IMG/VR virus record: IMGVR_UViG_3300038530_002083
Coordinates: 1 to 64,000 of that record
Reading direction: 5' to 3' (one strand)
Source: a virus
Taxonomy: Duplodnaviria > Caudoviricetes
DNA: 64,000 bases
This document shows positions 1 through 64,000 of the stretch, one piece after another. Numbering within the stretch: the first letter of the stretch is position 1; every line of letters starts with the position of its first letter. The notes under the pieces are model-generated. The model searched no databases. It was not told the DNA's origin and saw only the letters and a list, made by a program, of their open reading frames with translations. The translations under genes were made by a program, and so were the position numbers.

Positions 1-26
1 TATATTCAACCAGAGGAGAAAAAATA

Positions 27-188
27 GTGGATAAAGGTTATCGCCAAAAGTGTTTTGATTCAGTGTTTTTATCACACAAGTGGGGAGATTCCACGAATAG
101 TGGAGTAAATTATAAGAGACGCTACAGTAAGACTAAACTACAAAATGGTCTTATTAAAGTAGACAGTAAAGGCAACGAAGTTAAGTAG
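27..188 (+). CDS. small hypothetical protein (53 aa, GTG start)
   Basis: GAGGAG RBS, GTG at 27, open to TAG at 188; not in the ORF track. Confidence 0.55.
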   Translation: MDKGYRQKCFDSVFLSHKWGDSTNSGVNYKRRYSKTKLQNGLIKVDSKGNEVK

Positions 189-206
189 AATAGGAGAAAT
201 ATAATT

Positions 207-1181
207 ATGGCATTTAAGAAGAAAGCAAAGAAACCTCAAAGCGCATCTAATGTAGATTGGAATGAGTTTAACCGTCATATTGAAGAACGGGTAGAAGCAG
301 CAATTGATGAGAATGGAGTGAACATGGATTGTTATGTTTCTATGTTGATTGACTCAGGAACACAACCTGCTCAAGACCCGTTCACCGAATATGAATGGGA
401 AGACTCTGACCAACAGAACAAGTTGTTAAAGAAAGACTTTGGTTGCTACGTTGAAGATGGTAAATTCTACATCCCTAACCGACCAATGGATAGTATCATC
501 TTGGCAGTAGACTTCCCTGATATTATGGTAGACTACGGGAAGTTTTTCTCAGAAGATAATACCTCTGAAGAACGTCCTTATCGCCACTATCTAGCAGGAG
601 ATTGGGAAGGTGTTGCAGGTTACACAGCAGCTATTATTGGTAAAGACGGGGCATACTCTGCACGTTCTACGATCACTAAGATTGCTAAAGCAGCTAATCT
701 AGTCAAAGGTAGTAAAGTTAAAGAAGATTTTAATATCGGTGATTTGATGGGCGCAGTATTCACTATGGATGTTGAAGTGTCTAGCGAAGAGAAGGGTGAT
801 AAATTCTATACGAATGTTAAAGCTACTAACCTAAGCGCACGTAATAAGAAACTTCCTCCTCTAGAGTGTGATATTGAGTGTGTTGGTATTATGATGAATC
901 TAGACGAAGATGATGAGCCTTACGTAGAAGAAGAACTTCGTCAGATTAATAGTAAAGTTATTAAACGTCTAGAAATGGCAGAAGAGTGGGAAGACTCTGA
1001 CCTCAAGAAAGCGTTAGAAAAGCTAGGTAAATTAAGCAGCGCTTCTAGCTCATCATCTTCTAAAGGTGAAGCCAAGAAACCTGCTCCTTCTTCTAAGAAG
1101 AAGTCGGTAGAACAAGAGCCTGATGAGGAATTAGGAGAAGATGACGATAACCCTTTCGCATTAGATGAAGACGAAGATTAA
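207..1181 (+). CDS. single-stranded DNA-binding/annealing protein (putative)
   Basis: Replication module, S/K-rich linker, acidic tail ending DDDNPFALDEDED. Confidence 0.6.
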   Translation: MAFKKKAKKPQSASNVDWNEFNRHIEERVEAAIDENGVNMDCYVSMLIDSGTQPAQDPFTEYEWEDSDQQNKLLKKDFGCYVEDGKFYIPNRPMDSIILAVDFPDIMVDYGKFFSEDNTSEERPYRHYLAGDWEGVAGYTAAIIGKDGAYSARSTITKIAKAANLVKGSKVKEDFNIGDLMGAVFTMDVEVSSEEKGDKFYTNVKATNLSARNKKLPPLECDIECVGIMMNLDEDDEPYVEEELRQINSKVIKRLEMAEEWEDSDLKKALEKLGKLSSASSSSSSKGEAKKPAPSSKKKSVEQEPDEELGEDDDNPFALDEDED

Positions 1182-1289
1182 TAACGTCATATAGCTAAAC
1201 ATAAGCAACTCTGAGAGGTTTTCTACAGTTATTAAGGTGTTAGTATACCTTAGTAGAAAAATCTTCTCAGAGAGCTTTATAGGAGGTTT

Positions 1290-1982
1290 ATGAGTAAATA
1301 CAGAAAAGGCTCTAAATTCGGAAGACTCGTAATCATAGAACGCCTAGAAGAAAAAGATTCTAGTAATTCTAAACTATGTCTGTGCTTATGCGAATGCGGT
1401 AATGAAGTAAAAAAGACCGTGAATTATTTAAATAACAGTGTGGTAGCTAGTTGTGGATGTTACGCAAGCGAATCTAGGTCTAGAAATATGACGGAGTTAT
1501 TCCTAAAACATGGGAGAAAAAATACAACCGAGTATACTTCTTGGTATGGTATGAAAAGAAGGTGTTGTGATAAAAATCACCCAAGTTATCCAAACTACGG
1601 AGGAAGAGGAATACAAGTATGTGATAGATGGGAAAATAGTTTTGAAAATTTTTATGAAGATATGGGGGATAAACCAAGAGAAGATTACTCTCTAGACCGC
1701 ATAGACTTAAATGAAAATTACACACCTCAAAATTGTAGATGGGCAAGTAGAAGTATGCAGAGCAGGAACACTAGACTAGTGAAAAACTCCTCTGTGAAAC
1801 TTAAAAATGGAAGTTATCTAGCAAGATTTACTTTACCTTCAGGTAAGAGATTATCTAAGTCTTTTTCAATTAAAAAATATGGAAAAGATTTAGCCGAACT
1901 GTGTGCGTCAGAATTTAAAGATAAATATGACGAGATGATTATAAATCATATTAAGAAAGGAGAAATAAATGTTTATACCTAA
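1290..1982 (+). CDS. HNH homing endonuclease with AP2-like C-terminus
   Basis: CLCECGN, SCGC, YGGRGIQVCDRW, SLDRIDLNENYTPQNCRWA motifs; RLSKSFSIKKYG tail. Confidence 0.85.
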   Translation: MSKYRKGSKFGRLVIIERLEEKDSSNSKLCLCLCECGNEVKKTVNYLNNSVVASCGCYASESRSRNMTELFLKHGRKNTTEYTSWYGMKRRCCDKNHPSYPNYGGRGIQVCDRWENSFENFYEDMGDKPREDYSLDRIDLNENYTPQNCRWASRSMQSRNTRLVKNSSVKLKNGSYLARFTLPSGKRLSKSFSIKKYGKDLAELCASEFKDKYDEMIINHIKKGEINVYT

Positions 1983-2247
1983 AGACCCTCAGAAAAAAGA
2001 GTTATTCTTAAAATCAGTCAATACATGCGTAGGATACCTACGAGAAATTGACACACTAAAAGAAGATATTAAACAAGAGAAAGATGCAATGGTCGAAATG
2101 TTTGGATGCACCGCAGCAGACTTCAATAACGTGGTTAAAGTAGTGTACGATAAAAATAAAGTAGAAGACCAAGTAGAGAAACTATCTATTAGTATTGCTA
2201 ATGCAGAAATATTACTAGGAGAACGTGAAGAAGAACAATCTGAATAA
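1969..2247 (+). CDS. small dsDNA-binding protein, T4 DsbA/GapR-like (putative)
   Basis: 92 aa helical, EIDTLKEDIK...FNNVVK pattern. Confidence 0.5.
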   Translation: MFIPKDPQKKELFLKSVNTCVGYLREIDTLKEDIKQEKDAMVEMFGCTAADFNNVVKVVYDKNKVEDQVEKLSISIANAEILLGEREEEQSE

Positions 2248-2256
2248 CTGATTATA

Positions 2257-2289
2257 AGAGGGAGGGAACTTTTCCTTCCCTCTATTTTT
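2257..2289 (+). terminator. intrinsic terminator
   Basis: AGAGGGAGGGAA/TTCCTTCCCTCT stem then ATTTTT. Confidence 0.7.
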
Positions 2290-2304
2290 GTATAAGAAGG
2301 TAAT

Positions 2305-2499
2305 ATGAAAGATTTAGAAGTTAGGCAATATAATCAAGCTACTGGGGAATTTAGGCATCTAAGAACGCTTCGAAAGGTTATAGATTGGGAAGTAAAGAAT
2401 GAAACTTTGTATGTATTGCAATCTTTAGAGGGAGAGAAATACAATTCAGTGTACATACTATCTAAAGGTGATAGTGTAGAGGAGGTAGACGTTGAGTAA
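2305..2499 (+). CDS. hypothetical protein
   Basis: ORF with RBS, coupled to next gene. Confidence 0.6.
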   Translation: MKDLEVRQYNQATGEFRHLRTLRKVIDWEVKNETLYVLQSLEGEKYNSVYILSKGDSVEEVDVE

Positions 2500-3586
2500 A
2501 TTCAATAAAAAAGGTAAAGCATCTGACTTAGAAGATGTATCAGACATAATCCCTTGGGAGGTAGACCCAGAAGTTACCACTGTAATTGATATGGATGAAC
2601 AAGTATTTATTACAGCAGCAGCTTGTGAGGAGCGATTAGTAGAATACACTAATGTAAATAATGAAGCTACCGCGCTATTCAAGAACCGAACGATGTTCAA
2701 GAATTTCATGGAAGGAATTGATTTTGACAAAGAGATGTTTACAGTAGAAGATGTACAAAAACCTGAGAAGGTTAGCTTTGCTATTAATACTCTTAAAAGA
2801 CGTTTAGACAATATCCTGAAGAAAACTAAATGCCACCCTGATAACATGGAATTGTATATAGATGGTTCTGGTAATTTCCGTGATGATCTACCCCTTGCGG
2901 TTAAGTATAAAGGTAATCGTGATGGGACTATCCGACCTGTCCTGTTGAAAGAGCTTAAAGAATACACGATCAATCATCTAGGAGCTAGTGTAGTAGATGA
3001 TATGGAAACAGATGACGTTGTGGTAATTCGTGTTACAGAGGGATATAAGGCAGGAGAAAAAGTAATAGGGGTAACTCAGGATAAAGATAGTCGTCAAGCA
3101 GAAGGTTGGTGGTTCAACTATGAAAAAGAAGCTAAACCTCATTTTGTAGAAGGATTTGGAAATCTTTGGTTAGATACAGATATTAAAGTTCCTGATGTAA
3201 AAGGTGAGGGATGGAAGTTCTTGTATTATCAGTTGATACATGCAGATAATGCGGATAACTATTGTAGCCGTGACACTTACACACGTATTTTAGTAGATGG
3301 TAAAATAGACGAGAAGAGGAAGAAGCCTCGTTGGGGTAGTAAAACTGCCTACACTGCACTACAGAAGTGTAAAAACCATAAACAATGTCTAGAACTTATC
3401 GTTAAGAAATACAAAGAGTGGTATGGTGAAGAAGAGTTTGAGTATCTAGATTGGAAAGATAATAAACACACTGCAACATGGTTAGATGTATTGTCTATGC
3501 AATTCCAGTTAGCGTATATGAAACGTTCCTATAAAGACAGTATTTGTATTAAGAACATACTTAAGAAGGTGAAGCTCATTGACTAA
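2492..3586 (+). CDS. 5'-3' exonuclease (T4 RNase H/T7 gp6-like)
   Basis: IDMD, NFR...YKGNR, ETDDVV, QDKD, ADNADNY acidic motifs; TTG start with GGAGG. Confidence 0.85.
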   Translation: MSKFNKKGKASDLEDVSDIIPWEVDPEVTTVIDMDEQVFITAAACEERLVEYTNVNNEATALFKNRTMFKNFMEGIDFDKEMFTVEDVQKPEKVSFAINTLKRRLDNILKKTKCHPDNMELYIDGSGNFRDDLPLAVKYKGNRDGTIRPVLLKELKEYTINHLGASVVDDMETDDVVVIRVTEGYKAGEKVIGVTQDKDSRQAEGWWFNYEKEAKPHFVEGFGNLWLDTDIKVPDVKGEGWKFLYYQLIHADNADNYCSRDTYTRILVDGKIDEKRKKPRWGSKTAYTALQKCKNHKQCLELIVKKYKEWYGEEEFEYLDWKDNKHTATWLDVLSMQFQLAYMKRSYKDSICIKNILKKVKLID

Positions 3587-4151
3587 TCGTATTAATCCTT
3601 GGGAACATAAACATGCTAAAGCTGTTAACTGGAAGACTAAGAGTAGTTACTTCTATTGGCTAAGAGGACAGATACGTAGGATATGGGCAGACAATCCTCT
3701 TAGAAAGGAATGGAAGAAATCTAAGTTACGTCCTGTTACTATGCAAGAGAAGATAGATAAAGTCTTCCATTCTAGCACAAAGAATGTAGCTCAGTGTTAT
3801 GTATGCGAAGAGTGGATGGCAGGGAGTAAACTTGAGGTAGACCATTTAGTAGGAGAATCTTCTTGTGTAGACTTCGATACTTCAGAGGAGTTTTTATGGC
3901 ATTGTGCGGCAGACAATCCTGATAATTGGGGGCTGATCTGTAAACCTTGTCATAAAAATAAAACCTATGCAGAACGCTATGGTTTAACTATGGAAGAAGC
4001 TAAAGCTACAAAGAAAGCTATCGAAATTGAGAAGGAGAAGCTCGTGGAGGAGACTTTAAAAGAATTAGGTGTAACTCCTGCCAGCAACGCTAAACTACGC
4101 AGGAAACAGCTTGTAGAAGCTTTTATGAAAGAAGGAGAAGATAATGGATGA
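3579..4151 (+). CDS. HNH endonuclease (CxxC..VDH..CxxCH), probably a core replication/recombination nuclease
   Basis: CYVC, EVDH, ICKPCHKNKT. Confidence 0.75.
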   Translation: MTNRINPWEHKHAKAVNWKTKSSYFYWLRGQIRRIWADNPLRKEWKKSKLRPVTMQEKIDKVFHSSTKNVAQCYVCEEWMAGSKLEVDHLVGESSCVDFDTSEEFLWHCAADNPDNWGLICKPCHKNKTYAERYGLTMEEAKATKKAIEIEKEKLVEETLKELGVTPASNAKLRRKQLVEAFMKEGEDNG

Positions 4152-4308
4152 AGATTTGTTAGGCGTTATTAGGGAAGGGTTAATTAGAGACGCTTGGGAG
4201 TTCACTAAGTACCTAGATGCTTGTGTAGGAGACGGGGATATAACTGAAGAGGAGTTAGAAGACCCTGCTTTAGTTCGGGATATGTTTAGAGAATATTTAG
4301 TATCATAA
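4144..4308 (+). CDS. small acidic hypothetical protein (54 aa)
   Basis: AAGGAG RBS, ATG at 4144, TAA at 4308. Confidence 0.55.
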   Translation: MDEDLLGVIREGLIRDAWEFTKYLDACVGDGDITEEELEDPALVRDMFREYLVS

Positions 4309-4318
4309 GGTAATTATA

Positions 4319-4606
4319 ATGTCAACAGTTGAAAGAAATAAAGGTAGACTTAAAGAGGTTTGTGTAACACAGATTATTGAAGAGTTTAAGGGTGCAGACT
4401 TAGATGATTTAGAGTGGTACACTGACGGTAAATATGTAAGAATAAAAGAAAAGTATTTTGAAGTGTATTGGGAAGTGAAGGGTAAAGAAGATTGTAGCTA
4501 CTTCTGTGAAGTAGAGGAAGATGACAGAGACGGAAGCATACATTTCCACACGCTTCACTACAATGGTGGTGGTCATTGGACAGAACTGTTAGAAGGGAGT
4601 ATTTAA
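4319..4606 (+). CDS. hypothetical protein
   Basis: ORF in operon. Confidence 0.65.
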   Translation: MSTVERNKGRLKEVCVTQIIEEFKGADLDDLEWYTDGKYVRIKEKYFEVYWEVKGKEDCSYFCEVEEDDRDGSIHFHTLHYNGGGHWTELLEGSI

Positions 4607-4842
4607 TGAGTAAACTATTACAGAAGTATGAAGAGTTCCTAGAGGAATTAGAATTAACAGTAGAGCCATTTCAAAAATTAGCATTACAAGAAACGTTCAC
4701 GAATGAAGAATGCCAAGACATGATAGCTGTATGTACGGCAGTGGCAATATTACGCGGGCAAGAGGAGATTAGTAAGGAATGTATTAGAGAAATCGAACAC
4801 GCATTAAAGGTTTTTAAACTGGAAGAGGATCTACTAAAATGA
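4606..4842 (+). CDS. hypothetical protein
   Basis: ATG at 4606 overlaps upstream stop (TAATG). Confidence 0.6.
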   Translation: MSKLLQKYEEFLEELELTVEPFQKLALQETFTNEECQDMIAVCTAVAILRGQEEISKECIREIEHALKVFKLEEDLLK

Positions 4843-5027
4843 GAATAAAATATGCGGAAGTACATTTAATACACCAATCTAGTCCTTGCACTATTTTAAA
4901 TGTAAGAAACACTTACACAAAAGACGGTATGTTTTGTGTAATGTACTACGATGAGGAGAAAGATATTATTGTAGATAAATTTCCTATAGCCAATATATTT
5001 AGAGTACGAGAAGGGGAAGTAAAGTGA
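4839..5027 (+). CDS. hypothetical protein
   Basis: ATGA-coupled ORF. Confidence 0.6.
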   Translation: MRIKYAEVHLIHQSSPCTILNVRNTYTKDGMFCVMYYDEEKDIIVDKFPIANIFRVREGEVK

Positions 5028-6250
5028 GTAGATTACTGTCAGAGCAAGATAAGAAAGTTATTGTAGAAGAGAAATTGAAAGGTACAGCTTCTCGTAAGAT
5101 AGGTGAAATGATTGGTCGTGGTAAGAGTACGGTTAATGATTATTATAACAAATATATTAGTGAACTATCTGAATCAGAGTCCTCTGATATTAGTGAAGCG
5201 GAGATTGAAACTTTGTGTGAGTCCTCTGATGTAGCTATATCAAATTTAGCTAAACGTCTACGGACTGCGCAACGAACTAACACTCAATTACGTAGAATAC
5301 AAAGAGAGATGTTTGACCAAGATGTTAACTTTAAGTCTCACATTAAGGCAGTAGAAAATGTGGTAGGACGAATTAACCCTAATCCAGTTAAAAACCTATC
5401 CAGCCCTTCTAACACAAAAGGGAAACCCCCCGCAACGATTGAAATTCTTTTCAGTGATTTGCAGATAGGTAAGGTAGGGGAACACTACGATACAAGTAAA
5501 GCCATTAAAGCTATTAAAGAATATGGAAATTCGGTATTATCTTATATAGATCGTATGTCTGAATATTACTTTATTGAGCGTATCGTATTTGAATCTTTAG
5601 GTGACATCGTAGAAGACCACATGAAGCATGGAGTGCAATCTGCCACATCTACAGACAGTGGTTTATCAGAGCAGATGGCTAATGCTATCACTTACGTATG
5701 GGAAGATGTATTGTACCCCCTTTTCTCTTTAGGAATCGACACTGATGTATTATGTATTGCAGGTAATCACGGAAGTAGTCAGCACAAAGGGATGGATATG
5801 TTTAAGGCAGGACTATACAGCTATGATTACACTATCTATAAAACATGGGAACTTCTGACAAAAGGTTGTGAGTTTAATAATGTTGAATTTATTATACCAG
5901 AAGGAGTCTTTGGATACCTGAACATTTACGGCAATTATCTAATAGCCGAGCATGGATATTTCAATAGTGCTACTGAGAAATCTATGACAGACCAAATGAA
6001 AAAACGAGGTCAACAGATAAAGAAGCATGTAGAGTATTTTCGTTGTGGAGATATGCACCACACATGCTCTTACGACAGTCACAGGTTAGTGTTAAATGGA
6101 GCATTCTTTGGGGTAGACCAAGGAGGTGTAGAGTATTCTGGTATCATTGGATTTAATTCTGTACCTTCTCAAGTGGTAATGTTACACAGTCCAGAGGAGC
6201 GTATAGGACGTAACACAGTTAAAGATTTCCATGTAATACAATTGGCATAA
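5024..6250 (+). CDS. calcineurin-like metallophosphoesterase with N-terminal HTH
   Basis: SRKIGEMIGRGKSTV HTH; SDLQ, LGD, AGNHG, EHG, GDMHH motifs. Confidence 0.8.
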   Translation: MSRLLSEQDKKVIVEEKLKGTASRKIGEMIGRGKSTVNDYYNKYISELSESESSDISEAEIETLCESSDVAISNLAKRLRTAQRTNTQLRRIQREMFDQDVNFKSHIKAVENVVGRINPNPVKNLSSPSNTKGKPPATIEILFSDLQIGKVGEHYDTSKAIKAIKEYGNSVLSYIDRMSEYYFIERIVFESLGDIVEDHMKHGVQSATSTDSGLSEQMANAITYVWEDVLYPLFSLGIDTDVLCIAGNHGSSQHKGMDMFKAGLYSYDYTIYKTWELLTKGCEFNNVEFIIPEGVFGYLNIYGNYLIAEHGYFNSATEKSMTDQMKKRGQQIKKHVEYFRCGDMHHTCSYDSHRLVLNGAFFGVDQGGVEYSGIIGFNSVPSQVVMLHSPEERIGRNTVKDFHVIQLA

Positions 6251-6261
6251 GGAGAAACTAA

Positions 6262-6840
6262 ATGACTAAGAAAGCGATCATATTTAACGCACCCCCTAAC
6301 GCAGGTAAAGACATAGCAGCAGAACATATTGTAAGCTACTTAAATAACAAAGGGGTAGCTGCTCACCATAAAGAGGTGAAGGAAAATCTCTTTAAGGCAG
6401 TTAAGTCTGCTTATGGAGTAGAAGAAGATTGGTGGGAGTATTTGTATGAACGTGAGCGTAAGGAACTGCCATCACATAGGCTTATGATACACAACGAGCC
6501 GTATTCTCCACGTAATGCTATGATCCATATGTCAGAGAACGTTCTTAAGCCTTTATTTGGTAAAGATGTATTCGGTATTATGGCAGCTAAGTCTTTAGAG
6601 GACGGGGTTAATGTATTCTCTGATGGAGGCTTCCCAGAAGAAGTGCAATGCATTTTAGATGAAGTAGGGGTGGATAATTTCTTGTTAGTGCATGTCAAAA
6701 GAGACGGTTGTTCTTTTGAAGGTGATAGTAGAAACTATGTAGAAGGTTTCCCTAATACTGTCACTATAAATAACAACAGTACCTTAGAGGATTACCTTGA
6801 ATTTTGTAAAGATCTAGTGGAGGTATTTATCCATGACTAA
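6262..6840 (+). CDS. deoxynucleoside monophosphate kinase
   Basis: P-loop NAPPNAGKD, SPRNAMI, SDGGFPEE, INNNSTL. Confidence 0.8.
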   Translation: MTKKAIIFNAPPNAGKDIAAEHIVSYLNNKGVAAHHKEVKENLFKAVKSAYGVEEDWWEYLYERERKELPSHRLMIHNEPYSPRNAMIHMSENVLKPLFGKDVFGIMAAKSLEDGVNVFSDGGFPEEVQCILDEVGVDNFLLVHVKRDGCSFEGDSRNYVEGFPNTVTINNNSTLEDYLEFCKDLVEVFIHD

Positions 6841-7420
6841 ACCTTATATCGGAACATACACTAATAAAAAGTTTTACTTCTTAGAGCCAGAGCCTGATCA
6901 GATTTGCATTGAAGATATTGCCCAAGCTCTTTCGATGAATTGTCGTTTTAGTGGTCATGTATCTAAGTTTTATTCTGTAGCAGAACATTGCTGTATTATC
7001 GCAGACTTAGTAGAAGCAGCAGATAGGGGCAGTTCAGAAGTATTGGCTGCTTTATTACATGATGCTAGTGAAGCTTACATTTGTGATATACCTCGTCCTA
7101 TTAAACCATATCTAGATAATTACTTTGATATGGAATTAAAGATTGAAAAGGTTATTCAACAAAAGTACAATATCACTGCTAAGACAGAAATAATTGATTA
7201 TTACGATTATCATATCTGTGGAGAAGAAGCTAGACAACTGTTTCTTCATGCACCTGATTGGGTGACGGAATTTGATAGATTGTCAGGGGTTAAGATTAAA
7301 TCATGGACACCAGAACAAGCTAAGAAGGAATTTCTTGACAGATTTGATAGGCTAAATTACCATGCAAACATCGAAACCCCAGAGGAAAAGGAGTGGTTTG
7401 ATAGTCTTAGCGCTTCCTAG
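6833..7420 (+). CDS. HD-domain phosphohydrolase (YfbR/YfdR-like deoxynucleotidase)
   Basis: RFSGH, YSVAEH, LLHDASEAY..D. Confidence 0.85.
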   Translation: MTKPYIGTYTNKKFYFLEPEPDQICIEDIAQALSMNCRFSGHVSKFYSVAEHCCIIADLVEAADRGSSEVLAALLHDASEAYICDIPRPIKPYLDNYFDMELKIEKVIQQKYNITAKTEIIDYYDYHICGEEARQLFLHAPDWVTEFDRLSGVKIKSWTPEQAKKEFLDRFDRLNYHANIETPEEKEWFDSLSAS

Positions 7421-7522
7421 AATCAATTCTAAGAGGTTTTATCAAAGAAGTAATGTGATTGACAGGAGTAGGCGAGAAGTCTCCTCCTAGAAGCATACAA
7501 AGAGGATTAGGAGAGATTAATA

Positions 7523-7855
7523 ATGAATAGCTTAGATACTTTTAATAGTATTAAAGATAAACACCACACAAATATGAACGCGATAGGGTATACACATTGG
7601 TTGTGGGTAGAAGAGATGGGGTGGCATAACACAACCTTACTAGAAAAGTTAGCATTAGTTACAAGCGAAGTAGGAGAGGCTGTTAATGAGTGTCGAGGGG
7701 AAGAACCTACTTATGATTTTCAATATGAATTGGCAGATATCGTATTAAGGGTAATGGATATTGCTGCGGATTGTAACATAGATTTGTACAAGGCAATAAT
7801 GACAAAGATAGGTACAAACATAAGTAAAGGTAATTACAAGAAGCGCTCGAAATAA
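7523..7855 (+). CDS. MazG-like nucleotide pyrophosphohydrolase
   Basis: SEVGEA...ELADIVLR. Confidence 0.85.
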   Translation: MNSLDTFNSIKDKHHTNMNAIGYTHWLWVEEMGWHNTTLLEKLALVTSEVGEAVNECRGEEPTYDFQYELADIVLRVMDIAADCNIDLYKAIMTKIGTNISKGNYKKRSK

Positions 7856-7872
7856 AGAAAGAGGAGATATAA

Positions 7873-8505
7873 ATGTATAAAAGTAAGTTATTAAAATACC
7901 CAGACTATGATTTGACTTGGTTTTGGGATGAAGTGATGAAGTTCAATGGTATTGCTAACCCAGATGGAGTTACAGAAGGAAAACAACTTCCTATTATTAA
8001 AAGTGAATTACAAGAAATCCTTGATAGTAAAAATGAAACAGAGTTTATGGACGGGATTATTGATGGGTTAGTGACCTTAGCTCCTTTAGTAGAACGTAGA
8101 GCATTCAATGTGTATTACTATGGCAACTATAATACAACTTTTGATAGAGGTTATGGTTACGACGATTTAGAGGATAAATTGAGTGAGTATATTACAGAGC
8201 AAGAATTCGGTGGCTTCGATCATCACATCATGGTACATGCGCTTCTTAGTGTTCTGGTATGTGACGAGTGCCATTACGAGAATAATTGTGAGAGTGTATT
8301 GGCAAGTAATATGTCGAAGTTTATCCCGATTGACCTCTACCACGAAAGCCATTATGCAGAAGTTGTGGCAGCGTATCCACAACATACAGTAACTAAAGTA
8401 ATTAGAGAGTATGAAGGAGAGGAATTTGTTGTATTCTTTAATGAAAATGGTAAGATATTGAAAGGGCATAGTTATTATTTTGACCCAGTGCTTGTATGTG
8501 AATAA
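7873..8505 (+). CDS. MazG/PRA-PH-like NTP pyrophosphohydrolase (divergent)
   Basis: SELQE..DGIIDGLV, SNMSKF, GKILKG. Confidence 0.65.
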   Translation: MYKSKLLKYPDYDLTWFWDEVMKFNGIANPDGVTEGKQLPIIKSELQEILDSKNETEFMDGIIDGLVTLAPLVERRAFNVYYYGNYNTTFDRGYGYDDLEDKLSEYITEQEFGGFDHHIMVHALLSVLVCDECHYENNCESVLASNMSKFIPIDLYHESHYAEVVAAYPQHTVTKVIREYEGEEFVVFFNENGKILKGHSYYFDPVLVCE

Positions 8506-8520
8506 TGAATAATTTATAAG

Positions 8521-8548
8521 TTGACTTTAATAACTTTTATAGTATAAT
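8521..8548 (+). promoter_or_regulatory. sigma70-type promoter
   Basis: TTGACT-N16-TATAAT. Confidence 0.65.
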
Positions 8549-8582
8549 AATGGTCTGACTATAACAAACAGGAATAAAGAGT

Positions 8583-8786
8583 ATGAGAGTTAATTTAGAG
8601 GGTGAACCTCTTAGTAAAGGTGTTACTGAGATTGAGGTAGACGACTTGTGCGAGATTCAATTTGTGGATGATGATATTATTGAGTTGAACATTGAAGGGG
8701 AGTTATTTTCGTTAGACATTAACCGAGTAAAACGTTTAATCAAAGGTTTAGAGTTAGCAGTAAAGGAGATGTTAGAGGATGAGTGA
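8583..8786 (+). CDS. hypothetical protein
   Basis: ORF downstream of promoter. Confidence 0.6.
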   Translation: MRVNLEGEPLSKGVTEIEVDDLCEIQFVDDDIIELNIEGELFSLDINRVKRLIKGLELAVKEMLEDE

Positions 8787-9630
8787 AGACCCTGATAATT
8801 GTAAGTTAAACCAATTCGATAAGTACCGTCTATGTAGGTACAAAGAGGGTTACACTTTCGTTAACAGGAATGACAATTACACCGTCATATTAAGAGAAGG
8901 AAGTAAGATGGATGTAAGGTCTGAAAAACATGGAAACACAATTAAAGATGTTTATGTATCCAATGTAAAACGAGGAGACAAGATAGTAAATCCCCTAGAA
9001 AAATCGGTATATGGGGTAGGGTATTTAGGAGAGGGTGCGCCTAAATATGTGACTAAACTGAAATCATACTGGATGTGGAAAAATATGTTACAGCGGTGTT
9101 ATTTTACACGGTCAGACTCAAACAATTCTAAGTATATAGAAGATGTAGTTGTTTGCGAGGAGTGGCATTGTTTCCATAATTTCGATAAATGGTTTAATGA
9201 AAATTACCCATCTGATAAGAAAGGTATCAACTTTGAGTTAGATAAAGATATGCACTATATTACAGAAGTTAATTATAAAGGTAAGAAAGAGTATTCACCA
9301 CTTACTTGCGTTTTCCTACCTAAAAATGTAAACAATGCTCTTGTTTGTATAGATAAAAGGCTTCGTAATAGAGAATCAGGTGTGTTCCGTAAAGGAAAAA
9401 AGTACAAAATATCTATGGAAAAAGATATTTATTTTAAATTTAAAGAGGATGCCATTAAGGTTAAAATAACAGAGTCCTATTTAAAAGTAAAAACCTTACT
9501 TGTAGAAAATAAGGATATATTAAAATATGAAACTTCGGAAAAACTTAAAAGCGTGTTAAAACTTTTAATAGATTTACATAAAGAAAAAGGAGAATTAAAT
9601 GAAACTAGCCACAGCGTCTTGGTGTGTTAA
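8779..9630 (+). CDS. HNH-type homing endonuclease
   Basis: YGVGYLG, WKNMLQRCY, VCEEWHCFHNF, LDKD, YSPLTC..P..VN. Confidence 0.8.
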   Translation: MSEDPDNCKLNQFDKYRLCRYKEGYTFVNRNDNYTVILREGSKMDVRSEKHGNTIKDVYVSNVKRGDKIVNPLEKSVYGVGYLGEGAPKYVTKLKSYWMWKNMLQRCYFTRSDSNNSKYIEDVVVCEEWHCFHNFDKWFNENYPSDKKGINFELDKDMHYITEVNYKGKKEYSPLTCVFLPKNVNNALVCIDKRLRNRESGVFRKGKKYKISMEKDIYFKFKEDAIKVKITESYLKVKTLLVENKDILKYETSEKLKSVLKLLIDLHKEKGELNETSHSVLVC

Positions 9631-9811
9631 TTGTACACCTGTTAAAAAATATATAGAGAAGCATAAACTAAATATTGAGTTATTAGATATAGATAAGGAC
9701 ATGGACGAAGCCAGAAAAGCGGGAGTAAGGAGTATACCTGCACTCATATTAGAAGGTAAGGTTAGTCACATAGGGGCAGAGCAGATTATTAATTATTTGG
9801 AGGAGAAGTAA
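9599..9811 (+). CDS. glutaredoxin/thioredoxin (RNR reductant)
   Basis: WCVNC, VRSIP; near nrdAB. Confidence 0.85.
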   Translation: MKLATASWCVNCTPVKKYIEKHKLNIELLDIDKDMDEARKAGVRSIPALILEGKVSHIGAEQIINYLEEK

Positions 9812-10711
9812 TTGAGTAAACCGTCAGCAGAAGTTATTTGCCATAGCCAAGCTCCTAATGTAGAAGAGTTAATCACATTAGAGATTGAATTACATAGATT
9901 TGTACTCCCTGAATTTAACACTCATAGGGTATTTTCTAGGAATTTTCAATCAAGCAGGGCTGTACCCGTAGCTAAAATGATCGAACAAGTAAAAAATAAT
10001 CCTGCAATACCTGTTCACTGGGGTAAGAATCAAGCAGGTATGGTCGCAGAGGAACAACTTACAGATAAACAAGTAGAGGCAGTTAAACAAGGATGGGTTA
10101 GTGCAGCTAAAGAGGCAGCTAAATACGCGGAAGCTTTACAAGGATTAAATGCACATAAACAGATTACTAATCGTCTACTAGAACCTTTTATGTGGACAAA
10201 AGGTGTAGTGACAGCAACTCGTGAAGGTTTTGACAGTTTCTTTAAGCTTAGATTGCATAAAGATGCACAACCTGAGATACAAGCGCTAGCTAAAGCAATG
10301 TTTGAAGCTATTCAACGTAGTACACCAGTACAGTTAAAGTATGGGGAATACCACTTACCTTATGTGGATTGGAACAGAGATGCAGACGGACAGTATTTCC
10401 TTCAAGACGAGATTACTACTTTAGAAGAAGCGATTAAGGTGTCTACATCTTGTACAGGACAAGTAAGCTACCGTAAGTTAGACGACTCTTTAGAGAAAGC
10501 ATTGAAGATTTATGATATGTTAAATTTACCTGAAAATGGAATATTTAAAGAAGACCCTCCTCACTTTAGTCCTACAGAACACGTAGCTAAGGTAGTAGAA
10601 GACTACGAACATGATGAACACATGACAGGAAATTTTGTATCAGGGGTATTCTGGCAATATCGTAAAGCTTTAGAAGTAGGTAGTGAAGATAAATTTATGG
10701 AGACTAAATAA
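9812..10711 (+). CDS. thyX: flavin-dependent thymidylate synthase
   Basis: EFNTHRVFSRNFQSSRA, LRLHKDAQPEI, HFSPTEH. Confidence 0.9.
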   Translation: MSKPSAEVICHSQAPNVEELITLEIELHRFVLPEFNTHRVFSRNFQSSRAVPVAKMIEQVKNNPAIPVHWGKNQAGMVAEEQLTDKQVEAVKQGWVSAAKEAAKYAEALQGLNAHKQITNRLLEPFMWTKGVVTATREGFDSFFKLRLHKDAQPEIQALAKAMFEAIQRSTPVQLKYGEYHLPYVDWNRDADGQYFLQDEITTLEEAIKVSTSCTGQVSYRKLDDSLEKALKIYDMLNLPENGIFKEDPPHFSPTEHVAKVVEDYEHDEHMTGNFVSGVFWQYRKALEVGSEDKFMETK

Positions 10712-10712
10712 T

Positions 10713-11084
10713 ATGAGCATGATCGAACATCAACTAGAACAAATGGAACGTGAAGAGGCACAATGGGAAGTGAGTATTTATGATGTAGTACAAACTCAAG
10801 TGTATAAAGATTGGGCAGTAAATAATGTACGTGGTATGAAAACGGAAGTAGTAGAAAGTCTTATTAATGACCCTACTAACATCCATGCAGCGTTTGTACG
10901 CCCTCCTCGTGACATTATGGACAAAGCCTTGTCTATATGTGGGTTAGACTTACAAGAGAGCGTAGAACGTCAAGTATGTCCTCACAAGACGTTTTCAGGG
11001 GTAACTGTACAAGGAGAACGTTACGTAGGGAAACAACGAAAAGATAAAGCTTGGACTGATTATGTAAAACGTGTAGTGGGGTAA
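10713..11084 (+). CDS. hypothetical protein
   Basis: ATG at 10713 just after thyX stop. Confidence 0.6.
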   Translation: MSMIEHQLEQMEREEAQWEVSIYDVVQTQVYKDWAVNNVRGMKTEVVESLINDPTNIHAAFVRPPRDIMDKALSICGLDLQESVERQVCPHKTFSGVTVQGERYVGKQRKDKAWTDYVKRVVG

Positions 11085-12209
11085 TTGTTAGTGAGTGATA
11101 CGAATAATTTAGTAAAAGAATATTTGGGTACTATCATTGACTACAGCAGGGACAGAGATATAACAGAAGAGGGGTTAGCACTTCTTACTAAAAAAGGTTT
11201 TTACAAATTAGACCATGAAACCAGTCCTCAACAAGGGTTAGCACGAGCAGCTACGTGTTATTGTTTCGGGGATTATGATTTCGCACAGCGTATTTATGAT
11301 TATGCATCTAAAGGGTGGTTTACTTTCGCAGGTGCGCCTTTAATTAATGCTGTAGAGGTAGTATGGCCTGATTTCAATGAACATGAATTCTCTATGGCTT
11401 CTGATTGGTTAGAGGATAATGTTACTCCAAGAGGAATGCCTATAAATTGCTTCCTCTCTTATATCCCAGATACAAAAGAAGGGCTTGTAGATACAAGCTC
11501 TGAAACAAAATGGCTATCAATGCAAGGCGGTGGCATTGGTATCTATACAGGAATGCGTAGCCCTGATGAGAAATCTACAGGAGCATTAGCCCACTTAAAA
11601 GGATATGATGCAGACGCTCTAAGTTACAAACAGACTGAGGCTAAACGTGGTAGTATAGCAGCTTATATGGATATCGACCATCCTGAGATTCTATCGTTCT
11701 TATCGATGAGGAATCCTGTAGGAGGGGACTTCAATAAGAAATGTATGAACCTACATAATGCTGTTAATATTCCCGATAGCTTCATGGAAGCAGTCATAAC
11801 AGGGAAAAATTACGAGTTAATAGATCCTAAACATGGAGGTACAGGTAAGTTCCTGAATGCAGCTAGTGTGTTTGAAGAAATAATGGAAATGCGTTACGAG
11901 ACTGGCGAACCTTACATTATGTTTAAAGACAATGTAAATCGTCAGATTCCTAAGTGGATTACACACCCATTATATAACGTGACACAAAGTAACTTGTGTA
12001 GTGAGATCGTATTAAGAACTTCAGCAAAAAGAACTGCTGTATGTTGCCTATCTTCTGCTAACTTAGAGAAGTACGATGAATGGAAAGACACTAATATGAT
12101 TGCAGACCTTATTAGGTTACTGGATAATATATTAGAATACTTTATTCGTTTAGCCCCTAAACAGTTAAGTAGGGCGGTGTACTCTGCGGTTAAAGAAAGG
12201 GCGATCGGT
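11085..12209 (+). CDS. nrdA: ribonucleotide reductase class I alpha subunit, exon 1
   Basis: PINCF, GGGIG, SNLCSEI, CCLSSANL; ends ...RAIG at the 5' splice site. Confidence 0.92.
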
Positions 12210-13214
12210 TTATAATTTAAGCTGATGTAAAACTGTATTAATTGCTGGAATACCCTTAGAGCCTAGTAAACTACAACGTAGTTGGAAACAACAAGCGTGA
12301 ATGTTTGAAAATTACTAAGATTGGGCAATCAGCAGCGAAGCCTCTTTAACATGAGGAACGTTCAACGACTAGCCGAAAGGCGTACCTTCAAGTGAAGGGA
12401 AACATACAGCACTTATTAAGTGAAGATATAGTCTGGTCTATATGGAAACATATAGCGGAAATCTTATCCACCTTGTGATTATTAGAGGTGGTTTATGAAA
12501 AAATATTACATAGTGTATAAAGTTACTAATAAAATTAACGGAAAATTTTATATAGGCAGTCATCAGACTGTTAATATAGAGGACGGTTATTTAGGTAGCG
12601 GTAAATTAGTTAAATTAGCAATAAAGAAATATGGTAGAGAAAACTTTAATAAGTGTATTATTTGTAAATGTGTAGACCCAAAAGTGATGAGACAGGTAGA
12701 AACACATTTTGTTAGGTATCATATATTAAAGGATAAAAGAAAGTGTTACAATCGTTCCTTTAACGGAACAGGTGCTATGTTAGGAAAAGACAACGCATTC
12801 TTTGGTAAAACACATAGTGACGAATTTAAAGAGGTTCTTTCTCAAAAAGCTAAATTAAGAGTGAAAGACTTAAACCCTTTTTATGGTAAACGTCATAAAA
12901 TATCTACTATAAATAAGATAAAAGAGAATAGACCTAACACAGATAATTGTGTTAATATGCTAAATTACTATTTAGGTTTACAAAAAGGTTGGTGGTGTAC
13001 CCCAGTGGGTTGTTTTTATTCCTCTGGGTACGCAGCTAAGATATATGGTGTATCAAAAGCTACGATACAATCTAGATGTAATAATCCTGACAAGATTGTT
13101 AAACCTAATTACCAAATACCAGAGAAATACCACAATAAAACGTGGAAAGATAATGGATTTTACTATGTGGATAAGATTTCGGGGGCAGATTAACGACCTG
13201 TCTTGAACAATACG
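12210..13214 (+). mobile_element. group I intron in nrdA (1005 nt) carrying a GIY-YIG endonuclease
   Basis: Exon ends in U, IGS GCTGAT pairs ATCGGT; P AATTGCTGGAA, Q AATCAGCAG, R GTTCAACGACTA, S AAGATATAGTC; terminal G; splicing restores RAIG|LGTLGWH. Confidence 0.93.
12495..13193 (+). CDS. intron-encoded GIY-YIG homing endonuclease with NUMOD3-like repeats
   Basis: IVYKVTNKINGKFYIG, YLGSG, FFGKTHS, PFYGKRH. Confidence 0.9.
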   Translation: MKKYYIVYKVTNKINGKFYIGSHQTVNIEDGYLGSGKLVKLAIKKYGRENFNKCIICKCVDPKVMRQVETHFVRYHILKDKRKCYNRSFNGTGAMLGKDNAFFGKTHSDEFKEVLSQKAKLRVKDLNPFYGKRHKISTINKIKENRPNTDNCVNMLNYYLGLQKGWWCTPVGCFYSSGYAAKIYGVSKATIQSRCNNPDKIVKPNYQIPEKYHNKTWKDNGFYYVDKISGAD

Positions 13215-13943
13215 TTAGGTACATTAGGGTGGCATAGTTATTTACAAAGTAAGATGATTCCTTTTGAATCAGGGGGTTTTAACTCTGCTATACAACACAC
13301 TCACATTATTTACAAAGATATGTATAATAAGGGGGTAGCGGAGAGCCAAAGACTTGCTAAGTTACGCGGAGAACCTGAAGATTGTGTAGGTGGTGGCATG
13401 AGAAATTCTCATTTGTTTGCTATTGCCCCTAATGCAACCTCTTCTAAACGAGTAGGTACATCTCCTTCAATAGAGCCTTGGGCAGCTAACGCTTTTAATG
13501 CACAAGGACGAGCAGGTAGTTTCTTAATTAAGAATAAATACTTGGAGAGGTTACTAGAAGAGAAAGGTAAAAATACTAAAGAAGTATGGAAGAGTGTTAT
13601 TACCAACAAAGGGAGTGTCCAACATCTAGATTTCTTATCTCAACATGAGAAGAAGGTGTTTAAAACTTTCCAAGAGATTGACCAGATACATATTATAGAG
13701 CAAACAGCAGAACGTCAGGCTTACATTTGTCAAAGTCAGAGTCTAAACCTTAAAGGAAGTAAGACTATTACTAGACAGGAAATGGTTGACCTTCATGTAT
13801 ATGCTTGGCTTAAAGGTATTAAAACTATGTATTACTTTAGAGCGGAATCTCCGAACAAAGCTAGTTTAGGTAATAAGATTAATCCTTCTCCTAAGATTGA
13901 AGTACCTTTGGATGATTATAGTTGTATTGGATGTGAAGGATAA
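13215..13943 (+). CDS. nrdA: ribonucleotide reductase alpha subunit, exon 2 (spliced protein 617 aa)
   Basis: RNSHLFAIAPNATSS, SIEP, QSQSLN, KTMYY, C-terminal CIGC. Confidence 0.92.
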   Translation, partial: LGTLGWHSYLQSKMIPFESGGFNSAIQHTHIIYKDMYNKGVAESQRLAKLRGEPEDCVGGGMRNSHLFAIAPNATSSKRVGTSPSIEPWAANAFNAQGRAGSFLIKNKYLERLLEEKGKNTKEVWKSVITNKGSVQHLDFLSQHEKKVFKTFQEIDQIHIIEQTAERQAYICQSQSLNLKGSKTITRQEMVDLHVYAWLKGIKTMYYFRAESPNKASLGNKINPSPKIEVPLDDYSCIGCEG

Positions 13944-13946
13944 ATT

Positions 13947-14963
13947 ATGAGTATTTTTAAAGAAAACGAATCCTATAGACCTTTTACTTACCCTTGGGCA
14001 GTAGAGGCTGAAAAAGTTCATCGTATTGATATGAACTGGAATGAGAACCAAGTAGATTTAGCGGATGATCTACGACAATACAATAGTGAAGGGGGGTTAG
14101 CTACGGCTAACGTCTCCCATGCACAAAATAAGAACCTACTAAACAAAATGTTAATGTTGTTTACTGAGATGGACGCTCAAGTAGGGGCAGGTTATGCTAA
14201 ACTAATAGCTCACGTTAAAAATAATGAAATTCGAACCATGTGGTTAACCTTTGCTGCAAGAGAGGTTACACACCAAAGGTCTTATGCTTTAGCCGCAGAA
14301 ACTTTCGGTTTCAGTAATGCAGATTGGTCTGAGTTTAAAAAGTATAAGGAGATGCAAGATAAGCTAGATATTATTGCACAAGATGTAGGGGATTTATCTG
14401 TTCCTCTAAACTTCGCTAAGTATTTAGCTGTAGTGTTCTTAGCAGAAGGTATTACTTTGTTTGGTGCATTTGCTTGTCTTCTTAACTTTAAACGTTTTGG
14501 TTTGGTTATGAACTTCAATTCGATTAACGAATGGAGTCTACGTGATGAGGATGACCATGTTGATCGGAATATCTCTGTATTCAAAGAAGTACGGAAATAC
14601 TTAACAGAAGAAGAGAATCAAGAGTTAGATGAGTTTCTTGTTCAGTTAGTAAGTAAGTATGTCGAAGCAGAACATAGTTTCCTAGATATCGTATTTGAGA
14701 TGGGAGACCAAGAAGATTTAACAAAAGAGCAGGTTAAAGAGTTTATTAACTATTTAGGTTTACTCCGTTTACATCAACTTGATTTAGTGGAGGCAGAACA
14801 AGTAGGAGAGAATCCTCTAGAATGGATTGATTATATCCTTACGGCTACTACACACACAAATTTCTTTGAGAATAAGGTTACAGATTATAGCCATAACAAA
14901 TTAGAGGGTACAGTGGATTACTCGAAGTTCTTAAGTAAATTAGAAGATAGAAAATTAGCGTAA
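13947..14963 (+). CDS. nrdB: ribonucleotide reductase beta subunit
   Basis: FTEMD, REVTHQRSY, AEG..LFGAF, RDEDDH, NFFE..VTDY. Confidence 0.92.
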   Translation: MSIFKENESYRPFTYPWAVEAEKVHRIDMNWNENQVDLADDLRQYNSEGGLATANVSHAQNKNLLNKMLMLFTEMDAQVGAGYAKLIAHVKNNEIRTMWLTFAAREVTHQRSYALAAETFGFSNADWSEFKKYKEMQDKLDIIAQDVGDLSVPLNFAKYLAVVFLAEGITLFGAFACLLNFKRFGLVMNFNSINEWSLRDEDDHVDRNISVFKEVRKYLTEEENQELDEFLVQLVSKYVEAEHSFLDIVFEMGDQEDLTKEQVKEFINYLGLLRLHQLDLVEAEQVGENPLEWIDYILTATTHTNFFENKVTDYSHNKLEGTVDYSKFLSKLEDRKLA

Positions 14964-14967
14964 TAAT

Positions 14968-15006
14968 AAAGCCTTGCATCATTAATTTGGTGTAAGGCTT
15001 TTTTTT
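14968..15006 (+). terminator. intrinsic terminator
   Basis: AAAGCCTTGCATCA/TGGTGTAAGGCTTT plus T run. Confidence 0.85.
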
Positions 15007-15016
15007 AATAAAAGTG

Positions 15017-15045
15017 TTGACACTGGGTTGGTATCTACGTATACT
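15017..15045 (+). promoter_or_regulatory. sigma70-type promoter
   Basis: TTGACA-N17-TATACT. Confidence 0.85.
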
Positions 15046-15075
15046 GAAGTTGTTTTAATGAAGAGGAGAAACAAA

Positions 15076-17091
15076 ATGAAATTAGATTTTACAGTTCTAC
15101 AACAAGCGCTACTAGCACATTTCGATACTATGACAGATGGTGAGCTATTTTATGTAGAATTACCTGAACGTAACACATTAGTAGATGTATACCTAGGCAG
15201 CTTCCCTGAAGGTACAGACCCTATTTATAGAGAGCGTACAGTACATGATTGTAATTGCTGTCGTTCTTTCCTACGTCAATTTGGTAATATCGTAAAGATT
15301 AAAGAAGATGGAACTATCGTCTCCTTATGGGACTTTAAAGTAGAAGACCCCAACTACCAAGTGGTAGTAGATGTTATGTCAAAAGAAATTCATAAACATC
15401 CAATTACTAATGTATTTCGTGCGGATAAAGTACGTTGTGGTACAGAGCTTAATCACGAGCTAACAGATGAAGGTAAGACTATCCAACATGACCACTTCTT
15501 CTTAGATATGCCAGAACGTTATGTAATGTCAGAAGACCGTTATAGCTCTTATAAAGGAGAACGTTTAGCAGACCATCAAGTGCTTTCACGATCTCTTGTA
15601 GAGATTAATAAAGACGCTGTGGATATTGTATTAGATATCATTGATCAAGGTTCTCTCTACCGAGGTGAAGAACATAAGCATACGGTACAAATGTTAAAGC
15701 GTATGCTACAAGAGCTAGAAGATAAAAATTTAGATGTGGTATCTTTCTCTTGGCTTAAATCAGCAGAAATTGGTTCAGCAGGACGTATCCGTAATACAGT
15801 AATTGGTACACTTCTTGTAGATATTTCGGAAGGTAAAGATCTTGAACATGCAGTTAAGAGTTATGAAGATAAAGTAGCACCTCATAATTATAAACGGTCT
15901 AAGGCACTGGTTACTCAAAAAATGATTGATAAAGCACAAGCTACTATTAATGAGTTAGGTATTAACGCATCTTTCGCTAGACGTTTTGCTAAAGCAAGTG
16001 ATCTTAATATTAATAATGTTCTATTTGCAGACAGTAAAGTGCAGCCTGTTATGGAAGGTGGTGTGTTTGACGCAGTTAAACCTAGTAAGAGAGAAGCGAA
16101 AAAGATTAACTTAGATAAGGTGGAAGAGGTTACAATTAATGATTTCCTGAGTAAAATCTTACCTAAAGCGGATGCTATAGAGGTGATGGTCACAAATAAG
16201 CATAAGAATAACTTTGTAAGTGTTATTGCACCAGAAGATATTTCAGCGCCTAAGTTGTTTAAATGGGGTAATCCTTTCTCTTGGTCTTATAATGGAGAAG
16301 TTACCGATTCTATGAAGGAGCATGTTAAGGCAGCAGGGGGAAGTATAACAGGTGATCTACGTTTCTCTATTAAGTGGAACGATGAAGATTCTTGTAGCAG
16401 CGACCTAGATGCTCATTGTCATACCCCTGTAAGTCATATATATTTTTCAAGACTTAATGATGGCAAAGGAGGTGAGTTAGACGTTGACATAATACACCCT
16501 AAAGGGGTGGCAGTAGAGAATATTACATTTGAATCTCGTAGTAGAATGGTAGAGGGTGATTATAAGTTCTCTGTAAATAATTTCTCTAAACGTTCAGGTA
16601 GAAGCTCTTTTACTGCCCAGATCGAGTTTGATGGAGTTATCCATGACTATACTTATGATAAAGATTTGTCAGGAACAGTAGATGTTGCTACAGTGTCATT
16701 ACGTAATGGACAATTCTCTATTAAACAAGAGAACCTTAAATCATCACAAACTTCACAAGAAGTGTGGGGAGTTAACACTCTAGAGTGGACACCTGTAGAA
16801 ATGATTATGAATTCACCTAACCATTGGGACGGAGAAGAGACAGGAAATAAACATTACTTCTTTATTCTTAAGAATTGTATTAATCCTGATGACGCTAGAG
16901 GTTTTTATAATGAGTTCTTACTACCTGAGTTGAACGAGCATCGTAAGTCTTTTGAAGTTTTATCATCAAAACTTAAAGCTAAGACTTGCAATGAGCAACT
17001 TAGTGGTGTAGGATTTAGTTCTACTAAACGTAACGAGTTACTTGTTAAAGTGAGTGGGTCTTTCAACCGAGTAATTAAAGTTAAATTTTAA
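15076..17091 (+). CDS. large protein of unknown function (671 aa) with HDCNCC motif and YfaP/DUF2135-like segment
   Basis: GAGGAG RBS before ATG 15076; SDLDAHC..GGELDVD..AVENITF. Confidence 0.6.
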   Translation: MKLDFTVLQQALLAHFDTMTDGELFYVELPERNTLVDVYLGSFPEGTDPIYRERTVHDCNCCRSFLRQFGNIVKIKEDGTIVSLWDFKVEDPNYQVVVDVMSKEIHKHPITNVFRADKVRCGTELNHELTDEGKTIQHDHFFLDMPERYVMSEDRYSSYKGERLADHQVLSRSLVEINKDAVDIVLDIIDQGSLYRGEEHKHTVQMLKRMLQELEDKNLDVVSFSWLKSAEIGSAGRIRNTVIGTLLVDISEGKDLEHAVKSYEDKVAPHNYKRSKALVTQKMIDKAQATINELGINASFARRFAKASDLNINNVLFADSKVQPVMEGGVFDAVKPSKREAKKINLDKVEEVTINDFLSKILPKADAIEVMVTNKHKNNFVSVIAPEDISAPKLFKWGNPFSWSYNGEVTDSMKEHVKAAGGSITGDLRFSIKWNDEDSCSSDLDAHCHTPVSHIYFSRLNDGKGGELDVDIIHPKGVAVENITFESRSRMVEGDYKFSVNNFSKRSGRSSFTAQIEFDGVIHDYTYDKDLSGTVDVATVSLRNGQFSIKQENLKSSQTSQEVWGVNTLEWTPVEMIMNSPNHWDGEETGNKHYFFILKNCINPDDARGFYNEFLLPELNEHRKSFEVLSSKLKAKTCNEQLSGVGFSSTKRNELLVKVSGSFNRVIKVKF

Positions 17092-17105
17092 TAAGGAGAA
17101 ACATT

Positions 17106-17507
17106 ATGTCTAATTTATTTGAAAAAGCAGCACGAGGTAAATACCGTTTTAGTTCAGCTAAAGGTCTTCTTACTGTAGAGCAATTATATGACCTACCTCT
17201 TAAGTCAGGAACAGTTAATCTTAACCAGATTGCTATTGACTTAAACCGTGAAATTAAAGAGACGCAGGAAGAGTCTTTTGTAGATACTAAATCTACTGTA
17301 GACCAACAGTTAGTTGATAGACTGGAAATAGTAAAACATATTATCGCTACTATTAAACAGGAGCAAGAAGACGCAAATAAAGCACAAGAAGTTGCGAAGG
17401 AGCGTAACAAACTTATTGCTATCCTATCACGTAAGCAAGAAGCTAAACTAGAAGATATGGATGAGGAAAGCATTCTTAAACGTCTAGAAGAATTAAAAAC
17501 TAAGTAA
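17106..17507 (+). CDS. coiled-coil phage protein of unknown function
   Basis: FEKAAR.KYRF...G.LTVEQLYDLPL; AAGGAG RBS. Confidence 0.7.
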   Translation: MSNLFEKAARGKYRFSSAKGLLTVEQLYDLPLKSGTVNLNQIAIDLNREIKETQEESFVDTKSTVDQQLVDRLEIVKHIIATIKQEQEDANKAQEVAKERNKLIAILSRKQEAKLEDMDEESILKRLEELKTK

Positions 17508-17521
17508 ACATTAAAAACTAG

Positions 17522-17550
17522 TTGACAAGAGTAACCCTATAGATCATACT
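17522..17550 (+). promoter_or_regulatory. sigma70-type promoter overlapping a terminator
   Basis: TTGACA-N17-CATACT. Confidence 0.65.
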
Positions 17551-17569
17551 ACGGTCTATAGGGTTTTTT
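17533..17569 (+). terminator. intrinsic terminator
   Basis: AACCCTATAGATC/GGTCTATAGGGTT plus T run. Confidence 0.8.
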
Positions 17570-17595
17570 GTTATGTGTAATTTGAGGAGAGAATT

Positions 17596-17865
17596 ATGAT
17601 AAACTTTTATAAACAAAAAGTAGTAGACGTAGAGTACACTGTAAGTGTAGAGGACTTTGTATTAGAACATTTAGAAGAGGTACGTCCTTGGGGAGACGAG
17701 TATGACTTCTATGTACAAGACAGCGTTAACAGCGGGTACTTAAGCAGAGTAATGTCTTTGAAGAAGAAAGACTGCCCTATTGAGGATTTATCTTGTAATG
17801 ACTCTATCATTAAAGGTCTACGAACTTACTACGAAAATAAGCCCCCTAAGAAGCTCTCTCAGTAG
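17596..17865 (+). CDS. hypothetical protein
   Basis: GAGGAG RBS. Confidence 0.65.
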   Translation: MINFYKQKVVDVEYTVSVEDFVLEHLEEVRPWGDEYDFYVQDSVNSGYLSRVMSLKKKDCPIEDLSCNDSIIKGLRTYYENKPPKKLSQ

Positions 17866-17924
17866 AGTTCTCCATCGTATTACTAATTAAAGATATAGCC
17901 TTACAGAGGCTTACAGGAGGAATT

Positions 17925-18416
17925 ATGAGTAATTATTTAATAGGAACACTTGCATTGTTAGTGTTTGGGGCAATATTCGCGGTTTGTTACCTAGTAGACA
18001 AGAGAGATGAACAAAAAGTAGTAGAAGGTCGTTTAGATAAACTGGATGAAAAGGAAAAGTCACGTAAAGAAGAGAATAAACAAGTTAAACCTAGAATATC
18101 ACCTCCTGTACACTCTATGCTAGAGTTAATGATGAAACAGCCGGAGGGGTTTGAAAATACATGGGATTCATATTTTGAAGGAGATACATGGAAACATAAA
18201 AAATCTTCCACTTGTTTCACTAAATCCACTAATTGGTCGGGAGATATTGAATACTATTATATAAACCTGTGCAGTATAACTAATGAAGAAGGGGAGTATC
18301 TACAACAAGGTGTGTCTTTTATAGAGGCTTATAAAAAGTCTGTAAAAGAGAGTGCAAATAAGAAACACAGACACGAGGTAGACCTCAAGATAAGGGAAGT
18401 ATTAGAGGGATTATGA
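17925..18416 (+). CDS. membrane-anchored hypothetical protein
   Basis: N-terminal hydrophobic helix, AGGAGG RBS. Confidence 0.65.
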   Translation: MSNYLIGTLALLVFGAIFAVCYLVDKRDEQKVVEGRLDKLDEKEKSRKEENKQVKPRISPPVHSMLELMMKQPEGFENTWDSYFEGDTWKHKKSSTCFTKSTNWSGDIEYYYINLCSITNEEGEYLQQGVSFIEAYKKSVKESANKKHRHEVDLKIREVLEGL

Positions 18417-18595
18417 CAACATATAAACGTAAACTACGTAAAGAAGAAAAAGCCTCTATGAAAGCCTTGCTTAATGGAATCAAAGATGCTAAAGTAGACA
18501 CACTACGTAAGAAAAAGAATTTAACAAAGACTAAAGCTTATGTGCATACTATATTAAAGTATGAAGTGTTTAATACAACAGGAGAACAATTATGA
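18413..18595 (+). CDS. basic hypothetical protein
   Basis: ATGA-coupled ORF. Confidence 0.55.
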   Translation: MTTYKRKLRKEEKASMKALLNGIKDAKVDTLRKKKNLTKTKAYVHTILKYEVFNTTGEQL

Positions 18596-18957
18596 GTGAA
18601 CTTAATGAATTAGAAGATAAAGTTGTAGACATGGTGGTAGAGGTGTTGACTTGCAATAAATACTACTATTACATAAACTATCAGGAAAAAGAACTCTGTG
18701 TAAAGAATTGTAATTGGTCTGTTATACTGAGAATACATTTAAATGACTCTTGTGACGGATTAGATAACTCTGTATATTTATATGATCGAGAAGAAAAATC
18801 ATTACACCTTGAGAAGCCACACCCTCTTTTAGCAGATGTGGTTAAGGGGAAGTGTCAGCAGATTAAAAAAGAAAGAGAACGTAAGCTACTTGAAAATAAG
18901 GTAAGGTATCTAACTGAGTGGTCATCGTATTTAGAAAATGTAGGAGGTTTAAAATGA
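18592..18957 (+). CDS. hypothetical protein
   Basis: AGGAG RBS, coupled. Confidence 0.6.
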   Translation: MSELNELEDKVVDMVVEVLTCNKYYYYINYQEKELCVKNCNWSVILRIHLNDSCDGLDNSVYLYDREEKSLHLEKPHPLLADVVKGKCQQIKKERERKLLENKVRYLTEWSSYLENVGGLK

Positions 18958-19247
18958 AAGTGATTAGAGAGAAAACAATCTTACAAAAGATTGATGATGA
19001 GATTGATAAAAAGGGATTGCCTAAGATTGTAAGGATTGATTTAGATGAAGGAGAGTTTGAAGATTTCTTACTGTGTTTAGTTAATGAAAATATATGCACT
19101 ACATCTTGGTCTGAAATTGTAGGCATTAAACGAAAATACTTCTACGATGTAACCAAAAGTGAAGTAAGGTGTCGTAACGGTAAATGGTTAGGTTCTTACG
19201 TAGTGTATCGTGATGTATGTGTTCAATGTTGTTATGAGGAGGAATAG
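18954..19247 (+). CDS. hypothetical protein
   Basis: GGAGG RBS before ATG 18954. Confidence 0.6.
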   Translation: MKVIREKTILQKIDDEIDKKGLPKIVRIDLDEGEFEDFLLCLVNENICTTSWSEIVGIKRKYFYDVTKSEVRCRNGKWLGSYVVYRDVCVQCCYEEE

Positions 19248-19250
19248 AAT

Positions 19251-19727
19251 ATGAGTATTAAATATGTGAAAGGTGATGCTGTACAGGCTTTGGTAAATGG
19301 TGAAGTAGACTACTTACTCCATTGTTGTAATTGTCAAAATAACTTTGGAAGCGGTATCGCTAAAACAATTAAAGAGGTTTTTCCTGATGCTTATGAACTA
19401 GATTGCTCTTTTGCAAAAAAGAAACGTAACTTCTTAGGGAATGTAGGGGAATCTAGTAGTGGTGTATTAAATCTGTACGGACAAGAGTACTACGGTTATG
19501 TAGGGGAGTATTATAAGGACCATAAACGCCAAGGGAATTATGGGGCGATTGCTCGTTGTTTCACCCTTATAGCAGATGCCCTCTCTTATAAAGACTTAAC
19601 GATTGCACTGCCATATAAGTTTGCGTCTGATCGAGCGGGTTGTGACTGGCAAATTATAGAGGAACTAATTGACTGGATTCTTGCCCCTCATTTTGAAGTA
19701 TACATCTACCACCTAGAGGACTTATGA
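19251..19727 (+). CDS. macro domain (ADP-ribose binding/hydrolase) protein
   Basis: IKYVKGDA, HCCNC..NFGSGIA, NLYGQ, PYKFASDRAGCDW. Confidence 0.85.
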   Translation: MSIKYVKGDAVQALVNGEVDYLLHCCNCQNNFGSGIAKTIKEVFPDAYELDCSFAKKKRNFLGNVGESSSGVLNLYGQEYYGYVGEYYKDHKRQGNYGAIARCFTLIADALSYKDLTIALPYKFASDRAGCDWQIIEELIDWILAPHFEVYIYHLEDL

Positions 19728-19987
19728 TGAAAACACACATCCATGTGTCACAACCCCATATCAGACATAATATTAAAAATCCTGATAATATGAAAAAAGT
19801 ATTGACAGTTAAAACATATAAAGATAATATATACTGCGATGGTGTTATTATCAAAGACGACAATGGTAAAGAGATAGCTAGGTTAGTGTATAGCCCTGAT
19901 AAGCCTTTGTCATGTGGAGCAAGAGTTTACGTCCTTGCAGATAGTGAGAATGTAGAAACAATTGGAGGAGAGCCTTATGGAAACTAA
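19724..19987 (+). CDS. hypothetical phage protein
   Basis: IHVSQPHIRHN...YSPDKPLSCGARV. Confidence 0.65.
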   Translation: MMKTHIHVSQPHIRHNIKNPDNMKKVLTVKTYKDNIYCDGVIIKDDNGKEIARLVYSPDKPLSCGARVYVLADSENVETIGGEPYGN

Positions 19988-20792
19988 ATTTACACCAGAC
20001 GGGAAGAAAGTTGTAGTATGCGGCAAGATTAATAGTACAGAGTATATCGTACAGGAAATCTACGTAACAGAGAGTGGCGATGAAATTCCTTCAGGGGAGA
20101 ACTTTACTGCTAAGACACTTCTAGATGAACCTGCTATGACTTATAAGCAGAAGGAAGAGATTAAAGTACACAACAACCTAGAACGTCTCAAGAAAGAATA
20201 CGATGAACAACGTAAAAAGAATCGCTTTATCATGGAAGAGGCTAAAGCCGTATCAGCTTTGTTAAAACGGAATAATTTCTTAGCAGAGAAACTACCTGAT
20301 TTTGATTGGGGCAGTTTCTGTGATGCTATTACTGGTAATGTTAAATATTCAGTAAGAACTTCTTATGGTTTAGATATTAAATCTTTTGAAGAGGATACTT
20401 TTAGTTGGGAGAACTCTTATGGAGAGAGACATTTCGATGGGTTAAAGGCATTAAGTTTAATATCTGTGGGGAGTTACCGTAACACAAGACCTGAGTTTTG
20501 TTTAAGTAGTTATAGTGACGGTAGCGGCAGTAACAAAAAAGTTACCTACCTAAAAACAGATGAAGAATTAAAAACTTTTATTGAGGATTATCTTGACAAA
20601 CAGTTTAAAGAAGATACACTTACTCTACAGGACATAAAAACTGCATCTAAATATGTCGATGTAAAATATAACATGAAGCAGCATGTACTTAATAAAGAAA
20701 AGAAGAAATTGTTGGATACCCGTGATCGTATTCTTAAAGAACAAGAAGAACGTCTTGAACGTAGCCTGAAAAGTTTAGAGGAGGATTTATAA
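19977..20792 (+). CDS. hypothetical coiled-coil protein
   Basis: GGAGGAG RBS before ATG 19977. Confidence 0.65.
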   Translation: METKFTPDGKKVVVCGKINSTEYIVQEIYVTESGDEIPSGENFTAKTLLDEPAMTYKQKEEIKVHNNLERLKKEYDEQRKKNRFIMEEAKAVSALLKRNNFLAEKLPDFDWGSFCDAITGNVKYSVRTSYGLDIKSFEEDTFSWENSYGERHFDGLKALSLISVGSYRNTRPEFCLSSYSDGSGSNKKVTYLKTDEELKTFIEDYLDKQFKEDTLTLQDIKTASKYVDVKYNMKQHVLNKEKKKLLDTRDRILKEQEERLERSLKSLEEDL

Positions 20793-20835
20793 TGAAACCA
20801 AATGATTTTATTAAAATGTGTGAGGTAGGTTTGTC

Positions 20836-21390
20836 ATGAACTTACCATCACAACATGGAAGACCTTACACCAGAGAAGATGTCAATGTAATGCAATCTTT
20901 ATGGGGAACAGGTTGGAGTATTGCACGTATAGCAGCTAAACTTCACAGAAAGAATAGCGGTATACTTTGTAAATTACACAATTCTGGTAAAATAGATTTG
21001 CACAAGTCAGAATTATCTGTTAGGCTTGGCACTTACAACTGGAATGATGTAGAAGAGGAGATTGGCCAAATTACCATAAACAATTTACATTTTATTAAAT
21101 TAAATAATACAACTAAAGAGGAAATTAAAATGAGCAATAAACGTAAACTAGTATCTATTCGTGTATGGACAGACAGCAAGCTAATTAATAATAGTGACGC
21201 TCTAATTCTTACACTACATAAACTTATTGTAACAGATAAAGATAAACTACAAGACTTCCGTGATGATACTTTGATCAATGAAGGTGTAAAGCTTAAAGCT
21301 AAATTAGAAGACCTTAATAAAGAATATGGACTAGACGAAGAAGATGCTATCACTTTATCATCTCTTCGATGGGAAATGGTTAACGTATAG
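20836..21390 (+). CDS. hypothetical protein with N-terminal HTH-like segment
   Basis: YTREDVNVMQSLWGTGWSIARIAAKLHR. Confidence 0.55.
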   Translation: MNLPSQHGRPYTREDVNVMQSLWGTGWSIARIAAKLHRKNSGILCKLHNSGKIDLHKSELSVRLGTYNWNDVEEEIGQITINNLHFIKLNNTTKEEIKMSNKRKLVSIRVWTDSKLINNSDALILTLHKLIVTDKDKLQDFRDDTLINEGVKLKAKLEDLNKEYGLDEEDAITLSSLRWEMVNV

Positions 21391-21395
21391 ATATA

Positions 21396-21432
21396 AAAAT
21401 AGCCCCTACAGAGCAATCTGAGGGGCTTTCTT
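21396..21432. terminator. probable bidirectional terminator at the convergent junction
   Basis: AGCCCCT-a-CAGA-gcaa-TCTG-AGGGGCT flanked by A and T runs. Confidence 0.65.
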
Positions 21433-21514
21433 GTATAGGACATACAATGTATCAAATTTTAATAGAACTCTTCCCTGACAAGCTTACATAAAGCGGTATT
21501 ACAACTTACCGTCC

Positions 21515-21904
21515 TTAGTAAGACCAAACCCAAGGGTTAAGAAACTTATCCCCGTACCCTATTCCTATGTGTATAAACCTGTTTTCCCCTTTTTGAGATA
21601 CACCTAATCGAGTTATTCCTTTCTTAATACATACAGAAATCAAATTATAGCAATCTTCGCCCCTTACAGACACGTCACAGCATACACCATAAGTATGTTC
21701 CCCTCTGATGGGTTTTGAAGATTCTACTGGATGTGTGGGGTGTCGATATCCTGATGTTATTATCATAGGTTTACCATACTCTTTTCTTATCTCTGATAGA
21801 ATTTCCATAAAGTCTTTGTCCATATCACAAATCCCTGTATGTTTACATTGAAACTCTTTTTCAGAGAAATTGGGGTAATCTTCCCAATTAATTTTATCTG
21901 TCAT
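21515..21904 (-). CDS. endolysin, peptidase M15 family
   Basis: NFSEKEFQCK, ITSGYR, H..G.CCD, FIHI. Confidence 0.85.
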   Translation of the reverse strand: MTDKINWEDYPNFSEKEFQCKHTGICDMDKDFMEILSEIRKEYGKPMIITSGYRHPTHPVESSKPIRGEHTYGVCCDVSVRGEDCYNLISVCIKKGITRLGVSQKGENRFIHIGIGYGDKFLNPWVWSY

Positions 21905-22046
21905 CTTTTATCTCTCTTATTTTCTTCCCTAGCAGGGTCATTTCGTCAAAAGTAAAACGATCTCCCCTAGTAAGGTTACACTCATAGCAACAAAGTGCTA
22001 CATTACCCTCTGTACGATCATCATAGTAACGTCTTAGTAATAGCAT
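21894..22046 (-). pseudogene. chimeric relic ORF (50 aa): DUF5675-like N-terminus fused to HNH C-terminus
   Basis: MLLLRRYYDDRTEG|NVALCCYECNLTRGD. Confidence 0.45.
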
Positions 22047-22096
22047 AATTATTTAACCACTAATGTATGTATATTAACTTTTCCTTTCTTACGTCT

Positions 22097-22282
22097 CTAG
22101 TAGTAAACTGTTTTTATACCCTTCTCTATCAGCAATAACTTCATTGCTTTACGTAAATCTCTTGTGTACTTCCCTCGCAGTCCTTTAATATAAGCAACCG
22201 AAGGGAAAGGGTACATAACTACAAGGGTAAAATCATCAGTTCTCCATATCTCCGTTGTGACTTCAACTTCTATATCAACCAT
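22097..22282 (-). CDS. small hypothetical protein, possibly truncated by a premature TAG
   Basis: Frame stays open 15 codons past the TAG, to TAA at 22049. Confidence 0.5.
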   Translation of the reverse strand: MVDIEVEVTTEIWRTDDFTLVVMYPFPSVAYIKGLRGKYTRDLRKAMKLLLIEKGIKTVYY

Positions 22283-22547
22283 CTTTTCTCGCCTCATATG
22301 TGTGATTAATGTACTTTAGTGCCCCAAATATAGCAGCGACAAGAGACCCTATTGCAGCCCAAAATGGGGTTTGCGCGAAGTTTTCTGGGGTGGTAATATC
22401 TTTGTACCACACTAATAGATCGTAGCATAGCCATGAAAAAAATATGACTACCCCAATCTCTACTAAACAGAAAAGGTTAAGAGTTATTGCTATGTCCCTT
22501 AAGTTTTTATGAGATGGAATATACTTCTTTAATTTTATAAAAAACAT
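22275..22547 (-). CDS. small membrane protein with 2 TM helices, holin/antiholin candidate
   Basis: Two hydrophobic helices, charged C-terminus, in lysis cassette. Confidence 0.55.
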   Translation of the reverse strand: MFFIKLKKYIPSHKNLRDIAITLNLFCLVEIGVVIFFSWLCYDLLVWYKDITTPENFAQTPFWAAIGSLVAAIFGALKYINHTYEARKDG

Positions 22548-23241
22548 CTTCGTCTAGTACCTTTTTATATTTATTTAGTTCTTCTTCCATTACAGATTTT
22601 TGAAAATTTTTATATAGACGTATGGCATATTGCTTACTGGCAGCTTTTCCTAAATAAACACTTTTATTGTTTCTGCTAGACTGCACATAGTAACTCCCTT
22701 TCTTGTATTGGTAACAGCCGCTGCCATCGTTAGAATTATTTTTTATAAACAACGCATTAAGTTTCTTAGGTACTAATCGACAAAACCTAGGGGAATACTC
22801 TTTTTCTGCGCAGTTGTGGGACATAATATCTTTGTCTATATCAAAACCTTGCATATATGCACATTTTTGGGAAGAATACCATTTTGCGAATTCTAGGTAA
22901 GAACACCAATCCTTACATACTTCTACTTTTTCGTAAGACTTGTGCCTAGGGCTATTTTCAGAGGAATAACATCTCCTTAAGATCCCTTTCCAGATGCTGT
23001 AAACTTTTTTATCAACAGGAAGTTCAGTTCCTAAATAACCTCTCCCATAGAAGTAAGGATAAAAAGGGTCTTTCACCTTTCCTGCTCTAATACAACACAA
23101 AGTGGTAGTCTTTCTGAATCCTGTATCTAGGAACTCTACAGTTACTTTTTTAGTATTTATGATACTAACAATCTTAAACACCCCATAGCTGTTAGACTCA
23201 TAAATTTTTCCTATTAACACCTTGTCGCTCAATTTTTTCAA
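22507..23241 (-). CDS. HNH-type homing endonuclease (paralogue of 8779..9630)
   Basis: YGRGYLG, WKGILRRCY, VCKDW, IDKD, YSPRFC..P..LN. Confidence 0.8.
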   Translation of the reverse strand: MKKLSDKVLIGKIYESNSYGVFKIVSIINTKKVTVEFLDTGFRKTTTLCCIRAGKVKDPFYPYFYGRGYLGTELPVDKKVYSIWKGILRRCYSSENSPRHKSYEKVEVCKDWCSYLEFAKWYSSQKCAYMQGFDIDKDIMSHNCAEKEYSPRFCRLVPKKLNALFIKNNSNDGSGCYQYKKGSYYVQSSRNNKSVYLGKAASKQYAIRLYKNFQKSVMEEELNKYKKVLDEDVFYKIKEVYSIS

Positions 23242-23279
23242 AATTTCCCCCTATCCCAACATATACTAAAGTAATAATA

Positions 23280-23308
23280 ATAATAATCTGTATTAAAAGG
23301 GATGTCAA
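23280..23308 (-). promoter_or_regulatory. sigma70-type promoter upstream of the HNH gene
   Basis: TTGACA-N17-TATTAT on minus strand. Confidence 0.7.
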
Positions 23309-23317
23309 TACCATGTT

Positions 23318-23617
23318 TTAATCTTTTCCCACATAATCCCTCTCTTTAAGTTCTTCTATTAAGTCTTCTTCTTTTTCATAACACTTCTTAACCTGCCCTA
23401 GGTTATAAGCCAACACTTCATAGAACGCTTTGAGAGACGTTTCCTGAGTATTTTCTTTAAGAGGGTAAGCTACCCTACAGGGTATCAATAGAGATTGGCT
23501 TATAGGGGCTTGTAGGAGCTTTTCTTCTACTTTAGTTTGTTCCGTTAATGGAACGGATGGAGTCGTTGAACAAGCTGTTAAGGTCAGCAGGAACAACATC
23601 ACAAGTATCTTGTACAT
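23318..23617 (-). CDS. o-spanin (Rz1-like lipoprotein)
   Basis: Signal with lipobox LTAC, overlaps 3' end of i-spanin; start probably MYKIL. Confidence 0.8.
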   Translation of the reverse strand: MYKILVMLFLLTLTACSTTPSVPLTEQTKVEEKLLQAPISQSLLIPCRVAYPLKENTQETSLKAFYEVLAYNLGQVKKCYEKEEDLIEELKERDYVGKD

Positions 23618-23948
23618 AAACTTTCTTCTCAATATATTCTGTTATAGTTTCTACATCAGAGTCTACTGCCTGTTCTGCTCTAATACGTTTGATAGTGTCT
23701 TCTTTATCTATCTCTGCTTGTCTACGGGCTTCTTTTAGTTTGTATATAACATATTCTTGATGTTGTGCTTGAACTTCGTCTAATTTAGCTTGGTACTCTT
23801 GAACAGCAGCATTATAGCCCCGATCATATATACCAGTCTTAATCTCAGACCAACCTACCCAAACACTAATACCTAAGAAAGCTGCTACACTAATTCCTAT
23901 AAGAAGTTTTCTATTTTTCAAAAATCCCAGTATAAAGGTCACGATCAC
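23532..23948 (-). CDS. i-spanin (Rz-like)
   Basis: N-terminal TM helix, periplasmic coiled coil, C-terminal Cys. Confidence 0.8.
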   Translation of the reverse strand: MIVTFILGFLKNRKLLIGISVAAFLGISVWVGWSEIKTGIYDRGYNAAVQEYQAKLDEVQAQHQEYVIYKLKEARRQAEIDKEDTIKRIRAEQAVDSDVETITEYIEKKVYVQDTCDVVPADLNSLFNDSIRSINGTN

Positions 23949-24360
23949 TTTCCTCTCTTTTCTGTATACGGTTGCATAATTTTATAATCTCGTTAGAATA
24001 CCCATTGCGTTTAACCGCTGATATGATATCCTCTTTAGAGAAAGGTTTATTAATGTACTCTAAGAAACCAGAGGTAAACGCGCTAACCCTGTCTTGTAGT
24101 TCTTTAGAACTAGACATTGCTAAGATAGGAATATGTTGTAGCTCATCTTTACTACGTATTTTTCTGGCTACATCAAAACCTGACTCATTTTTTAGATAAA
24201 GGTCTAAAACTATTACGTCAGGCTGAAATATAATAAGGTCACTAATTATACTGTCAGGAACAGGAGAGAGACAATATCGTGCCTCTATCCCTGAATCTGT
24301 TAACATAAAACCTAGCATAGCAAGTAATATAGGGTCATCATCGATGACAAAGGCTTTCAT
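23911..24360 (-). CDS. single-domain response regulator (CheY-like receiver)
   Basis: VIDDD, PDVIVLD (phosphoacceptor), GFD, IPILAMSS, YINKPF. Confidence 0.92.
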   Translation of the reverse strand: MKAFVIDDDPILLAMLGFMLTDSGIEARYCLSPVPDSIISDLIIFQPDVIVLDLYLKNESGFDVARKIRSKDELQHIPILAMSSSKELQDRVSAFTSGFLEYINKPFSKEDIISAVKRNGYSNEIIKLCNRIQKREESDRDLYTGIFEK

Positions 24361-24362
24361 AT

Positions 24363-24740
24363 TTATTCCTTTTTAGATGTGAGTTCTTTTTCTATATCCC
24401 TTACTGCGTTAAGTACTCGCAACTGCATAGTTAATTCTGTCATAGCAGACTTGATTTCTTTAACATCTGAATTAGTGTCTGCCCACGATTGTTTTAAATC
24501 CGTTAGATACTCTTGTAAGAGTTTCCTTGTTTGTTCTTCTGTGATAAATTTATTGTCATGTTCTACTTGTTGTTTAGCTACAGCTTCTATTAAAGTTCTA
24601 AGTTCAGAGATCGTCTTATCTTGTTCATCTGACTTCTTATCACCTCTTTTCTTATCGTACCAAAACCAAGCATTACCTATTCCACTACCAGAAGCTATAG
24701 CTGTAGCAATTAAAGATAAATGTTCTGGGCTTAATGCCAT
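24363..24740 (-). CDS. holin-like protein (1 TM plus coiled coil)
   Basis: GAGGAGG RBS before ATG 24740; hydrophobic N-terminus then KKR and heptads; heads the lysis cassette. Confidence 0.5.
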   Translation of the reverse strand: MALSPEHLSLIATAIASGSGIGNAWFWYDKKRGDKKSDEQDKTISELRTLIEAVAKQQVEHDNKFITEEQTRKLLQEYLTDLKQSWADTNSDVKEIKSAMTELTMQLRVLNAVRDIEKELTSKKE

Positions 24741-24741
24741 A

Positions 24742-25164
24742 TTATGAAACCTCCTCACTCATCATTAACAGGTGGGTGGCTGTCACTCTGTCAAGATATT
24801 TCTTATTATATGTACCAGCAGCATAAGCAGCTAACTCGAAACAGAACCATTTGTCTGTGTCGTCCCAGTCCCCTCTAAATACAAACCTAAATATAGCCCC
24901 CCAGTCATAAGACTTACCAAGCTGTTCTTTTAGTCTTCGTTGGAAATCACCTTTATGGGGTATTTCTATTACTTTGTATTTAGGGTAACGTTGTTTAAAG
25001 TCTTCAATAGAATTAGAGACTACTCCATGAGATGCAGTGGCTTCTATAACCTCATTATTAACAATAACCCCGCAATGAGACCAGTTACTCCAATTGTGGA
25101 GTCTAATAGCTAGACTCCCTATCTTGTTATTTTTACCTAGAATAATCTGCATTAGTCTACCCAA
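24742..25164 (-). CDS. permuted papain-like amidase (YiiX/YebB-type NlpC/P60)
   Basis: SHCGV, EATASHGV, GKSYD, WFCFEL. Confidence 0.85.
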   Translation of the reverse strand: MGRLMQIILGKNNKIGSLAIRLHNWSNWSHCGVIVNNEVIEATASHGVVSNSIEDFKQRYPKYKVIEIPHKGDFQRRLKEQLGKSYDWGAIFRFVFRGDWDDTDKWFCFELAAYAAGTYNKKYLDRVTATHLLMMSEEVS

Positions 25165-25805
25165 CTAAGGTTAGCTACATAATCGTCAATCTCTGCCTTT
25201 GTAGCGAGACTTTCAATATTGTCCTTATGAACCCTAGCCTTGAACACTGAAGTCTCCTTGTGGAGAGCTACAGCTTGTCCTAGAGCTTGCATATCTACAC
25301 TAGACATAGGGACTTGTTGGTTATCCGCAGTAAGCCATGTAGTGTCAATCCCTGACATAATAGCTCCCATAATATCCATGATAGATGTAGCATCTGTTTG
25401 GAAAGTGTAACCGTTGTGAAGTACACCTCCTGAGATTAGAGAGTCCCTTTGGGAATTTACTACTTGCTTGGCGTTTTCTTTAAGTAAATCTAAATCTACA
25501 GGGAGAACATTAATTTCAATAGATTCATCATCATGAAGTTGCCATAATTTACTCCATACGTCTATTTCAACGTCAACCATTTTAGGTTGTTCCTCTACGA
25601 TATCATTCCCTTCATCGTCCTGCCCTACAACAGCTTCTACTGTACCTTGTTGTTCTTGTGTGTAGCGTTTAAAACCTTCTCGTATAATACCAGAGTGTGT
25701 TGGCAATCCTTCACCTTCATCCCATACCCATGTAACAGAACCATCTTCGTTTTCTTTGAATGTATCGACTTTTAAGAAGTCATCTTCATTTATGAATTTA
25801 AGCAT
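25152..25805 (-). CDS. tail fibre assembly/chaperone protein (DUF4376-like)
   Basis: GYTFQTD, WLTADN..VPM; follows the tail fibre. Confidence 0.7.
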   Translation of the reverse strand: MLKFINEDDFLKVDTFKENEDGSVTWVWDEGEGLPTHSGIIREGFKRYTQEQQGTVEAVVGQDDEGNDIVEEQPKMVDVEIDVWSKLWQLHDDESIEINVLPVDLDLLKENAKQVVNSQRDSLISGGVLHNGYTFQTDATSIMDIMGAIMSGIDTTWLTADNQQVPMSSVDMQALGQAVALHKETSVFKARVHKDNIESLATKAEIDDYVANLSWVD

Positions 25806-25814
25806 TATGATTCC

Positions 25815-27170
25815 TTAAAAGTTGATTGTTATTTTATCTGAACTTGTTGGCATTCTGAGATTTAATTGGTCACCAACAGTAAGTCCCACGGAGCATGTGA
25901 CATCTACTACCGCCACCTTTCTCCCGCTAATTCCGCTCAAGCCAACATTAGTTACATTTGATTCTAACGCGACCGCAGCTTTAAAAACTGACACGGAACC
26001 TATAAGGGATAAAGATGAAGGTTGAATGACGCCGTTAATAGGCAAATAAAAACGCGCCAGAGTGGACGTCACTGATTCCCCTAGCGCAATAACATCACCC
26101 GCATTTGCCCCTCCAAACTCGTTAAAATTGGTGTTACCGCTGTGATATAGCTTAGAAAAGTCTTTATACACGCTCCCACTAGAAGTTCTAAACCAAATAT
26201 CGTTATATATCCTATCCGTCACAATCTGGCTATTAGCAGCATTATTCTGACTTAAATTAATTACGTGCCCTACCGCAGAATCAGGGCGATTTTGTGTACT
26301 ACTATCTACTACAGAAGTAAGTAAACTTGCGCCTATAGTGTTTAAGTCACTAATTGAAGGTAAGTTTGCATGAGTTTTGATACCATAATTTAAGGGATTA
26401 ACGGAATTACCGCTGTGGTAGATTTCTTGCCAATCACCATAAACATTATCAAAACTTGTTCTAAAACCTAAATCTCCAAATCTTGAAGGCATAATCTGTA
26501 GAGTACGTCCACCTTTATCTACGTGAATTCCACCCATAACCCTAGAATCCATCCAAGGAGGTGCGTTTAGTATAGTATTATTGCCTCCAATAAAAGATGT
26601 TTCACTTATATCATTAAAGTCGGCAAAGTTTTCTATTACTGCACCCCCTAAACCAAAAGCTCCTACCTCCATTAAGTTACCGCTAGAAGTCCCTACATTC
26701 TTAGTAGCAGCACTTCCTAAACCTAAAGAGGTTCTTGCAGAACTAGCATCAGAAGCTCCAACTAATGCTTCCCCTAATGCACTAATACTAACAACTTCAT
26801 ACTCATTATCGTTAATACGCTTGATAAGACCCTGAGTAGCTAAGTCTTCGATAGCGGATACATTACTAACAATCTCTCTCACATTAGAGATAGCTTCTGC
26901 TAAACCTTCATTTGTATTGAAAGATACGAGTTGTTGGTTTACAATATCGCCTTGTGACCAACTATTACGAAGAGTGATAGTGGAATTACCACTACCATCA
27001 GGAGATGTTCCTGATACAGCTTCAGCGGGGTTATCTGCCCCTCCTAGAAAAATAGCTGTCCCAGAGTACACCCTAGAACAGTCAACGTTACCTGAAATTG
27101 TGATGGTTTTAGTACCATCGGTTATTGAAGCATTTTGTGCTACAAGAAATTGAATTGGATTAACTGCCAT
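25815..27170 (-). CDS. tail fibre / receptor-binding protein
   Basis: ARTSLGLGSAATKNVGT..GN..EVGAFGLG neck, knob-like modules ending YHSGN. Confidence 0.85.
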   Translation of the reverse strand: MAVNPIQFLVAQNASITDGTKTITISGNVDCSRVYSGTAIFLGGADNPAEAVSGTSPDGSGNSTITLRNSWSQGDIVNQQLVSFNTNEGLAEAISNVREIVSNVSAIEDLATQGLIKRINDNEYEVVSISALGEALVGASDASSARTSLGLGSAATKNVGTSSGNLMEVGAFGLGGAVIENFADFNDISETSFIGGNNTILNAPPWMDSRVMGGIHVDKGGRTLQIMPSRFGDLGFRTSFDNVYGDWQEIYHSGNSVNPLNYGIKTHANLPSISDLNTIGASLLTSVVDSSTQNRPDSAVGHVINLSQNNAANSQIVTDRIYNDIWFRTSSGSVYKDFSKLYHSGNTNFNEFGGANAGDVIALGESVTSTLARFYLPINGVIQPSSLSLIGSVSVFKAAVALESNVTNVGLSGISGRKVAVVDVTCSVGLTVGDQLNLRMPTSSDKITINF

Positions 27171-27190
27171 TGATTTATTTTCCTAATTAA

Positions 27191-27511
27191 TTATTTGTGG
27201 TAGTTTCCATAGAGACAATGCATAAGTTCATGCCCTAATGTAAGAGCAAACTCATCATCTTCTCTAAGAGTTCGTGGTTCGTATACCTTTATATCGCATA
27301 CATTCCCTAGCAAATGCGCTTGACCTTTTAACCCTAAAGCAGGTTTTTTAACATTGTCATTAAGTTTACTCAAGGAATCATATGTAGTAACAGTAAGGAT
27401 AAGTTCTTCCCTTGTTTTGTCGAAGTCTTTTTTCACAAGAGGTCTTTCGTTACCACAGCTTGATAAAAGGAGGACTATTGTTAGCAATCCCCCAATAAGA
27501 GATAGTTTCAT
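27191..27511 (-). CDS. lipoprotein with HExxH zinc motif
   Basis: Lipobox LSSC, TLGHELMHC. Confidence 0.7.
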   Translation of the reverse strand: MKLSLIGGLLTIVLLLSSCGNERPLVKKDFDKTREELILTVTTYDSLSKLNDNVKKPALGLKGQAHLLGNVCDIKVYEPRTLREDDEFALTLGHELMHCLYGNYHK

Positions 27512-27519
27512 ATCAATAC

Positions 27520-30500
27520 CTATGCTAGTTTATTTTCTTCCGTTTTAATTGAGCCGCTTATACTAGGTATAGCAACTGTACCAGACGCACCATTATTTAT
27601 AAAAGTACATTCTACTGTGTAATTTCTATTACCTACTGATGTGTTAGTGTCTAAATAGAAAGAATTCCCTCTTAAACTAAAAGTGGTCTTATCTACCCCA
27701 ATCTCTGGTTCATTTATGTAGAAAGAAAAGCTAGGATTTACTGATAATGTGTCTATAATAGTCCCATTCCTTTTTACCACTATCTTTAACTCTAACTTAT
27801 CAGCTTGGTTTCTTTTATCACCTGCCATCTCAAGTTTCAGTACACCTAAGAATGAGACTGTGACAGCTTTCCCTGCGGAATTATGAGTAACAGTAGCGCT
27901 CCCTGTACTACTGCCAGTGTTTGAGAACCCGTTCGTTTTAGTTTCTAAAATCTCCCCTTGAAAAAACTCACCCTTAATAAAACCTGTTCCATCTTTCTTA
28001 ACCCAAAAGATACCATTAGCATCAGTTTTACTTCCCGTACCAGACCATATCATATATGTACCATCGTCCAACTCTGTACGATAACCAGAGGATGCTGTCC
28101 TTATAAGACCACCTGTAATAGTAGTACCTGATATAGAACCCCCTGTGATAGTAGTACCTGAAACGGTTGTACCTGATATAGTACCACCTGTAATAGTGTT
28201 ACCACTAATAGTTGTACCTGTAATAGTACCAGCGGTTATAGTACCTAACGTTCCTGATGCTGCAAATAACTCCCCTTTAAAAACAGAGTTATCTTCAATA
28301 ACAAGATTCTGTGCGTATGCTGTTCCATTAGATAATAAACCAAACACCATATTCTGTGTAGAGATATTACCTGTTCCGTACCACAAAGGAAATGAAGGGT
28401 CTCCTACCACCACCCTAGGGGTAGATGTACTCGCAGAAGTGCGTAGGATTGTCCCTGTGATGAGTTTACCATCTATAGCATCAGCACTAAGCTTAGTAGC
28501 AGTAACAGCTTCAGCCGCTAACTGAGTGGCTGTAATCGTGCCATCTACAATGAGATTCCCTGCTTTTTTTCTACGAACAATGACATTATCTATAAATATA
28601 GACCCATTTCTGTGAGTAAAATCTAGTGATATGTTCATCCTTGTAGTTTTAGTAGAACGCCATGTCCCTGAGAATTTTTGCCAAGTGTTATTAGTCTGAG
28701 AGTAGGGGACAGAGTACAAGATACTATTAGAGTCTAAAGAGTCACCTATCCTTAGTTTACTGTTACCATCCCCGTCCCAAGAAGAGTTAGTGTATGCATA
28801 GAACTCTATATAGAGTTCCTCTTCTTCGTTAATTTGGGGATTAAAATTTAAACTTACCTTCTTTATTCCAGAGTTTATCTGGGAAACCCCAAGAGATTTA
28901 GTTCCACTAAAAGGCAGAACACTGCTAATAGATGCTGCCCCGTCTATACCTTCCCAAGGGACTTCCTCTAAAACTTCAAAGTCACTACCATACGTAAGGT
29001 TTTCAAAATCACTGATTACCAGATTTTTACTAGTGATAGTATCAGCCGCTATAAGCTCACCAGTAATAGTTTCCGCAGCGATCTTACTTCCTACAATAGC
29101 CCCTGCTTTGATAGCGTCAGTCTCAATAGCGTTAGACTGAATAAGACTTGCGGTAATAGTATTAGCTTGAATCTTATCGCCTGTAATAGTATTACCAGAG
29201 ATATTATCACCGATGATCGTGTTGGAAGCTATCTCATTTGCAGTGATGCTTCCTGCTGTTATTTCTCTAGCACCAATCGTGTTAGCAATAATTTTATCAC
29301 CGCTAATGGTATTGGCTGCAATTTCATCACCTGTGATAGTAAGAGCAGCTATTTCTCCTGCGGTAATACTATTAGCGGTTATTTCTCTAGCACCAATAGT
29401 ACCTGCTACAATTTTATCAGCATGTAATGTATTAGCAGTAATCCTGTCACCATTAATACTATTAGCTGTCATAGAGTTGGTTTCAACAGCACCAGCAGCA
29501 ATCTTAGCAGCAGTAACCGCATCAGCGGCAAGCTCACTAGTAGTGATAGCATTAGCAGCTATTCTATCAGCCCCTATGCTATTCGCTACAATCTTATCCG
29601 CACTAAGGGTGTTAGTTGTTATTCTATCACCATTAATACTATTAGCAACCATTTTATCCGTAGAAATACTTCCTGCTGCAAGGTTTCCTGCTTGTATAGT
29701 AAGAGCAGCTATCTTTTCTGAGGTAATACTTTCTGCTACGATCTTAGATGCATCTAATGTATTAGTGAGTATCCTATCCCCATTAATAGTATTAGCTGTC
29801 ATCTTATCAGTAGTAATAGCACCGGATACAATCTTAACAGCAGTAACACTATTAGAAGCTAACTCATCTGAAGTTATAGCACTAGCCGCTATTTGGTCAG
29901 CAGTTATAGTATTGGCTATTAATTTACTCCCTGTAATAGTATTACCTTGGATCAAATCCCCTGTAATAGTGAGAGCCGCAATCTCTCGTGAGGTAATACT
30001 ATTAGCTAGTATCTTATCAGCCGTGATAGTATTTGCAGCTATCTTATCACCTGTAATAGCAAAAGCTGCTATCTTAGAACCAACGATACTATTAGCTGCT
30101 AAAAGAGGAGTAGTAATAGCGTTATCGGATATCGAAGTAGTCTGTATAGGGAAAAGACTATTAACCTGATTAATACCTTTAGCTGCTTTAATTTCTGCAA
30201 TAGTGTTATTGATTAAAGAATTAACATCTTCTACAATGTATATCCCTTCATTAATCTCTTCACTATTCAATTCTAAACTATCTAAGTCTTGCTGAACTTG
30301 GTCTAACGTATCCGTAACATTAGGGATGATATTATCATTTAAGTTAGCTACATCAGACTCTACTGCACTTAACTCTGTTTGAATTTGAGGAACTACAGTG
30401 TTGTTTAGAGTGTCTATATCTGCCTGTGCTTGGCTTAAACCATTTTGTAATCCTGTTAGGTCAAGATTATCTAAATCGTCTTGTACGGCTTGTACAGAAG

Positions 30501-31266
30501 CTTCTAGCGCAGGTAAAGTAGTGTCATTAAGAGTTGCTAAGTCTTGATTGATTAGGTCTAACTCTTGTTGTAGTTCTGTAAGGTCAACTCCATTAAGGTT
30601 TTCAATTTCTAACTCTGCTTGTGTTAGTCTAGCCTCTAGTGCAGGAAGGGTAGTGTTATTAAGGGTATCTAGTGACCCCTCTAATTGAGAAATAGATTCA
30701 TCTAGCTCCGGCAAGTCTACTTCATTTAGATTCGCTAAGTCTTGTTCTACTTGAGCTATTGTAGCATTAACTTGAGGTAAGACAACATTGTTAAGGTTAT
30801 CTAATTCTGCCTGTAATGCAGGAAGCTTCTCATTATTAACAACATCTAATTCTGTATTTACTAGAGTAATTTCTTTAGCAAATCTTTTGTTAGTTTTAGC
30901 GTTATCTATAACAGCATTTACTTCAGCTACAATAGTAGTGTAAGGGTTCTCGAAATCCTCTCCTAAGATTTCATTAATCTTAAGTTCAATTTCACGTTGG
31001 ATTCGTTCAGATGCGATTGCTTCTGATACTTGGTCTTCTAGTTCTTGTTCAAAAGAAGATTCTATATCAGGTAATAGTTGATCTACTATTTGCTGAATAA
31101 AATCTTCACCTTGACCAGAAACAGTATCAAGGATTAACCCTTGAAAGTTGCCAAGCTTTATTTTATAATCTTGCCCATCAGTAACCCGTTTAACGTAGAA
31201 GACAAAGTTTTCTTCATCAGTTAACGTAGCTATCTCAGGAAAATCTGTAATCTCGAATTGTGCCAT
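27520..31266 (-). CDS. long tail fibre protein
   Basis: Coiled-coil repeats (LNNTTLPAL), about 38 decapeptide repeats (ITADKIAANT), carbohydrate-binding-like insert, GTTIT repeats. Confidence 0.8.
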   Translation of the reverse strand: MAQFEITDFPEIATLTDEENFVFYVKRVTDGQDYKIKLGNFQGLILDTVSGQGEDFIQQIVDQLLPDIESSFEQELEDQVSEAIASERIQREIELKINEILGEDFENPYTTIVAEVNAVIDNAKTNKRFAKEITLVNTELDVVNNEKLPALQAELDNLNNVVLPQVNATIAQVEQDLANLNEVDLPELDESISQLEGSLDTLNNTTLPALEARLTQAELEIENLNGVDLTELQQELDLINQDLATLNDTTLPALEASVQAVQDDLDNLDLTGLQNGLSQAQADIDTLNNTVVPQIQTELSAVESDVANLNDNIIPNVTDTLDQVQQDLDSLELNSEEINEGIYIVEDVNSLINNTIAEIKAAKGINQVNSLFPIQTTSISDNAITTPLLAANSIVGSKIAAFAITGDKIAANTITADKILANSITSREIAALTITGDLIQGNTITGSKLIANTITADQIAASAITSDELASNSVTAVKIVSGAITTDKMTANTINGDRILTNTLDASKIVAESITSEKIAALTIQAGNLAAGSISTDKMVANSINGDRITTNTLSADKIVANSIGADRIAANAITTSELAADAVTAAKIAAGAVETNSMTANSINGDRITANTLHADKIVAGTIGAREITANSITAGEIAALTITGDEIAANTISGDKIIANTIGAREITAGSITANEIASNTIIGDNISGNTITGDKIQANTITASLIQSNAIETDAIKAGAIVGSKIAAETITGELIAADTITSKNLVISDFENLTYGSDFEVLEEVPWEGIDGAASISSVLPFSGTKSLGVSQINSGIKKVSLNFNPQINEEEELYIEFYAYTNSSWDGDGNSKLRIGDSLDSNSILYSVPYSQTNNTWQKFSGTWRSTKTTRMNISLDFTHRNGSIFIDNVIVRRKKAGNLIVDGTITATQLAAEAVTATKLSADAIDGKLITGTILRTSASTSTPRVVVGDPSFPLWYGTGNISTQNMVFGLLSNGTAYAQNLVIEDNSVFKGELFAASGTLGTITAGTITGTTISGNTITGGTISGTTVSGTTITGGSISGTTITGGLIRTASSGYRTELDDGTYMIWSGTGSKTDANGIFWVKKDGTGFIKGEFFQGEILETKTNGFSNTGSSTGSATVTHNSAGKAVTVSFLGVLKLEMAGDKRNQADKLELKIVVKRNGTIIDTLSVNPSFSFYINEPEIGVDKTTFSLRGNSFYLDTNTSVGNRNYTVECTFINNGASGTVAIPSISGSIKTEENKLA

Positions 31267-31318
31267 TATGATTCCTTATAAAGAGGGGAATACCCTCTTA
31301 TGAGATACAGAAGGTATT

Positions 31319-32029
31319 CTATGCAACACGTACCCACATATACTCTGCGATATAAGGGCTAACATTGCTAGAAGAGTTAATTCCACCAGAGGTTGTGTGG
31401 GTATGCGACCCTGAAGTAGAAGTGTCATTAGAGTTAGCCGCATGAGCTAAAGACTCTTGGAAGTGACCTTCTTCTCTATCTCCCGACCCTGTAACAAGCC
31501 TTCCTTCTATACTATCTTGATATCGAGCGAAGAAGCCTCCATTCTGGTCTGCCCCCCATCCATCTCTAGGTACGGTATGAGTATGTGACCCCGCAGAGTT
31601 AATAGTGATGTTGTTAGAGTGAGAGTGAGTCTTAGACCCTCCTGTCTTACCAGCAGCATTGTAGTCAGAATCGTTCTCATCTACACCTACAATCATCTTA
31701 CCTTTGATGCGCTCCCATGTACCAAAACCAAAACGAGATGCAGGACTTTGAGAGGTAGCACTAATGTATACTGCACCTACATGGAAGATTTGTTCAAGTA
31801 GTGCTGACCCTGCACTTACTGCTAAACTATCCAATTGATTTTGTAGATCAGTAAACATCTCGTGGTATTTGTCAAACATATAGTTAACATGGGCACGAGC
31901 TAGAGGTTCATTACGTTTTAAACCGTCATTCTGAAATTCAGCGGTAGGGGCTACCTTGTTAGGGGCGTTAGTTGTAGGGTCTGTGACACTGTTATCTGCC
32001 CACTTTATTTCGTTAGTGTTAATTGCCAT
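31319..32029 (-). CDS. baseplate/short fibre protein (T4 gp10 C-terminal-like)
   Basis: HVGAVYIS..SPASRFGFGTWE, TGGSKTH, SPYIAEYMWVRVA. Confidence 0.75.
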   Translation of the reverse strand: MAINTNEIKWADNSVTDPTTNAPNKVAPTAEFQNDGLKRNEPLARAHVNYMFDKYHEMFTDLQNQLDSLAVSAGSALLEQIFHVGAVYISATSQSPASRFGFGTWERIKGKMIVGVDENDSDYNAAGKTGGSKTHSHSNNITINSAGSHTHTVPRDGWGADQNGGFFARYQDSIEGRLVTGSGDREEGHFQESLAHAANSNDTSTSGSHTHTTSGGINSSSNVSPYIAEYMWVRVA

Positions 32030-32044
32030 TTTATTTATTTCCTA

Positions 32045-32728
32045 TTACTTTGTATACACTTCACAAGGGATTCCATATTCAGTTAGTGAACCGTCTAGTT
32101 CAGATAATGTACCTCGCCAAGCATTTTCTGAAAGCTCCGCACCTAAACCTCCTACAATAATATTGTTACCATTATTGTCTACCACTTCATCTCCGTTATT
32201 ATCTACTAGTATACCTGTCTCTCTAACTAACTCCGCAGGAATTAATGCTACGTCATCAGGGTCATGGTAAACTTGAATAGCTCCATGTGAAATAGGAGCA
32301 GCTTTCGTTAAAGTAGATGCTAAAGTGGAAGGGATTGTAGTACCATTAGTATATAGATTGCCTCCTACAGGATAGTGAGGGAAACTTTTAACTATGGTAG
32401 CATTAGTTATCAGAGATAATATTTCTAAGATATCATCAGGTGTTCCTTCAGAGGTATTTATCAATATCTGTAGTTGTATAGCTTCTCTATATGAAGTGTC
32501 TGACCTACCCCCACGTTTGATACCTACTATCTTACCTATGTAGTCAAGTTGAATACCAAAAGCGGTTTGGATAGACCTATTATTAAGCAGGTCAAACAAA
32601 GAATCTTCTGTGGTCTGCACTCCCTTCATCCAGCCTTTTAAGAGAGCTTCGATATTAGGTTTATCTTTAAATTGCTCTAATAAACGACTGAATGCTTGGT
32701 CTTCATGGTTCTTGACTACTGGTATCAT
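32045..32728 (-). CDS. baseplate wedge protein (DUF2612-like)
   Basis: AFGIQLDYIGKIVGIKR. Confidence 0.75.
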   Translation of the reverse strand: MIPVVKNHEDQAFSRLLEQFKDKPNIEALLKGWMKGVQTTEDSLFDLLNNRSIQTAFGIQLDYIGKIVGIKRGGRSDTSYREAIQLQILINTSEGTPDDILEILSLITNATIVKSFPHYPVGGNLYTNGTTIPSTLASTLTKAAPISHGAIQVYHDPDDVALIPAELVRETGILVDNNGDEVVDNNGNNIIVGGLGAELSENAWRGTLSELDGSLTEYGIPCEVYTK

Positions 32729-34170
32729 TGTTGTACCACCTGTATTCTAACTGCATCGAAATCAGCTTTAGTTCTTCCATCGATAGCAATACGGTCTGTA
32801 GAATATTGAACTTCGTCAGGAGTAGGAGAGGCAGGGTTAACTGATGTACCTACTTCTACTGTCATTTCTGCGATACCGTTGACTGCATTGTAGATGTATC
32901 CAATAAAACGTTGCGGTATTACATCTTCATCTAAGGAAAGAAGATCGCCTACTTCTAGAACAGTGTCTTTAATAGTTTGGATTCCATCGTCAGGGAAAGT
33001 CTCTTCGTCATAAGCATCAAAAGTTACTCTGACATTAATATAACGTAAGGTAGGTCTAGACCACTTAACTGCTTCATTGTTCCCTGCATAATCTTGAACT
33101 ATAGTTGTTGTAGTTCCATACGTTTCTACTCCAAGAGGCATAGTTTCATAAATAGTCTGCCCAATAGTTTGTTCATCCCCACCTTGAACTATACATTCGA
33201 AACTCTTATAAGGAAGACCATTAGTATTGACTGTACCACTCTTATTCTCAAATACTCGTACTTGAGATACACCAGTTATATTAGAGAGTTTTGAGAACAT
33301 AGCGGGGGCAGTAGCGTTCCCTGATATTTGGGTACTACCTGCGTGACGTATCCGTAATTCTTCGTCTGTCTCTTTTTCTCTACCTACTGTGAGTTTGAAA
33401 TAGTTATATACCTCTTGTATACCCCCTACAGGGCTTACTAGGGTGTTTAGTGTGCCTATCTCAGGGTCTATTTGCCCTACTCTCGTTGCGGTGACAACTA
33501 CTGGGACTTCCACCTCTGTAACTTCTAAGTTAGGGTTAGGTACAACAGACATTGTATTCGATTTGTCGATTAACTCTATTTCAAGCTCTGTGCTGCTAGG
33601 GAATCCTAATCGAATACTAGTAGGAGCAGAACCTTGAATCTCGTTATATAAACCTACCACAATGGCAGAAGGTGACGTAGTGTTTTGGTAGGTTACGCTA
33701 TAAGTAGTCCCATCGATAACTACAGAGAAAATACCTGTACTATTTGTAGGAGATACTACTACTTTAGTTGCATTAAGATTGCTTACATCTGCTGCAATAG
33801 AGTTAGTGTACTGATTACCTTGCGTATCAGAGAAAACCGTACCAGCAGGGATAGAGGAGCTTATAACGACACTAGATACATGAATAATACCTGTAGAAAA
33901 ACTCTCATTCAACCTTTTTAGCTTTGTAAGCGCTACAAGGTCATCTAAGTATTTACCCTCTGCTTTATCTATGTTAAAGTTGTCAGCTACCGCTTGTGCT
34001 AACTCTTCGATATCTGCTACTGAAGAAGCGAAAATATTAGTAATGATACTAAGAACTTGATCAGGAGAAGTGTCTAATTCTATAGCTAAGTTACTAGCCA
34101 TTTCTTCAAACATCTCAGACCTAATATCTGGGAAACGTCTAGCATCAAAACCTGTATTGGTTAATGACAT
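32725..34170 (-). CDS. baseplate J-like wedge protein
   Basis: AEGKYLD, GREKETDEELR. Confidence 0.85.
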   Translation of the reverse strand: MSLTNTGFDARRFPDIRSEMFEEMASNLAIELDTSPDQVLSIITNIFASSVADIEELAQAVADNFNIDKAEGKYLDDLVALTKLKRLNESFSTGIIHVSSVVISSSIPAGTVFSDTQGNQYTNSIAADVSNLNATKVVVSPTNSTGIFSVVIDGTTYSVTYQNTTSPSAIVVGLYNEIQGSAPTSIRLGFPSSTELEIELIDKSNTMSVVPNPNLEVTEVEVPVVVTATRVGQIDPEIGTLNTLVSPVGGIQEVYNYFKLTVGREKETDEELRIRHAGSTQISGNATAPAMFSKLSNITGVSQVRVFENKSGTVNTNGLPYKSFECIVQGGDEQTIGQTIYETMPLGVETYGTTTTIVQDYAGNNEAVKWSRPTLRYINVRVTFDAYDEETFPDDGIQTIKDTVLEVGDLLSLDEDVIPQRFIGYIYNAVNGIAEMTVEVGTSVNPASPTPDEVQYSTDRIAIDGRTKADFDAVRIQVVQQ

Positions 34171-34179
34171 ATTACATCC

Positions 34180-34545
34180 TTAAAAATTTATGTTCTGTTC
34201 TACTGTAACTATTTCTCCTGTCACGGTAGTTACATTAAAAGTTAAAGAGTAAACACCACTGGTAGATAAAGTAGAAGAGAAACTATTTAAAGATACAACA
34301 CCTTCGTCATTGTTAATCTCACTCTTAAATATAGTATCTGCCACCGCTTTAGCATTACCACTCTTCCTAAATATTCTTTGGAAATACGGTATTCCTTCGG
34401 ACAAATCTAGATACCACTCACCTAGGTAAGTTCTAAGCTTGATCAGAAGACGTTGTGCTGTTAAATCTTGTTGTGTAGAGATTAAAGATAATTTCCCTTC
34501 AGTGAGGTCAAAGTCTCCGTCTCTTTTTAAATATATATCTGACAT
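34180..34545 (-). CDS. baseplate wedge/sheath initiator (gp25/gp46-like)
   Basis: QRLLIKLRTYLGEWYLD..GIPY. Confidence 0.75.
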   Translation of the reverse strand: MSDIYLKRDGDFDLTEGKLSLISTQQDLTAQRLLIKLRTYLGEWYLDLSEGIPYFQRIFRKSGNAKAVADTIFKSEINNDEGVVSLNSFSSTLSTSGVYSLTFNVTTVTGEIVTVEQNINF

Positions 34546-34553
34546 ATTACCCT

Positions 34554-35255
34554 CTACTTAATTGTATCAATAAGACTTTTGAGGGTTTCAAAAGCTGCCT
34601 TATTATCGATAGGAGTACCACCAACTGTTATCTTACTTATTTCGTCAGTTAAATCTGACAAGTAACTTACTATATCTACGGTACTATTACCTATGATAAC
34701 TTTATTCGTATCCACTGAATAAGCTTCTCTATAGCTCTGTACGGAGCTTTTAGCGTCAATGACTACATTATCTTTTGTAGTTAGAGAAGTCTCCCCAGAG
34801 GGCGTTACAGACAGCTTAAAGTCCTTAAAAGTTACTTGGAAGTTATCTTTGTGAGCTTTTATAGAAGAACTAGTAGGGTGTATACAAGGGATAGCTACCG
34901 CATCTGTAAGAGAAAACTTTCTAAACGTTTGAGGGGACTCATCTTTAGTACCGTCATGTAAAAATTTGTCAATGTCTTCTTGAGCGAACATTAACATAAC
35001 AGGGTCGTCTACTTTCAAAGGGAAAGATACGATACCTTCAGAGCTAGAAGGAAACATAACAGGGACATTGGTTATCTCCTGTCTTTTGAATACCTCTCCG
35101 TTCTTGTACGCCTTGTGGTTAACTATCCTTACAGATACCCATTTGATATAATCTCCTTCAGTAACTACTTCTGTAATGTAGGCAGGGACACAAGTGTTTA
35201 GTGAGTTTTTAAATTTATTAATGAAAGAGTCTATTACTTCTGGTAAAGTTGTCAT
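34554..35255 (-). CDS. baseplate spike (Gp138-like)
   Basis: NVPVMFP..FPLKVDD, FSLTDAVAIP. Confidence 0.8.
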   Translation of the reverse strand: MTTLPEVIDSFINKFKNSLNTCVPAYITEVVTEGDYIKWVSVRIVNHKAYKNGEVFKRQEITNVPVMFPSSSEGIVSFPLKVDDPVMLMFAQEDIDKFLHDGTKDESPQTFRKFSLTDAVAIPCIHPTSSSIKAHKDNFQVTFKDFKLSVTPSGETSLTTKDNVVIDAKSSVQSYREAYSVDTNKVIIGNSTVDIVSYLSDLTDEISKITVGGTPIDNKAAFETLKSLIDTIK

Positions 35256-36280
35256 ACTTTTTCACACTCCACTTTAGTATCCCAAGCTGCGCCTCTATAG
35301 TCTAACTGATGTGATACAGAGATAATCTTATACAATCCATAATACTTAGTATGCTTATCGAGAGGGTCAGACGTAGGGACTATATTAATAAACTTACCTT
35401 CTGCAATAGTTCCATTAAGAAATGTAGTTAACGTTATGCGACTCTTCTCTTTCGTGTTAGAGTCTCGTTTTACATCTTGTTCTCCATCCGATATCCCTTT
35501 TATTAAGGACATATCGAGTTCTACTACATCTCTTACTCTGTTTTCGAAAGCAGACTGTATATATAAGACCCCATTTACGATATACCACTGGTAGTTAAAG
35601 GCATCACATATTTCATCTGTTAAGTCTCTAAGATAACCTTCTCCTGTCCAACCTCCTCTAAAAGGTACAGTAGAGGGATGGATCGGTAAGTCATCAAACC
35701 TGATAGAACTGTTAGTTGAAGCTATCCCATTCTTATTCCACACGCTAATTAGATAATCAAATACATCATTAGCTGTTACAGGAACTTCCTCTGTAGATTT
35801 AAGAGATTTATTCACTTTAATAGCAGTAGAAGGTGTATACCCATCTTGGCATATAAGTTCTACATAGCTATCATGCCTTTTAGTAACATGCTTAGATTGT
35901 TTTACTTGCCCTGAGAAGATAACAGGAAGATTATCATTAAGGTAATCATCTTCATAACCTGCTTTTAAGATAACTTTAAGATTACTCATTGTCAAAGCTC
36001 TTACTGTCTCTTCTGACAAGTTATAAACTTTGATTGTACATCCTCTCGCGTTAGACCCTTTACTTTCCACATTACCATTTACGGTAGCAGTTAGTTGGTT
36101 TTCTGTAACACTCTTACCTGTACCTTCCGCTGTCTGTACAGCCATAAAATTAATAGGACTATCAAACGTTAATGTGTTAGAGTCTGTGGCATTAAGAGAA
36201 GGGTATACAGGGTCTTGTAGTCTATATGTCTCAGGAAACCCTACAAGAAGTTCATAGTATCTAGAATAATTGTACTGCAT
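35252..36280 (-). CDS. baseplate hub protein
   Basis: IKVYNLS, LKAGY, IFSGQV, synteny. Confidence 0.75.
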   Translation of the reverse strand: MQYNYSRYYELLVGFPETYRLQDPVYPSLNATDSNTLTFDSPINFMAVQTAEGTGKSVTENQLTATVNGNVESKGSNARGCTIKVYNLSEETVRALTMSNLKVILKAGYEDDYLNDNLPVIFSGQVKQSKHVTKRHDSYVELICQDGYTPSTAIKVNKSLKSTEEVPVTANDVFDYLISVWNKNGIASTNSSIRFDDLPIHPSTVPFRGGWTGEGYLRDLTDEICDAFNYQWYIVNGVLYIQSAFENRVRDVVELDMSLIKGISDGEQDVKRDSNTKEKSRITLTTFLNGTIAEGKFINIVPTSDPLDKHTKYYGLYKIISVSHQLDYRGAAWDTKVECEKV

Positions 36281-36620
36281 TGTTTACTCCAAATAAAACA
36301 GCCTCTTCTTCAGACACCCATGCCAGTCTATAAGCCTTTCCTCTCCCTAAGTTAGAAAAAGACAAAGGGGAGTAGTCATTACTTACCCTAAGGCAAACTA
36401 AGACCCCTTCGAAGTCTTCTAGTATATACCTGTTGGTTACAGCTTGGTTAGGTTCAAGTTTAACTCCACTAATAATCTCTACTTGAGCAGAGGAGTCTAG
36501 TAAGGTTATATACCAACTGTCATTACGGGAGTTATACTTAAAAACTAGGACATAAGAAGAATTACCTAATGTAACGCGTTGTTCTGAATAAGGGGTACTT
36601 GAATTATTAATAAATAGCAT
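36261..36620 (-). CDS. virion structural protein (baseplate region)
   Basis: FKYNSRNDSWY; synteny. Confidence 0.65.
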   Translation of the reverse strand: MLFINNSSTPYSEQRVTLGNSSYVLVFKYNSRNDSWYITLLDSSAQVEIISGVKLEPNQAVTNRYILEDFEGVLVCLRVSNDYSPLSFSNLGRGKAYRLAWVSEEEAVLFGVNNAVQLF

Positions 36621-36622
36621 AA

Positions 36623-37243
36623 TTACTCATCTCCCACAATAGCCCTTCCAAAAGCTCCTGCCGCTTGAGCAAAGAAATTTGACCCTACGAACTCTTGTCC
36701 AGCATTGATAAGAAGTGTAGTCTGTAGAGGCTTCTCTTCTGTACTATTATCGCCTTGTTTAGCTTTAGCTCTGGCTTGTTTCTCTGTCTCAGGGGCTTGA
36801 GGAGGAAAGGTTATATTTTTAGCTTTGTTAGTAATGATTATCTGCTTGAGGTCGATATTAACTGACCAAGAAGACCCCATACCTGAACTCTTTAAAAGGT
36901 GAACATTCTCTATCACTACATTGTCATAGGTCTCAAGAGAGTCATCTACAGCTAAGGTAAATACAGCTTTAGTGTCCATTAGATTATGAAAAGCTTTAAT
37001 ACTATCTTCAGGACTTCTATAGTATTCTAGGCTGTAGTTTCTAACATCAGTTAATATACCTTTTAGATTAAACCTGATAGGTTCAGGGAAAGAATTATCG
37101 GTGACAGAGAACCCTTGTTCCACAGGAACGTCTGTCACACTATTTCTTTTAGTTATCCCTATTTCAGAGGTGCAGGTAAGTTCGTAATATTCTACGAGAC
37201 CTCCTGCTTCTTTTTGATGTATAATATAAATTTCACTAGACAT
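36623..37243 (-). CDS. tail tube initiator/Dit-like protein
   Basis: VTDVPVEQGFSVTD; follows tape measure. Confidence 0.7.
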   Translation of the reverse strand: MSSEIYIIHQKEAGGLVEYYELTCTSEIGITKRNSVTDVPVEQGFSVTDNSFPEPIRFNLKGILTDVRNYSLEYYRSPEDSIKAFHNLMDTKAVFTLAVDDSLETYDNVVIENVHLLKSSGMGSSWSVNIDLKQIIITNKAKNITFPPQAPETEKQARAKAKQGDNSTEEKPLQTTLLINAGQEFVGSNFFAQAAGAFGRAIVGDE

Positions 37244-39201
37244 TAGAAAGCCCCTGATAGTATATAAGTGCTGTTAGATTTAGTAGTAACTTCATTGATC
37301 TTAGCTTCAAGACCTTCTTCCATTTTAACTTCTACTTTAAGAGGGTTAGGTATCTGATTACGATCAAAACTCTTAGCCCAACTGTCGTTACTGTTAGAGG
37401 AATCGAACATCTTTCTTGCTGTCATAAATGCTTCAGTAGGACTACTAAGAGAGCTTAATAATTCACCACCTGTAATACTTGCTTTATTGAAGTCTATGTC
37501 TTTACCCATAGCGACTTCTAACATACCAACTTTACCGCTAGTAAACAGGGCAGCTATTTCATCAAACACACCTAGGATAGCTACAGCAGCAGCATAAACA
37601 GGGCGAAGAACTAATAATAAGAAAGACAACTGTGTGCCAATATTCTTAATACTATCCTCTCCGAAAGCCTCTGTCATACTATCATGTAAATTCCCAAAGG
37701 TTTCAGCTAAGGTGGTGATTATAGGAATTACTACTTTAACTATACCTTCAATTAGATTGAAGACAGTTTTAAAGACCTTACCTAACCCTTCAAGTGCTTC
37801 TTGATTTTCCCTAGCGAACGTAGTTAAGGTTTGGAATAAGTCTTTAAGTCCTTCAGAGAACCCACCGTCGAATATAGTCTTCTGTGCTTTCTCCATTTCG
37901 TTAAAGAACTGACCTTGTGCTACCCTTAGTGTATCTAGTTTAGTTTCTAGTCCCACAGCAGCTACAGCTTTCATTTCTTTAGCTACTTTAGGTAGAACAT
38001 CAGCAGCAAGAAGTTCACCGTTTTCCATCATTTTAAACAGTTCAGCTTCACTCTTACCTATTGATCTAGCAAAGATTTGTATAGCTCCGGGCAATGATTC
38101 GGCTAACTGTAATCTAAGTTCCTCTGAACTTATTTTTCCTTTGTTCATCATCTGCGTAATAGCATTCATAGAAAGCTTCATACGCTCTTTAGAGACACCT
38201 AATGTAGTCCCTAATTCAGATAGACCTTCAAATAGTTCTCTAGTCTCTGATTGGTCTAGTTTTCCTTTAGATGCGAATAAGAACTTAGTGTATGCATCAG
38301 AAGTATCTAGAAGAGATAACCCTAAACGAGAGGTCATCTTGTCCAAGAATTCTATTTCTTGTGATGCTTCTTGTGATGTCCCAGTAGCTGCCAACATTGC
38401 AGACTGCATAGCTTCAAACTTCTGACCTACCGTATTGATAGATTGTGCTGTAGCGAGGACAGCAAACAGTGAAGCATAAGAACGTATCATGTGTCGAGTA
38501 GAGTCATTCAAACCTTGCATGGCTAGATTAGCTTTTCTAGTTTGCATTGTTGCTTGACGTTGCTTATAAGCATATTCAGATATAGTCTGATTTAATCTAG
38601 CAAACTCTGCCCTATTCCCTTTAGCTAACTCCGCTTGTTTTTTAAGTTGACGTACATCATCTTCACTTAACCCTGCTTTACGCGCTCTCAGTTCAATCTG
38701 ACGGACTCTAACATTATTATAGATGTCTTGGTCTCGTGCTGCCTCTTTTCGTCTCTGAGAGGCTTGGAAGGCGCTTTTAGGAGGCATATTGTTAAACTGT
38801 TTCTGTTTAACTACCTCTGCGGTTATTTGCTTCTCTGCATTAAGTTCTTTCTTCTTAGCAGCAGCACGTTTCTTGTCATTGGCTGTCTTAGCTTCAAAGT
38901 GAGCTTTATCTAACTCAATACGAGTCTTTTCAAGAGTAGCTATCTTTTTAGTAGCAGCTATAGACCTTTTATACTTACCAACGTCAACCCCTTCTTTTTC
39001 AGCTTTAGTTAAGAGCTTCTGTATCTGAAGTTGTTTTCTCTTAAAAGCTAACTCTTTAGCTTGGGCATCACGTTGTTGTTTATTGTGTACTTTAGCTGCT
39101 TTCTGTGATTGTTGTTGTAGCCTTAGTAGACTTTTTAATTTGTTTAAATCGTCTGCACTAAAACCTAAGTCAATTACAAACTTTTCTACATTATTTGCCA
39201 T
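37243..39201 (-). CDS. tape measure protein
   Basis: QMMNKGKISSEELRLQLAE motif, helical. Confidence 0.9.
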   Translation of the reverse strand: MANNVEKFVIDLGFSADDLNKLKSLLRLQQQSQKAAKVHNKQQRDAQAKELAFKRKQLQIQKLLTKAEKEGVDVGKYKRSIAATKKIATLEKTRIELDKAHFEAKTANDKKRAAAKKKELNAEKQITAEVVKQKQFNNMPPKSAFQASQRRKEAARDQDIYNNVRVRQIELRARKAGLSEDDVRQLKKQAELAKGNRAEFARLNQTISEYAYKQRQATMQTRKANLAMQGLNDSTRHMIRSYASLFAVLATAQSINTVGQKFEAMQSAMLAATGTSQEASQEIEFLDKMTSRLGLSLLDTSDAYTKFLFASKGKLDQSETRELFEGLSELGTTLGVSKERMKLSMNAITQMMNKGKISSEELRLQLAESLPGAIQIFARSIGKSEAELFKMMENGELLAADVLPKVAKEMKAVAAVGLETKLDTLRVAQGQFFNEMEKAQKTIFDGGFSEGLKDLFQTLTTFARENQEALEGLGKVFKTVFNLIEGIVKVVIPIITTLAETFGNLHDSMTEAFGEDSIKNIGTQLSFLLLVLRPVYAAAVAILGVFDEIAALFTSGKVGMLEVAMGKDIDFNKASITGGELLSSLSSPTEAFMTARKMFDSSNSNDSWAKSFDRNQIPNPLKVEVKMEEGLEAKINEVTTKSNSTYILSGAF

Positions 39202-39211
39202 ACTTAATTAC

Positions 39212-39490
39212 CTACTTTTTCATATTTAATTCATGGTCTTTATGTGCAGCAAATTCCATATCTTCATACACTGTTATCCCTTCTAAGTGGTCAAAGAATT
39301 GATCCATTGTATAATATTGCAGAGTATCTAAATTCTCTTTATTGTATTTGCTCTGGTATACTCTATATAGTAATTGACGTTCTTGGTTAAAATGTTTATA
39401 GTGTTCTATTCTTTTGAGGACATTTCTTCGGTATGCCCCTGCTGAATCATTGCTACTACTTTCAGAAAACGCTGTTTCATACCGTTTCCC
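39212..39490 (-). CDS. tail assembly chaperone -1 frameshift extension (GT)
   Basis: -1 frame open from the slippery sites to TAG 39214-39212, 10 nt before TMP start. Confidence 0.8.
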   Translation of the reverse strand, partial: GKRYETAFSESSSNDSAGAYRRNVLKRIEHYKHFNQERQLLYRVYQSKYNKENLDTLQYYTMDQFFDHLEGITVYEDMEFAAHKDHELNMKK

Positions 39491-39873
39491 GTAAAAAAAC
39501 TCTCAAAGTTCTCCCGTAGTGCAAACTCTAACACTTCCATCATTTCACCGTAATTAGCAGAGAAATATTCATCAAGGTCAATAGACTGTCCTTCTACTTC
39601 CATACCATCTAACAGAGTGAACACTAGATTAGACGCATCTGCTTTTTCTAGTTGTTGGCATACTACCAATGATAACTCTGAGAAAGTTTTAGGCGCACCG
39701 TGAATAATCTCATCATGCTTAAGACCATCTAATGTACCACCTACTACAGGGGCAATCACATTAAGTAATCTTCGTGCTACAGGGATACCTTGGGTGATTG
39801 CAGGAAGCAATCTAATTGATATTTGCTTATTATTCGATAACTTTGTTTCACTATATTTAGTTTTACCTAACAT
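39406..39873 (-). CDS. tail assembly chaperone (G)
   Basis: Between tube and TMP; slippery sites near 3' end. Confidence 0.8.
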   Translation of the reverse strand: MLGKTKYSETKLSNNKQISIRLLPAITQGIPVARRLLNVIAPVVGGTLDGLKHDEIIHGAPKTFSELSLVVCQQLEKADASNLVFTLLDGMEVEGQSIDLDEYFSANYGEMMEVLEFALRENFESFFTGNGMKQRFLKVVAMIQQGHTEEMSSKE

Positions 39874-39896
39874 ACCATTCTCCTTTATTTTTGAAT

Positions 39897-39931
39897 AAAA
39901 AAGGGCAAACAGAAATAAATCTATTTGCCCT
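39897..39931 (-). terminator. intrinsic terminator after tail tube
   Basis: AGGGCAAATAGA/TCTGTTTGCCCT plus T run on minus strand. Confidence 0.8.
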
Positions 39932-39951
39932 CAAGTTAATAATTAAAATTA

Positions 39952-40476
39952 TTAGTTAGTAATTGTTTTGAGATTTTCTGAGATTGTTTGGATAGCTGCC
40001 ACTGCTTCGTTAATATTCGATACAGCTTCTTGCTTATTCAAACCAGAAGGAAGAGTTAGATAACTCATATCCTCTACAAAGAAAGACCAAACCTTAGCAT
40101 TCTGTCCATCTCCTAGTGTAATATCCGCAGGAGTTTGAACATGACATCGTTTAGCTAGGGCGTATACACCACCACTAGGGTCTTCGATAGTCATACTAGC
40201 TCGATATAAATCACCATTAACATCTTCAGTATTCACAATAGCTGAAAAGATTTGGTTAGAAGGTGAGTTCTGTAGTAGAGTAATCTCTAGTGTACCTGTA
40301 CGGTTAGCGGTTCGGGTGATACCTACATCACCTTTAGCGCCTACCACAGTCTCTGTACGAGGCACGTTACGTGTTAATGTGATAAATGTTCCGTCTGCAA
40401 AACCTTTAATAGGAACTTTACCACCCCAGTTCACGTTAACCTTATCTGGGCTATATTCTCTGATATATTCTGACAT
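39952..40476 (-). CDS. tail tube protein (DUF3277-like)
   Basis: YSPDKV, GFADGTFI, VGAKG, ITLLQNSPSN. Confidence 0.85.
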   Translation of the reverse strand: MSEYIREYSPDKVNVNWGGKVPIKGFADGTFITLTRNVPRTETVVGAKGDVGITRTANRTGTLEITLLQNSPSNQIFSAIVNTEDVNGDLYRASMTIEDPSGGVYALAKRCHVQTPADITLGDGQNAKVWSFFVEDMSYLTLPSGLNKQEAVSNINEAVAAIQTISENLKTITN

Positions 40477-40482
40477 CTTTTA

Positions 40483-41844
40483 TTATCCTAAGTTAAGAGT
40501 TAGTGAACCAGTTAGATCTACAAACAAGATACCTTGTGCTAGTTCAGCACTAAACGAAGCACCGTTGTATAGACCTTGTTGCTTGGCAGATAATGGCATA
40601 TCACTTGCTTTAACAAAGTCTAGCTCATAATCGGCTCGTATAAAGTTACGAAGTACATAGATATCTAAGACATTACGTACTGAAGCTTTAATCAGGGCAA
40701 TACCTTCATCTGTATAAGGGATCTTAGTTCCTTTCTGAGAAAGAAGTAGTGTCAACATTTCCGCGTCTAGATCTACTTGCATATTATCACGACCACGTAC
40801 ATTTGAAATCCATTCACCAGAAGGTGTTAGGTTGTTACGTAGTGTAGTACCGTCTGTGGTAATACCTGTAGATACTGCACGTTCTCCGTAAGAAGTATTA
40901 CGGTCTTCTAGATAACCTTTCTCTGTTGCAGTAAGCGCTCGACCTGTGTTAGGGTTCTGAGAGATAGATACTGGTAGATTAACGTTAGCCCAAGCTACAG
41001 AACCTGCATCATGAGGTGCATTAACTGCTACATGAATACATTCTGGGAATACGGTATCTGCATTGTGGTGGAAGTATACTTTAGTACGGTCTCTTCCAGC
41101 ATCTTTAATCTTACCTGCTACATCTGTTGCACTACCCGCTGTATAAGGAGTAAGAGCAGCAGCATTTTGTGTAGAAGTGAAATACATCTTCAATCGTGCT
41201 TCAATATCAGCAGATGCTTCTAGTTGGAAAGTCTCTGTATGGTCATCTGCCAAGAAGAAGTAGTAGTCATCATCTTCATCAGATAGAGCAGAAATAAGGT
41301 CACTTGCTGATTCTGTGGTATTATAAACTTCAGATAATTCATCTGAAAGGTCAGACACCCAGAATTCACTAGAAGCAGAAGCTACATCAATAGATACAGT
41401 ATCTGTAGAAGCCGATGCAACTACAAGACCACCAATATCAGCATCACCTTCAATAGCAGCAGCAATAGCAGTAGCTACCGCACCTTCATCAGCTTCTCCT
41501 GTAATATTAATAGGTAGTGTGTAAGTAACTCCTGCATTAGAAGCGTTAAATACTAAAGATGCTTTAGTTGCTCCTGTTGCTACAGTTAAGTCTAAGTCTG
41601 CTTCTCTACGTCCCACTTTAACTACAGCAGGGGCAGGATTTAAGGAGAAGAAACCTTGTACAGCTTTATAAGCATTTGAGCTAGTTGGTAGGTCTTCTGA
41701 AGCTGATTGGAGAGAGGTGTAAGCACGTACACGTTCTGGGAAGTATCGATGAGCAGAGGCGAATAGCGGAGTACCAAAGCCTTGTCTAGTAACATTCGTA
41801 GTAGCTAACGAGATGTTAATGTTAGTTAAATTTCTATAAGTCAT
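40483..41844 (-). CDS. tail sheath protein (DUF3383-like)
   Basis: GFGTPL, KIPYTDEG; synteny. Confidence 0.85.
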   Translation of the reverse strand: MTYRNLTNINISLATTNVTRQGFGTPLFASAHRYFPERVRAYTSLQSASEDLPTSSNAYKAVQGFFSLNPAPAVVKVGRREADLDLTVATGATKASLVFNASNAGVTYTLPINITGEADEGAVATAIAAAIEGDADIGGLVVASASTDTVSIDVASASSEFWVSDLSDELSEVYNTTESASDLISALSDEDDDYYFFLADDHTETFQLEASADIEARLKMYFTSTQNAAALTPYTAGSATDVAGKIKDAGRDRTKVYFHHNADTVFPECIHVAVNAPHDAGSVAWANVNLPVSISQNPNTGRALTATEKGYLEDRNTSYGERAVSTGITTDGTTLRNNLTPSGEWISNVRGRDNMQVDLDAEMLTLLLSQKGTKIPYTDEGIALIKASVRNVLDIYVLRNFIRADYELDFVKASDMPLSAKQQGLYNGASFSAELAQGILFVDLTGSLTLNLG

Positions 41845-41852
41845 TATTGTTC

Positions 41853-42446
41853 CTAATCACTATGTTCAAACGTTGTTGTTAATGTTAAAGGTTCTTCTTG
41901 TTGTTCATAATCCGTATAGAGCTTACCTTCAACTTCGCCAGAAGTGATAGTATAAAACTCAGAATCAGTTATGGTGGATATTACCCAGAAGTCTATAGTG
42001 ATAAATGCGAACTCTTGATAATCAGTAGTTAGCAGTTCGTCAGTATAGGATGGTTCAGATACGCCAGTTAATCCCGCATTAGGCATATACCTTTCGAGTA
42101 ATTCTATACCCTTAGCTGTCCTTAATCTCGCCCCTAGCTCATCTGCGGTATCGAGAACGTTATCTCCGTATTTACCGTAGAATGCTGCTCTTAGTCGTAT
42201 CCTGCGATTAAAGTAGCTATTATATGTGTTAGTATCCTCACAGAACGAACTGTAAAGCTCTTTAGAGCCATAATTACCTCTACCTATATATGAGGTAGTG
42301 CTGTATGGATAAAACGGCTTAGGGGGCTTCTGACGCTCAATATAGACACTAGGTATAGGGTTAGTTCCTTTAGCTACTGCTAATTTATCTCCCACTAAAT
42401 CAGATATTAATTTAGACAGACCTTGTAGGTATTCTTGTAGTGTCAT
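41853..42446 (-). CDS. tail completion/terminator protein
   Basis: Synteny, PKPFYPY. Confidence 0.65.
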   Translation of the reverse strand: MTLQEYLQGLSKLISDLVGDKLAVAKGTNPIPSVYIERQKPPKPFYPYSTTSYIGRGNYGSKELYSSFCEDTNTYNSYFNRRIRLRAAFYGKYGDNVLDTADELGARLRTAKGIELLERYMPNAGLTGVSEPSYTDELLTTDYQEFAFITIDFWVISTITDSEFYTITSGEVEGKLYTDYEQQEEPLTLTTTFEHSD

Positions 42447-42811
42447 ACTTGGTCTTTCCTTTTCATTATATATTTATAGTGGTCTGTAGCTAAACCGTAA
42501 CCGTTCCAATCCTCTTCTTTGAAAATCTCATACCTAACATTCTTGTAAGAGATTTCATCACCTTCTTCTGTGCCATAGTGGTCTGCTATGTTAAGAGACG
42601 TTCGTGTTCTCAGCACCAACATATCATCAGTACGTACACCATCAGGGAGTATGATCTTTTGTTTAGCAGAGTTTAAAGGTTGAATATTACAATGTAAGTC
42701 TACAGGGTCTTGGAAGTCAGCTTGAACCCATTCATGGTTATTATTGAGATACCCTTCTTCTAGTGAGCGTCTAAATAAAGGGACTGTATGTGTACTTAGT
42801 AAATCAAACAT
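42443..42811 (-). CDS. head closure protein
   Basis: NIQP...LPDG, GDEI; synteny. Confidence 0.65.
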   Translation of the reverse strand: MFDLLSTHTVPLFRRSLEEGYLNNNHEWVQADFQDPVDLHCNIQPLNSAKQKIILPDGVRTDDMLVLRTRTSLNIADHYGTEEGDEISYKNVRYEIFKEEDWNGYGLATDHYKYIMKRKDQV

Positions 42812-43304
42812 AATTGCTATCCACTATATAATCGCTAATAGAAGTCTTATATGCCCAAGCATCACGTAAGTAACCTTCATCCACTAAAGGTGCATTAAAA
42901 CCTTTCTCTGCTATAGTATAAGGAGAGTTAGTAGGCATATCAGGATAACTAACTTTACCGAAGAAAGACTTACCCATAGAAGACATTATCTCTCCTACTT
43001 TATTAAGAGCGTAACTGTCACTGTAATCTCCTAACAAATGCTTACGTACTTCTATACCTGCCTTCTCTACGAAAGACCTGTCTTTCATTTTATTAAGAAG
43101 TATGTTACGTACAGTACGAGGGGGAAAATCTCCATCCCCTTCTTCATGCATTCTTGCTAAGTCTACATAGGTCATGTTAGCGTTAGGGTGTTCACCTTGT
43201 TCGATAAATACCCCTGTTTCAACCTTCTCTTTTGCTAACCTTTCCATCTTTTCAACTAGCTTTTCTAGGTTTCGGGTCTCTCTTGTAATACTGATGCTAA
43301 ACAT
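42804..43304 (-). CDS. neck/tail completion protein
   Basis: HEEG..PPR, NSPYTIAEKG..PLVDEG. Confidence 0.7.
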   Translation of the reverse strand: MFSISITRETRNLEKLVEKMERLAKEKVETGVFIEQGEHPNANMTYVDLARMHEEGDGDFPPRTVRNILLNKMKDRSFVEKAGIEVRKHLLGDYSDSYALNKVGEIMSSMGKSFFGKVSYPDMPTNSPYTIAEKGFNAPLVDEGYLRDAWAYKTSISDYIVDSNYV

Positions 43305-43731
43305 TCCATAGTTTCCTCTCTTCTACTAATTTACGTTGGTATTGTAAATCATTCCATTGGTCTTGGAAGATAGGAAGAAATGTATCAACATCATTCGCTA
43401 CAGCATTCTTCTCTGACAATCTAGTACCCCCGATTATGATAGGTACTTGTTTAACGGAAGCTGTCTCGTTTTTAAATTCTGTTAATCGTGCTTTGAATCT
43501 TTCATAAAGCTTGGTATACTTGTATTCTACTTCATCTGTCTTGCTCTCGTCTGCTTGTACGGAAAAATGACTTAGCATAGTCTCCATAATCAAAACAGAG
43601 GCTTTATTAATATCACCGTCATACTTGACTAATGCAGATGTTATAGTATTATCACTTACGAAACGTGTGTTAGGATCACCAATGTTGCTACGAACAACGC
43701 TAGTCGGATCTGAGTAATTAATATCTATCAT
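43297..43731 (-). CDS. head-tail adaptor
   Basis: VRSNIGD; directly after MCP. Confidence 0.7.
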   Translation of the reverse strand: MIDINYSDPTSVVRSNIGDPNTRFVSDNTITSALVKYDGDINKASVLIMETMLSHFSVQADESKTDEVEYKYTKLYERFKARLTEFKNETASVKQVPIIIGGTRLSEKNAVANDVDTFLPIFQDQWNDLQYQRKLVEERKLWNV

Positions 43732-43752
43732 GGCTTTCCTTAAACAACAATA

Positions 43753-43771
43753 GAAGGGGCAAAGCCCCTTC
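43753..43771 (-). terminator. terminator-like hairpin after major capsid gene
   Basis: GAAGGGGC-ttt-GCCCCTTC then T-rich tail. Confidence 0.65.
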
Positions 43772-43789
43772 CTTTAAATAACGGTACTA

Positions 43790-44875
43790 TTAAGCAACCG
43801 TCATTGTGACTTTCACAATGCTATTCGGGTTATGCAAGTACAAGCCTTGGTTAGATTCCCAGAACAGTTTAACACCAGAGAACTCATCACGGAATTCCCA
43901 AGCATATTGTGATTGTGCGGTAGTGTTAGCATACTGCATAGTTTCAGCAGGAGCATACGCACGAGTGAACAAACCAGAAGCATTGATAGGCATTACATAA
44001 CCTTCATCTTCTGCAATTAGAGGAACACCACCTACACGAGCAGTATACTCTACGTAAAGGATGTCATCAGCACCACGGTACTTACGGTACATAGAGCCAT
44101 TAGTGTAGTTATCAAGACGCTTGATTAGAGGGTCTTGACCTAGGATACCTGAACGATCTACCATCGCTTGTTCTTCTTTAGGGTGCTTAATACGCTGCTT
44201 GAAGAACTCTTTACCACATAGACAGATGAAACCATCTACAGTCTGACCATCTAGAAGATTGTCTGCAATAAAGTTACGAATTTCTTCACCGACTTCACGA
44301 GGGTAAGCGTTAGGATCACCAAAGTTGAAATCAAATGTAGGACGGTTAGCTGCATCATTAGATGTATACTCGTCGTAGAAATCGTAAGACTGTACAGAAC
44401 CGTTTGGAACGTAAAGTTTACCAGTAGTGATTGTTGATACAATCTGACGTTCTTCGAAAAGTGACCAAGATTTAGCGATATCTGCTAGGTCTTTAGCTAC
44501 GATACGATCAATAGTCTCCATCTCATCTTTAGTACCTTCTACGCGTCTACGTAGGATATCTGAAGGTTTGATGTGAGTTTGGATACCAAAGCTAGGAACT
44601 TTGAATAGGTGAGTTTTAGTCTCGCCTCGTTGGTCAAATGCATCACCACGTTCACTGTAAGACTTATCGTTGATATCTGCTACGAAGCGTTCAGTTGCAT
44701 CATGCTCAAAGGTGTTAGTTGAAAGGAACTCTGATTGGATAGAGCTACCGATTAGGTCACTCATAAGAGTAGGGATATTAGGCGATTTGCTGATCATCGG
44801 TGTAAGGTCGTGTACCTTGTTGATGTCACCCATATCACGTACTGCTTTAGTGATCTCAAAACCGTTAATTTTCAT
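43790..44875 (-). CDS. major capsid protein (lambda gpE-like family)
   Basis: 361 aa, YAPAET..YANT, ESN..L; after decoration gene. Confidence 0.85.
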   Translation of the reverse strand: MKINGFEITKAVRDMGDINKVHDLTPMISKSPNIPTLMSDLIGSSIQSEFLSTNTFEHDATERFVADINDKSYSERGDAFDQRGETKTHLFKVPSFGIQTHIKPSDILRRRVEGTKDEMETIDRIVAKDLADIAKSWSLFEERQIVSTITTGKLYVPNGSVQSYDFYDEYTSNDAANRPTFDFNFGDPNAYPREVGEEIRNFIADNLLDGQTVDGFICLCGKEFFKQRIKHPKEEQAMVDRSGILGQDPLIKRLDNYTNGSMYRKYRGADDILYVEYTARVGGVPLIAEDEGYVMPINASGLFTRAYAPAETMQYANTTAQSQYAWEFRDEFSGVKLFWESNQGLYLHNPNSIVKVTMTVA

Positions 44876-44902
44876 TATTTATATTCTCCGTTAAAATTAT
44901 TA

Positions 44903-45364
44903 TTATGCTGAAGCGCTGTAGAAAGAAGTTTCTAGTCGTTCAGTGGTAGCTTTAAGTTTAATACCTTGTTTACCAAGTTGAGCCTTAGCTGCATCTGTTT
45001 CTGTAGCATCAAGTGTACCAAAGTCTAGACCTACTTCTTTAACATTAGCTGCACCTTGGTATAGTACAACTACGTTACCAGTGGTCATATTCTTAGTATA
45101 TGTATCACCTAGTGATTCAAAACCAACAACAATACCCAAACCGTAACCTAGAGGGCTAGTACCATCAAGAGTTGCTAGATTAGTAGCTTTCTCCCAGTGG
45201 TCAGTATCCCATACAACTACATCACCTAGTTTAACATCGGTAGCCGCAGCTTCTGTAAGAGTTTGGCGATGAGCAAAGTTAAAATCTAGAACTAAGCCAG
45301 CCATATCATCCATCAACACACCAGAAAGAACTTGTGCATCATTTTTAGTTGCAATAACAGTCAT
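44903..45364 (-). CDS. head decoration protein
   Basis: Size and position between scaffold and MCP. Confidence 0.65.
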   Translation of the reverse strand: MTVIATKNDAQVLSGVLMDDMAGLVLDFNFAHRQTLTEAAATDVKLGDVVVWDTDHWEKATNLATLDGTSPLGYGLGIVVGFESLGDTYTKNMTTGNVVVLYQGAANVKEVGLDFGTLDATETDAAKAQLGKQGIKLKATTERLETSFYSASA

Positions 45365-45394
45365 TATTTATTTTCCTATTAGTTATTGTTAAAA

Positions 45395-46291
45395 TTATTC
45401 TTTAATACCAAGTGCTTCGTTATAAGCCTTTTGGATACTATCAGTACGGGTTTGTTTTTCGTCTTTAACTTCTGGTTCACCTTCAGCAGACTTCTCTACG
45501 AATAGGTCAGACTCTTCTACTTTCTTAGCTGAATCTTTCAGAGTTTGAACCATTAGGTCTGCCGACTCTTGATCCATAGCTAGAAGTGATTTAGTCATTG
45601 CCTCAATCTTATCTTCAGCTACTAAGCCTTCAATACGAGCTTTCATTGCTTGGGCTTCTGCGTCAGCTTGTGCTTTCTTAAGTGTGTCTAGTTCACCAGT
45701 AAGTTCTTGTACTTGGGCTTCTAGAGACTTACGTAGTTCAACTTCAGTAGTAAGCTTAGTTTCATTTGCTTCCAATTCAGCGAAGCGAGATTTTTCAATA
45801 GATACTTTATCCATCATTTCCTCATGTTTTTCTAAATTTTCTTGTAATTCAAGAATAGTTACATACTCTAATGCGGAGACTTGTGGACGTTCTCCTTCGT
45901 GCATCGATTTCATAATCTCAAAACTTGACAGCTTACTAGCAATGTAATCTGCGTGAGTCATTGGTTCTGAGGGTTCTTCTAGAGAATTCAAATAAGCTTC
46001 ATGCTCAGTTTCATACCCTAGCATTGCGGTAAGCAATTCTGCATCGTCATAGTACATATCGAAGAATTTACGTAAGAATTCCTCCATAGATAGTGTGACT
46101 CTAATTTGTTCTAATTTCTTTTGAATGTCTAAGTTCTCTACTTCAGGTAGTTGTACTGTAGCGTTAGACTTCTTGATAAGAGTTGTAAAGCCATTAGCAG
46201 CCCCGCCTTGTTTCTTAGAGACTAGATGAACACTAGCTCCCTCTTCTTCAAAGTTAAAGTCTGTAATAACTCTCTTTGCTTTCTTAGTCAT
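45395..46291 (-). CDS. scaffolding protein
   Basis: Coiled coil with recurring KS/KA motifs; N-terminal VHLV..GAANG. Confidence 0.7.
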   Translation of the reverse strand: MTKKAKRVITDFNFEEEGASVHLVSKKQGGAANGFTTLIKKSNATVQLPEVENLDIQKKLEQIRVTLSMEEFLRKFFDMYYDDAELLTAMLGYETEHEAYLNSLEEPSEPMTHADYIASKLSSFEIMKSMHEGERPQVSALEYVTILELQENLEKHEEMMDKVSIEKSRFAELEANETKLTTEVELRKSLEAQVQELTGELDTLKKAQADAEAQAMKARIEGLVAEDKIEAMTKSLLAMDQESADLMVQTLKDSAKKVEESDLFVEKSAEGEPEVKDEKQTRTDSIQKAYNEALGIKE

Positions 46292-46787
46292 TTACATTGT
46301 ATCCTCTTCCTGCACATTCGACACTGACACCTGTAAATTCTCCTGACAATACATCAGGCCATATAGTGTCATCTTCTTCATTACTAGGTTCAGGAAAATG
46401 CATCCACATTAACCATGTACCTTTCTTGATTGTTACTCCACTTTCAGTTTTGAATGTACTAGGGTTGATAAAAGACTGTTCGATCTCTACTAAATCACTA
46501 TCAACAGTGTATTCGTGGTAAAGACCTGCTTTGTCAGAGTGCTTGTTAAAGTTATTACAAGCTTTCTCTACTGTAATTTCGTCATAGTAGTCCCCATGGA
46601 GGTCAGATACATCGTCTAGGCTATCTTGAGGCTCTAATACAACAAATAGTGCCCTACGCTCCATCTCTTTTACAGACTTAAATAGAGGTTCTTCTGACTC
46701 TACGTGTTGTTCGTGGTTGTCTTTAGAGCCTCCTGAATGGGTATCAAGGAACTCTTTAAATTTCTCTAATAATGTTTTACTATCCAT
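46284..46787 (-). CDS. prohead protease (XkdF-like)
   Basis: VLEP..DLHGD, H, KGTWL, GEFTGVSV. Confidence 0.8.
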   Translation of the reverse strand: MDSKTLLEKFKEFLDTHSGGSKDNHEQHVESEEPLFKSVKEMERRALFVVLEPQDSLDDVSDLHGDYYDEITVEKACNNFNKHSDKAGLYHEYTVDSDLVEIEQSFINPSTFKTESGVTIKKGTWLMWMHFPEPSNEEDDTIWPDVLSGEFTGVSVECAGRGYNVND

Positions 46788-48316
46788 TATGCTGCATTCT
46801 CATTATTCCCGTCTGAACTTGCTCCACCAGACTGTGTATTACCTGTGCCAGATGTACCTTGTCCTTCACCAGCACCGCTAGTATCTTCAGTAAGTAGTTC
46901 TAAGAACTCTTCATCGGATAGTTCCTCTAGCATCGATATATCCCAACCCATACTTTCGTAAATAGGTAACAAGAACTTCTTAGTCTTAGGAAGTAATCCA
47001 ACAGAACCGATACGTTGTATAGTCTTACTGATAGTTTCTAAATCAGGCTCGTCTAAGTCACCATATTCAAGTACAGGCATTTCTTCTTGGGTCAAAGATA
47101 AATCATTAATCTCTGCTAACTGCTTGAATAAATCATTTTCTAAGACAGATTTGATAAAGATTAAATGACGCTCCATATAATGTGCATGGAGAGACTGTTT
47201 ACCTGTAGCAAGTGCATAAGAACCAACACCGTCATTACCTAAGTTAAGGAATCCTGCGCCTAGGCTATCTAGTATCTGTTTCTTACGTTCTTGTATAAGC
47301 TCAGTGGTCTTGTAAGACTTACTACCACCCTCTACACCTTGTAGTGTTACATCGTAAGCGCGATGTCCTGAACCACTACCATCAATGGTATCACTACCTA
47401 GTAGCATGTAGGTTTGATCACCTGCATGTACAGAAGCTGCACTTTGTTGCAATCTTGCTAGAGAAGCTGCTTCAGGAGAACTAGAGTCTTCTGCTGCTTT
47501 ATTAATAATATCTGTAGGAACTCGTAGTACAAGCACCCCTGCTAAGTCTTTGGATACCCCTGTAACCTCGTAGCTTGCAATTAGACTTAGTTCTTTATAA
47601 GCCCTGTAACAGCCATTGAGAGGAGATACCCCTTGAGGGTTGTGGTTTTTATTATCCCAAGAGAATAACAAAAACTTGTTACGAGGGAGCTTAATAGGGC
47701 TAGTTCCGTAGTTATTAGACCTTACATAATTTTGATAAGGATTAGCTAGGATTGACTGAGGCCATTGCTCTAAACCTTTAAGCTCTCTAGCATCTTCACC
47801 TAGTAACCAACCCTTGATACTCTTCTGAGAGCGAGGAGCTAATTTCTTAATCTTGTATTTGTAGGGGTAAGAATCACTAGTATTCTTCTCATACACTTTC
47901 TCTAACCAAGAGAAGCCGTATTGTTGGTAGGTGATCATCGCAGTTACGACATCATACCAAGTTTGCCCTACTAGATTTTTTAAGTTCCAGTTTAAAGCTT
48001 TTGCATACTCTACAGACTTAGCGCTGTTAGGGTCTCCCGCCTTGACAGTAATGTTCATCAAAGCTTTAGTAAGGAAAACTTCATTAACAGTTAACCCTGC
48101 TGCTATTGTAGCATTCTGTCTCATCTCATCATATGTTTGTAAGCATCTAGGAAACTGTAGCTCCCTACGAGCTTCTTCTGTAATGATACCTCCGATAGCT
48201 TTAATATACGGAGTACCTACTTCACCTAACCTAAGTCTTTTTGATTCAGAATTAGGATTAGATTCAGCTTTTTTAATCTCTTTTATTTCGTCTGACATAA
48301 TATCCTTAAATTCCAA
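46787..48316 (-). CDS. portal protein
   Basis: YGFSWLEKVY, NPQGVSPL, GSYAL; follows TerL. Confidence 0.85.
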   Translation of the reverse strand: MEFKDIMSDEIKEIKKAESNPNSESKRLRLGEVGTPYIKAIGGIITEEARRELQFPRCLQTYDEMRQNATIAAGLTVNEVFLTKALMNITVKAGDPNSAKSVEYAKALNWNLKNLVGQTWYDVVTAMITYQQYGFSWLEKVYEKNTSDSYPYKYKIKKLAPRSQKSIKGWLLGEDARELKGLEQWPQSILANPYQNYVRSNNYGTSPIKLPRNKFLLFSWDNKNHNPQGVSPLNGCYRAYKELSLIASYEVTGVSKDLAGVLVLRVPTDIINKAAEDSSSPEAASLARLQQSAASVHAGDQTYMLLGSDTIDGSGSGHRAYDVTLQGVEGGSKSYKTTELIQERKKQILDSLGAGFLNLGNDGVGSYALATGKQSLHAHYMERHLIFIKSVLENDLFKQLAEINDLSLTQEEMPVLEYGDLDEPDLETISKTIQRIGSVGLLPKTKKFLLPIYESMGWDISMLEELSDEEFLELLTEDTSGAGEGQGTSGTGNTQSGGASSDGNNENAA

Positions 48317-49712
48317 GTTGACTCTTCAGAGTAGGTGAACTAATATCAGGTAACATTTGGACAGTAACTGCATTACGTGTATTAAGGTAATTGAACCCAG
48401 TAGCGCAAGCGTCCATTGCATCGTCTTTATAAGAGGATGTAGATTTTTCTTCGGGATTAAAGACTTCTAGCTGTGACATTAACCAATCATAAGTAGCAGG
48501 AGTGAATGAATCCCTGACAATGTAGACAAAACCATGTTCACATGCTGTTAAGAAGGGTTCAGCTTTCTCCCCCTTGCGAGATGTATGTCCAGCGGGGTCT
48601 TTCTTAACCTTGTACCCATGTGATAGGAAGAACTTCACTTTATTCTGAAAAGATTCTTTACCTGCTGCCCCTGCATCTTGTGGTATAACTAATTCACAGT
48701 CTTTACCATCATGCATAGCTTGAGTCAGTATTATCTGATCACGTTGTCCTGAGTTCTTTCGAAAACAACCATGTATATCGCTATCATCGTCCCTAAACTC
48801 TCTAACGTAAGAGCCATACAAATAGAAGTTACCTGCTGAGTCTTTCGCTACACCTATACCTACAGTGAAGTCAGGGTAAGTTGTAGGTGTTTTTTCAGAA
48901 GCTGCTAAATCGTAAGACCTAACTCTAACGCACTTAAGAGGTAGAGATTGTACTGGCTTTAACCAATCTCGTTTAAAGTAAAGACCTGTGTTACCTGTAT
49001 CTAACCAACAACCAAGTAATAGTTGTTTACGTTTAATATCAGGAAGTGAGTTTAGTTTGGTCTTGTACTTTGGGTCTAACTCTAATAACTTTTTGTTATC
49101 ATCTAGAGTAGCAGGAATATAAGTATAACTCTGAGGTGTTGCTTCAGGGAAAGCTTCTATTAGGTCTTTCTTATTCCAAGATGTGTACAACCTATCATTG
49201 TCAATAGTATAGTACGCTGTCCTTCCTGAAAGCTTCTTAATTGGATAACCTTCTTCATCTAAGAAGCGTTTAACAAAGTCATACACCCAATGGTTTCTGT
49301 CAGGGTTAAGTGTGGCTCTAAAACCTTTTACTACCTGTGCCCTTGAACGGTTACGAGATAACAATGTATTGAACTGATACCACGACCTGAACTGACACTC
49401 TTCAAAGTATATCTTCGCGTATTCTTGCCCGTAATGATCGTCTGCGTGAGCATCCCTTTCTAGATAACCGAAGAAGGTAACTGCACCACTAGGAAAAGTG
49501 ATAGCGTGGTCTTTCTCGTTTATCTTAGCTGCACCTAACATCTTACCATTACGTTTACCGTTATCAGTAAGAAGAGGCATATAAAGCTTTTTAGCTTCTA
49601 ACCACAGACCTTTATTAATTTCAGTTGTTGTACTACGGAAGAATATAGATACATAATCAGGGTCATGTATGCCTTGAAGATTATCTATTAAAGCGGAGAA
49701 TGTTTTACCACC
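48306..49712 (-). CDS. terL: terminase large subunit, exon 2 (spliced protein 511 aa)
   Basis: GGKT, Walker B IYFEE, ATLNP, YDLA, DDAMDA. Confidence 0.9.
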   Translation of the reverse strand, partial: GGKTFSALIDNLQGIHDPDYVSIFFRSTTTEINKGLWLEAKKLYMPLLTDNGKRNGKMLGAAKINEKDHAITFPSGAVTFFGYLERDAHADDHYGQEYAKIYFEECQFRSWYQFNTLLSRNRSRAQVVKGFRATLNPDRNHWVYDFVKRFLDEEGYPIKKLSGRTAYYTIDNDRLYTSWNKKDLIEAFPEATPQSYTYIPATLDDNKKLLELDPKYKTKLNSLPDIKRKQLLLGCWLDTGNTGLYFKRDWLKPVQSLPLKCVRVRSYDLAASEKTPTTYPDFTVGIGVAKDSAGNFYLYGSYVREFRDDDSDIHGCFRKNSGQRDQIILTQAMHDGKDCELVIPQDAGAAGKESFQNKVKFFLSHGYKVKKDPAGHTSRKGEKAEPFLTACEHGFVYIVRDSFTPATYDWLMSQLEVFNPEEKSTSSYKDDAMDACATGFNYLNTRNAVTVQMLPDISSPTLKSQLGI

Positions 49713-50558
49713 CGAAGCGATTAAATATAAAAGTAATTAGGGTAATTTTCTGATTTTAATCTATAAACTAAACCTTGTCGAGATACATCTAACATCCTAG
49801 CAGCCTCTCTTACACCTGAATACTCGACTCCTTCAACACTAACCGGCTTTCTATTCTGTTTTTGTATCATCAAGTCTTTTTTGTTAGGGTCATTCATAGG
49901 GTTATTATCTGTGGAGAAATGAGTAGGATGGTTATCATGTGCTTTTTTGGAAGCAAATTTACCTAATCTACCGAATTCTCCTCCTAATCTCTGATTATAA
50001 TGAGATTCAGAAGATGCTTCTATTTCAGTTACTAATTGATTTTCTCTTTTGTACGCACTCTCATAAGAGTCGAAAACCTCAAAAGAAAATGTAAAATTAG
50101 TAATATCTTTTTTCAAGTCGTTTCCGAAAGGCGTATCAGATTTAGTGTGTTCCACTATACGTCTTGAAAAATTATTAGTAACACCTATATAGGTTTTTTG
50201 GTTTATATTATTTACTGCTTTATAGACTAAAATCATTATTACCTCAGTTTACTTACTGGTTTATATTTAATCGCTCCTGACTATATCTTCACCTTCATCA
50301 TTACATGCTAAGGGTTAGGCTTTTCCACGCAATAAACGTGTACTCCCTCTAAGGGATAGTCGATGAACCTTGATCATATCTTTACAAGACTTAGACCCTT
50401 GGCTGCTGATTGTACGAATTAAAAGAGTTATTGTCAAGCATTCATACTCTCTTTTCAGGAATATTGTAGCTAACTCTTTTCCGTGCTTTCCAGCAATTAA
50501 CCTAATCTTTTTACTAAAGGATTTCTCCTAAAGTGGGCAATTATAAGACTCTATACTT
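49713..50558 (-). mobile_element. group I intron in terL (846 nt) carrying a GIY-YIG endonuclease
   Basis: P AATTGCTGGAAA, Q AATCAGCAG, R GTTCATCGACTA, S AAGATATAGTC; exon ends in U, intron ends in G; splicing restores GGGAGGGKT. Confidence 0.93.
49721..50236 (-). CDS. intron-encoded GIY-YIG homing endonuclease
   Basis: LVYKAVNNINQKTYIG, R..EH, E, YN..GG; C-terminal NUMOD1/HTH YSGVREAA. Confidence 0.88.
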   Translation of the reverse strand: MILVYKAVNNINQKTYIGVTNNFSRRIVEHTKSDTPFGNDLKKDITNFTFSFEVFDSYESAYKRENQLVTEIEASSESHYNQRLGGEFGRLGKFASKKAHDNHPTHFSTDNNPMNDPNKKDLMIQKQNRKPVSVEGVEYSGVREAARMLDVSRQGLVYRLKSENYPNYFYI

Positions 50559-50687
50559 ACCCGCACCACCACCAAAGAATACTAAGTCTTGTGTCGCTGC
50601 ACAGAAATTATCTTGGTGGGGCTGAAGTTCTATTTTACTCTGAAAGTCAATAAAGGATTTCTCTATAGTTAAAGCTAAATCATCCAT
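50559..50687 (-). CDS. terL: terminase large subunit, exon 1 (43 codons)
   Basis: MDDLAL...LQPHQ (adenine-binding Q)...FFGGGAG. Confidence 0.88.
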
Positions 50688-50689
50688 AA

Positions 50690-51292
50690 CTACTTACCTT
50701 TAGAAGCGTGATACTTTCCTTGGAATGACTTCATCATAACATTTAATGACTTTCTAGAATCTAAGTCAAAACCAAAATCTTTGGCATAGTCTTTCAATTC
50801 TTTTTTAGATTTAATGGTCTTAGCGTATTCGAAGTCAGGGGCATCTGATTCTTCTTTTTCTTCTACTACGACTTCTTTGTCTTCAGGTTCTTCAGGAGAA
50901 TCATTTTCTAGACCTTCACCTTTATCAGTGGAAAGGTCTTGAGTGTAATCTCCTTTAAGGTCACTGCCTTCACCTTTAAGTGTAAAAGAATTCTCTTCAT
51001 CTACTTCCCATAAATAAGCACGTTTAAATGCTAAAGACGGGTAAGTATTATAGACAGAGTTCGCAATAGAAACAATATCTTCTTCAGTAATATCTTTATG
51101 TGACTCTTTAATATAATTGATTAAATCGTACACTGTTGATAGAGTTTTGTCATTATGATTAATTCTGACTAGTTCACCTCTACGGGCAAACTTCTCATTC
51201 CACCAACCTGTAGCTATACCATTTTTACAGTCTTGGTAAAACTCTTTAATAAAGCTAGGCGTACCTAGCGTTGATTTATTTTTAATTGTCAT
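50690..51292 (-). CDS. hypothetical protein with acidic linker and HeH/LEM-like tail
   Basis: KELKDYAKDFGFDLDSRKS. Confidence 0.6.
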   Translation of the reverse strand: MTIKNKSTLGTPSFIKEFYQDCKNGIATGWWNEKFARRGELVRINHNDKTLSTVYDLINYIKESHKDITEEDIVSIANSVYNTYPSLAFKRAYLWEVDEENSFTLKGEGSDLKGDYTQDLSTDKGEGLENDSPEEPEDKEVVVEEKEESDAPDFEYAKTIKSKKELKDYAKDFGFDLDSRKSLNVMMKSFQGKYHASKGK

Positions 51293-51300
51293 TTCCTCTC

Positions 51301-51765
51301 CTATACTTGATAGTTGACCATCATAATATAACGTCCTGTATGGTTTGACATAAAGATACCATCTGGGTCGTTACCTACATAGACAATCACATTAATCTTA
51401 CCTTTAAAATTATAAGGGATATTAAGATCTCCGAATCGCACAATCATGTTTTCTTTAGAGAAGTTAATTGAAGGGGTATCGCTGGATATAGAGTAAGGAC
51501 TATTATCTACCTCTATTACCACCTTATCTACCCCATTGTTCTCAAAATCAAAGAAACCATTAGAGATATTTATACCTTCTTGGTAACTATCCGTTACTTT
51601 GAATTTTATAATAGATATATTATCTCTATTATTGAACCCAAAGTACTGCCCGTTTCCTGCAACTTCAAATTGAGCAGAAGCAATAAGTAATACCTGTTCT
51701 TGGTCGATGTCAGACGGGGCTTCAGTTCCAAATACCCCTAACGACCCCATCTGTCCTAATATCAT
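51301..51765 (-). CDS. hypothetical beta-rich protein
   Basis: Coupled to the upstream giant gene. Confidence 0.6.
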   Translation of the reverse strand: MILGQMGSLGVFGTEAPSDIDQEQVLLIASAQFEVAGNGQYFGFNNRDNISIIKFKVTDSYQEGINISNGFFDFENNGVDKVVIEVDNSPYSISSDTPSINFSKENMIVRFGDLNIPYNFKGKINVIVYVGNDPDGIFMSNHTGRYIMMVNYQV

Positions 51766-54700
51766 TGTGTAACCTCATTTTGAAGAACACCCTCTATCGT
51801 ATCATCTGCCATCACTTTTACGTTAGTTCCCGCAGGAGTTCCGATAAAGTTAAAATTATACACACCATCTTGCCATAAGACATTTTGGTTAAAAATAATT
51901 TTTTCATTATCCATATCTACAACTACCGTTGTATATACTTTGTTCTGCATGTTTTGGTAAGAAACCGATAAGGAAGACTCAATAGTATTAGATACTGCTT
52001 CTACAATTACTGTTCTTGTAACCTCTTGGGCAGCTATCCCTGAACTATTTGTCACATTATAAGTAATACTATATGTACCTACAGTAGAAGTATCTACAGG
52101 ATTAACAACCACCACACTTGAGGTTAAATCCCCATCTACAGAATCTATTGCAGTTACACCAGCGTCCGTATAAGACACACCTTCATTTATTGTGACTACC
52201 GAATCCCCTAATAGTGTAATTATAGGTGGAGTTAGTTCAGCTTCTACGGTAATGGTAACACTATCGCTTGATGTAAGACCTAGGTTATCCGTAACAGTTA
52301 AAGTAAACTCTAAGGTAGTTTGGTTAGTATTTGTTGGGGCAATAAAACTAGGGTTTGCGGTGTTAGCATTGAGTAAACTAACATTCGAGGAGGAAGTTTC
52401 TACCCACTCATAACTAACTATACTTCCATCACTATCACTAGATGAACTTCCATTTAATATTACTTCCGCACCTGCTTGGACTACCCTATCTACCCCTGCA
52501 TTAGCTATAGGAGGTAGGTTAGATATCTCTTGTACAACATTGACTGTTCTGATAACCTCGTCTGCGGAATTTCCTGCTGCATCAGTAACGTTATAAGTAA
52601 CCTGATATGTACCTAATGTAGTAGTATCAATATTATCAAAGACAACTAAGTCATTTGTTATATCTCCATCTACATTATCTATAGCAGTTGCTCCTTGCTC
52701 TGTATAGCTATCATTTAAAATAACTTCAACAGTATTTGCTCCAATTAAAGTTATCACAGGTTTAAGAGTGTCTATTACCTGACCTTCTTCAAAAGTTATT
52801 TGTACATCATCTAAGTCAGAGTTGATCCCATCAAATACTTCACATCTTACTGTTTGTGTAGTCCCTGCTACGGTATTAGGTGGTGTAAAGGTTAAAGTAG
52901 CTGATTCTAAATCAACTTCCCCATTTTCCAATCCTAAATTAGTGCTACCTACTTGTACCCACTTATAGGTAATTAAGTCGTTGGTATCTACATCGGATAC
53001 TACTGCTGTAATACTAAGGCTTTGTCCTGTAGTAGCAGAAAAATCCTCACCTACACTTACTAAAGGAGCGCTATTTAACACAGGCTGGTCAATAACAGTG
53101 ACTTCTAAAACTCTATCTTGAGCAGGTTCAGTATTAAAAGAATGGCTATACGTTAATGTATAAGTTCCATTTGTATCTACATCTACACTACCTGTAGGAG
53201 TTAAATTAGTTACTGTACCATCTGGGTTTACCGCAGACCCTTCAGGAGGGGTAAAAGGTCTTCCTTTTATGTGGGTGATTTTATCTCTATCAGGGTATAA
53301 CTTAATGACAGGTTTATTTACATCTGCTGTAACGTTAATTGCATTAATAATTGGAACAGAAGTGTATACCCCTGTTTGTATCTCCCCTGCATGTGATATA
53401 AATAAACGATTACGTGTTAAATCAAAATACCCTGCTGCGGGTAATGCGTGTAAACCGTCTTTATTACCTATCCCTGCAAGGTTTTTTAACAGCACTTGGT
53501 CATAAGGATAAATATCCCATGTCCCTCTAGTACCTGCTTTAGCCTCTGCTATATCAGCTAAGTCAAAGAACATAACATTGGTGTATCTGTCATCCTCTAT
53601 TGCAGGAGAGTTACCAGCAGAATAGTAATCTCTTTTTTTATACTCATTGGTAGCTTCATCGTAGTACCAAGTTTTGTATTTATATTCTAGACCAAATTTA
53701 ACCCTTGAAGGCTGTACAGTAGCTTCTTCGTAGTAACCTGCTCTTTTACCCCCTACTAAAGAGGATAAAATAACTAGAGTTCTGGTATTTGGTATTACGA
53801 ATGCTGTTATTACTTTACTAGATAAATTCCACCAGTTATTTAAAGTAAACTCACCATTTTCTTTTTGTAGAATTTGGTTGTTATTTAAAGGATAACCTAA
53901 TGCACCGTCATAGGTAGAAGTTATAAAATCATCATACTCATATCTGTCATAAAACTTCTTAGGCTTACCTTCTGAATCGTTTCCTGTAAATGGGTACTCC
54001 ATCACAGTAGGTTGTCCAAAAATAACAGGAGAACCTGCACTACTATTAGGTGTTAACTCTTCTAGATTAAAAGGTCGAATACTAGGGCCGAAATCATGCC
54101 GACTAGATATAGATTCTTGCGGGGCAAATGACAGTATCTCACCACCAAAGAAATCTACTAAATTTTCTGGGGTTTTTATCATTGTACCTGATTGACGGTT
54201 AACTCCTACCATCCCGTAATTAGATTCAATTACAGAGTTAGCAAGGTCACTAGCATCCTCCACTACAATAGTAGAATGTACTCTATTTGTACTTGTATCA
54301 TACCAATTCAAGTGGTTAATAATTAACTTACCATCTTTATGTGCCATACCAACAATACGGAAAAAGTTAGTAGGTACACTTGGGTCTAGTCTTGTAAATG
54401 AGCCATCCACAATATCTCCCGTTATAGATACAGGAGCTTGGATTTCTTCGAGTAAATCAACATCGTCTAATATTGTAGCAGGATTAAATACAGTAGGCAT
54501 TCTATACTCACCTACTACATACTGCCTTTCTATAAATAAGCTCTGTCCATCTTCAGAGATACAAAAACGTCCCCCTGAACCACCTAAAGCTGTGTTATTA
54601 GTAGCTAACGTACCTTCATAATTAAATTGAACATTACTAGCTAAAGGTAAAGTTAAAGGGTCAATCTGAGTAGCTTCACCTACAGAAGCAACAATAACAG

Positions 54701-55760
54701 TTACTGTTACCGTTTGAGCAGCATTACCATTACTATCTGTATGATTATAAGTAAGAGTATACGTTCCCGCTGTGTTAGGATCAACTGTACCCGACGGGGT
54801 AACTGTAACATCAGCATCTAAATCATCAGTGGCTGTAGCGACTGGATAGGTAAAGGAATCACCTTCATTGATGTTATAGGTTGTTTGTGGTGGGTCAAGC
54901 GTTATTTCTGGTGGCAATACACCAGCCTCATTCACATTAACCGTAACCGTAACTGGTGTAGCTGCATTTCCGTCTGAGTCAGTGTGATTATAGGTAAGTG
55001 TATATGTGCCTACAGTCGAAGTGTCTACAGTGCCGCTTGGGGTCACCGCCACATCAGCATCGACATCATCAGTAGCGGTAGCAGTTGGGTAAGTAAATGA
55101 ATCGTTTTGATTGATATCATATGTCGTTTGAGGAGGCGTAAGAGTGATTACCGGCCTAGCGTCAACATATGACTCCCAATGCCCTGTAGAGTTGGGCATA
55201 TTCTTTAGGGTAATGTCGTTACTGCCTATTTGGTCAGGCATGACTAACGAATCACCGTTAGTGCCTTCACCATTGTAGCGGTGTACTGGAATACCGTCTC
55301 GCTCAACCTCAAATAGTTCTATAGCAAGGGGCGCATCAATAGTTGTTTCTAACCCTCTACGCCCTAAAAATCTGATAGATAATTGGTCTGTGAACGCCTT
55401 GGTATCAGCAATAACTCCATTTCTCGATAGAGTTACATTTTGGCCGTCGCTTCGCTCAATTGAATATGTTTCCATGACTGAAAAGTCATAATCGTACATC
55501 GCGCTAGTGTTAAACAATATAGGGTCACTAGCATTTCCATTGAATCTTGATATCGGTGTGGCTATAGCATTTGTTTCAAAAACCCAGTCGCTCGAACCTG
55601 ATGAAGCCGTGCCGAAGATTTCCATATCTTCGTTACCGGACAAGCGGCGAAATCGTATGGTTATTTTGAAATTCTCATTAGCCGCTATATTAATTGGTGA
55701 AGTAAATTCACCATGCTGATTCGTTGTACCTTGTGCATTTAATAAAAGACGTTGCGCCAT
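51762..55760 (-). CDS. giant Ig-like repeat protein (five DUF5011-like, two PKD-like, lectin-like N-terminus); putative virion adhesin/head fibre
   Basis: PVITL..ATATDD.D..VDT...GTYTLTY repeats; NLPPIANAG..LNGSSSSDSDG..YEW. Confidence 0.75.
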   Translation of the reverse strand: MAQRLLLNAQGTTNQHGEFTSPINIAANENFKITIRFRRLSGNEDMEIFGTASSGSSDWVFETNAIATPISRFNGNASDPILFNTSAMYDYDFSVMETYSIERSDGQNVTLSRNGVIADTKAFTDQLSIRFLGRRGLETTIDAPLAIELFEVERDGIPVHRYNGEGTNGDSLVMPDQIGSNDITLKNMPNSTGHWESYVDARPVITLTPPQTTYDINQNDSFTYPTATATDDVDADVAVTPSGTVDTSTVGTYTLTYNHTDSDGNAATPVTVTVNVNEAGVLPPEITLDPPQTTYNINEGDSFTYPVATATDDLDADVTVTPSGTVDPNTAGTYTLTYNHTDSNGNAAQTVTVTVIVASVGEATQIDPLTLPLASNVQFNYEGTLATNNTALGGSGGRFCISEDGQSLFIERQYVVGEYRMPTVFNPATILDDVDLLEEIQAPVSITGDIVDGSFTRLDPSVPTNFFRIVGMAHKDGKLIINHLNWYDTSTNRVHSTIVVEDASDLANSVIESNYGMVGVNRQSGTMIKTPENLVDFFGGEILSFAPQESISSRHDFGPSIRPFNLEELTPNSSAGSPVIFGQPTVMEYPFTGNDSEGKPKKFYDRYEYDDFITSTYDGALGYPLNNNQILQKENGEFTLNNWWNLSSKVITAFVIPNTRTLVILSSLVGGKRAGYYEEATVQPSRVKFGLEYKYKTWYYDEATNEYKKRDYYSAGNSPAIEDDRYTNVMFFDLADIAEAKAGTRGTWDIYPYDQVLLKNLAGIGNKDGLHALPAAGYFDLTRNRLFISHAGEIQTGVYTSVPIINAINVTADVNKPVIKLYPDRDKITHIKGRPFTPPEGSAVNPDGTVTNLTPTGSVDVDTNGTYTLTYSHSFNTEPAQDRVLEVTVIDQPVLNSAPLVSVGEDFSATTGQSLSITAVVSDVDTNDLITYKWVQVGSTNLGLENGEVDLESATLTFTPPNTVAGTTQTVRCEVFDGINSDLDDVQITFEEGQVIDTLKPVITLIGANTVEVILNDSYTEQGATAIDNVDGDITNDLVVFDNIDTTTLGTYQVTYNVTDAAGNSADEVIRTVNVVQEISNLPPIANAGVDRVVQAGAEVILNGSSSSDSDGSIVSYEWVETSSSNVSLLNANTANPSFIAPTNTNQTTLEFTLTVTDNLGLTSSDSVTITVEAELTPPIITLLGDSVVTINEGVSYTDAGVTAIDSVDGDLTSSVVVVNPVDTSTVGTYSITYNVTNSSGIAAQEVTRTVIVEAVSNTIESSLSVSYQNMQNKVYTTVVVDMDNEKIIFNQNVLWQDGVYNFNFIGTPAGTNVKVMADDTIEGVLQNEVTQ

Positions 55761-55775
55761 ATTAATTATACCCTT

Positions 55776-56135
55776 TTAATTAGTTTTGTTACCGCCGAAT
55801 TGTAACCTAGCTACCTTACTGTCATCTCTAGGAGGAGTTTTAGTAGTATTCTCTCCTCTAGATATCTCTTTAGGTGTGTCTTCTTTATCAGACCCGCTAT
55901 CTTTGGGGTTTTCTAGTTTGAGGTTTTCGGTGTGAATATATTTTAGTAAGTCCCAGTATTTATCTAGGTACTTGTTCATCTGAACATCTGAGACTTTATC
56001 ATCCGCCATTTTATTTTCTAAGAAGGTTTTAAATTCTAAAAGACCATTACCTTTACTAAGGGCTTTCTTTATCTCAGAAGATGCTTTTGTTTTATTACGA
56101 GACCCTTTAGGCCTACCACCAAGATTACGTGCCAT
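55776..56135 (-). CDS. terminase small subunit candidate
   Basis: N-terminal GGRPKGSRNK motif; heads the packaging/structural block. Confidence 0.5.
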   Translation of the reverse strand: MARNLGGRPKGSRNKTKASSEIKKALSKGNGLLEFKTFLENKMADDKVSDVQMNKYLDKYWDLLKYIHTENLKLENPKDSGSDKEDTPKEISRGENTTKTPPRDDSKVARLQFGGNKTN

Positions 56136-56321
56136 AAAATAAGTCCTTAATAAAAGAAAGAATAGCAGAGCAGCTTACGTGGAGGAGAAGGAAAACAAGT
56201 AAGCTAGGATAGATTTACGCACTATCCTCCGAAGGAGGGAAGGACTCTGCTAAAGTGTTGTGCAGTTTCGAGACACTGCAAGAGGAAAGGGAGTTCTTGT
56301 TATTGTTTAACACTCCCGAAA

Positions 56322-56397
56322 TGGTAGCGGGTAATGGAATCGAACCATTCTACTCAAGGTTATGAGCCTTGTGAATTCACCAGAATTCTAACCCGCC
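56322..56397 (-). tRNA. tRNA with CAT anticodon (elongator Met or Ile2)
   Basis: 76 nt cloverleaf: GGCGGGT/ACCCGCT, CAAGG-CTCATAA-CCTTG, GTTCGATTC, encoded CCA; lacks initiator hallmarks. Confidence 0.92.
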
Positions 56398-56466
56398 TCT
56401 ATAAAAGCCTCACCTTAGTTAAGCATTGTTAAGAGGCTTGGTGTGCATATTAAGTTTTATGAAAGT

Positions 56467-56589
56467 TTAATCCCAAAGTTCGTCTGATAGTTCTTTGGTA
56501 CAAAAGTCGTACCCTTTCCTAGAAGTAGGATTACTTTCAATAAAAGTAATGGCTTCAGGTGTAGGGTTAATAAAAGTATATTCGTTCAT
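56467..56589 (-). CDS. small hypothetical protein (40 aa)
   Basis: AGGAG RBS, downstream of promoter 56628-56655. Confidence 0.5.
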   Translation of the reverse strand: MNEYTFINPTPEAITFIESNPTSRKGYDFCTKELSDELWD

Positions 56590-56627
56590 AAACTTCTCCT
56601 TAATTAAAACTTTCACTTCATATTAAT

Positions 56628-56655
56628 ATTCTATCATCTATTTTCTAGATTGCAA
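56628..56655 (-). promoter_or_regulatory. sigma70-type promoter
   Basis: TTGCAA-N16-TAGAAT with extended TG. Confidence 0.55.
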
Positions 56656-56737
56656 GAACTTTTTTAATCAATTTTATTAAACCATTGTTCTAATTGATAA
56701 TTTAGTTTAATACTAAAGTTTAAATCTAGTAAATAGA

Positions 56738-56968
56738 TTAGCATTTAATGGTGTTTGCACTACTATCCCATAAACCTACAGGTTGAGGTAATGAAAATGA
56801 GTTAACCGCATCTTCCAAAGACTTAGATTTAAGTTTACCCATTTCTAACCACAACAAAACTTCTGCTGCAATTTCTCGTTCTACATCATTATAATCTAAT
56901 TGTTCACAAAGCTTATCTAATTTATCTTTGCAGTCGTTACATTGTAACATCTTCTCTATTTTGCTCAT
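56738..56968 (-). CDS. hypothetical protein
   Basis: Coupled ORF, CxxC. Confidence 0.55.
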   Translation of the reverse strand: MSKIEKMLQCNDCKDKLDKLCEQLDYNDVEREIAAEVLLWLEMGKLKSKSLEDAVNSFSLPQPVGLWDSSANTIKC

Positions 56969-57198
56969 AGATAATCACTCATTGTTGTAGGCATGGATAG
57001 ACCTTCAGTTAATGCTGAATGTGCATAGTCTTTATTGATATAAGAATCAGATTCTCGCATCTTATGTTTACAAGAATGGCACATATCCTCCATCTCTCCT
57101 GTTCTTACAAAGACTTCAGGTTTACTTTCATCATACGTATATTTATACGCTAGTCGTTCTGTATCGGTTAGTATACGATCACAGCTAACACATCTCAT
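56965..57198 (-). CDS. small zinc-finger protein
   Basis: CVSC...CHSC, AAGGA RBS. Confidence 0.6.
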   Translation of the reverse strand: MRCVSCDRILTDTERLAYKYTYDESKPEVFVRTGEMEDMCHSCKHKMRESDSYINKDYAHSALTEGLSMPTTMSDYL

Positions 57199-57236
57199 AT
57201 TTAATTCCTTAGTTATTTTCTTAACCTTATATGTAC

Positions 57237-57265
57237 ATTATTACATGGATATCCTATCTTGTCAA
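57237..57265 (-). promoter_or_regulatory. sigma70-type promoter
   Basis: TTGACA-N17-AATAAT with extended TG. Confidence 0.55.
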
Positions 57266-57299
57266 TAGTTTTATGCAATTAATTTGAATTTATTTTCAT

Positions 57300-57775
57300 A
57301 TTCCTTTAAACTAATGTATATTAGGCTGTATTGTATTAGATATATTTCTATTACGAAGTAATAAAGATCTCTAATTAGAGTATTCTTTAATAGATTATCT
57401 TCTTAGATTCAAATTCTAGATAGATCTACCCTATACCCCAACAACCTTAAAAAGGAAACTTTATAATCAGTTTTATGTCGAGTGTATAGGGATAGTTCTT
57501 CTAGAAAAAGAATCTAAGAAACATCGTAGTGATTATCTTCTTGAGTTCATTATTCTGAGCTTTCCACCTTCTGCATTAGGAGAAGGAATTGTTGCTACGG
57601 TTTATATTATCATCAGCCGTAGTAGAGTTACTTTTCATCGTCTAATAAGAAACGATAGGCTATTCGCACCTAACTCTAGGAGACTTGCTCTCCTCTACCC
57701 AGTGCTACACCACCATTGCTATCTTGTGGTACGTTATAGAGAGGACGATAGGTAGTCCCAAACCTCTCACGCTTA
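57300..57775 (-). ncRNA. candidate large structured non-coding RNA (or RNA-primed origin)
   Basis: No ORF of 60+ aa, dedicated promoter, many nested stems with G-U pairs favouring the minus strand; 3' end uncertain. Confidence 0.5.
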
Positions 57776-57780
57776 CTTAC

Positions 57781-57810
57781 ATAATAACACGACATTATAC
57801 TTGTTGTCAA
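57781..57810 (-). promoter_or_regulatory. sigma70-type promoter (leftward)
   Basis: TTGACA-N18-TATTAT with extended TG. Confidence 0.65.
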
Positions 57811-57854
57811 ACAATAATTCACTGTACCCTCATTAATTAATCATAAAATAATGT

Positions 57855-57882
57855 TTGACAAACAAATTATATGTAGTACAAT
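57855..57882 (+). promoter_or_regulatory. sigma70-type promoter (rightward, divergent)
   Basis: TTGACA-N16-TACAAT. Confidence 0.65.
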
Positions 57883-57913
57883 GTATAAAACAGAGGATGA
57901 TAAGGAGAATAAA

Positions 57914-58258
57914 GTGTCACCATTAGATAAACTATATGAAGCCTATGTACAAGACTGCCCAGACAACCCCTACAACGAGCTAGACTTCTCTATAGAGCTA
58001 AATCAGAGTCAAGCAGATATGATGTATAAGGATTGGGAGAAGTACCGTCAGACGTTCACATGGGGGAGATCCTTAGATGCACAAGGTAATTATTTAGAAG
58101 AACCACAAAGAATTAAACTTTGCAATATATCAGACGATCATCTAGAATCTTTAATACTTTGGACAGTTAGAGATTATGAACCTTATATTCATGTTGCTTT
58201 TTGTCGGGAGTTAGGATATCGTAGAGAAAATAATATTTATGTGGAGGAGTACAAATAA
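57914..58258 (+). CDS. hypothetical protein
   Basis: TAAGGAG RBS before GTG 57914. Confidence 0.65.
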   Translation: MSPLDKLYEAYVQDCPDNPYNELDFSIELNQSQADMMYKDWEKYRQTFTWGRSLDAQGNYLEEPQRIKLCNISDDHLESLILWTVRDYEPYIHVAFCRELGYRRENNIYVEEYK

Positions 58259-58398
58259 TGTATGATATTTTAATTAATGCAGGATATAATCATTATGAAG
58301 CTTGTTACTTTATTGAGGAACATACAGGAGCAAGTAAACTTAGCCCTAAAGAGGAGGTATTTGATATGATTAATTGTGAGAGTTTTTGGTATGAGTAG
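58258..58398 (+). CDS. small hypothetical protein (46 aa)
   Basis: GGAGGAG RBS, TAATG coupling; stop overlaps the start region of 58391. Confidence 0.55.
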   Translation: MYDILINAGYNHYEACYFIEEHTGASKLSPKEEVFDMINCESFWYE

Positions 58399-59164
58399 GT
58401 TACTATTATCAGCGGATTTAAAGGGGGTAGGTAAACTTTTAGATGGTTCTATCCAAAGCAGCTATTGGTTAGGTTTTTTGTTAGCAGATGGCAGTTTTAG
58501 TTGTAAAGGTACTCGTATAAAGTTGGCGTTAGGCGATAAAGACCAAGGTACTGTTAAAGATTTTGTAGAGTACCTTGGTAAAAAATATACAACACCTCAC
58601 TGTGGTGCTTTTATGAGTAAAGATTATGTACCTAAGATTGCGGAAATACTGGGATATGAAGAGGGGAAACCGAAAACATATAACCCACCTACTGTGAATT
58701 TCGAAGACGTTATGGACAAGGAACAACTTATAGCATTTTACATAGGGTTTATAGACGGTGACGGTTGTATAAGAAGACAACCTAAAAGAGCTACAACATC
58801 TATAACTATTAAACTCCATAGATCTTGGTGTAATTTTTTACAAAACTTAGTAGATTTTTTATATGATTTTTATGAAGCTGGCGTACCACCTAATGCAAAA
58901 ATAAATAACGCAGGTTATGCAAGTGTATGTATAGGAAATTTCAATGTATGCAAAGGTCTAAAAGTATTTAGTAATAAACTAAATGTTATGAAAAGGAAGT
59001 GGGATATAATAGATGAAGATTTGTTACTTAAAGGTGAAGAATATAGTATTTTTTGTTATAAAGTTAAAAAATTAAATGAATATAACGTCAGTATTAAAGA
59101 TATATCGGACGTTTTAGATTGTGGGTATCAATCAGTAGTAAGAGTTCTTGCAGGAGGGTATTAA
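58391..59164 (+). CDS. free-standing double-motif LAGLIDADG homing endonuclease
   Basis: YWLGFLLADGSF and FYIGFIDGDGCI. Confidence 0.85.
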   Translation: MSRLLLSADLKGVGKLLDGSIQSSYWLGFLLADGSFSCKGTRIKLALGDKDQGTVKDFVEYLGKKYTTPHCGAFMSKDYVPKIAEILGYEEGKPKTYNPPTVNFEDVMDKEQLIAFYIGFIDGDGCIRRQPKRATTSITIKLHRSWCNFLQNLVDFLYDFYEAGVPPNAKINNAGYASVCIGNFNVCKGLKVFSNKLNVMKRKWDIIDEDLLLKGEEYSIFCYKVKKLNEYNVSIKDISDVLDCGYQSVVRVLAGGY

Positions 59165-59195
59165 AATTTCTAGATTACTATTATCAGCGGATTTA
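58400..59195 (+). repeat. 21-nt perfect direct repeat (58400-58420, 59175-59195) flanking the LAGLIDADG gene
   Basis: TTACTATTATCAGCGGATTTA twice, both read as LLLSADL. Confidence 0.95.
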
Positions 59196-59696
59196 CATCT
59201 TGGACATAATAATATACACAAGTATCGGGCTGTTTTTGCTGATGCAGATGAACACCATAATACTATTTTTGAAAACTTAGCGACAACTGTAAGAAAAAGT
59301 GATACTTTATACTTGTTAGGGGATGTTGCTTTTGACCATTACTGGTTAGATAAAATTAAGAGTATTAATTGTCGGCATAAGAAACTTATTTGCGGAAACC
59401 ATGATACTGAACGTGGAATTACTATGCGACACTTAGTAGATGTATATGATAGTATACATGCATTATACTGTAAGAGAAATTATTGGTTTAGTCATTGCCC
59501 TATACATTTTCAAGAGATGAGAGGTCGTAATGGATGTATACATGGGCACTTGCATAATAGGATAGTTGAAGAACTTCACCACGACGAATACACAGATGAA
59601 GTATATTGGACAACAAAAGATAAAAGATATATTAACGTATGTCTAGAACATACAGGTTATAAACCTATTACTTTTGAGGAGGTAATTAATAAATGA
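59166..59696 (+). CDS. calcineurin-like metallophosphoesterase (start uncertain, probably ATT 59166)
   Basis: SADLHLGH, LGD, GNHD, SHCP, HGHLH. Confidence 0.85.
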   Translation: MSRLLLSADLHLGHNNIHKYRAVFADADEHHNTIFENLATTVRKSDTLYLLGDVAFDHYWLDKIKSINCRHKKLICGNHDTERGITMRHLVDVYDSIHALYCKRNYWFSHCPIHFQEMRGRNGCIHGHLHNRIVEELHHDEYTDEVYWTTKDKRYINVCLEHTGYKPITFEEVINK

Positions 59697-59875
59697 AATA
59701 TATTAAAGCAGAAATTATTGTTTACGTAGAGGATTCATGGTATGATTCAGAATCTGTAGAAGAAAAGGAGTGGTTTTACTCTGTGCTAGAAGATGCATCA
59801 TCGTTGTTTATACCAGACGTAGGTGATACTATACCTTGTGATGTAACAAAATTAGAGGAGATAGAAAATGTTTAA
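59693..59875 (+). CDS. hypothetical protein
   Basis: GAGGAGG RBS. Confidence 0.6.
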   Translation: MKYIKAEIIVYVEDSWYDSESVEEKEWFYSVLEDASSLFIPDVGDTIPCDVTKLEEIENV

Positions 59876-60248
59876 AGAAAATAGACCATCAGATACAACT
59901 TGTAACGATACACCTCTTGTATGGGGAGGAACACCAGATAGTGATAATTATCGTATGGAAGAATCCTCATGGGAGCTTAACCCTGTATCAGATGAGGTTA
60001 CACAAGCATACTATGATCAGATTCAAGCTAAAACTTGTCGAAAAGGGTTGATCTCTGTCTTAAAACACATGGCAGACAATAATATCAATATTTCAGGTAC
60101 TAGAGGTTACGTATATAGTAGTTCAGGACAAGCTAAAGTTGTGGAAAATTATAACCCATACCACCCTAACCATCTTACAAGAGGCATGGGTATTAGACAT
60201 AAAATGATGGAAATTTATGAAAGGGAGATTATTGATGGCAAGCGCTAA
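59868..60248 (+). CDS. hypothetical protein
   Basis: GAGGAG RBS. Confidence 0.6.
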   Translation: MFKENRPSDTTCNDTPLVWGGTPDSDNYRMEESSWELNPVSDEVTQAYYDQIQAKTCRKGLISVLKHMADNNINISGTRGYVYSSSGQAKVVENYNPYHPNHLTRGMGIRHKMMEIYEREIIDGKR

Positions 60249-60834
60249 TACAAAAAGGAAACCTAAAGAAGAAATAGAGGGTAACGAGTTATATAATACC
60301 CCTGAAATTGCTTTAGAATCTTTCTATGACCAGTACGGTTATGTATTTGATGATTATAAAAAGTATTATGACCCTTGTAATGGTTTAGGGAAGATTTCAA
60401 ATTTCCTAAAAAGCATTGGTAAAGAGTGTATTACTTCGGATATAGTAGATTACGGTTGTCAAGACTCTGTACAAGACTTCCTGACTTTAGATAGATTACC
60501 TGAAGGGGTTGACTGTGTGGTTATGAACCCACCATTTACATTAACTGAAGCTTTTATAGACAAGTTTTATGAGCTTGCGTCTAAAGAGGAGTCACCTATT
60601 ACGCTTCTTATGTTTAATAGGATGACTACAATAGAATCTAACAGTAGAAGCCGAAAACTCAAATATGGAGAATGGCATATGGAAAATATGTTTCAGTTTG
60701 GTTTCAGGGTAAGCTGTACTAAAGGGGTAAATGAAGAACCTACGGCAAACTCTGTAGCATACGCTTGGTTTGAATTTATTAAGGATGACTTCGAGTACGA
60801 TTACGCTCCATCACTACATTGGATAACAAAATGA
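60235..60834 (+). CDS. DNA amino-methyltransferase (probably N6-adenine)
   Basis: YNTP, YDPCNGLG (motif I), DFL, VMNPPF (motif IV), YAWF. Confidence 0.85.
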   Translation: MASANTKRKPKEEIEGNELYNTPEIALESFYDQYGYVFDDYKKYYDPCNGLGKISNFLKSIGKECITSDIVDYGCQDSVQDFLTLDRLPEGVDCVVMNPPFTLTEAFIDKFYELASKEESPITLLMFNRMTTIESNSRSRKLKYGEWHMENMFQFGFRVSCTKGVNEEPTANSVAYAWFEFIKDDFEYDYAPSLHWITK

Positions 60835-61094
60835 TAGAACAAGATTTTGAAGAGAAAGTGTACCAAATGAGAGATCGGTTATCTGAAATAACAGGATGTC
60901 AGGTACAAGTAAAACCATTAGGTACAAAAAGATTGGTTAAGTTATTTAGGGTAGAAATAATTATCCCTATACCTAACCATCCTATAGGAAACTTAGTGGA
61001 ATCCTTTGACTTATACCAGTGTATTAGAGGAAGAGTTTACTGGGATAGAGCAAGGGATATTAATGAAAATTTGTACATGAAAGATATTAATTAA
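60831..61094 (+). CDS. hypothetical protein
   Basis: ATGA-coupled. Confidence 0.55.
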   Translation: MIEQDFEEKVYQMRDRLSEITGCQVQVKPLGTKRLVKLFRVEIIIPIPNHPIGNLVESFDLYQCIRGRVYWDRARDINENLYMKDIN

Positions 61095-61104
61095 GGAGAA
61101 CATT

Positions 61105-61335
61105 ATGTCAACCTACCGTTTTACAAATGTTAGTGAACTATTGTCAGAGATTGATGAATTTCTATCAGACGCTATTGAAGAAGCTGTTGATGAAGTAGCA
61201 GAAGATAAAGATGAGATTATAGATAGTCTTGAAGAAGAGATCAGAGACCTTCGTGATCAATTATCTGACTTAGAGGATTTAAACAACGAATTATCTGAAC
61301 AAGTTTGTTTCTATAAGGATTGGAAGGATGAATAA
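61105..61335 (+). CDS. highly acidic coiled-coil protein
   Basis: TAAGGAG RBS, D/E-rich heptads. Confidence 0.6.
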   Translation: MSTYRFTNVSELLSEIDEFLSDAIEEAVDEVAEDKDEIIDSLEEEIRDLRDQLSDLEDLNNELSEQVCFYKDWKDE

Positions 61336-61619
61336 AAATAAAGCTAGGGTACTATTGAACAAACTTAGAGAACGCTTGGCAGAAGAATTCCCTTATGATA
61401 AACTCACAAAAGAAGAACAAGACTTGTTTGATTCTATAGATGAATTTGTTATGAACTTCGAGGATGAACTTTAATGGAAGGTATAATATGGTACGTAGTG
61501 GGGGTTATTTTTATTGCGTTTATATTAGGGAATATCGTAGGAGCTTTTTATATAGTTAAGGTTAAGTGGGATGATTTCTGTAAGTTCATGTTTAGTAGAA
61601 GTAGTAGAGAGGAGGATAC

Positions 61620-62888
61620 GTGAGTAATAATTCCGTAGAACAAGATTTAGCGTTAAAATATATTTTGTCAGGAGAAAATGTACTGATTACAGGGTCGGGG
61701 GGTGTAGGGAAGAGTCATATCATCAAACAGATACTAGACCCTAACACTTTATTATGTGCGCCTACAGGGATAGCAGCGTTGAATATAGGAGGTGCTACTT
61801 GTCATAGAACTTTCGGACTACCATTAGGAGTCCCGACCATACAGGACTTTATGACAGCAAGCCGTAAAGTACAAGATTTGTTTAACCCTTTCTCACCTAT
61901 TAAGCGAATTGTAATAGATGAGTGTAGTATGCTTCGTATGGATCAATTAGAACTTATCAATTCTAAGCTTCAGATGATCCGTGGTAACAAAAAACCTTAC
62001 GGTGGTTTACAGCTTGTATTAGTAGGTGATTATTTTCAATTAGACTCTGTTATTACCTCTTATGAAGAGAAAGCGTACTACAGTCAATACTCTTCTCCTT
62101 TTAATTTTAAGAGTGATATCTTTGATTTTAAAGTTGTAGAGCTTACCACTGTATTCCGTCAGGAGGATAAGAGACAAGTTGATATGCTTAATAGTATTAG
62201 ACGTAAGGACAAATACTACAAATATGCACTCGACGCTATTGTAGCTGAAGCTTTACCCTATGAGCCTTCTCCTGATGTAACGGTTATGTGTTGTTACAAA
62301 GCAGATGTAAGGAAGTATAACAGACGTTACTTTAAGATGCTGGATACCCCTATCTTTGAGTTTAATGCTAAGATAGAGAATGTATTAACAGAAGATAAAT
62401 GGAATGATAGTGCTGTCCCTCATAAAATTGAGTTACGTGAAGGGTGTAAGGTGATGTTTAAAGCTAATGACTTACATGGTGAATACGTTAATGGAGAAAA
62501 AGGCACTGTCTCTTATGTAGATAACATTATGGTAAGAGTTATCAAGGATAGTGGACAGGAAGTAGATGTTCATTTAAACACTTGGGATAAATACGAGTAT
62601 AAGAATAAATTTGGTGTATTAGAGAAAGAGGTTATTAGCCGTTTTACTCAGATACCTTTAGAATTGTCCTATGCCCAGTCTATACACTCTAGCCAAGGAT
62701 TGACGCTTAACGAGGTAGCTATAGATTTCGGTAAAGGGACGTTTTCCCATGGGCAATCTTATGTTGCATTGAGTCGCTGTAAAGACCTCAGAAGGGTATC
62801 TTTTGTTAGACCACCTACATACGAAGATATTGTGGTACATAAAGACGTTAAAGAATTTTATAGGAGAATTAAAAATGAAACTAAATGA
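61620..62888 (+). CDS. SF1B helicase (Pif1/RecD/Dda-like)
   Basis: GSGGVGKS, APTGIAA, IDECSM, GDYFQL, FRQ, SIHSSQG, YVALSR. Confidence 0.92.
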   Translation: MSNNSVEQDLALKYILSGENVLITGSGGVGKSHIIKQILDPNTLLCAPTGIAALNIGGATCHRTFGLPLGVPTIQDFMTASRKVQDLFNPFSPIKRIVIDECSMLRMDQLELINSKLQMIRGNKKPYGGLQLVLVGDYFQLDSVITSYEEKAYYSQYSSPFNFKSDIFDFKVVELTTVFRQEDKRQVDMLNSIRRKDKYYKYALDAIVAEALPYEPSPDVTVMCCYKADVRKYNRRYFKMLDTPIFEFNAKIENVLTEDKWNDSAVPHKIELREGCKVMFKANDLHGEYVNGEKGTVSYVDNIMVRVIKDSGQEVDVHLNTWDKYEYKNKFGVLEKEVISRFTQIPLELSYAQSIHSSQGLTLNEVAIDFGKGTFSHGQSYVALSRCKDLRRVSFVRPPTYEDIVVHKDVKEFYRRIKNETK

Positions 62889-63072
62889 GTGTGAGGGTTA
62901 TGAAGATTGGATGGAAGGGCATATTACCGAAGTACCTTTTACTTATTATAATACACTACTAGAAATTACACTCTACATAGCTTGGGACGAAACAGGTGCA
63001 GATATCATTAGGGCTTCTACCTCCTCACAAGAGGTAATAACTGCACTAAAAGGTTATGCAGAAAGCCTTTAA
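62875..63072 (+). CDS. hypothetical protein
   Basis: AGGAG RBS before ATG 62875. Confidence 0.55.
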   Translation: MKLNECEGYEDWMEGHITEVPFTYYNTLLEITLYIAWDETGADIIRASTSSQEVITALKGYAESL

Positions 63073-63125
63073 CGTTCACTTTTAACCTCTTGTATATTTT
63101 AGATGAACATAATAGGAGAATGAAC

Positions 63126-63383
63126 ATGGCTAAATTTAAAAAGACTGCTAATAAAAAAGCTACCCTTACCAAATACAGTATGTTGCATTTTGGTCGATAC
63201 AAGGGTAGAACTTGCGAAGAAGTGTGTTATGAAGACCCAGACTATATGATATGGTTATCGAGAGAATCTAGTACACAGTTTGATAATGATTTAATGATCC
63301 TAGTGGAAGAATGTCTTTCTTGGAAGAATAACTGGGATTTTGAGGAATATGAGAAGGATATGTTTTATGCGGATGTTAGCTAA
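63126..63383 (+). CDS. small FGxYKG-motif protein (DUF3820/ExoX C-terminal-like)
   Basis: HFGRYKG...DPDYMIW; AGGAG RBS. Confidence 0.6.
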   Translation: MAKFKKTANKKATLTKYSMLHFGRYKGRTCEEVCYEDPDYMIWLSRESSTQFDNDLMILVEECLSWKNNWDFEEYEKDMFYADVS

Positions 63384-64000
63384 ATTTATTCATGGTAGTC
63401 ATCTATACCAACTAAATACACCTGAATCAGACCAAGACTTTAAAGGTATCTATATGCCAAGCCTTAAAGATATGGTATTAGGTAAGGTAAAAGATACTGT
63501 AGATTTTTCCACCAATAAAAGTAACGAGAAGAATAGTAGCGATGATACTGACTATGAAGTGTATAGCATTCAAAAGTTTGTACAGTTGTTATCTAAAGGA
63601 GAAATGGTAACATTCGATATGTTATTTGCCCCAGAATCTGCTGTAACCTACTATGACGAGTTTGGTAACATGATCAGTAGCGAACTTGCAGAAGAGATCG
63701 GACATCCTGTTTACAGACTACGTAACGAGTTTTATGATTTATTCATACACAAAGATATGAAAGCTTATTTTGGGTACTGTCGTAGACAGGCTGCTAAATA
63801 TGGTGTTAAAGGGAGTAGATTAGATAGCCTTTACTTAGTAAGGTCTGCTTATGATAGCTATTCCCGTAAAGATGATGATAGACTAGAAAAAATTAAAAGT
63901 CTACTCCCTGTTAATGAGTTTCTTAAAAAAGAAGAAGACTATTATGAAGTCCTAAGTAAAAAACACCAATGGACTACACACTTATCAGAGTTTATTGAAA
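63367..64000 (+). CDS. nucleotidyltransferase (DNA pol beta superfamily), truncated by window end
   Basis: MRMLAKFIHGSHLYQLNTPESDQDFKGIY (GS..DxD); open to window end. Confidence 0.85.
   Translation, partial: MRMLAKFIHGSHLYQLNTPESDQDFKGIYMPSLKDMVLGKVKDTVDFSTNKSNEKNSSDDTDYEVYSIQKFVQLLSKGEMVTFDMLFAPESAVTYYDEFGNMISSELAEEIGHPVYRLRNEFYDLFIHKDMKAYFGYCRRQAAKYGVKGSRLDSLYLVRSAYDSYSRKDDDRLEKIKSLLPVNEFLKKEEDYYEVLSKKHQWTTHLSEFIE

Follow-up and report, generated by a model that had tools for sequence, protein, structure and literature searches.

A stand-alone receiver protein and a coiled-coil membrane protein form a gene pair that recurs in the lysis cassettes of tailed phages

In this study we report that a response-regulator receiver (REC) without an output domain and a single-pass coiled-coil membrane protein encoded directly upstream of it, here called the partner, form an obligate, translationally coupled pair that is recurrently placed in phage lysis cassettes. 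The window analysed is a stretch of 64,000 nucleotides (positions 1 to 64,000 of IMG/VR record IMGVR_UViG_3300038530_002083) and belongs to a complete virus record of 93,581 bp with direct terminal repeats and an estimated completeness of 100%. The phage is marine and Myoalterovirus-like, and among cultured phages it is most closely related to the Alteromonas myovirus vB_AmeM_PT11-V22 (V22). The linkage of the partner-receiver pair to lysis genes is new, and the module has no described counterpart. The conservation of this linkage is strong, and it hints at an undescribed input of host signals into lysis.

The receiver gene is located at 23911..24360 on the minus strand, starts with ATG, and carries the ribosome-binding site AAGGA 6 nt ahead of this codon. 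Its assignment is based on the Pfam family PF00072, on an AlphaFold2 model, and on residue conservation. The Response_reg profile matched residues 4-117 of the protein over profile positions 2-111 of 111 with 65.8 bits (E = 4.7e-18), compared to a curated cut-off of 30.2 bits, and it was the sole domain found. All residues required for the phospho-chemistry were located, namely the acidic residues D7/D8/D9, the phosphoacceptor D53 in the motif VIVLD, S83 in the motif AMSS, and K105-P106, and the aromatic switch residue is Y102; the protein thus carries the active-site set of PF00072 (D7, D8, D53, S83, and K105) together with the switch residue. The claim of the sequence-only reading that the gene encodes an intact stand-alone receiver of 149 amino acids with all signature residues was thereby confirmed by the open reading frame, the Pfam match, and the positions of the residues. 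Sequence matches in the PDB were the receivers of RpaA, PleD, YycF, RR468, PhoB, and DivK. These results add the protein to the receiver superfamily as a new member.

The active site was also conserved among the relatives of the protein. In an alignment of 13 phage homologues with 18-55% identity, D8, D53, and K105 were invariant, position 7 was either D or E, position 83 was either S or T, and position 102 was Y or F in 12 of the 13 sequences. The catalytic residues were kept even between homologues with an overall identity of about 20%, which is hard to explain without selection on the phosphoryl chemistry. When compared with relatives, the receiver gave a dN/dS ratio of about 0.2 and the partner one of 0.1-0.3, and as dS was saturated these values are only a rough sign of purifying selection.

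A structural model of the receiver obtained with AlphaFold2 from an alignment of 12 sequences reached a pLDDT of 90.4, compared to only 38.5 for a fold from the single sequence. The model contains five strands and five helices forming the (beta-alpha)5 core; alpha5 extends beyond this core in a single long helix comprising residues 109-147, and the chain stops at residue 149 after this helix. According to the model, the receiver consists of a REC core and a C-terminal stalk helix of roughly 39 residues that extends alpha5 as in WspR and DctD. In a Foldseek comparison with the PDB, TM-scores of 0.85-0.90 (target-normalised) were obtained for the receivers of PhoB, RR468, DivK, and YycF, and the only full-length matches were REC-plus-stalk proteins, namely WspR (3bre and 3i5a, TMq 0.84-0.85), DctD (1qkk), and PleD. 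In WspR and DctD the continuation of alpha5 likewise forms coiled coils, which control the oligomeric state, but there the stalk leads to a GGDEF or an AAA+ output domain, whereas the phage receiver ends with the stalk. The sequence of the C-terminal extension is conserved in a second clade of phage receivers with the motif ...P.[RK]........KY. Judged from the model, the protruding stalk helix could form a bundle with the coiled coil of the partner.

The genes surrounding the receiver are transcribed from the minus strand in the order tail fibres and DUF4376 chaperone, amidase, partner, receiver, i-spanin, o-spanin, HNH endonuclease, a protein with two transmembrane segments, two small open reading frames, and M15 endolysin. 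The start codon of the receiver gene lies 2 nt past the stop codon of the partner gene, and its 3′ end overlaps the i-spanin gene by 38 nt; both figures had been given before and agree with the coordinates. The i-spanin (Rz-like, 23532..23948, minus strand) comprises 138 amino acids with an N-terminal transmembrane segment and a periplasmic coiled coil, as judged from hydropathy and a match to phrog_4297 (E = 3.5e-5), and has orthologues in V22, in schitovirus A5, and in the metagenomic contigs L010 and L101. The o-spanin (Rz1-like, 23318..23632, minus strand) is a lipoprotein with an LTAC lipobox that matched phrog_456 (E = 1.8e-5), phrog_4719 'Rz-like spanin', and, weakly, Pfam LysC; its gene, which probably begins with the ATG at 23617, overlaps the i-spanin gene at the 3′ end of the latter. 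Matches to PHROG 'Rz-like spanin' families for both genes, the lipobox, and the gene overlap identify a two-component spanin, and the corresponding spanin matches were stronger in the related contigs L103 and L109. The placement of the receiver among spanin and other lysis genes, which had been proposed from the sequence, is therefore supported by the PHROG matches, the N-terminal transmembrane segment and coiled coil, and the lipobox.

Directly upstream of the pair, a permuted papain-like (C92/YiiX-like) amidase of 140 amino acids is encoded at 24742..25164 on the minus strand. Its match to PF05708 (E = 1.5e-4) stayed under the gathering score, phrog_1128 was matched with E = 2e-23, and the homologous protein of contig L109 scored above the Pfam cut-off. 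From these matches, a function of the C92-like amidase as cell-wall hydrolase is possible. Between the amidase and the spanins no convincing promoter or terminator was found. Downstream of the spanins, an HNH endonuclease gene (22507-23241, minus strand) has been inserted, followed by a gene for a 90-amino acid protein (22275..22547, minus strand) with two transmembrane segments in the hydropathy plot and charged N and C termini. This protein matched no family, its conservation is restricted to V22 and A5, where the gene has the same place, and by its sequence features it is the best candidate for a class-II-like holin in the cassette of the window. The Peptidase M15 endolysin (129 amino acids, 21515..21904, minus strand) was identified by matches to PF08291 (E = 8.2e-11) and phrog_894 'endolysin' (E = 1e-22); its gene ends the leftward late unit and is followed by terminator-like sites at 21511-21494 and 21414-21402.

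The partner gene (24363..24740, minus strand), delimited by sequence, ribosome-binding site, hydropathy, and synteny, encodes a protein of 125 amino acids and most likely starts with the ATG at 24740, which is preceded by a GAGGAGG ribosome-binding site, and not with the GTG at 24758. The protein consists of about eight N-terminal residues, a weakly hydrophobic transmembrane segment rich in Gly, Ala, and Ser that ends with WFWYDKKR, and a coiled coil of about 97 amino acids. No basic residue is present ahead of the transmembrane segment, and KKR/RR/RLKK follows behind it. According to the positive-inside rule, this charge pattern places the coiled coil in the cytoplasm and thus in the same compartment as the receiver; the predicted topology is N-out/C-in with only about eight residues outside. 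The partner of siphovirus PB15 is tail-anchored and has MRK ahead of its transmembrane segment. Partner homologues are located upstream of the REC gene in every case.

Searches of the partner family against Pfam and PHROG did not assign it to a family, and the weak matches obtained were coiled-coil noise; the PB15 partner matched phrog_937 'hemolysin' (E = 1.8e-16). A profile comparison between the partners of the two receiver clades was weak (hhalign probability 31%), and the partners of the two clades could represent a convergent architecture and not one family. A protein-language-model comparison gave DUF2730 clusters as a lead (score 0.92). Assignment of the partner to DUF2730/releasin by sequence was rejected, as PF10805 was not among its Pfam matches at E ≤ 5 and hhalign against Mu gp25 gave a probability of 0.9%. 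An identity as a His-phosphotransfer or DHp-like protein via the 'EH' in VEHDNKFITE was likewise discarded, as this His is conserved in the clade of the window only, has no H-box context, and cannot be aligned elsewhere. With respect to the definition of a holin, the partner has one transmembrane segment and is encoded in the lysis cassette, but it matches no holin family and its transmembrane segment in the window is only weakly hydrophobic; other holin candidates are present in the window, in phage H4/4, and in PB15. The description of the neighbouring protein as holin-like is uncertain for the window, in which the protein at 22275-22547 is the better holin candidate; in three other lineages, however, the endolysin has no membrane protein next to it except the partner.

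A survey of other phages revealed that the arrangement 'single-pass coiled-coil membrane protein followed by REC' recurs in eight phage lineages, at a distance of no more than two genes from lysis genes. The two genes are separated by 1-2 nt or overlap by ATGA in most lineages, and the remaining gaps are at most about 18 nt. In lineage 1, the Myoalterovirus group with the window, V22, and the metagenomic contigs L010 and L101, the C92 amidase is located upstream and Rz/Rz1 are located downstream. In lineage 2, schitovirus A5 and contigs L009 and L014, the pair is followed by Rz, Rz1, a two-transmembrane-segment protein, and the endolysin. In lineage 3, siphoviruses R9Y1-3 and contigs L115 and L116, a lysozyme with GH108 and PG_binding_3 domains follows. 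The Foturvirus podoviruses H4/4 and R8W (lineage 4) show the order phrog_1356 holin, pair, phrog_2524 protein with two transmembrane segments, and TerS, and the siphoviruses PB15 and XX1924 (lineage 5) the order multi-transmembrane-segment protein, tail-anchored coiled-coil partner, receiver, M15 endolysin, and GTA_holin_3TM. In the IMG/VR contig L103 (lineage 6; GC content 55%), the pair precedes a Hydrolase_2 endolysin, Rz, and Rz1, in contigs L104 and L106 (lineage 7) an Amidase_3 endolysin, and in contig L109 (lineage 8), whose partner contains WYWYDKQR, a multi-transmembrane-segment protein, a GH24 lysozyme, Rz, and Rz1.

The flanking endolysins belong to at least five unrelated families, including GH108, M15, Hydrolase_2, Amidase_3, and GH24. 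The lysis genes flanking the pair lack homology from one lineage to the next, and the association has thus originated or been retained on several independent occasions. Lineages 1 and 2 count as a single event, since horizontal transfer has given Myoalterovirus and A5 the entire block in common (PMC10579305). No membrane protein other than the partner is encoded next to the endolysin in the R9Y, L103, and L104/L106 lineages. In a distant phage receiver, that of contig L105, the neighbouring gene is zeta-toxin/AAA_33-like and not a lysis gene. The survey of synteny that had been suggested in the sequence-only reading therefore supported the linkage to lysis genes, with the pair in or next to such genes in eight lineages with unrelated endolysins, and a lack of conserved linkage, which that reading had named as a ground for refutation, was clearly contradicted. 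No fusion of a transmembrane segment, a coiled coil, and REC was found among longer proteins, in a search that is a weak one for the suggested fusions as long proteins crowd out relatives.

The receiver family is rare. Only about six single-domain clusters among 1.84 billion representatives searched belonged to the clade of the window, in a search that was swamped by multi-receiver proteins. BFVD contained very few stand-alone phage receivers, with the proteins of these alterophages as the top entries, and single-protein searches of IMG/VR returned only near-identical relatives. In a scan of genome contigs, only generic bacterial receivers with at most 37% identity were found, with neither prophage copies nor a close host donor. 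The closest named relatives are V22 gp30 (QHZ59753) and A5 gp11, which share 55% and 37% identity, respectively, with the receiver of the window, represent orthologues or close family members, and likewise have the partner upstream and spanins downstream. The second receiver clade includes R8W g48 and H4/4 gp44 and shows the same pairing with a partner. Every cultured carrier infects Alteromonas.

In previous publications, the receivers of V22, A5, R8W, and H4/4 were presented as auxiliary metabolic genes, as signalling genes, or within a module for host recognition, in contrast to the lysis linkage reported here. In V22, no function is assigned to the neighbours of gp30, namely gp29, gp31, and gp32 (PMC7289586). 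A5 gp11 is described as a 'CheY-like' auxiliary metabolic gene (AMG) belonging to a shared module for host recognition in which gp10, gp12, and gp13 have no known function (PMC10579305), and R8W g48 was called PhoB and discussed as an adaptation to low phosphate (PMC8228385). Spanins, holin candidates, and a link of these receivers to lysis are absent from the three papers on V22, A5, and R8W (PMC7289586, PMC10579305, PMC8228385), and a full-text literature search for a response regulator with a holin or spanin returned no description of such a module.

The complete genome encodes one receiver, and a domain search detected no HATPase_c, HisKA, or Hpt domain in either the window or the whole 93,581-bp sequence. 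The absence of a histidine kinase and of an output domain from the window, as noted before, thus holds, and for the kinase it extends to the complete genome. Genes of the che type are also absent from the complete phage genome. As the phage lacks a kinase, the source of the phosphoryl group for D53 would be the host. CheY, DivK, CpdR, and Spo0F are stand-alone receivers which, like the phage protein, have a complete active site, and the phage receiver should likewise function through phosphorylation-dependent contacts with other proteins or through phosphotransfer. In contrast to these four proteins, the phage receiver has no cognate kinase or che genes and possesses an extra stalk of about 30 residues, and its best sequence matches are of the RpaA, PleD, YycF, and PhoB type rather than CheY. 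An identity as CheY proper was rejected on the grounds that kinase, Hpt, and che genes are missing, that RpaA, PleD, and YycF were the best PDB matches, and that CheY has no stalk helix.

We propose that the receiver responds to phosphorylation and regulates a membrane lysis protein from the cytoplasm as part of a two-gene accessory lysis module, a reading to which we give an even chance. In this model, the receiver would be the cytoplasmic sensor half of a mobile module whose other half is the membrane-tethered partner. D53 would be phosphorylated by host donors, which might be cross-talking histidine kinases, Hpt proteins, or acetyl phosphate, and the phosphorylated state would alter the alpha4-beta5-alpha5 face together with the stalk helix attached to it. 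The switched receiver would then associate differently with the coiled coil that the partner exposes to the cytoplasm, and the partner may act as, or on, the holin or on the step of endolysin release, so that lysis timing would be coupled to the signalling or energy state of the host. The anatomy of the pair and its linkage to lysis genes are shown here, and we infer from them that D53 would be phosphorylated, that the two proteins would bind each other, in which direction regulation would run, and that lysis timing would be affected. More tentatively, and with some doubt on our side, the module could be a phosphorylation-gated lysis switch that reads host phosphodonor or kinase activity and sets holin triggering or endolysin release, and it might then represent a new class of timing control that has spread horizontally among unrelated tailed phages with many types of endolysin.

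Several known systems share features with the proposed role. T4 RIII is a cytoplasmic lysis regulator that acts on the holin T. In phage N4, the regulator gp62 and the pinholin gp63 provide a further case of a factor in, or facing, the cytoplasm that adjusts a lysis protein of the membrane and with it the time of lysis (PMC12642591). Both RIII and gp62 share the concept with the receiver, but they have no relation to it in sequence or fold, and neither system contains a phospho-receiver. The 'Receiver domain' mentioned for N4 was considered as a REC and rejected, as this is merely the name of a region of gp63 (PMC12642591) and a coincidence of naming. For the partner, the Mu releasin gp25 (DUF2730) is a membrane-tethered cytoplasmic lysis protein with N-out/C-in topology and almost no periplasmic part (PMC9239132), and XhlA of PBSX is a coiled-coil membrane protein of a lysis cassette that works with the holin (PMC5589764). 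With about 100 amino acids, one transmembrane tether, a helical cytoplasmic domain, and its position in the lysis cassette, the partner resembles both proteins (PMC9239132, PMC5589764). It has the architecture of the Mu releasin in that a predicted N-out/C-in single transmembrane segment, a tiny periplasmic part, a basic junction, a cytoplasmic helix, and the cassette position coincide, this match being one of architecture only. In contrast, homology of the partner to gp25 or XhlA was not detectable, Mu and PBSX have no receiver, and the endolysins found here have, on reading of their sequences, no obvious N-terminal hydrophobic (SAR) segment, which we count as a further difference from Mu and PBSX. 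CtrA homologues of phages of Alphaproteobacteria have been proposed to cause 'lytic deferment', in which lysis is delayed by the state of the host (PMC9437464). These homologues are full DNA-binding transcription regulators, in contrast to the output-less receiver in the lysis cassette.

Sink-type single-domain receivers are established in bacteria, and the receiver might accordingly serve as a decoy or phosphate sink for host signalling. Held at the inner membrane by the partner late in infection, it would drain phosphoryl groups or compete for kinase or Hpt partners and thereby shut down chemotaxis, envelope-stress, or defence signalling, and its position among lysis genes would reflect late co-expression. 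An orphan REC with intact chemistry and with neither an output domain nor a kinase would be in keeping with such a function, the restriction of all cultured carriers to the single genus Alteromonas fits a host-specific target, and the published view of these genes is 'class II AMG, signalling' (PMC7289586, PMC10579305). We nevertheless regard a sink or decoy as unlikely, as it leaves unexplained why the pair is found inside lysis cassettes, between holin and endolysin or spanin, in eight lineages whose lysis genes are unrelated to each other, and why the partner is the sole membrane protein next to the endolysin in three of them; moreover, a sink needs no conserved stalk helix. Atypical or pseudo-receivers that act without phosphorylation also exist, and the receiver fold might serve as a structural adaptor that binds the partner or another lysis protein without reading a signal. 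Such an adaptor would be in line with the fact that no phosphodonor was identified, but the invariance of D8, D53, and K105 and the retention of D7, S/T83, and Y/F102 at about 20% identity make it improbable.

A role outside lysis is suggested by the position of the pair downstream of tail-fibre or chaperone genes wherever the upstream flank was readable, and by its description within the 'host recognition module' shared by A5 and V22 (PMC10579305). The pair could then be an accessory of host recognition or of the tail module, for example in tail-fibre maturation, receptor masking, or superinfection exclusion. This seems very improbable to us, as a holin gene lies between tail fibre and pair in H4/4 and R8W and a gene for a multi-transmembrane-segment protein in PB15, the constant neighbours of the pair are lysis genes, both proteins are predicted to be cytoplasmic or located in the inner membrane, and lysis cassettes commonly come after tail genes anyway. 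The annotated roles as a PhoB-like DNA-binding response regulator (R8W and H4/4) or as a hybrid histidine kinase-response regulator (V22) are backed by database annotations and the interpretation in the R8W paper (PMC8228385) only, and we consider them hardly credible, as Trans_reg_C, HTH, HisKA, and HATPase_c are all missing and the protein ends after the stalk helix. An OmpR/PhoB-type regulator was rejected due to the absence of the C-terminal winged-helix domain Trans_reg_C, with Response_reg as the sole domain, and a hybrid kinase due to the absence of HisKA and HATPase_c from the receiver protein and from the whole genome.

The time of lysis determines both the burst size and the fitness of a phage, and the known lysis timers are holin-intrinsic clocks and superinfection-sensing antiholins. 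We know of no lysis system with an input from two-component phosphoryl signalling. The proposed regulation of a membrane lysis protein by the receiver is directly testable, as V22, A5, R8W, H4/4, R9Y1-3, PB15, and XX1924 are in culture with their hosts. If it is true, the current annotations as 'AMG', 'PhoB', and 'hybrid kinase' would have to be corrected, and phages would gain a direct read-out of the physiological state of the host at the lysis decision, which would be relevant to marine copiotroph hosts such as Alteromonas and to carbon cycling via viral lysis.

The lysis cassette of the window contains an HNH-endonuclease-like gene encoding 244 aa (22507-23241, minus strand), which matched phrog_953 with E=5.9e-35 and has the o-spanin gene on one side and the two-TM holin candidate on the other. 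Ahead of it, at 23308-23280, is a promoter-like site close to the consensus (11/12 matches). Because the HNH-like gene is missing from this position in the cultured Alteromonas myovirus vB_AmeM_PT11-V22 (V22) and is found there in L101, an IMG/VR Myoalterovirus relative, it looks like a mobile insertion within the cassette. At the cassette end, a 50-aa ORF (21894-22046, minus strand) begins with MxxLLRRYYDDRTEG, resembling the start of the DUF5675 protein that V22 and L101 encode, and continues with an HNH-like CxxC...N motif. It is followed by the M15 endolysin gene (21515-21904, minus strand), whereas V22 and L101 carry a full DUF5675 gene at that place. The DUF5675-like start of the ORF, together with the position of the endolysin gene, suggests a gene replacement at this end of the cassette.

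The membrane coiled-coil protein encoded next to the receiver (24363-24740, minus strand) has a weakly hydrophobic TM segment (residues 9-28), with a maximum Kyte-Doolittle value of ~1.3 over 19 residues, and this segment is rich in Gly, Ala and Ser, like SAR domains. In contrast, the TM segments of the homologues in the second receiver clade are strongly hydrophobic (2.3-2.4). On this basis, the window-clade protein might associate dynamically with the membrane.

In MN877442, MW043865 and MF278336, the product names deposited for the receiver do not match its domain content, a receiver domain with a single helix. In the public record of V22, the o-spanin (L001:5744-6043) lacks annotation. Between its two tail-fibre genes, the window encodes a predicted lipoprotein of 106 aa (27191-27511, minus strand) that had no family match and is conserved in V22 as ORF25. 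Given its C-terminal HELMH (HExxH) motif, it could be a small zinc-metalloprotease-like protein.

A distant stand-alone receiver in a 94-kb IMG/VR virus (L105:2935-4507) is found in a different context, with a 107-aa TM protein upstream and a 371-aa AAA_33/zeta-toxin-like P-loop protein downstream instead of lysis genes. In Foturvirus, the receiver is followed by a two-TM protein (phrog_2524), which is gp45 in the cultured phage H4/4 (L013:3459-3830). Its homologues occur in 45 phage records, mostly of phages of Vibrio, Pseudomonas, Pelagibacter and Roseobacter, and one of them bears a DUF3154 annotation. This protein and its homologues may constitute an unrecognised holin family.

Follow-up and report, generated by a model that had tools for sequence, protein, structure and literature searches.

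The closest described systems fall in a known, poorly understood category, the large structured RNAs borne by phages, which includes GOLLD, ROOL and a transcript of Vibrio phage ICP1. GOLLD and ROOL form RNA-only multimers and are longer than the ~400-nt RNA that we report here. Cryo-EM structures of both are available (bioRxiv 10.1101/2024.12.08.627333), and GOLLD is dispensable for phage production (PMC7567579). ICP1 produces an abundant ~800-nt non-coding transcript that has been called comparable to ROOL and GOLLD; our locus resembles it in that a gap without ORFs, in the genome of a lytic phage that infects a marine gammaproteobacterium, yields a non-coding RNA, here a predicted one (PMC7567579). 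The ICP1 transcript, however, was defined by RNA-seq and the RNA here by covariation, and the two are likened by description, not by sequence. With GOLLD and ROOL the RNA here shares that it is large, highly structured, promoter-driven and phage-encoded; both are often found near tRNA genes, as this locus has a tRNA-Met gene ~1 kb downstream on the same strand. It differs from them in that no Rfam family matches it, in its length of ~400 nt and in its occurrence in one narrow clade of Alteromonas myophages.

Smaller phage RNAs offer further comparisons. The CI RNA of P4, the c4 RNAs of P1 and P7 and the CB RNA of N15 are 77-79 nt long, act in lysogenic immunity and have downstream targets that overlap the ribosome-binding site; in all of them short repeats stand on either side of a hairpin that carries their complement, a layout that the order of elements here recalls, and they are promoter-proximal, as is our RNA. 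The put elements of HK022 are ~70 nt long with two stem-loops, against ~400 nt here, and are like our RNA in that a genome holds one or two of them, each following closely on an early promoter, and in that their structure covaries; the difference is that a separate promoter here intervenes before the downstream genes. Like ColE1 RNA II and the R-loop origins of T4, the locus combines a promoter-driven structured transcript with AT-rich DNA ahead of it at a strand-switch point, but nothing here points to a hybrid, an RNase H site or an initiator, and the iteron-like repeats occur in some copies only. For P1, P7, N15 and P4, complementarity between ncRNA and leader has been described (PMC7567579). 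Our RNA differs from these in its ~400 nt, in that no start codon follows the repeats, in having no Rfam match, and in that its cultured relative, Alteromonas phage vB_AmeM_PT11-V22 (genus Myoalterovirus; V22 below), is a strictly lytic phage without lysogeny genes (PMC7289586).

The window, i.e., the whole stretch of DNA that was analysed, covers the first 64 kb of a virus record (IMG/VR IMGVR_UViG_3300038530_002083) that is 93,581 bp long and has terminal repeats. Its proteins and gene order indicate distant kinship to V22, the 1332-aa protein being 41% identical to its V22 counterpart over the matched part. The RNA locus sits at the divergence point of leftward and rightward genes and is the longest gap within 54-61 kb; the only ORFs in it, of 48 and 51 aa, overlap and are spurious. 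Promoter and RNA together span 57385-57810; the RNA is ~390 nt long in the window's phage and its relatives have ~430 nt, lengths that leave out the AT-rich 3′ tail and would grow with it. The features of the locus are as follows, given in RNA sense where they belong to the RNA.

57781-57810, minus strand: putative sigma70-type promoter of the RNA (TTGACA, 18-nt spacer, TG-extended TATTAT; 11 of 12 matches)
57695-57775, minus strand: 5′ domain, with P1 (57739-57768), P2 (57709-57730) and a conserved UAGCAC..GG segment
57739-44/57763-68, minus strand: pairing P1 of the predicted fold
57709-13/57726-30, minus strand: pairing P2, with full covariation across 13 copies
57679-57693 (57679-83/57689-93), minus strand: short hairpin GGAGA/UCUCC, in the window's subgroup only
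57623-57678, minus strand: P4 (57671-78/57623-30) enclosing P5 (57650-57/57636-43)
57595-57622 (57595-600/57617-22), minus strand: hairpin P6, with the loop GAUGAU/GAUAAC partly conserved
57567-57594, minus strand: conserved single-stranded YAACAA, then P7 (57581-86/57567-72) with the loop CCUAAUGY
57550-57566, minus strand: conserved single-stranded GGUGGAAAS and the small helix P8, which is without covariation
57531-57549, minus strand: 5′ copy of the direct repeat, GAACUCAAGAAGAUAAU, predicted to be largely unpaired
57400-57520, minus strand: long hairpin of ~120 nt whose tip forks into two hairpins (AAACY..RGUUU and CCUU..AAGG)
57393-57413, minus strand: 3′ copy of the direct repeat, UUUGAAUCUAAGAAGAUAAU, predicted to be paired in the foot of the long hairpin
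57300-57392, minus strand: AT-rich 3′ tail with the weak hairpins AAAGA..UCUUU and UAUUAC..GUAAUA
57237-57265, minus strand: separate putative sigma70-type promoter for the downstream 77-aa gene (TTGACA-17-AATAAT), kept in relatives
56322-56397, minus strand: tRNA-Met (CAT), ~1 kb downstream of the RNA and on its strand
left of the RNA, minus strand: genes for 77 aa, 76 aa, tRNA-Met, 119 aa and 1332 aa (Ig-like and PKD domains)
57914-58258, plus strand: first rightward gene, for a conserved 114-aa protein (relatives 55-81% identical, 12 clusters)
right of the RNA, plus strand: genes for 114 aa, a LAGLIDADG endonuclease, a phosphoesterase and a methyltransferase

Pfam and PHROGs assign no function to the small proteins encoded next to the RNA. 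The 114-aa protein, found in this phage clade only, has invariant C..H..C residues and belongs to no Pfam or PHROG family; GTG 57914 is preceded by GGAGA, and ATG 57851 of the ORF track is probably not the start of this gene. The borders of the RNA locus gather mobile and accessory genes, and these insertions differ by phage: an HNH endonuclease in V22 (L001:3055-3849), a DNA methylase in a Tara scaffold (L458:1637-2488) and the LAGLIDADG gene in the window (58376-59164). As for tRNA genes, V22 is said to lack them in its published genome.

Read on the minus strand, the 511 nt of 57300-57810 fold at -136.4 kcal/mol against -109.2 ± 5.2 kcal/mol for dinucleotide shuffles (z -5.29), with 0 of 100 shuffles as good, which agrees with the strong folding proposed by the sequence-only reading, i.e., the earlier reading of this DNA from its letters and ORFs. 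The stems listed in that reading were all recovered in the predicted fold and each maps to a conserved helix, bar 57679-83/57689-93, which is the hairpin of the window's subgroup. The plus strand gives a similar z of -5.52, so the folding energy of a single sequence picks no strand. Across copies, the MFE is lower on the minus strand in 7/7, by 6-38 kcal/mol, and the alifold energy is -56.5 on the minus strand versus -44.4 on the plus strand. Among consensus cells G-U outnumber A-C by 60 to 9, the consensus itself having been predicted on the minus strand; the G-U pairs in P7 of three copies would be A-C if read on the plus strand. No conserved ORF was found: ORFs of at least 40 aa inside the RNA are not common to the copies, and single-nucleotide indels occur within the conserved blocks. 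From the covariation described below, the minus-strand asymmetry and the upstream promoter on the minus strand, we conclude that the element is, on such sequence evidence, an RNA read leftward, the sense that had been proposed for it.

In a blastn search of phage records one genome was matched, V22, with 74.5% identity over 210 nt and no annotated feature beneath. The neighbouring proteins are just 41-69% identical to those of relatives and the RNA has ~75% nucleotide identity, so conservation of the non-coding stretch equals or exceeds that of the flanking genes. In IMG/VR, pattern scans yielded a further two complete relatives, G001 (94 kb) and G002 (87 kb), as well as a fragment that matches the window at 98% identity; one metagenome contig (JGI metagenomes) held a further copy, and six more distinct copies were reached through homologues of the 114-aa neighbour in Logan and ENA (Tara) contigs. 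The total is 14 distinct copies, 13 of them full-length, and the RNA is present in every relative retrieved; many of these copies are close relatives within one narrow clade. A covariance model of the central domain only, R1, recovers all 14 copies with no other match in the window, and counts one copy in G000 and V22 and two in G001 and G002. Exact patterns of the repeat in IMG/VR, JGI metagenomes and 185,579 species genomes returned the same phage clade and single chance matches only, and a protein-guided scan of IMG/VR gave the same four contigs and none new. Looser patterns of the repeat were swamped by chance matches, and the two candidates from a P4/P5-junction pattern were both rejected by nhmmer. 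By these searches the RNA appears so far to be confined to Myoalterovirus-like phages of Alteromonas, a narrow marine clade.

First-copy RNAs always lie between homologues of the 77-aa and 114-aa genes. The second copies of G001 and G002 lie ~28 kb off and share ~70% identity with the first. That of G001 comes after a small gene, which we read as HTH-like, and before a 49-aa gene and a 235-aa gene, the latter probably an adenine methylase by its DPPY motif; in G002 it follows an 81-aa ORF without detected similarity to the small gene of G001. The flanking genes thus differ between first and second copies, and no single protein gene travels with the RNA. At the corresponding second-copy site of G000, outside the window (84083-84711; L447:2084-2712), a near-identical promoter, TTGACA-N17-TTTAAT-GTAAGAA, is kept and is followed by an unrelated ORF-free leader of ~310 nt and then a 219-aa gene. 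This leader has neither an R1 nor an Rfam match and may be a different structured leader.

Covariation among the copies supports the fold. In the central domain (alignment A15, 14 sequences, fitted to the model), 94.3% of cells are standard pairs versus 74.0% when shuffled. Changes on both sides affect 20 of 34 pairs (107 cells), compared with 5-8 pairs when partners were slid by 1-3 columns; none of 500 shuffles matched the observed pairing, double-change counts or covariation score. Alignment A9, which was fitted to no structure, gives the same picture. Over the whole RNA, with six sequences, 92.8% of the cells of 94 pairs are paired and 29 pairs changed on both sides versus 13.8 when shuffled (0/500 shuffles reach this). 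By helix, both-side changes were found in 7/8 pairs of P4, 4/8 of P5, 5/6 of P6 and 4/6 of P7, and P2 reads CCAC/GUGG in some copies and GUGG/CCAC in others. The long hairpin was unalignable across subgroups with MAFFT, and alifold within subgroups gave 5, 6 and 4 pairs changed on both sides. Please note that the sequences are related, several of them closely, so that these counts overstate the independent events. Nearly every helix nevertheless shows compensatory changes between the three deep lineages, i.e., window-type, V22-type and second copies. The collection of homologues that the sequence-only reading had proposed as a check therefore came out in favor of the RNA, with 14 copies gathered.

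Several parts of the fold vary or hold still in characteristic ways. Copies outside the window's subgroup carry, in place of the short hairpin, a longer insert with a hairpin, P3, inside a covarying helix. The internal loop between P4 and P5 is purine-rich and conserved (GUGCGAAUAGCCU ... AUGAAAAGUA), and the U-G and G-U pairs at the base of P5 are invariant or nearly so. A pseudoknot proposed earlier, CUACCUA/UGGGUAG, is not supported: it is not kept outside the window's subgroup, where the aligned segments are non-complementary in V22-type and second copies, and within that subgroup both segments are invariant. In V22-type copies a segment complementary to the P1 loop, AAGAC, falls in another, strongly covarying helix. 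Two further helices of the alifold prediction were rejected. One, a long-range helix joining the P1 loop to the 5′ repeat, shows zero covariation at 86% paired; the other, between P1 and the 3′ arm of the hairpin, came up where a misalignment had kept the long hairpin from being predicted, overlaps the 3′ arm and is probably spurious.

The leftward promoter that the sequence-only reading placed at 57781-57810 was found at that place as a promoter-like site, with TTGACA-18-TATTAT on the minus strand and a TG extension. A sigma70-type promoter on the same strand lies directly upstream in 8/8 copies examined, second copies included, often with the TG extension and with a conserved GTAAG right after the -10 box. 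From its position the RNA would start near 57770-57775, within the conserved GTAAGTAAGCG. Since a separate promoter is conserved before the next gene, the RNA looks like its own transcription unit. No conserved GC-rich hairpin with a U-tract was found within 280 nt after the 3′ repeat in ten copies, and within 56900-58000 the sole terminator-like match is hairpin P7, on the plus strand. In the absence of an intrinsic terminator the transcript may continue into the downstream genes.

The 3′ tail is AT-rich in all copies. The 3′ flank (L001:3860-4000; L017:6760-6900; L016:880-1030) carries AAAGAT-N3-ATCTTT palindromes and AGAnACAATCT repeats, the latter three times in V22, four times in the second copy of G001 and once in the first copy of G002; they are absent from the window and three other copies. 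The flank ends in a hairpin followed by GTACAATC in the V22 and G001 types or by its reverse complement GATTGTAC in the G002 type, and this end in both orientations suggests either that a small DNA segment was inverted or that the types have a protein site in common.

The direct repeat noted at 57393 and 57531 is real and longer than the 12 nt first given to it, namely 19 nt (57393-57411 and 57531-57549) at 84% identity. Its two copies bracket the ~120-nt hairpin and are invariant in 13/13 full-length copies of the RNA, which makes them its most conserved part, while the surrounding helices drift. The 3′ repeat forms a duplex of -12 to -18 kcal/mol with the 5′ arm of the long hairpin; the 5′ repeat pairs weakly with the linker or 5′ arm, at -5 to -9.5 kcal/mol, which is not above shuffled linkers, so a bistable switch between the two repeats is not supported. 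A MITE with target-site duplication was also discarded, the flanking repeats being more conserved than the hairpin and the hairpin itself covarying. Mimicry of a Shine-Dalgarno or anti-Shine-Dalgarno sequence by the repeat was rejected by eye, as it would need three A-C mismatches on the transcribed strand, and so was a DnaA box in GTTTCCACC, which has 7/9 relaxed positions and a single occurrence.

Short-read contigs from four independent data sets break at the repeats: L454-L456 and L461 at the 3′ repeat and L451 no more than ~8 nt away, in each case with the start of the contig, and L452 inside the 5′ repeat. The Tara scaffold L460 ends ~30 nt past the 3′ repeat. These are likely assembly breaks at a second copy that shares ~30 nt with the first, in assemblies that we take to have been made at k=31; the alternative is a physical DNA end or a nick.

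Searches against known families complete the description. Rfam 15 at its gathering threshold finds in the whole window two group I introns and a tRNA, all of them elsewhere. The introns, at 12182-12455 (plus strand, 87.8 bits) and 50257-50555 (minus strand, 67.2 bits), both reach the Rfam gathering score. In the permissive scan of 57100-57950 (E up to 10) there were four chance-level matches of 10-18 bits (E 1.7-7.3), and no family, GOLLD, ROOL, C4 antisense RNA, group I intron, tmRNA, 6S and hammerhead included, was matched. The cmscan suggested by the sequence-only reading thus turned up no known family, and its description of an unclassified large phage RNA on the minus strand stands, given the missing Rfam match, the promoters of the copies, the strong covariation and the strand asymmetry. 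We regard it as confirmed, within what sequence comparison can tell, that the element is a real, previously undescribed ~400-nt structured ncRNA gene with its own promoter. The Rfam scan gave no homology to GOLLD or ROOL; the RNA would therefore be a new family within their category.

What this RNA does is a matter of weighing several readings. The best explanation of the whole, which we hold tentatively and at slightly less than an even chance, is that this is a new structured ncRNA gene of Myoalterovirus-like phages whose product is a stable, trans-acting early RNA. We prefer it because the RNA and the genes downstream each have a promoter, because the fold is elaborate and conserved, loops included, and because the paralogues stand beside different genes. 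In this mechanism the host sigma70 RNA polymerase would transcribe the RNA leftward from 57810-57781, presumably early in infection, and the RNA would fold, as covariation supports, into a 5′ domain (P1-P3), a central part with P4(P5), P6, P7 and P8, and the ~120-nt fork-tipped hairpin. The two invariant ..AAGAAGAUAAU.. copies would bracket that hairpin, the 3′ copy locked in its foot and the 5′ copy predicted to be single-stranded. Acting as a scaffold or decoy, the conserved fold could then present the free repeat and several of its conserved loops to a partner, either protein or nucleic acid, and the downstream protein genes would be served by their own promoter. As partners, the neighbouring proteins were considered and set aside, since Pfam, PHROGs and Atlas give them no function. 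The invariance of the repeats fits recognition at the DNA level equally well.

The main rival, possible but in our view unlikely, is a cis-acting leader RNA modelled on HK022 put or on the leader-derived antisense RNAs P4 CI and P1 c4. Such a leader would modify its own transcription complex or message and so control read-through into the leftward packaging and structural genes or, at the second copy, into the genes after it. Every copy does lie right after an early-type promoter and upstream of same-strand genes, no terminator was found, and the order of repeat, complementary arm, hairpin and repeat recalls the layout in P4 and P1. This is opposed by the separate conserved promoter between the RNA and the next gene and by a size of ~400 nt with ten helices, which far exceeds known put or c4/CI elements. 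The free 5′ repeat, moreover, pairs with the linker no better than shuffled sequence, no family in Rfam matches, and V22 is strictly lytic.

We also entertain, as a doubtful proposal, a new class of phage riboregulator or RNA machine. It might be a self-assembling "ornate" RNA whose invariant repeat, a near-palindrome (AGAUAAUCU), mediates contacts between molecules; strands could then be exchanged, as one copy is exposed and the other sequestered. Or it might be a leader-derived antisense RNA that times the early-to-late switch in a strictly lytic marine phage.

Still more doubtful is the primer or activator transcript of a replication origin, in which the RNA would stay hybridised to the DNA just downstream, which is AT-rich and bears repeats, and the repeats would be iterons for an initiator, in the style of ColE1 RNA II or the T4 R-loop. 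The AT-rich 3′ flank with its palindromes suits this reading, and so do the three to four AGAnACAATCT repeats of V22 and of the second copy of G001, which resemble the invariant repeats, but they are missing from the window, the first copy of G001, L248 and the second copy of G002. The site is a divergence point, and the curve of the cumulative GC skew turns at two local minima, near 57 kb and 84 kb, i.e., at the first-copy and second-copy sites; these turns, however, coincide with switches of gene orientation, so the skew does not discriminate. Two copies in some genomes would fit multiple origins, yet the second-copy site of G000 keeps the promoter and has an unrelated leader. Nor was an initiator gene recognised nearby, the neighbours being small proteins without Pfam or PHROG function, the LAGLIDADG endonuclease, the phosphoesterase and the methyltransferase. 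The sequence-only reading had offered such a primer transcript as the alternative to an unclassified RNA, and we keep it as a rival, with decoy, scaffold and ribozyme as the other candidate roles.

A purely DNA-level element (operator, pac or nick sites, cruciform), with the repeats and palindromes as protein-binding sites and the RNA structure as a by-product, is very improbable, for although the repeats are invariant while all else drifts and contigs end exactly at them in four independent data sets, compensatory changes in eight or more distinct helices, together with a strand asymmetry matching the promoter, are unexpected for protein-binding DNA, and the contig breaks are more simply explained by the shared ~30 nt of a second copy at the assumed k=31.

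Large structured RNAs are rare, and most known classes proved to be ribozymes, riboswitches or parts of RNA-protein machines. The weight of the present case is limited by its narrow distribution in one clade of marine myophages; for its size the comparative support is unusually clean: most of its ten helices covary. It also has a host-type promoter that is conserved, and paralogues within single genomes. The V22 genome paper identified no ncRNA with Rfam-based tools (PMC7289586), an annotation that the RNA described here would correct. V22 is in culture with a sequenced host (A. mediterranea PT11), so experiments on the RNA are feasible.

Follow-up and report, generated by a model that had tools for sequence, protein, structure and literature searches.

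Free-standing homing endonucleases of the T-even phages (Seg and Mob) home without introns, cutting relatives that lack the homing endonuclease gene (HEG) and co-converting flanking markers, and their presence or absence is polymorphic among close phages. These HEGs encode GIY-YIG or HNH enzymes, have their own starts and occupy intergenic positions, and we know of no T-even free-standing HEG that has been reported in fusion with a second copy of a host gene's start. A bypass insert that travels with a HEG and protects its carrier has been described for T4 MobA and gene 60 (bioRxiv 10.1101/2022.08.31.505936). Fungal mitochondria harbour the so-called mORFs, found in atp6 of Allomyces macrogynus and in atp6, atp9, cox2 and nad3 of Glomus (PMC3630166). 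The WHO elements of yeast are described as cutting a conserved gene allele-specifically, with one end of that gene replaced per integration (PMC7282813). Initiation at AUU, which also bears on the locus described here, is known from Escherichia coli infC, in the context UAA GGU AUU, and from pcnB (PMC3592434).

We analysed a window of 64,000 nucleotides, positions 1 to 64,000 of the IMG/VR virus record IMGVR_UViG_3300038530_002083 (Duplodnaviria; Caudoviricetes). The record, from a marine phage, is complete (93,581 bp, with terminal repeats) and contains the endonuclease in single copy. Among named phages Alteromonas phage PT11-V22 is the nearest relative, and the two are syntenic around the locus; a megablast search of the region against phage records gave no match. 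All features discussed here lie on the + strand. An upstream 46-codon ORF (58258-58398) ends with a TAG (58396-58398) that overlaps the start region of the ATG at 58391, and this overlap is the native, translationally coupled start region. From this ATG runs the 257-codon gene of a free-standing two-motif LAGLIDADG homing endonuclease (58391-59164), the N-terminus of which (MSRLLLSADL, 58391-58420), read directly, is a relic of codons 1-10 of a resident metallophosphoesterase (MPE) gene. At this left junction ATG AGT AGG (58391-58399) is followed by a 21-nt block (58400-58420) and then by AAG GGG of the HEG body, and the frame continues for 247 codons past the relic to a TAA (59162-59164). At the right junction a single A (59165) separates that stop from ATT TCT AGA (59166-59174), after which the 21-nt block recurs (59175-59195) as codons 4-10 of a re-formed MPE and continues into CAT CTT GGA CAT (HLGH). 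Direct reading and a repeat script both gave the two blocks as an exact direct repeat. The MPE frame behind the HEG is complete, with 176 codons and a stop (59166-59696), and its D-x-H, GD and GNHD motifs are intact.

This layout is the one that the initial annotation, made from the sequence, had reported: the first 10 codons of a phosphoesterase at the start of the HEG, the 21-nt block and HLGH resuming after the HEG stop, and a host gene that is whole again behind the endonuclease. Its further claim that the first 10 HEG codons are the native, upstream-coupled start of the host gene agrees with PT11-V22, where the MPE gene begins with the same three codons as at 58391, ATG AGT AGG, and overlaps the stop of the gene upstream. 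The wording that the element rebuilds the host gene needs adjusting; the cassette is better described as carrying a spare gene start and stranding the resident one, a layout that recurs in the related locus L019 described below. Precise excision through the 21-nt repeat, also suggested initially, may be possible. The 9 nt ahead of the repeat copies differ at four positions (4/9), against 0/21 within the repeat (hypergeometric p about 0.005). One difference is the third base of the start codon (ATG/ATT), two fall in the Ser codon (AGT/TCT) and one in the Arg codon (AGG/AGA), and apart from the start codon the differences between the duplicated codons are synonymous. The same structure is present in an independent IMG/VR contig (L004), and the proteins occur on several NCBI, ENA, JGI and Logan contigs; the layout is therefore not an assembly artefact.

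The HEG ORF matched Pfam PF14528 with 24.3 bits (cut-off 22.5) and phrog_4645 at 9.5e-13. Its LAGLIDADG motifs are YWLGFLLADGSF and FYIGFIDGDGCI, and the catalytic residues D33 and D124, together with the block G119-G125 (GFIDGDG), are invariant in 56 relatives. The AlphaFold (AF2) model had a pLDDT of 94.8 and a pTM of 0.89, with residues 1-5 disordered (pLDDT below 50), and the best Foldseek matches to it were I-AniI, I-SmaMI, I-LtrI, I-Tsp061I and PI-SceI (probability 1.00), as well as WhiA. The modelled fold is that of a monomeric two-motif LAGLIDADG enzyme, with a predicted pseudo-dimeric alpha-beta-beta-alpha-beta-beta-alpha arrangement, and the C-terminus forms a helical (HTH-like) domain. 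A PDB sequence search with the HEG gave no match. Taken together, the profile matches, the invariant motifs and the AF2 and Foldseek results confirm the identification of the ORF as a LAGLIDADG endonuclease. HEG relatives lack the MSRLLLSADL peptide and start 10-17 residues ahead of the conserved KLLDGS core (one begins MAKGVKKG...), indicating that the junction at 58420/58421 joins host codon 10 to about HEG codon 3. The only relative found in a metagenome scan was at 38%, and a search of IMG/VR did not recover P0122, the closest relative of the HEG.

The MPE of the window matched phrog_547 at 2.9e-41 and is 64% identical over its full length to the PT11-V22 MPE. Across 119 homologues, residues D9, H11, G52-D53 and G77-N78-H79-D80 reach 96-100% conservation; the window has all of them, and the order of the motifs D-x-H, G-D and G-N-H-[DE] identifies the product as a predicted calcineurin-like metallophosphoesterase. 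MPE homologues carry PF12850 or PF00149; the window MPE protein alone gave no Pfam match at E<=0.1. In a protein-level comparison, P0002, P0003, P0244, P0245 and P0247 begin MSRLLLSADLHLGH and are 79-90% identical to the window MPE. In residues 1-96, the HEG-less P0244 (93,717-nt contig) differs from the window only at M1I, T22A and I23V. The HEG-less alleles of sister phages (P0002, P0003, P0244) thus show MSRLLLSADLHLGH uninterrupted, as had been predicted.

We then considered whether the 775-nt insert is removed during expression, either as a group I or group II intron or an intein, or through a +1 frameshift at UAU-UAA or a bypass between the GAT TTA copies. The insert is flanked by identical codons, and GGAGGG-UAU-UAA superficially resembles the prfB shift site. 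An Rfam search of 57500-60500, however, detected no RNA family at E<=1. The splice rule of group I introns would require the same repeat base to be U at the exon end and G at the intron end, which cannot be met within or at the edges of the repeat, and the HEG stop and the ATT are separated by a single base; with the lack of an Rfam match, this excludes a group I intron. No GUGYG consensus for a group II 5' end follows the left copy, and an intein is ruled out by the TAA at 59162-59164 and by the +1 shift of the host frame relative to the HEG frame. A long bypass was rejected because a sense codon and the open 247-codon HEG frame, not a stop, come after the left GAT TTA. A +1 frameshift fusion was rejected as well, since tRNA-Tyr cannot re-pair on AUU and the nearest downstream Tyr codons are in the wrong frame. 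Direct reading of the window MPE revealed no coding gap that combines a stop with matched take-off and landing codons. We therefore regard removal of the insert as extremely improbable, and the original view that neither RNA nor protein splicing is involved stands on the Rfam result, the splice-site rules, and the stop with its change of frame.

How the MPE is initiated is less certain. A Shine-Dalgarno (SD) sequence, GGAGGG (59153-59158), is located within the last HEG codons (A-G-G-Y), so that GGAGG (59153-59157) ends up 8 nt before the ATT at 59166-59168, itself one base from the HEG stop. Pairing with the 16S tail gave -10.8 kcal/mol for ATT 59166, with the last paired base 7 nt upstream, and the clear starts in the same operon gave -8.4 to -13.5 kcal/mol at 3-9 nt. 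The ATT occupies the position of the initiator Met of the homologues: Met is found in this column in 87% of the 119, and nothing lies ahead of it in 96-97%. At related loci the MPE start is directly next to the endonuclease stop or overlaps it, and L013, L023 and L061 have an SD within the endonuclease tail or shortly behind it. A promoter scan around the locus gave no excess of promoter-like sites over shuffles, a terminator scan found no terminator-like site on the + strand between HEG and MPE, and folding of the RNA of 59110-59230 gave no significant structure (z +1.08). From the strength and spacing of the SD and the Met column of the homologues, the MPE is probably translated from AUU 59166. 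Against this, AUU is a poor initiator and a TTG (59148-59150) is available in frame.

A start at this TTG would leave the architecture as described and give a 182-aa protein with a six-residue extension, MQEGIK, in which the ATT, once an ATG, would encode an internal Ile. This start is canonical, and every gene caller picked it (P0001, P0241, P0246); in an E. coli reporter AUU and UUG are similarly weak, both yielding 6-8 times less product than AUG (PMC3592434). TTG 59148 has no usable SD, however, with a pairing energy of -2.4 kcal/mol only 2 nt upstream, and it sits under ribosomes that are finishing the endonuclease. The strong SD is positioned for 59166, as in neighbouring genes, and 96-97% of the 119 homologues have no residues ahead of the Met column. 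We consider the TTG start unlikely for these reasons. The AUU start proposed initially is accordingly the probable one, and the accompanying observation that the TTG lacks a ribosome binding site, with GGAGG spaced for the ATT, was confirmed by the pairing energies (-2.4 against -10.8 kcal/mol).

The non-canonical start could also be a sign that HEG carriers have in effect silenced the MPE, with loss of the ATG as the first step in the decay of a dispensable gene and the intact frame reflecting only a recent insertion. The second carrier lineage, L004, has Gln in place of a 99%-conserved His, and in some related loci the MPE has no obvious start or contains small inserts. Yet codons 2-3 were recoded synonymously (AGT/TCT, AGG/AGA), which implies translation, the strong and correctly spaced SD is retained in the HEG tail, and all MPE catalytic motifs of the window are intact. 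Interrupted relatives of the MPE, too, retain long intact downstream frames. Silencing is thus an improbable account, and an MPE that is translated, probably from AUU 59166, is the reading carried forward here.

Comparison with L004 provided information on mobility. Only 3 differences separate it from the window in the 1,012 nt from 58363 to 59374, a low-divergence tract that would comprise the mobile cassette and its co-converted flank. Divergence is about 2.6% upstream, and the differences in the upstream 46-codon ORF are mostly at third codon positions; after 59375 it rises sharply to 10-51 differences per 100 nt, indels included, and overall the flanks differ by 3-25%. The L004 proteins are also encoded on a 95,059-nt genome. 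A low-divergence tract between diverged backbones suggests that the HEG and the first ~70 MPE codons were exchanged recently, and as a sequence pattern it indicates homing with co-conversion; the presence/absence polymorphism of the HEG is likewise indirect evidence of homing. Two of the three differences within the tract lie at 59204 and 59207, where GGA CAT is GGC CAG in L004, giving H14Q at the 99%-conserved His, a change that could reflect decay of the MPE in carriers.

A profile search of IMG/VR yielded at least 234 confirmed stretches with HEG relatives, 80 of which were kept for a survey of the locus. The earlier statement that free-standing LAGLIDADG genes are uncommon in phages therefore holds for cultured-phage records, in which relatives of this HEG family are rare (14/50,697), but not for uncultured viral contigs. 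With an MPE profile, 37 of the 80 loci were found to have an MPE gene within their 2-kb flanks, whereas such a gene is present in only about 2% of phage records, and this adjacency points to a target-specific HEG lineage. In about 28 of the 37 the MPE is immediately downstream on the same strand, and in six it is head to head with the endonuclease. The nuclease is at the MPE 5' end in nearly all of them; the exceptions are L041, with the MPE upstream on the same strand, and L048 and L074, with the MPE about 1 kb downstream. By this distribution the HEG is a member of a previously unrecognised MPE-specific LAGLIDADG lineage.

One member of this survey, L019 (94.6-kb contig), has the same relic-plus-new-start layout. 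Its HEG starts MYFTSDT and is coupled to the upstream gene by TGATG, and the MPE is re-formed behind the HEG stop as ATG ACC TAC TTT CTT AGT GAT ACC CAT; the two copies have diverged and include a TCT/AGT serine switch. Around the other HEG relatives of the 80-locus survey, DNA-level 5'/3' repeats amounted only to chance 12-mers. A peptide match in L055 (KFYISD in both the HEG and the MPE start) was considered as a further relic and rejected, as it is within chance for the survey.

The survey also brought to light 14 distinct MPE alleles beside HEG relatives that are interrupted in or next to motif I. The usual grammar of the insert is a codon, an in-frame stop, 0-6 more bases, and then the same or a synonymous codon. 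Examples are the junctions GAC CTG TAA CTG CAT (L038, L076), CAT TAG CAT (L028), CTT TGA CTT (L024), ACC TA ACT (L051), ACT TA ACT (L069), ACT TA ACA (L023), ACC TAGTG ACC (L021, L066), ACA TAGTGA ACT (L032) and ACC TAGGTAGGA ACT (L025). L011 and L013 have one-base inserts after TTT, followed by a rare CGG or CGA, and L055 and L071 are of TAG-C types. When the matched codons are joined, a perfect S-D-x-H-F-G-H motif is restored.

A strong hairpin, at -16 to -27 kcal/mol with z between -2.6 and -6.8, was found in 10 of the 14 interrupted alleles and in 0/10 uninterrupted ones. Its 3' arm consists of the F-T-S-D codons and ends just before the take-off codon, and its arms covary. A pattern scan for the ACC-TAG type returned seven contigs of 31-413 kb, four of them new, with five gap variants, all seven having intact downstream frames of 186-187 codons; three of the four new contigs have no endonuclease within 2.5 kb upstream. 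The dN/dS ratio between L038 and L076 was 0.34, but conversion may have spread the 5' part, and the value therefore does not prove that selection continued once the gene was interrupted. By analogy, the interrupted alleles resemble T4 gene 60 and are candidate sites of short bypass or +1 frameshifting.

We propose that the window contains a free-standing, MPE-specialised HEG cassette that carries its own copy of the MPE start, involves no splicing and leaves the MPE to restart at AUU, and we give this explanation as a whole a probability of roughly 0.65. The cassette would consist of the endonuclease gene and its own copy of the MPE gene start, and would sit where the resident MPE broke, within the codons of the metal-binding motif (S-A-D-L | H-L-G-H). 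The first 10 resident codons would have been stranded and fused in frame to the endonuclease, which would now be translated from the native start of the host gene, coupled to the upstream ORF. The MPE would be made from AUU 59166 by way of the SD in the last HEG codons, by ribosomes that terminate two bases upstream, or both. Spread of the cassette would involve cutting of HEG-less alleles and copying of the cassette during repair, with about 200 nt of the MPE dragged along.

The relic of the window ends right after the Asp-x of motif I (Asp-Leu) and that of L019 ends there or two codons later. Because of these end points we infer that the cut site lies inside motif I, and the stretch encoding S-A-D-L-H-L-G-H (59184-59207) is the putative target region. 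Small inserts in related MPE genes also lie in or next to motif I. The relic itself would have arisen by illegitimate repair of the broken resident gene off a donor cassette. Some observations fit this account poorly. In the re-formed copy motif I is apparently intact, with 21 native bases on the left, and a 22-bp site centred on the junction is still present; retention of motif I counts against the explanation, which does not account for how self-cutting is avoided. In addition, 21/21 identity beside 4/9 differences is at odds with a simple origin from a foreign donor allele.

Several means of self-protection are possible. Resistance bases may lie to the right of the junction, at synonymous sites, at A22/V23 or in the GGC CAG of L004. 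Alternatively, the enzyme may recognise a longer, bipartite target and read the start-codon region through its C-terminal helical domain; in the right copy this region is recoded, and in the left copy it is no longer next to motif I. Such a bipartite target would fit the way the differences cluster (4/9 against 0/21), although this is speculation. It is also possible that some self-cutting is tolerated. The candidate resistance clues in carriers are the recoded codons 1-3, A22/V23, and GGC CAG in L004. A resistance cluster in codons 22-28 (AVFADAD) was considered as well and was weakened by the HEG-less P0244 and P0247, which read TIFADAD, leaving only A22/V23 as carrier-specific.

A broader interpretation, which we put forward tentatively and judge to be less likely than not, is a wide arms race between one LAGLIDADG family and motif I of phage MPE genes, in which carriers keep the gene working by unusual decoding. 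The two parts of the bipartite target, the start-codon region and motif I, would be distributed over the two copies, and ATT TCT AGA would be part of immunity. Synthesis of the MPE would depend on AUU re-initiation by ribosomes that had just made the endonuclease, and the 1-12-nt inserts of the relatives, with their covarying upstream hairpin, would be decoded through programmed hopping or a +1 shift of the ribosome. If this were true, these loci would add a second family to the natural bypass sites, the first being T4 gene 60, and a homing endonuclease would once more be associated with them.

By bringing a spare gene start and using the resident one for itself, a cassette of the kind proposed would allow a selfish nuclease to reside inside the most conserved part of a protein gene, which would make it a third strategy next to introns and inteins. 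The abundant LAGLIDADG family of uncultured phages would have a predictable target, the D-x-H-x-G-H codons of the MPE, and would help in finding new meganucleases and in accounting for the mosaic boundaries of marine phage genomes. The locus also offers a natural test bed for AUU initiation and for termination-reinitiation, and the related loci provide many candidate short bypass or +1 frameshift sites at which the role of the 5' hairpin as a stimulator is directly testable.

A search of full-text literature turned up no phage endonuclease reported to be joined to a duplicated start of its host gene. The homing logic is common to this element and the T-even free-standing HEGs, which are not known to be fused to a duplicated start. 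T4 MobA and gene 60 are the best match for the stop-containing inserts of the related MPE genes (L021, L025, L038 and others). Unlike gene 60, however, the window contains no coding gap, the inserts of the relatives are 1-12 nt rather than 50, and both the gene and the nuclease family are different. The AUU start resembles that of infC, where the SD is likewise located within the gene ahead and a stop codon closely precedes the AUU (UAA GGU AUU against UAA A AUU here), but the infC AUU serves autoregulation by IF3 (PMC3592434), whereas here the AUU follows a selfish gene.

The mORFs are also LAGLIDADG (or GIY-YIG) genes that lie inside a protein gene without an intron, with part of the host gene duplicated into a resident and an element-borne copy (PMC3630166). 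In the window, similarly, the endonuclease is flanked by the resident (58391-58420) and the element-borne (59166 onwards) end of the host gene, as it is, in diverged form, in L019. Two further features of mORFs, copies that can differ synonymously and an endonuclease that can be in phase with the host gene, are shared as well (PMC3630166). In mORFs, however, the 3' end of the host gene is replaced and the endonuclease follows the new C-terminus (PMC3630166), whereas the window element, in a phage and not a mitochondrion, has a duplicated 5' end, with the resident start used by the endonuclease and a restart of the host gene needed behind it. A further difference is that an identical stretch makes up 21 of the 30 duplicated bases here. 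The yeast WHO elements at FBA1 are likewise described as homing without splicing (Coughlan et al. 2020, PMC7282813). They differ from the window element in acting at the 3' end, in residing in nuclear eukaryotic genomes, in their intein-derived nuclease with zinc fingers and in leaving relics in clusters (PMC7282813). The window element is thus the 5'-end, phage, AUU-restart form of the homing cassettes that replace gene ends.

The architecture of the window, in which the metallophosphoesterase (MPE) relic is fused to the LAGLIDADG homing endonuclease gene (HEG) and the whole MPE gene follows the HEG stop, was seen a second time in L019, a 94.6-kb IMG/VR contig carrying a relative of the window HEG (positions 1962-2050 and 2815-2860). 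The endonuclease N-terminus there is the MPE relic MYFTSDT, with its start coupled to the upstream gene, and the MPE gene is re-formed with an ATG that overlaps the endonuclease stop as ATGA. The two copies of the MPE start have diverged in L019, and the changes include a TCT/AGT serine switch.

L004, the second lineage with the cassette of the window, reads GGC CAG at 2028-2031 in place of GGA CAT in the window (59204 and 59207), converting the 99%-conserved His of motif I to Gln. L004 and the window show just three differences over 1 kb, two of them at these codons, and the substitution could represent either a mutation allowing escape from cleavage at the target site or a first sign of decay. 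L004 also carries a 60-codon ORF (898-1080) between its 135-codon and 46-codon ORFs, which is missing from the window, where the junction lies near 58258.

The coupled ATG of the HEG at 58391 has a weak SD of its own (-2.7 kcal/mol). Within the 46-codon upstream ORF, a GGAGG lies 8 nt 5' of an in-frame internal ATG at 58366 (window 58353-58368), and this pair could supply ribosomes to the coupled ATG. In L010 (2830-2948), the endonuclease ORF extends into the MPE gene and covers its first ∼17 codons, motif I included, in a different reading frame, giving an extended stretch of overlapping coding sequence at the presumed target.

MPE genes adjoining HEG relatives contain 5-12 extra bases in or beside motif I. 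Inserts with an in-frame stop were found ∼100-200 nt past the HEG stop in L021/L066, L025, L032, L038, L076, L028, L024, L051, L069 and L023, and such inserts also occur in L092-L098. They follow a common grammar, in which a codon is followed by an in-frame stop, 0-6 nt and then the same or a synonymous codon (for example, GAC CTG TAA CTG CAT), and joining the matched codons regains S-D-x-H-F-G-H. The MPE frames 3' of the gap are unbroken over 186-187 codons in seven contigs, among which the gap takes five forms. Three contigs lacked an endonuclease within 2.5 kb upstream of the interrupted MPE gene.

Other MPE genes carry a single extra base behind a TTT codon (CAT TTT C GGC or CAC TTT C GAC, for example), after which the zero frame reads a rare CGG or CGA, or a 7-nt TAG-C insert placed between H-F and G-H. 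These inserts look like +1 frameshift sites, located at motif I as are the stop-type inserts; the candidates lie at 2765-2785 in L011, 2770-2790 in L013, 2620-2640 in L055 and 2640-2660 in L071.

At the loci of HEG relatives, 10 of the 14 MPE alleles with an interruption have a strong hairpin in front of it, which occupies 35-45 nt and terminates at the Asp codon of motif I; none of 10 uninterrupted alleles has one. Its strength ranges from -16 to -27 kcal/mol, with z scores as low as -6.8, the F-T-S-D codons of MPE form its 3' arm, and the arms covary (for example, GGAGGTG/CACCTCC versus GGACGTG/CACGTCC). The hairpin may stimulate forward slippage from the 5' side. The stop-type inserts themselves are candidates for short programmed ribosome hops, for which T4 gene 60 and MobA would provide the analogue.
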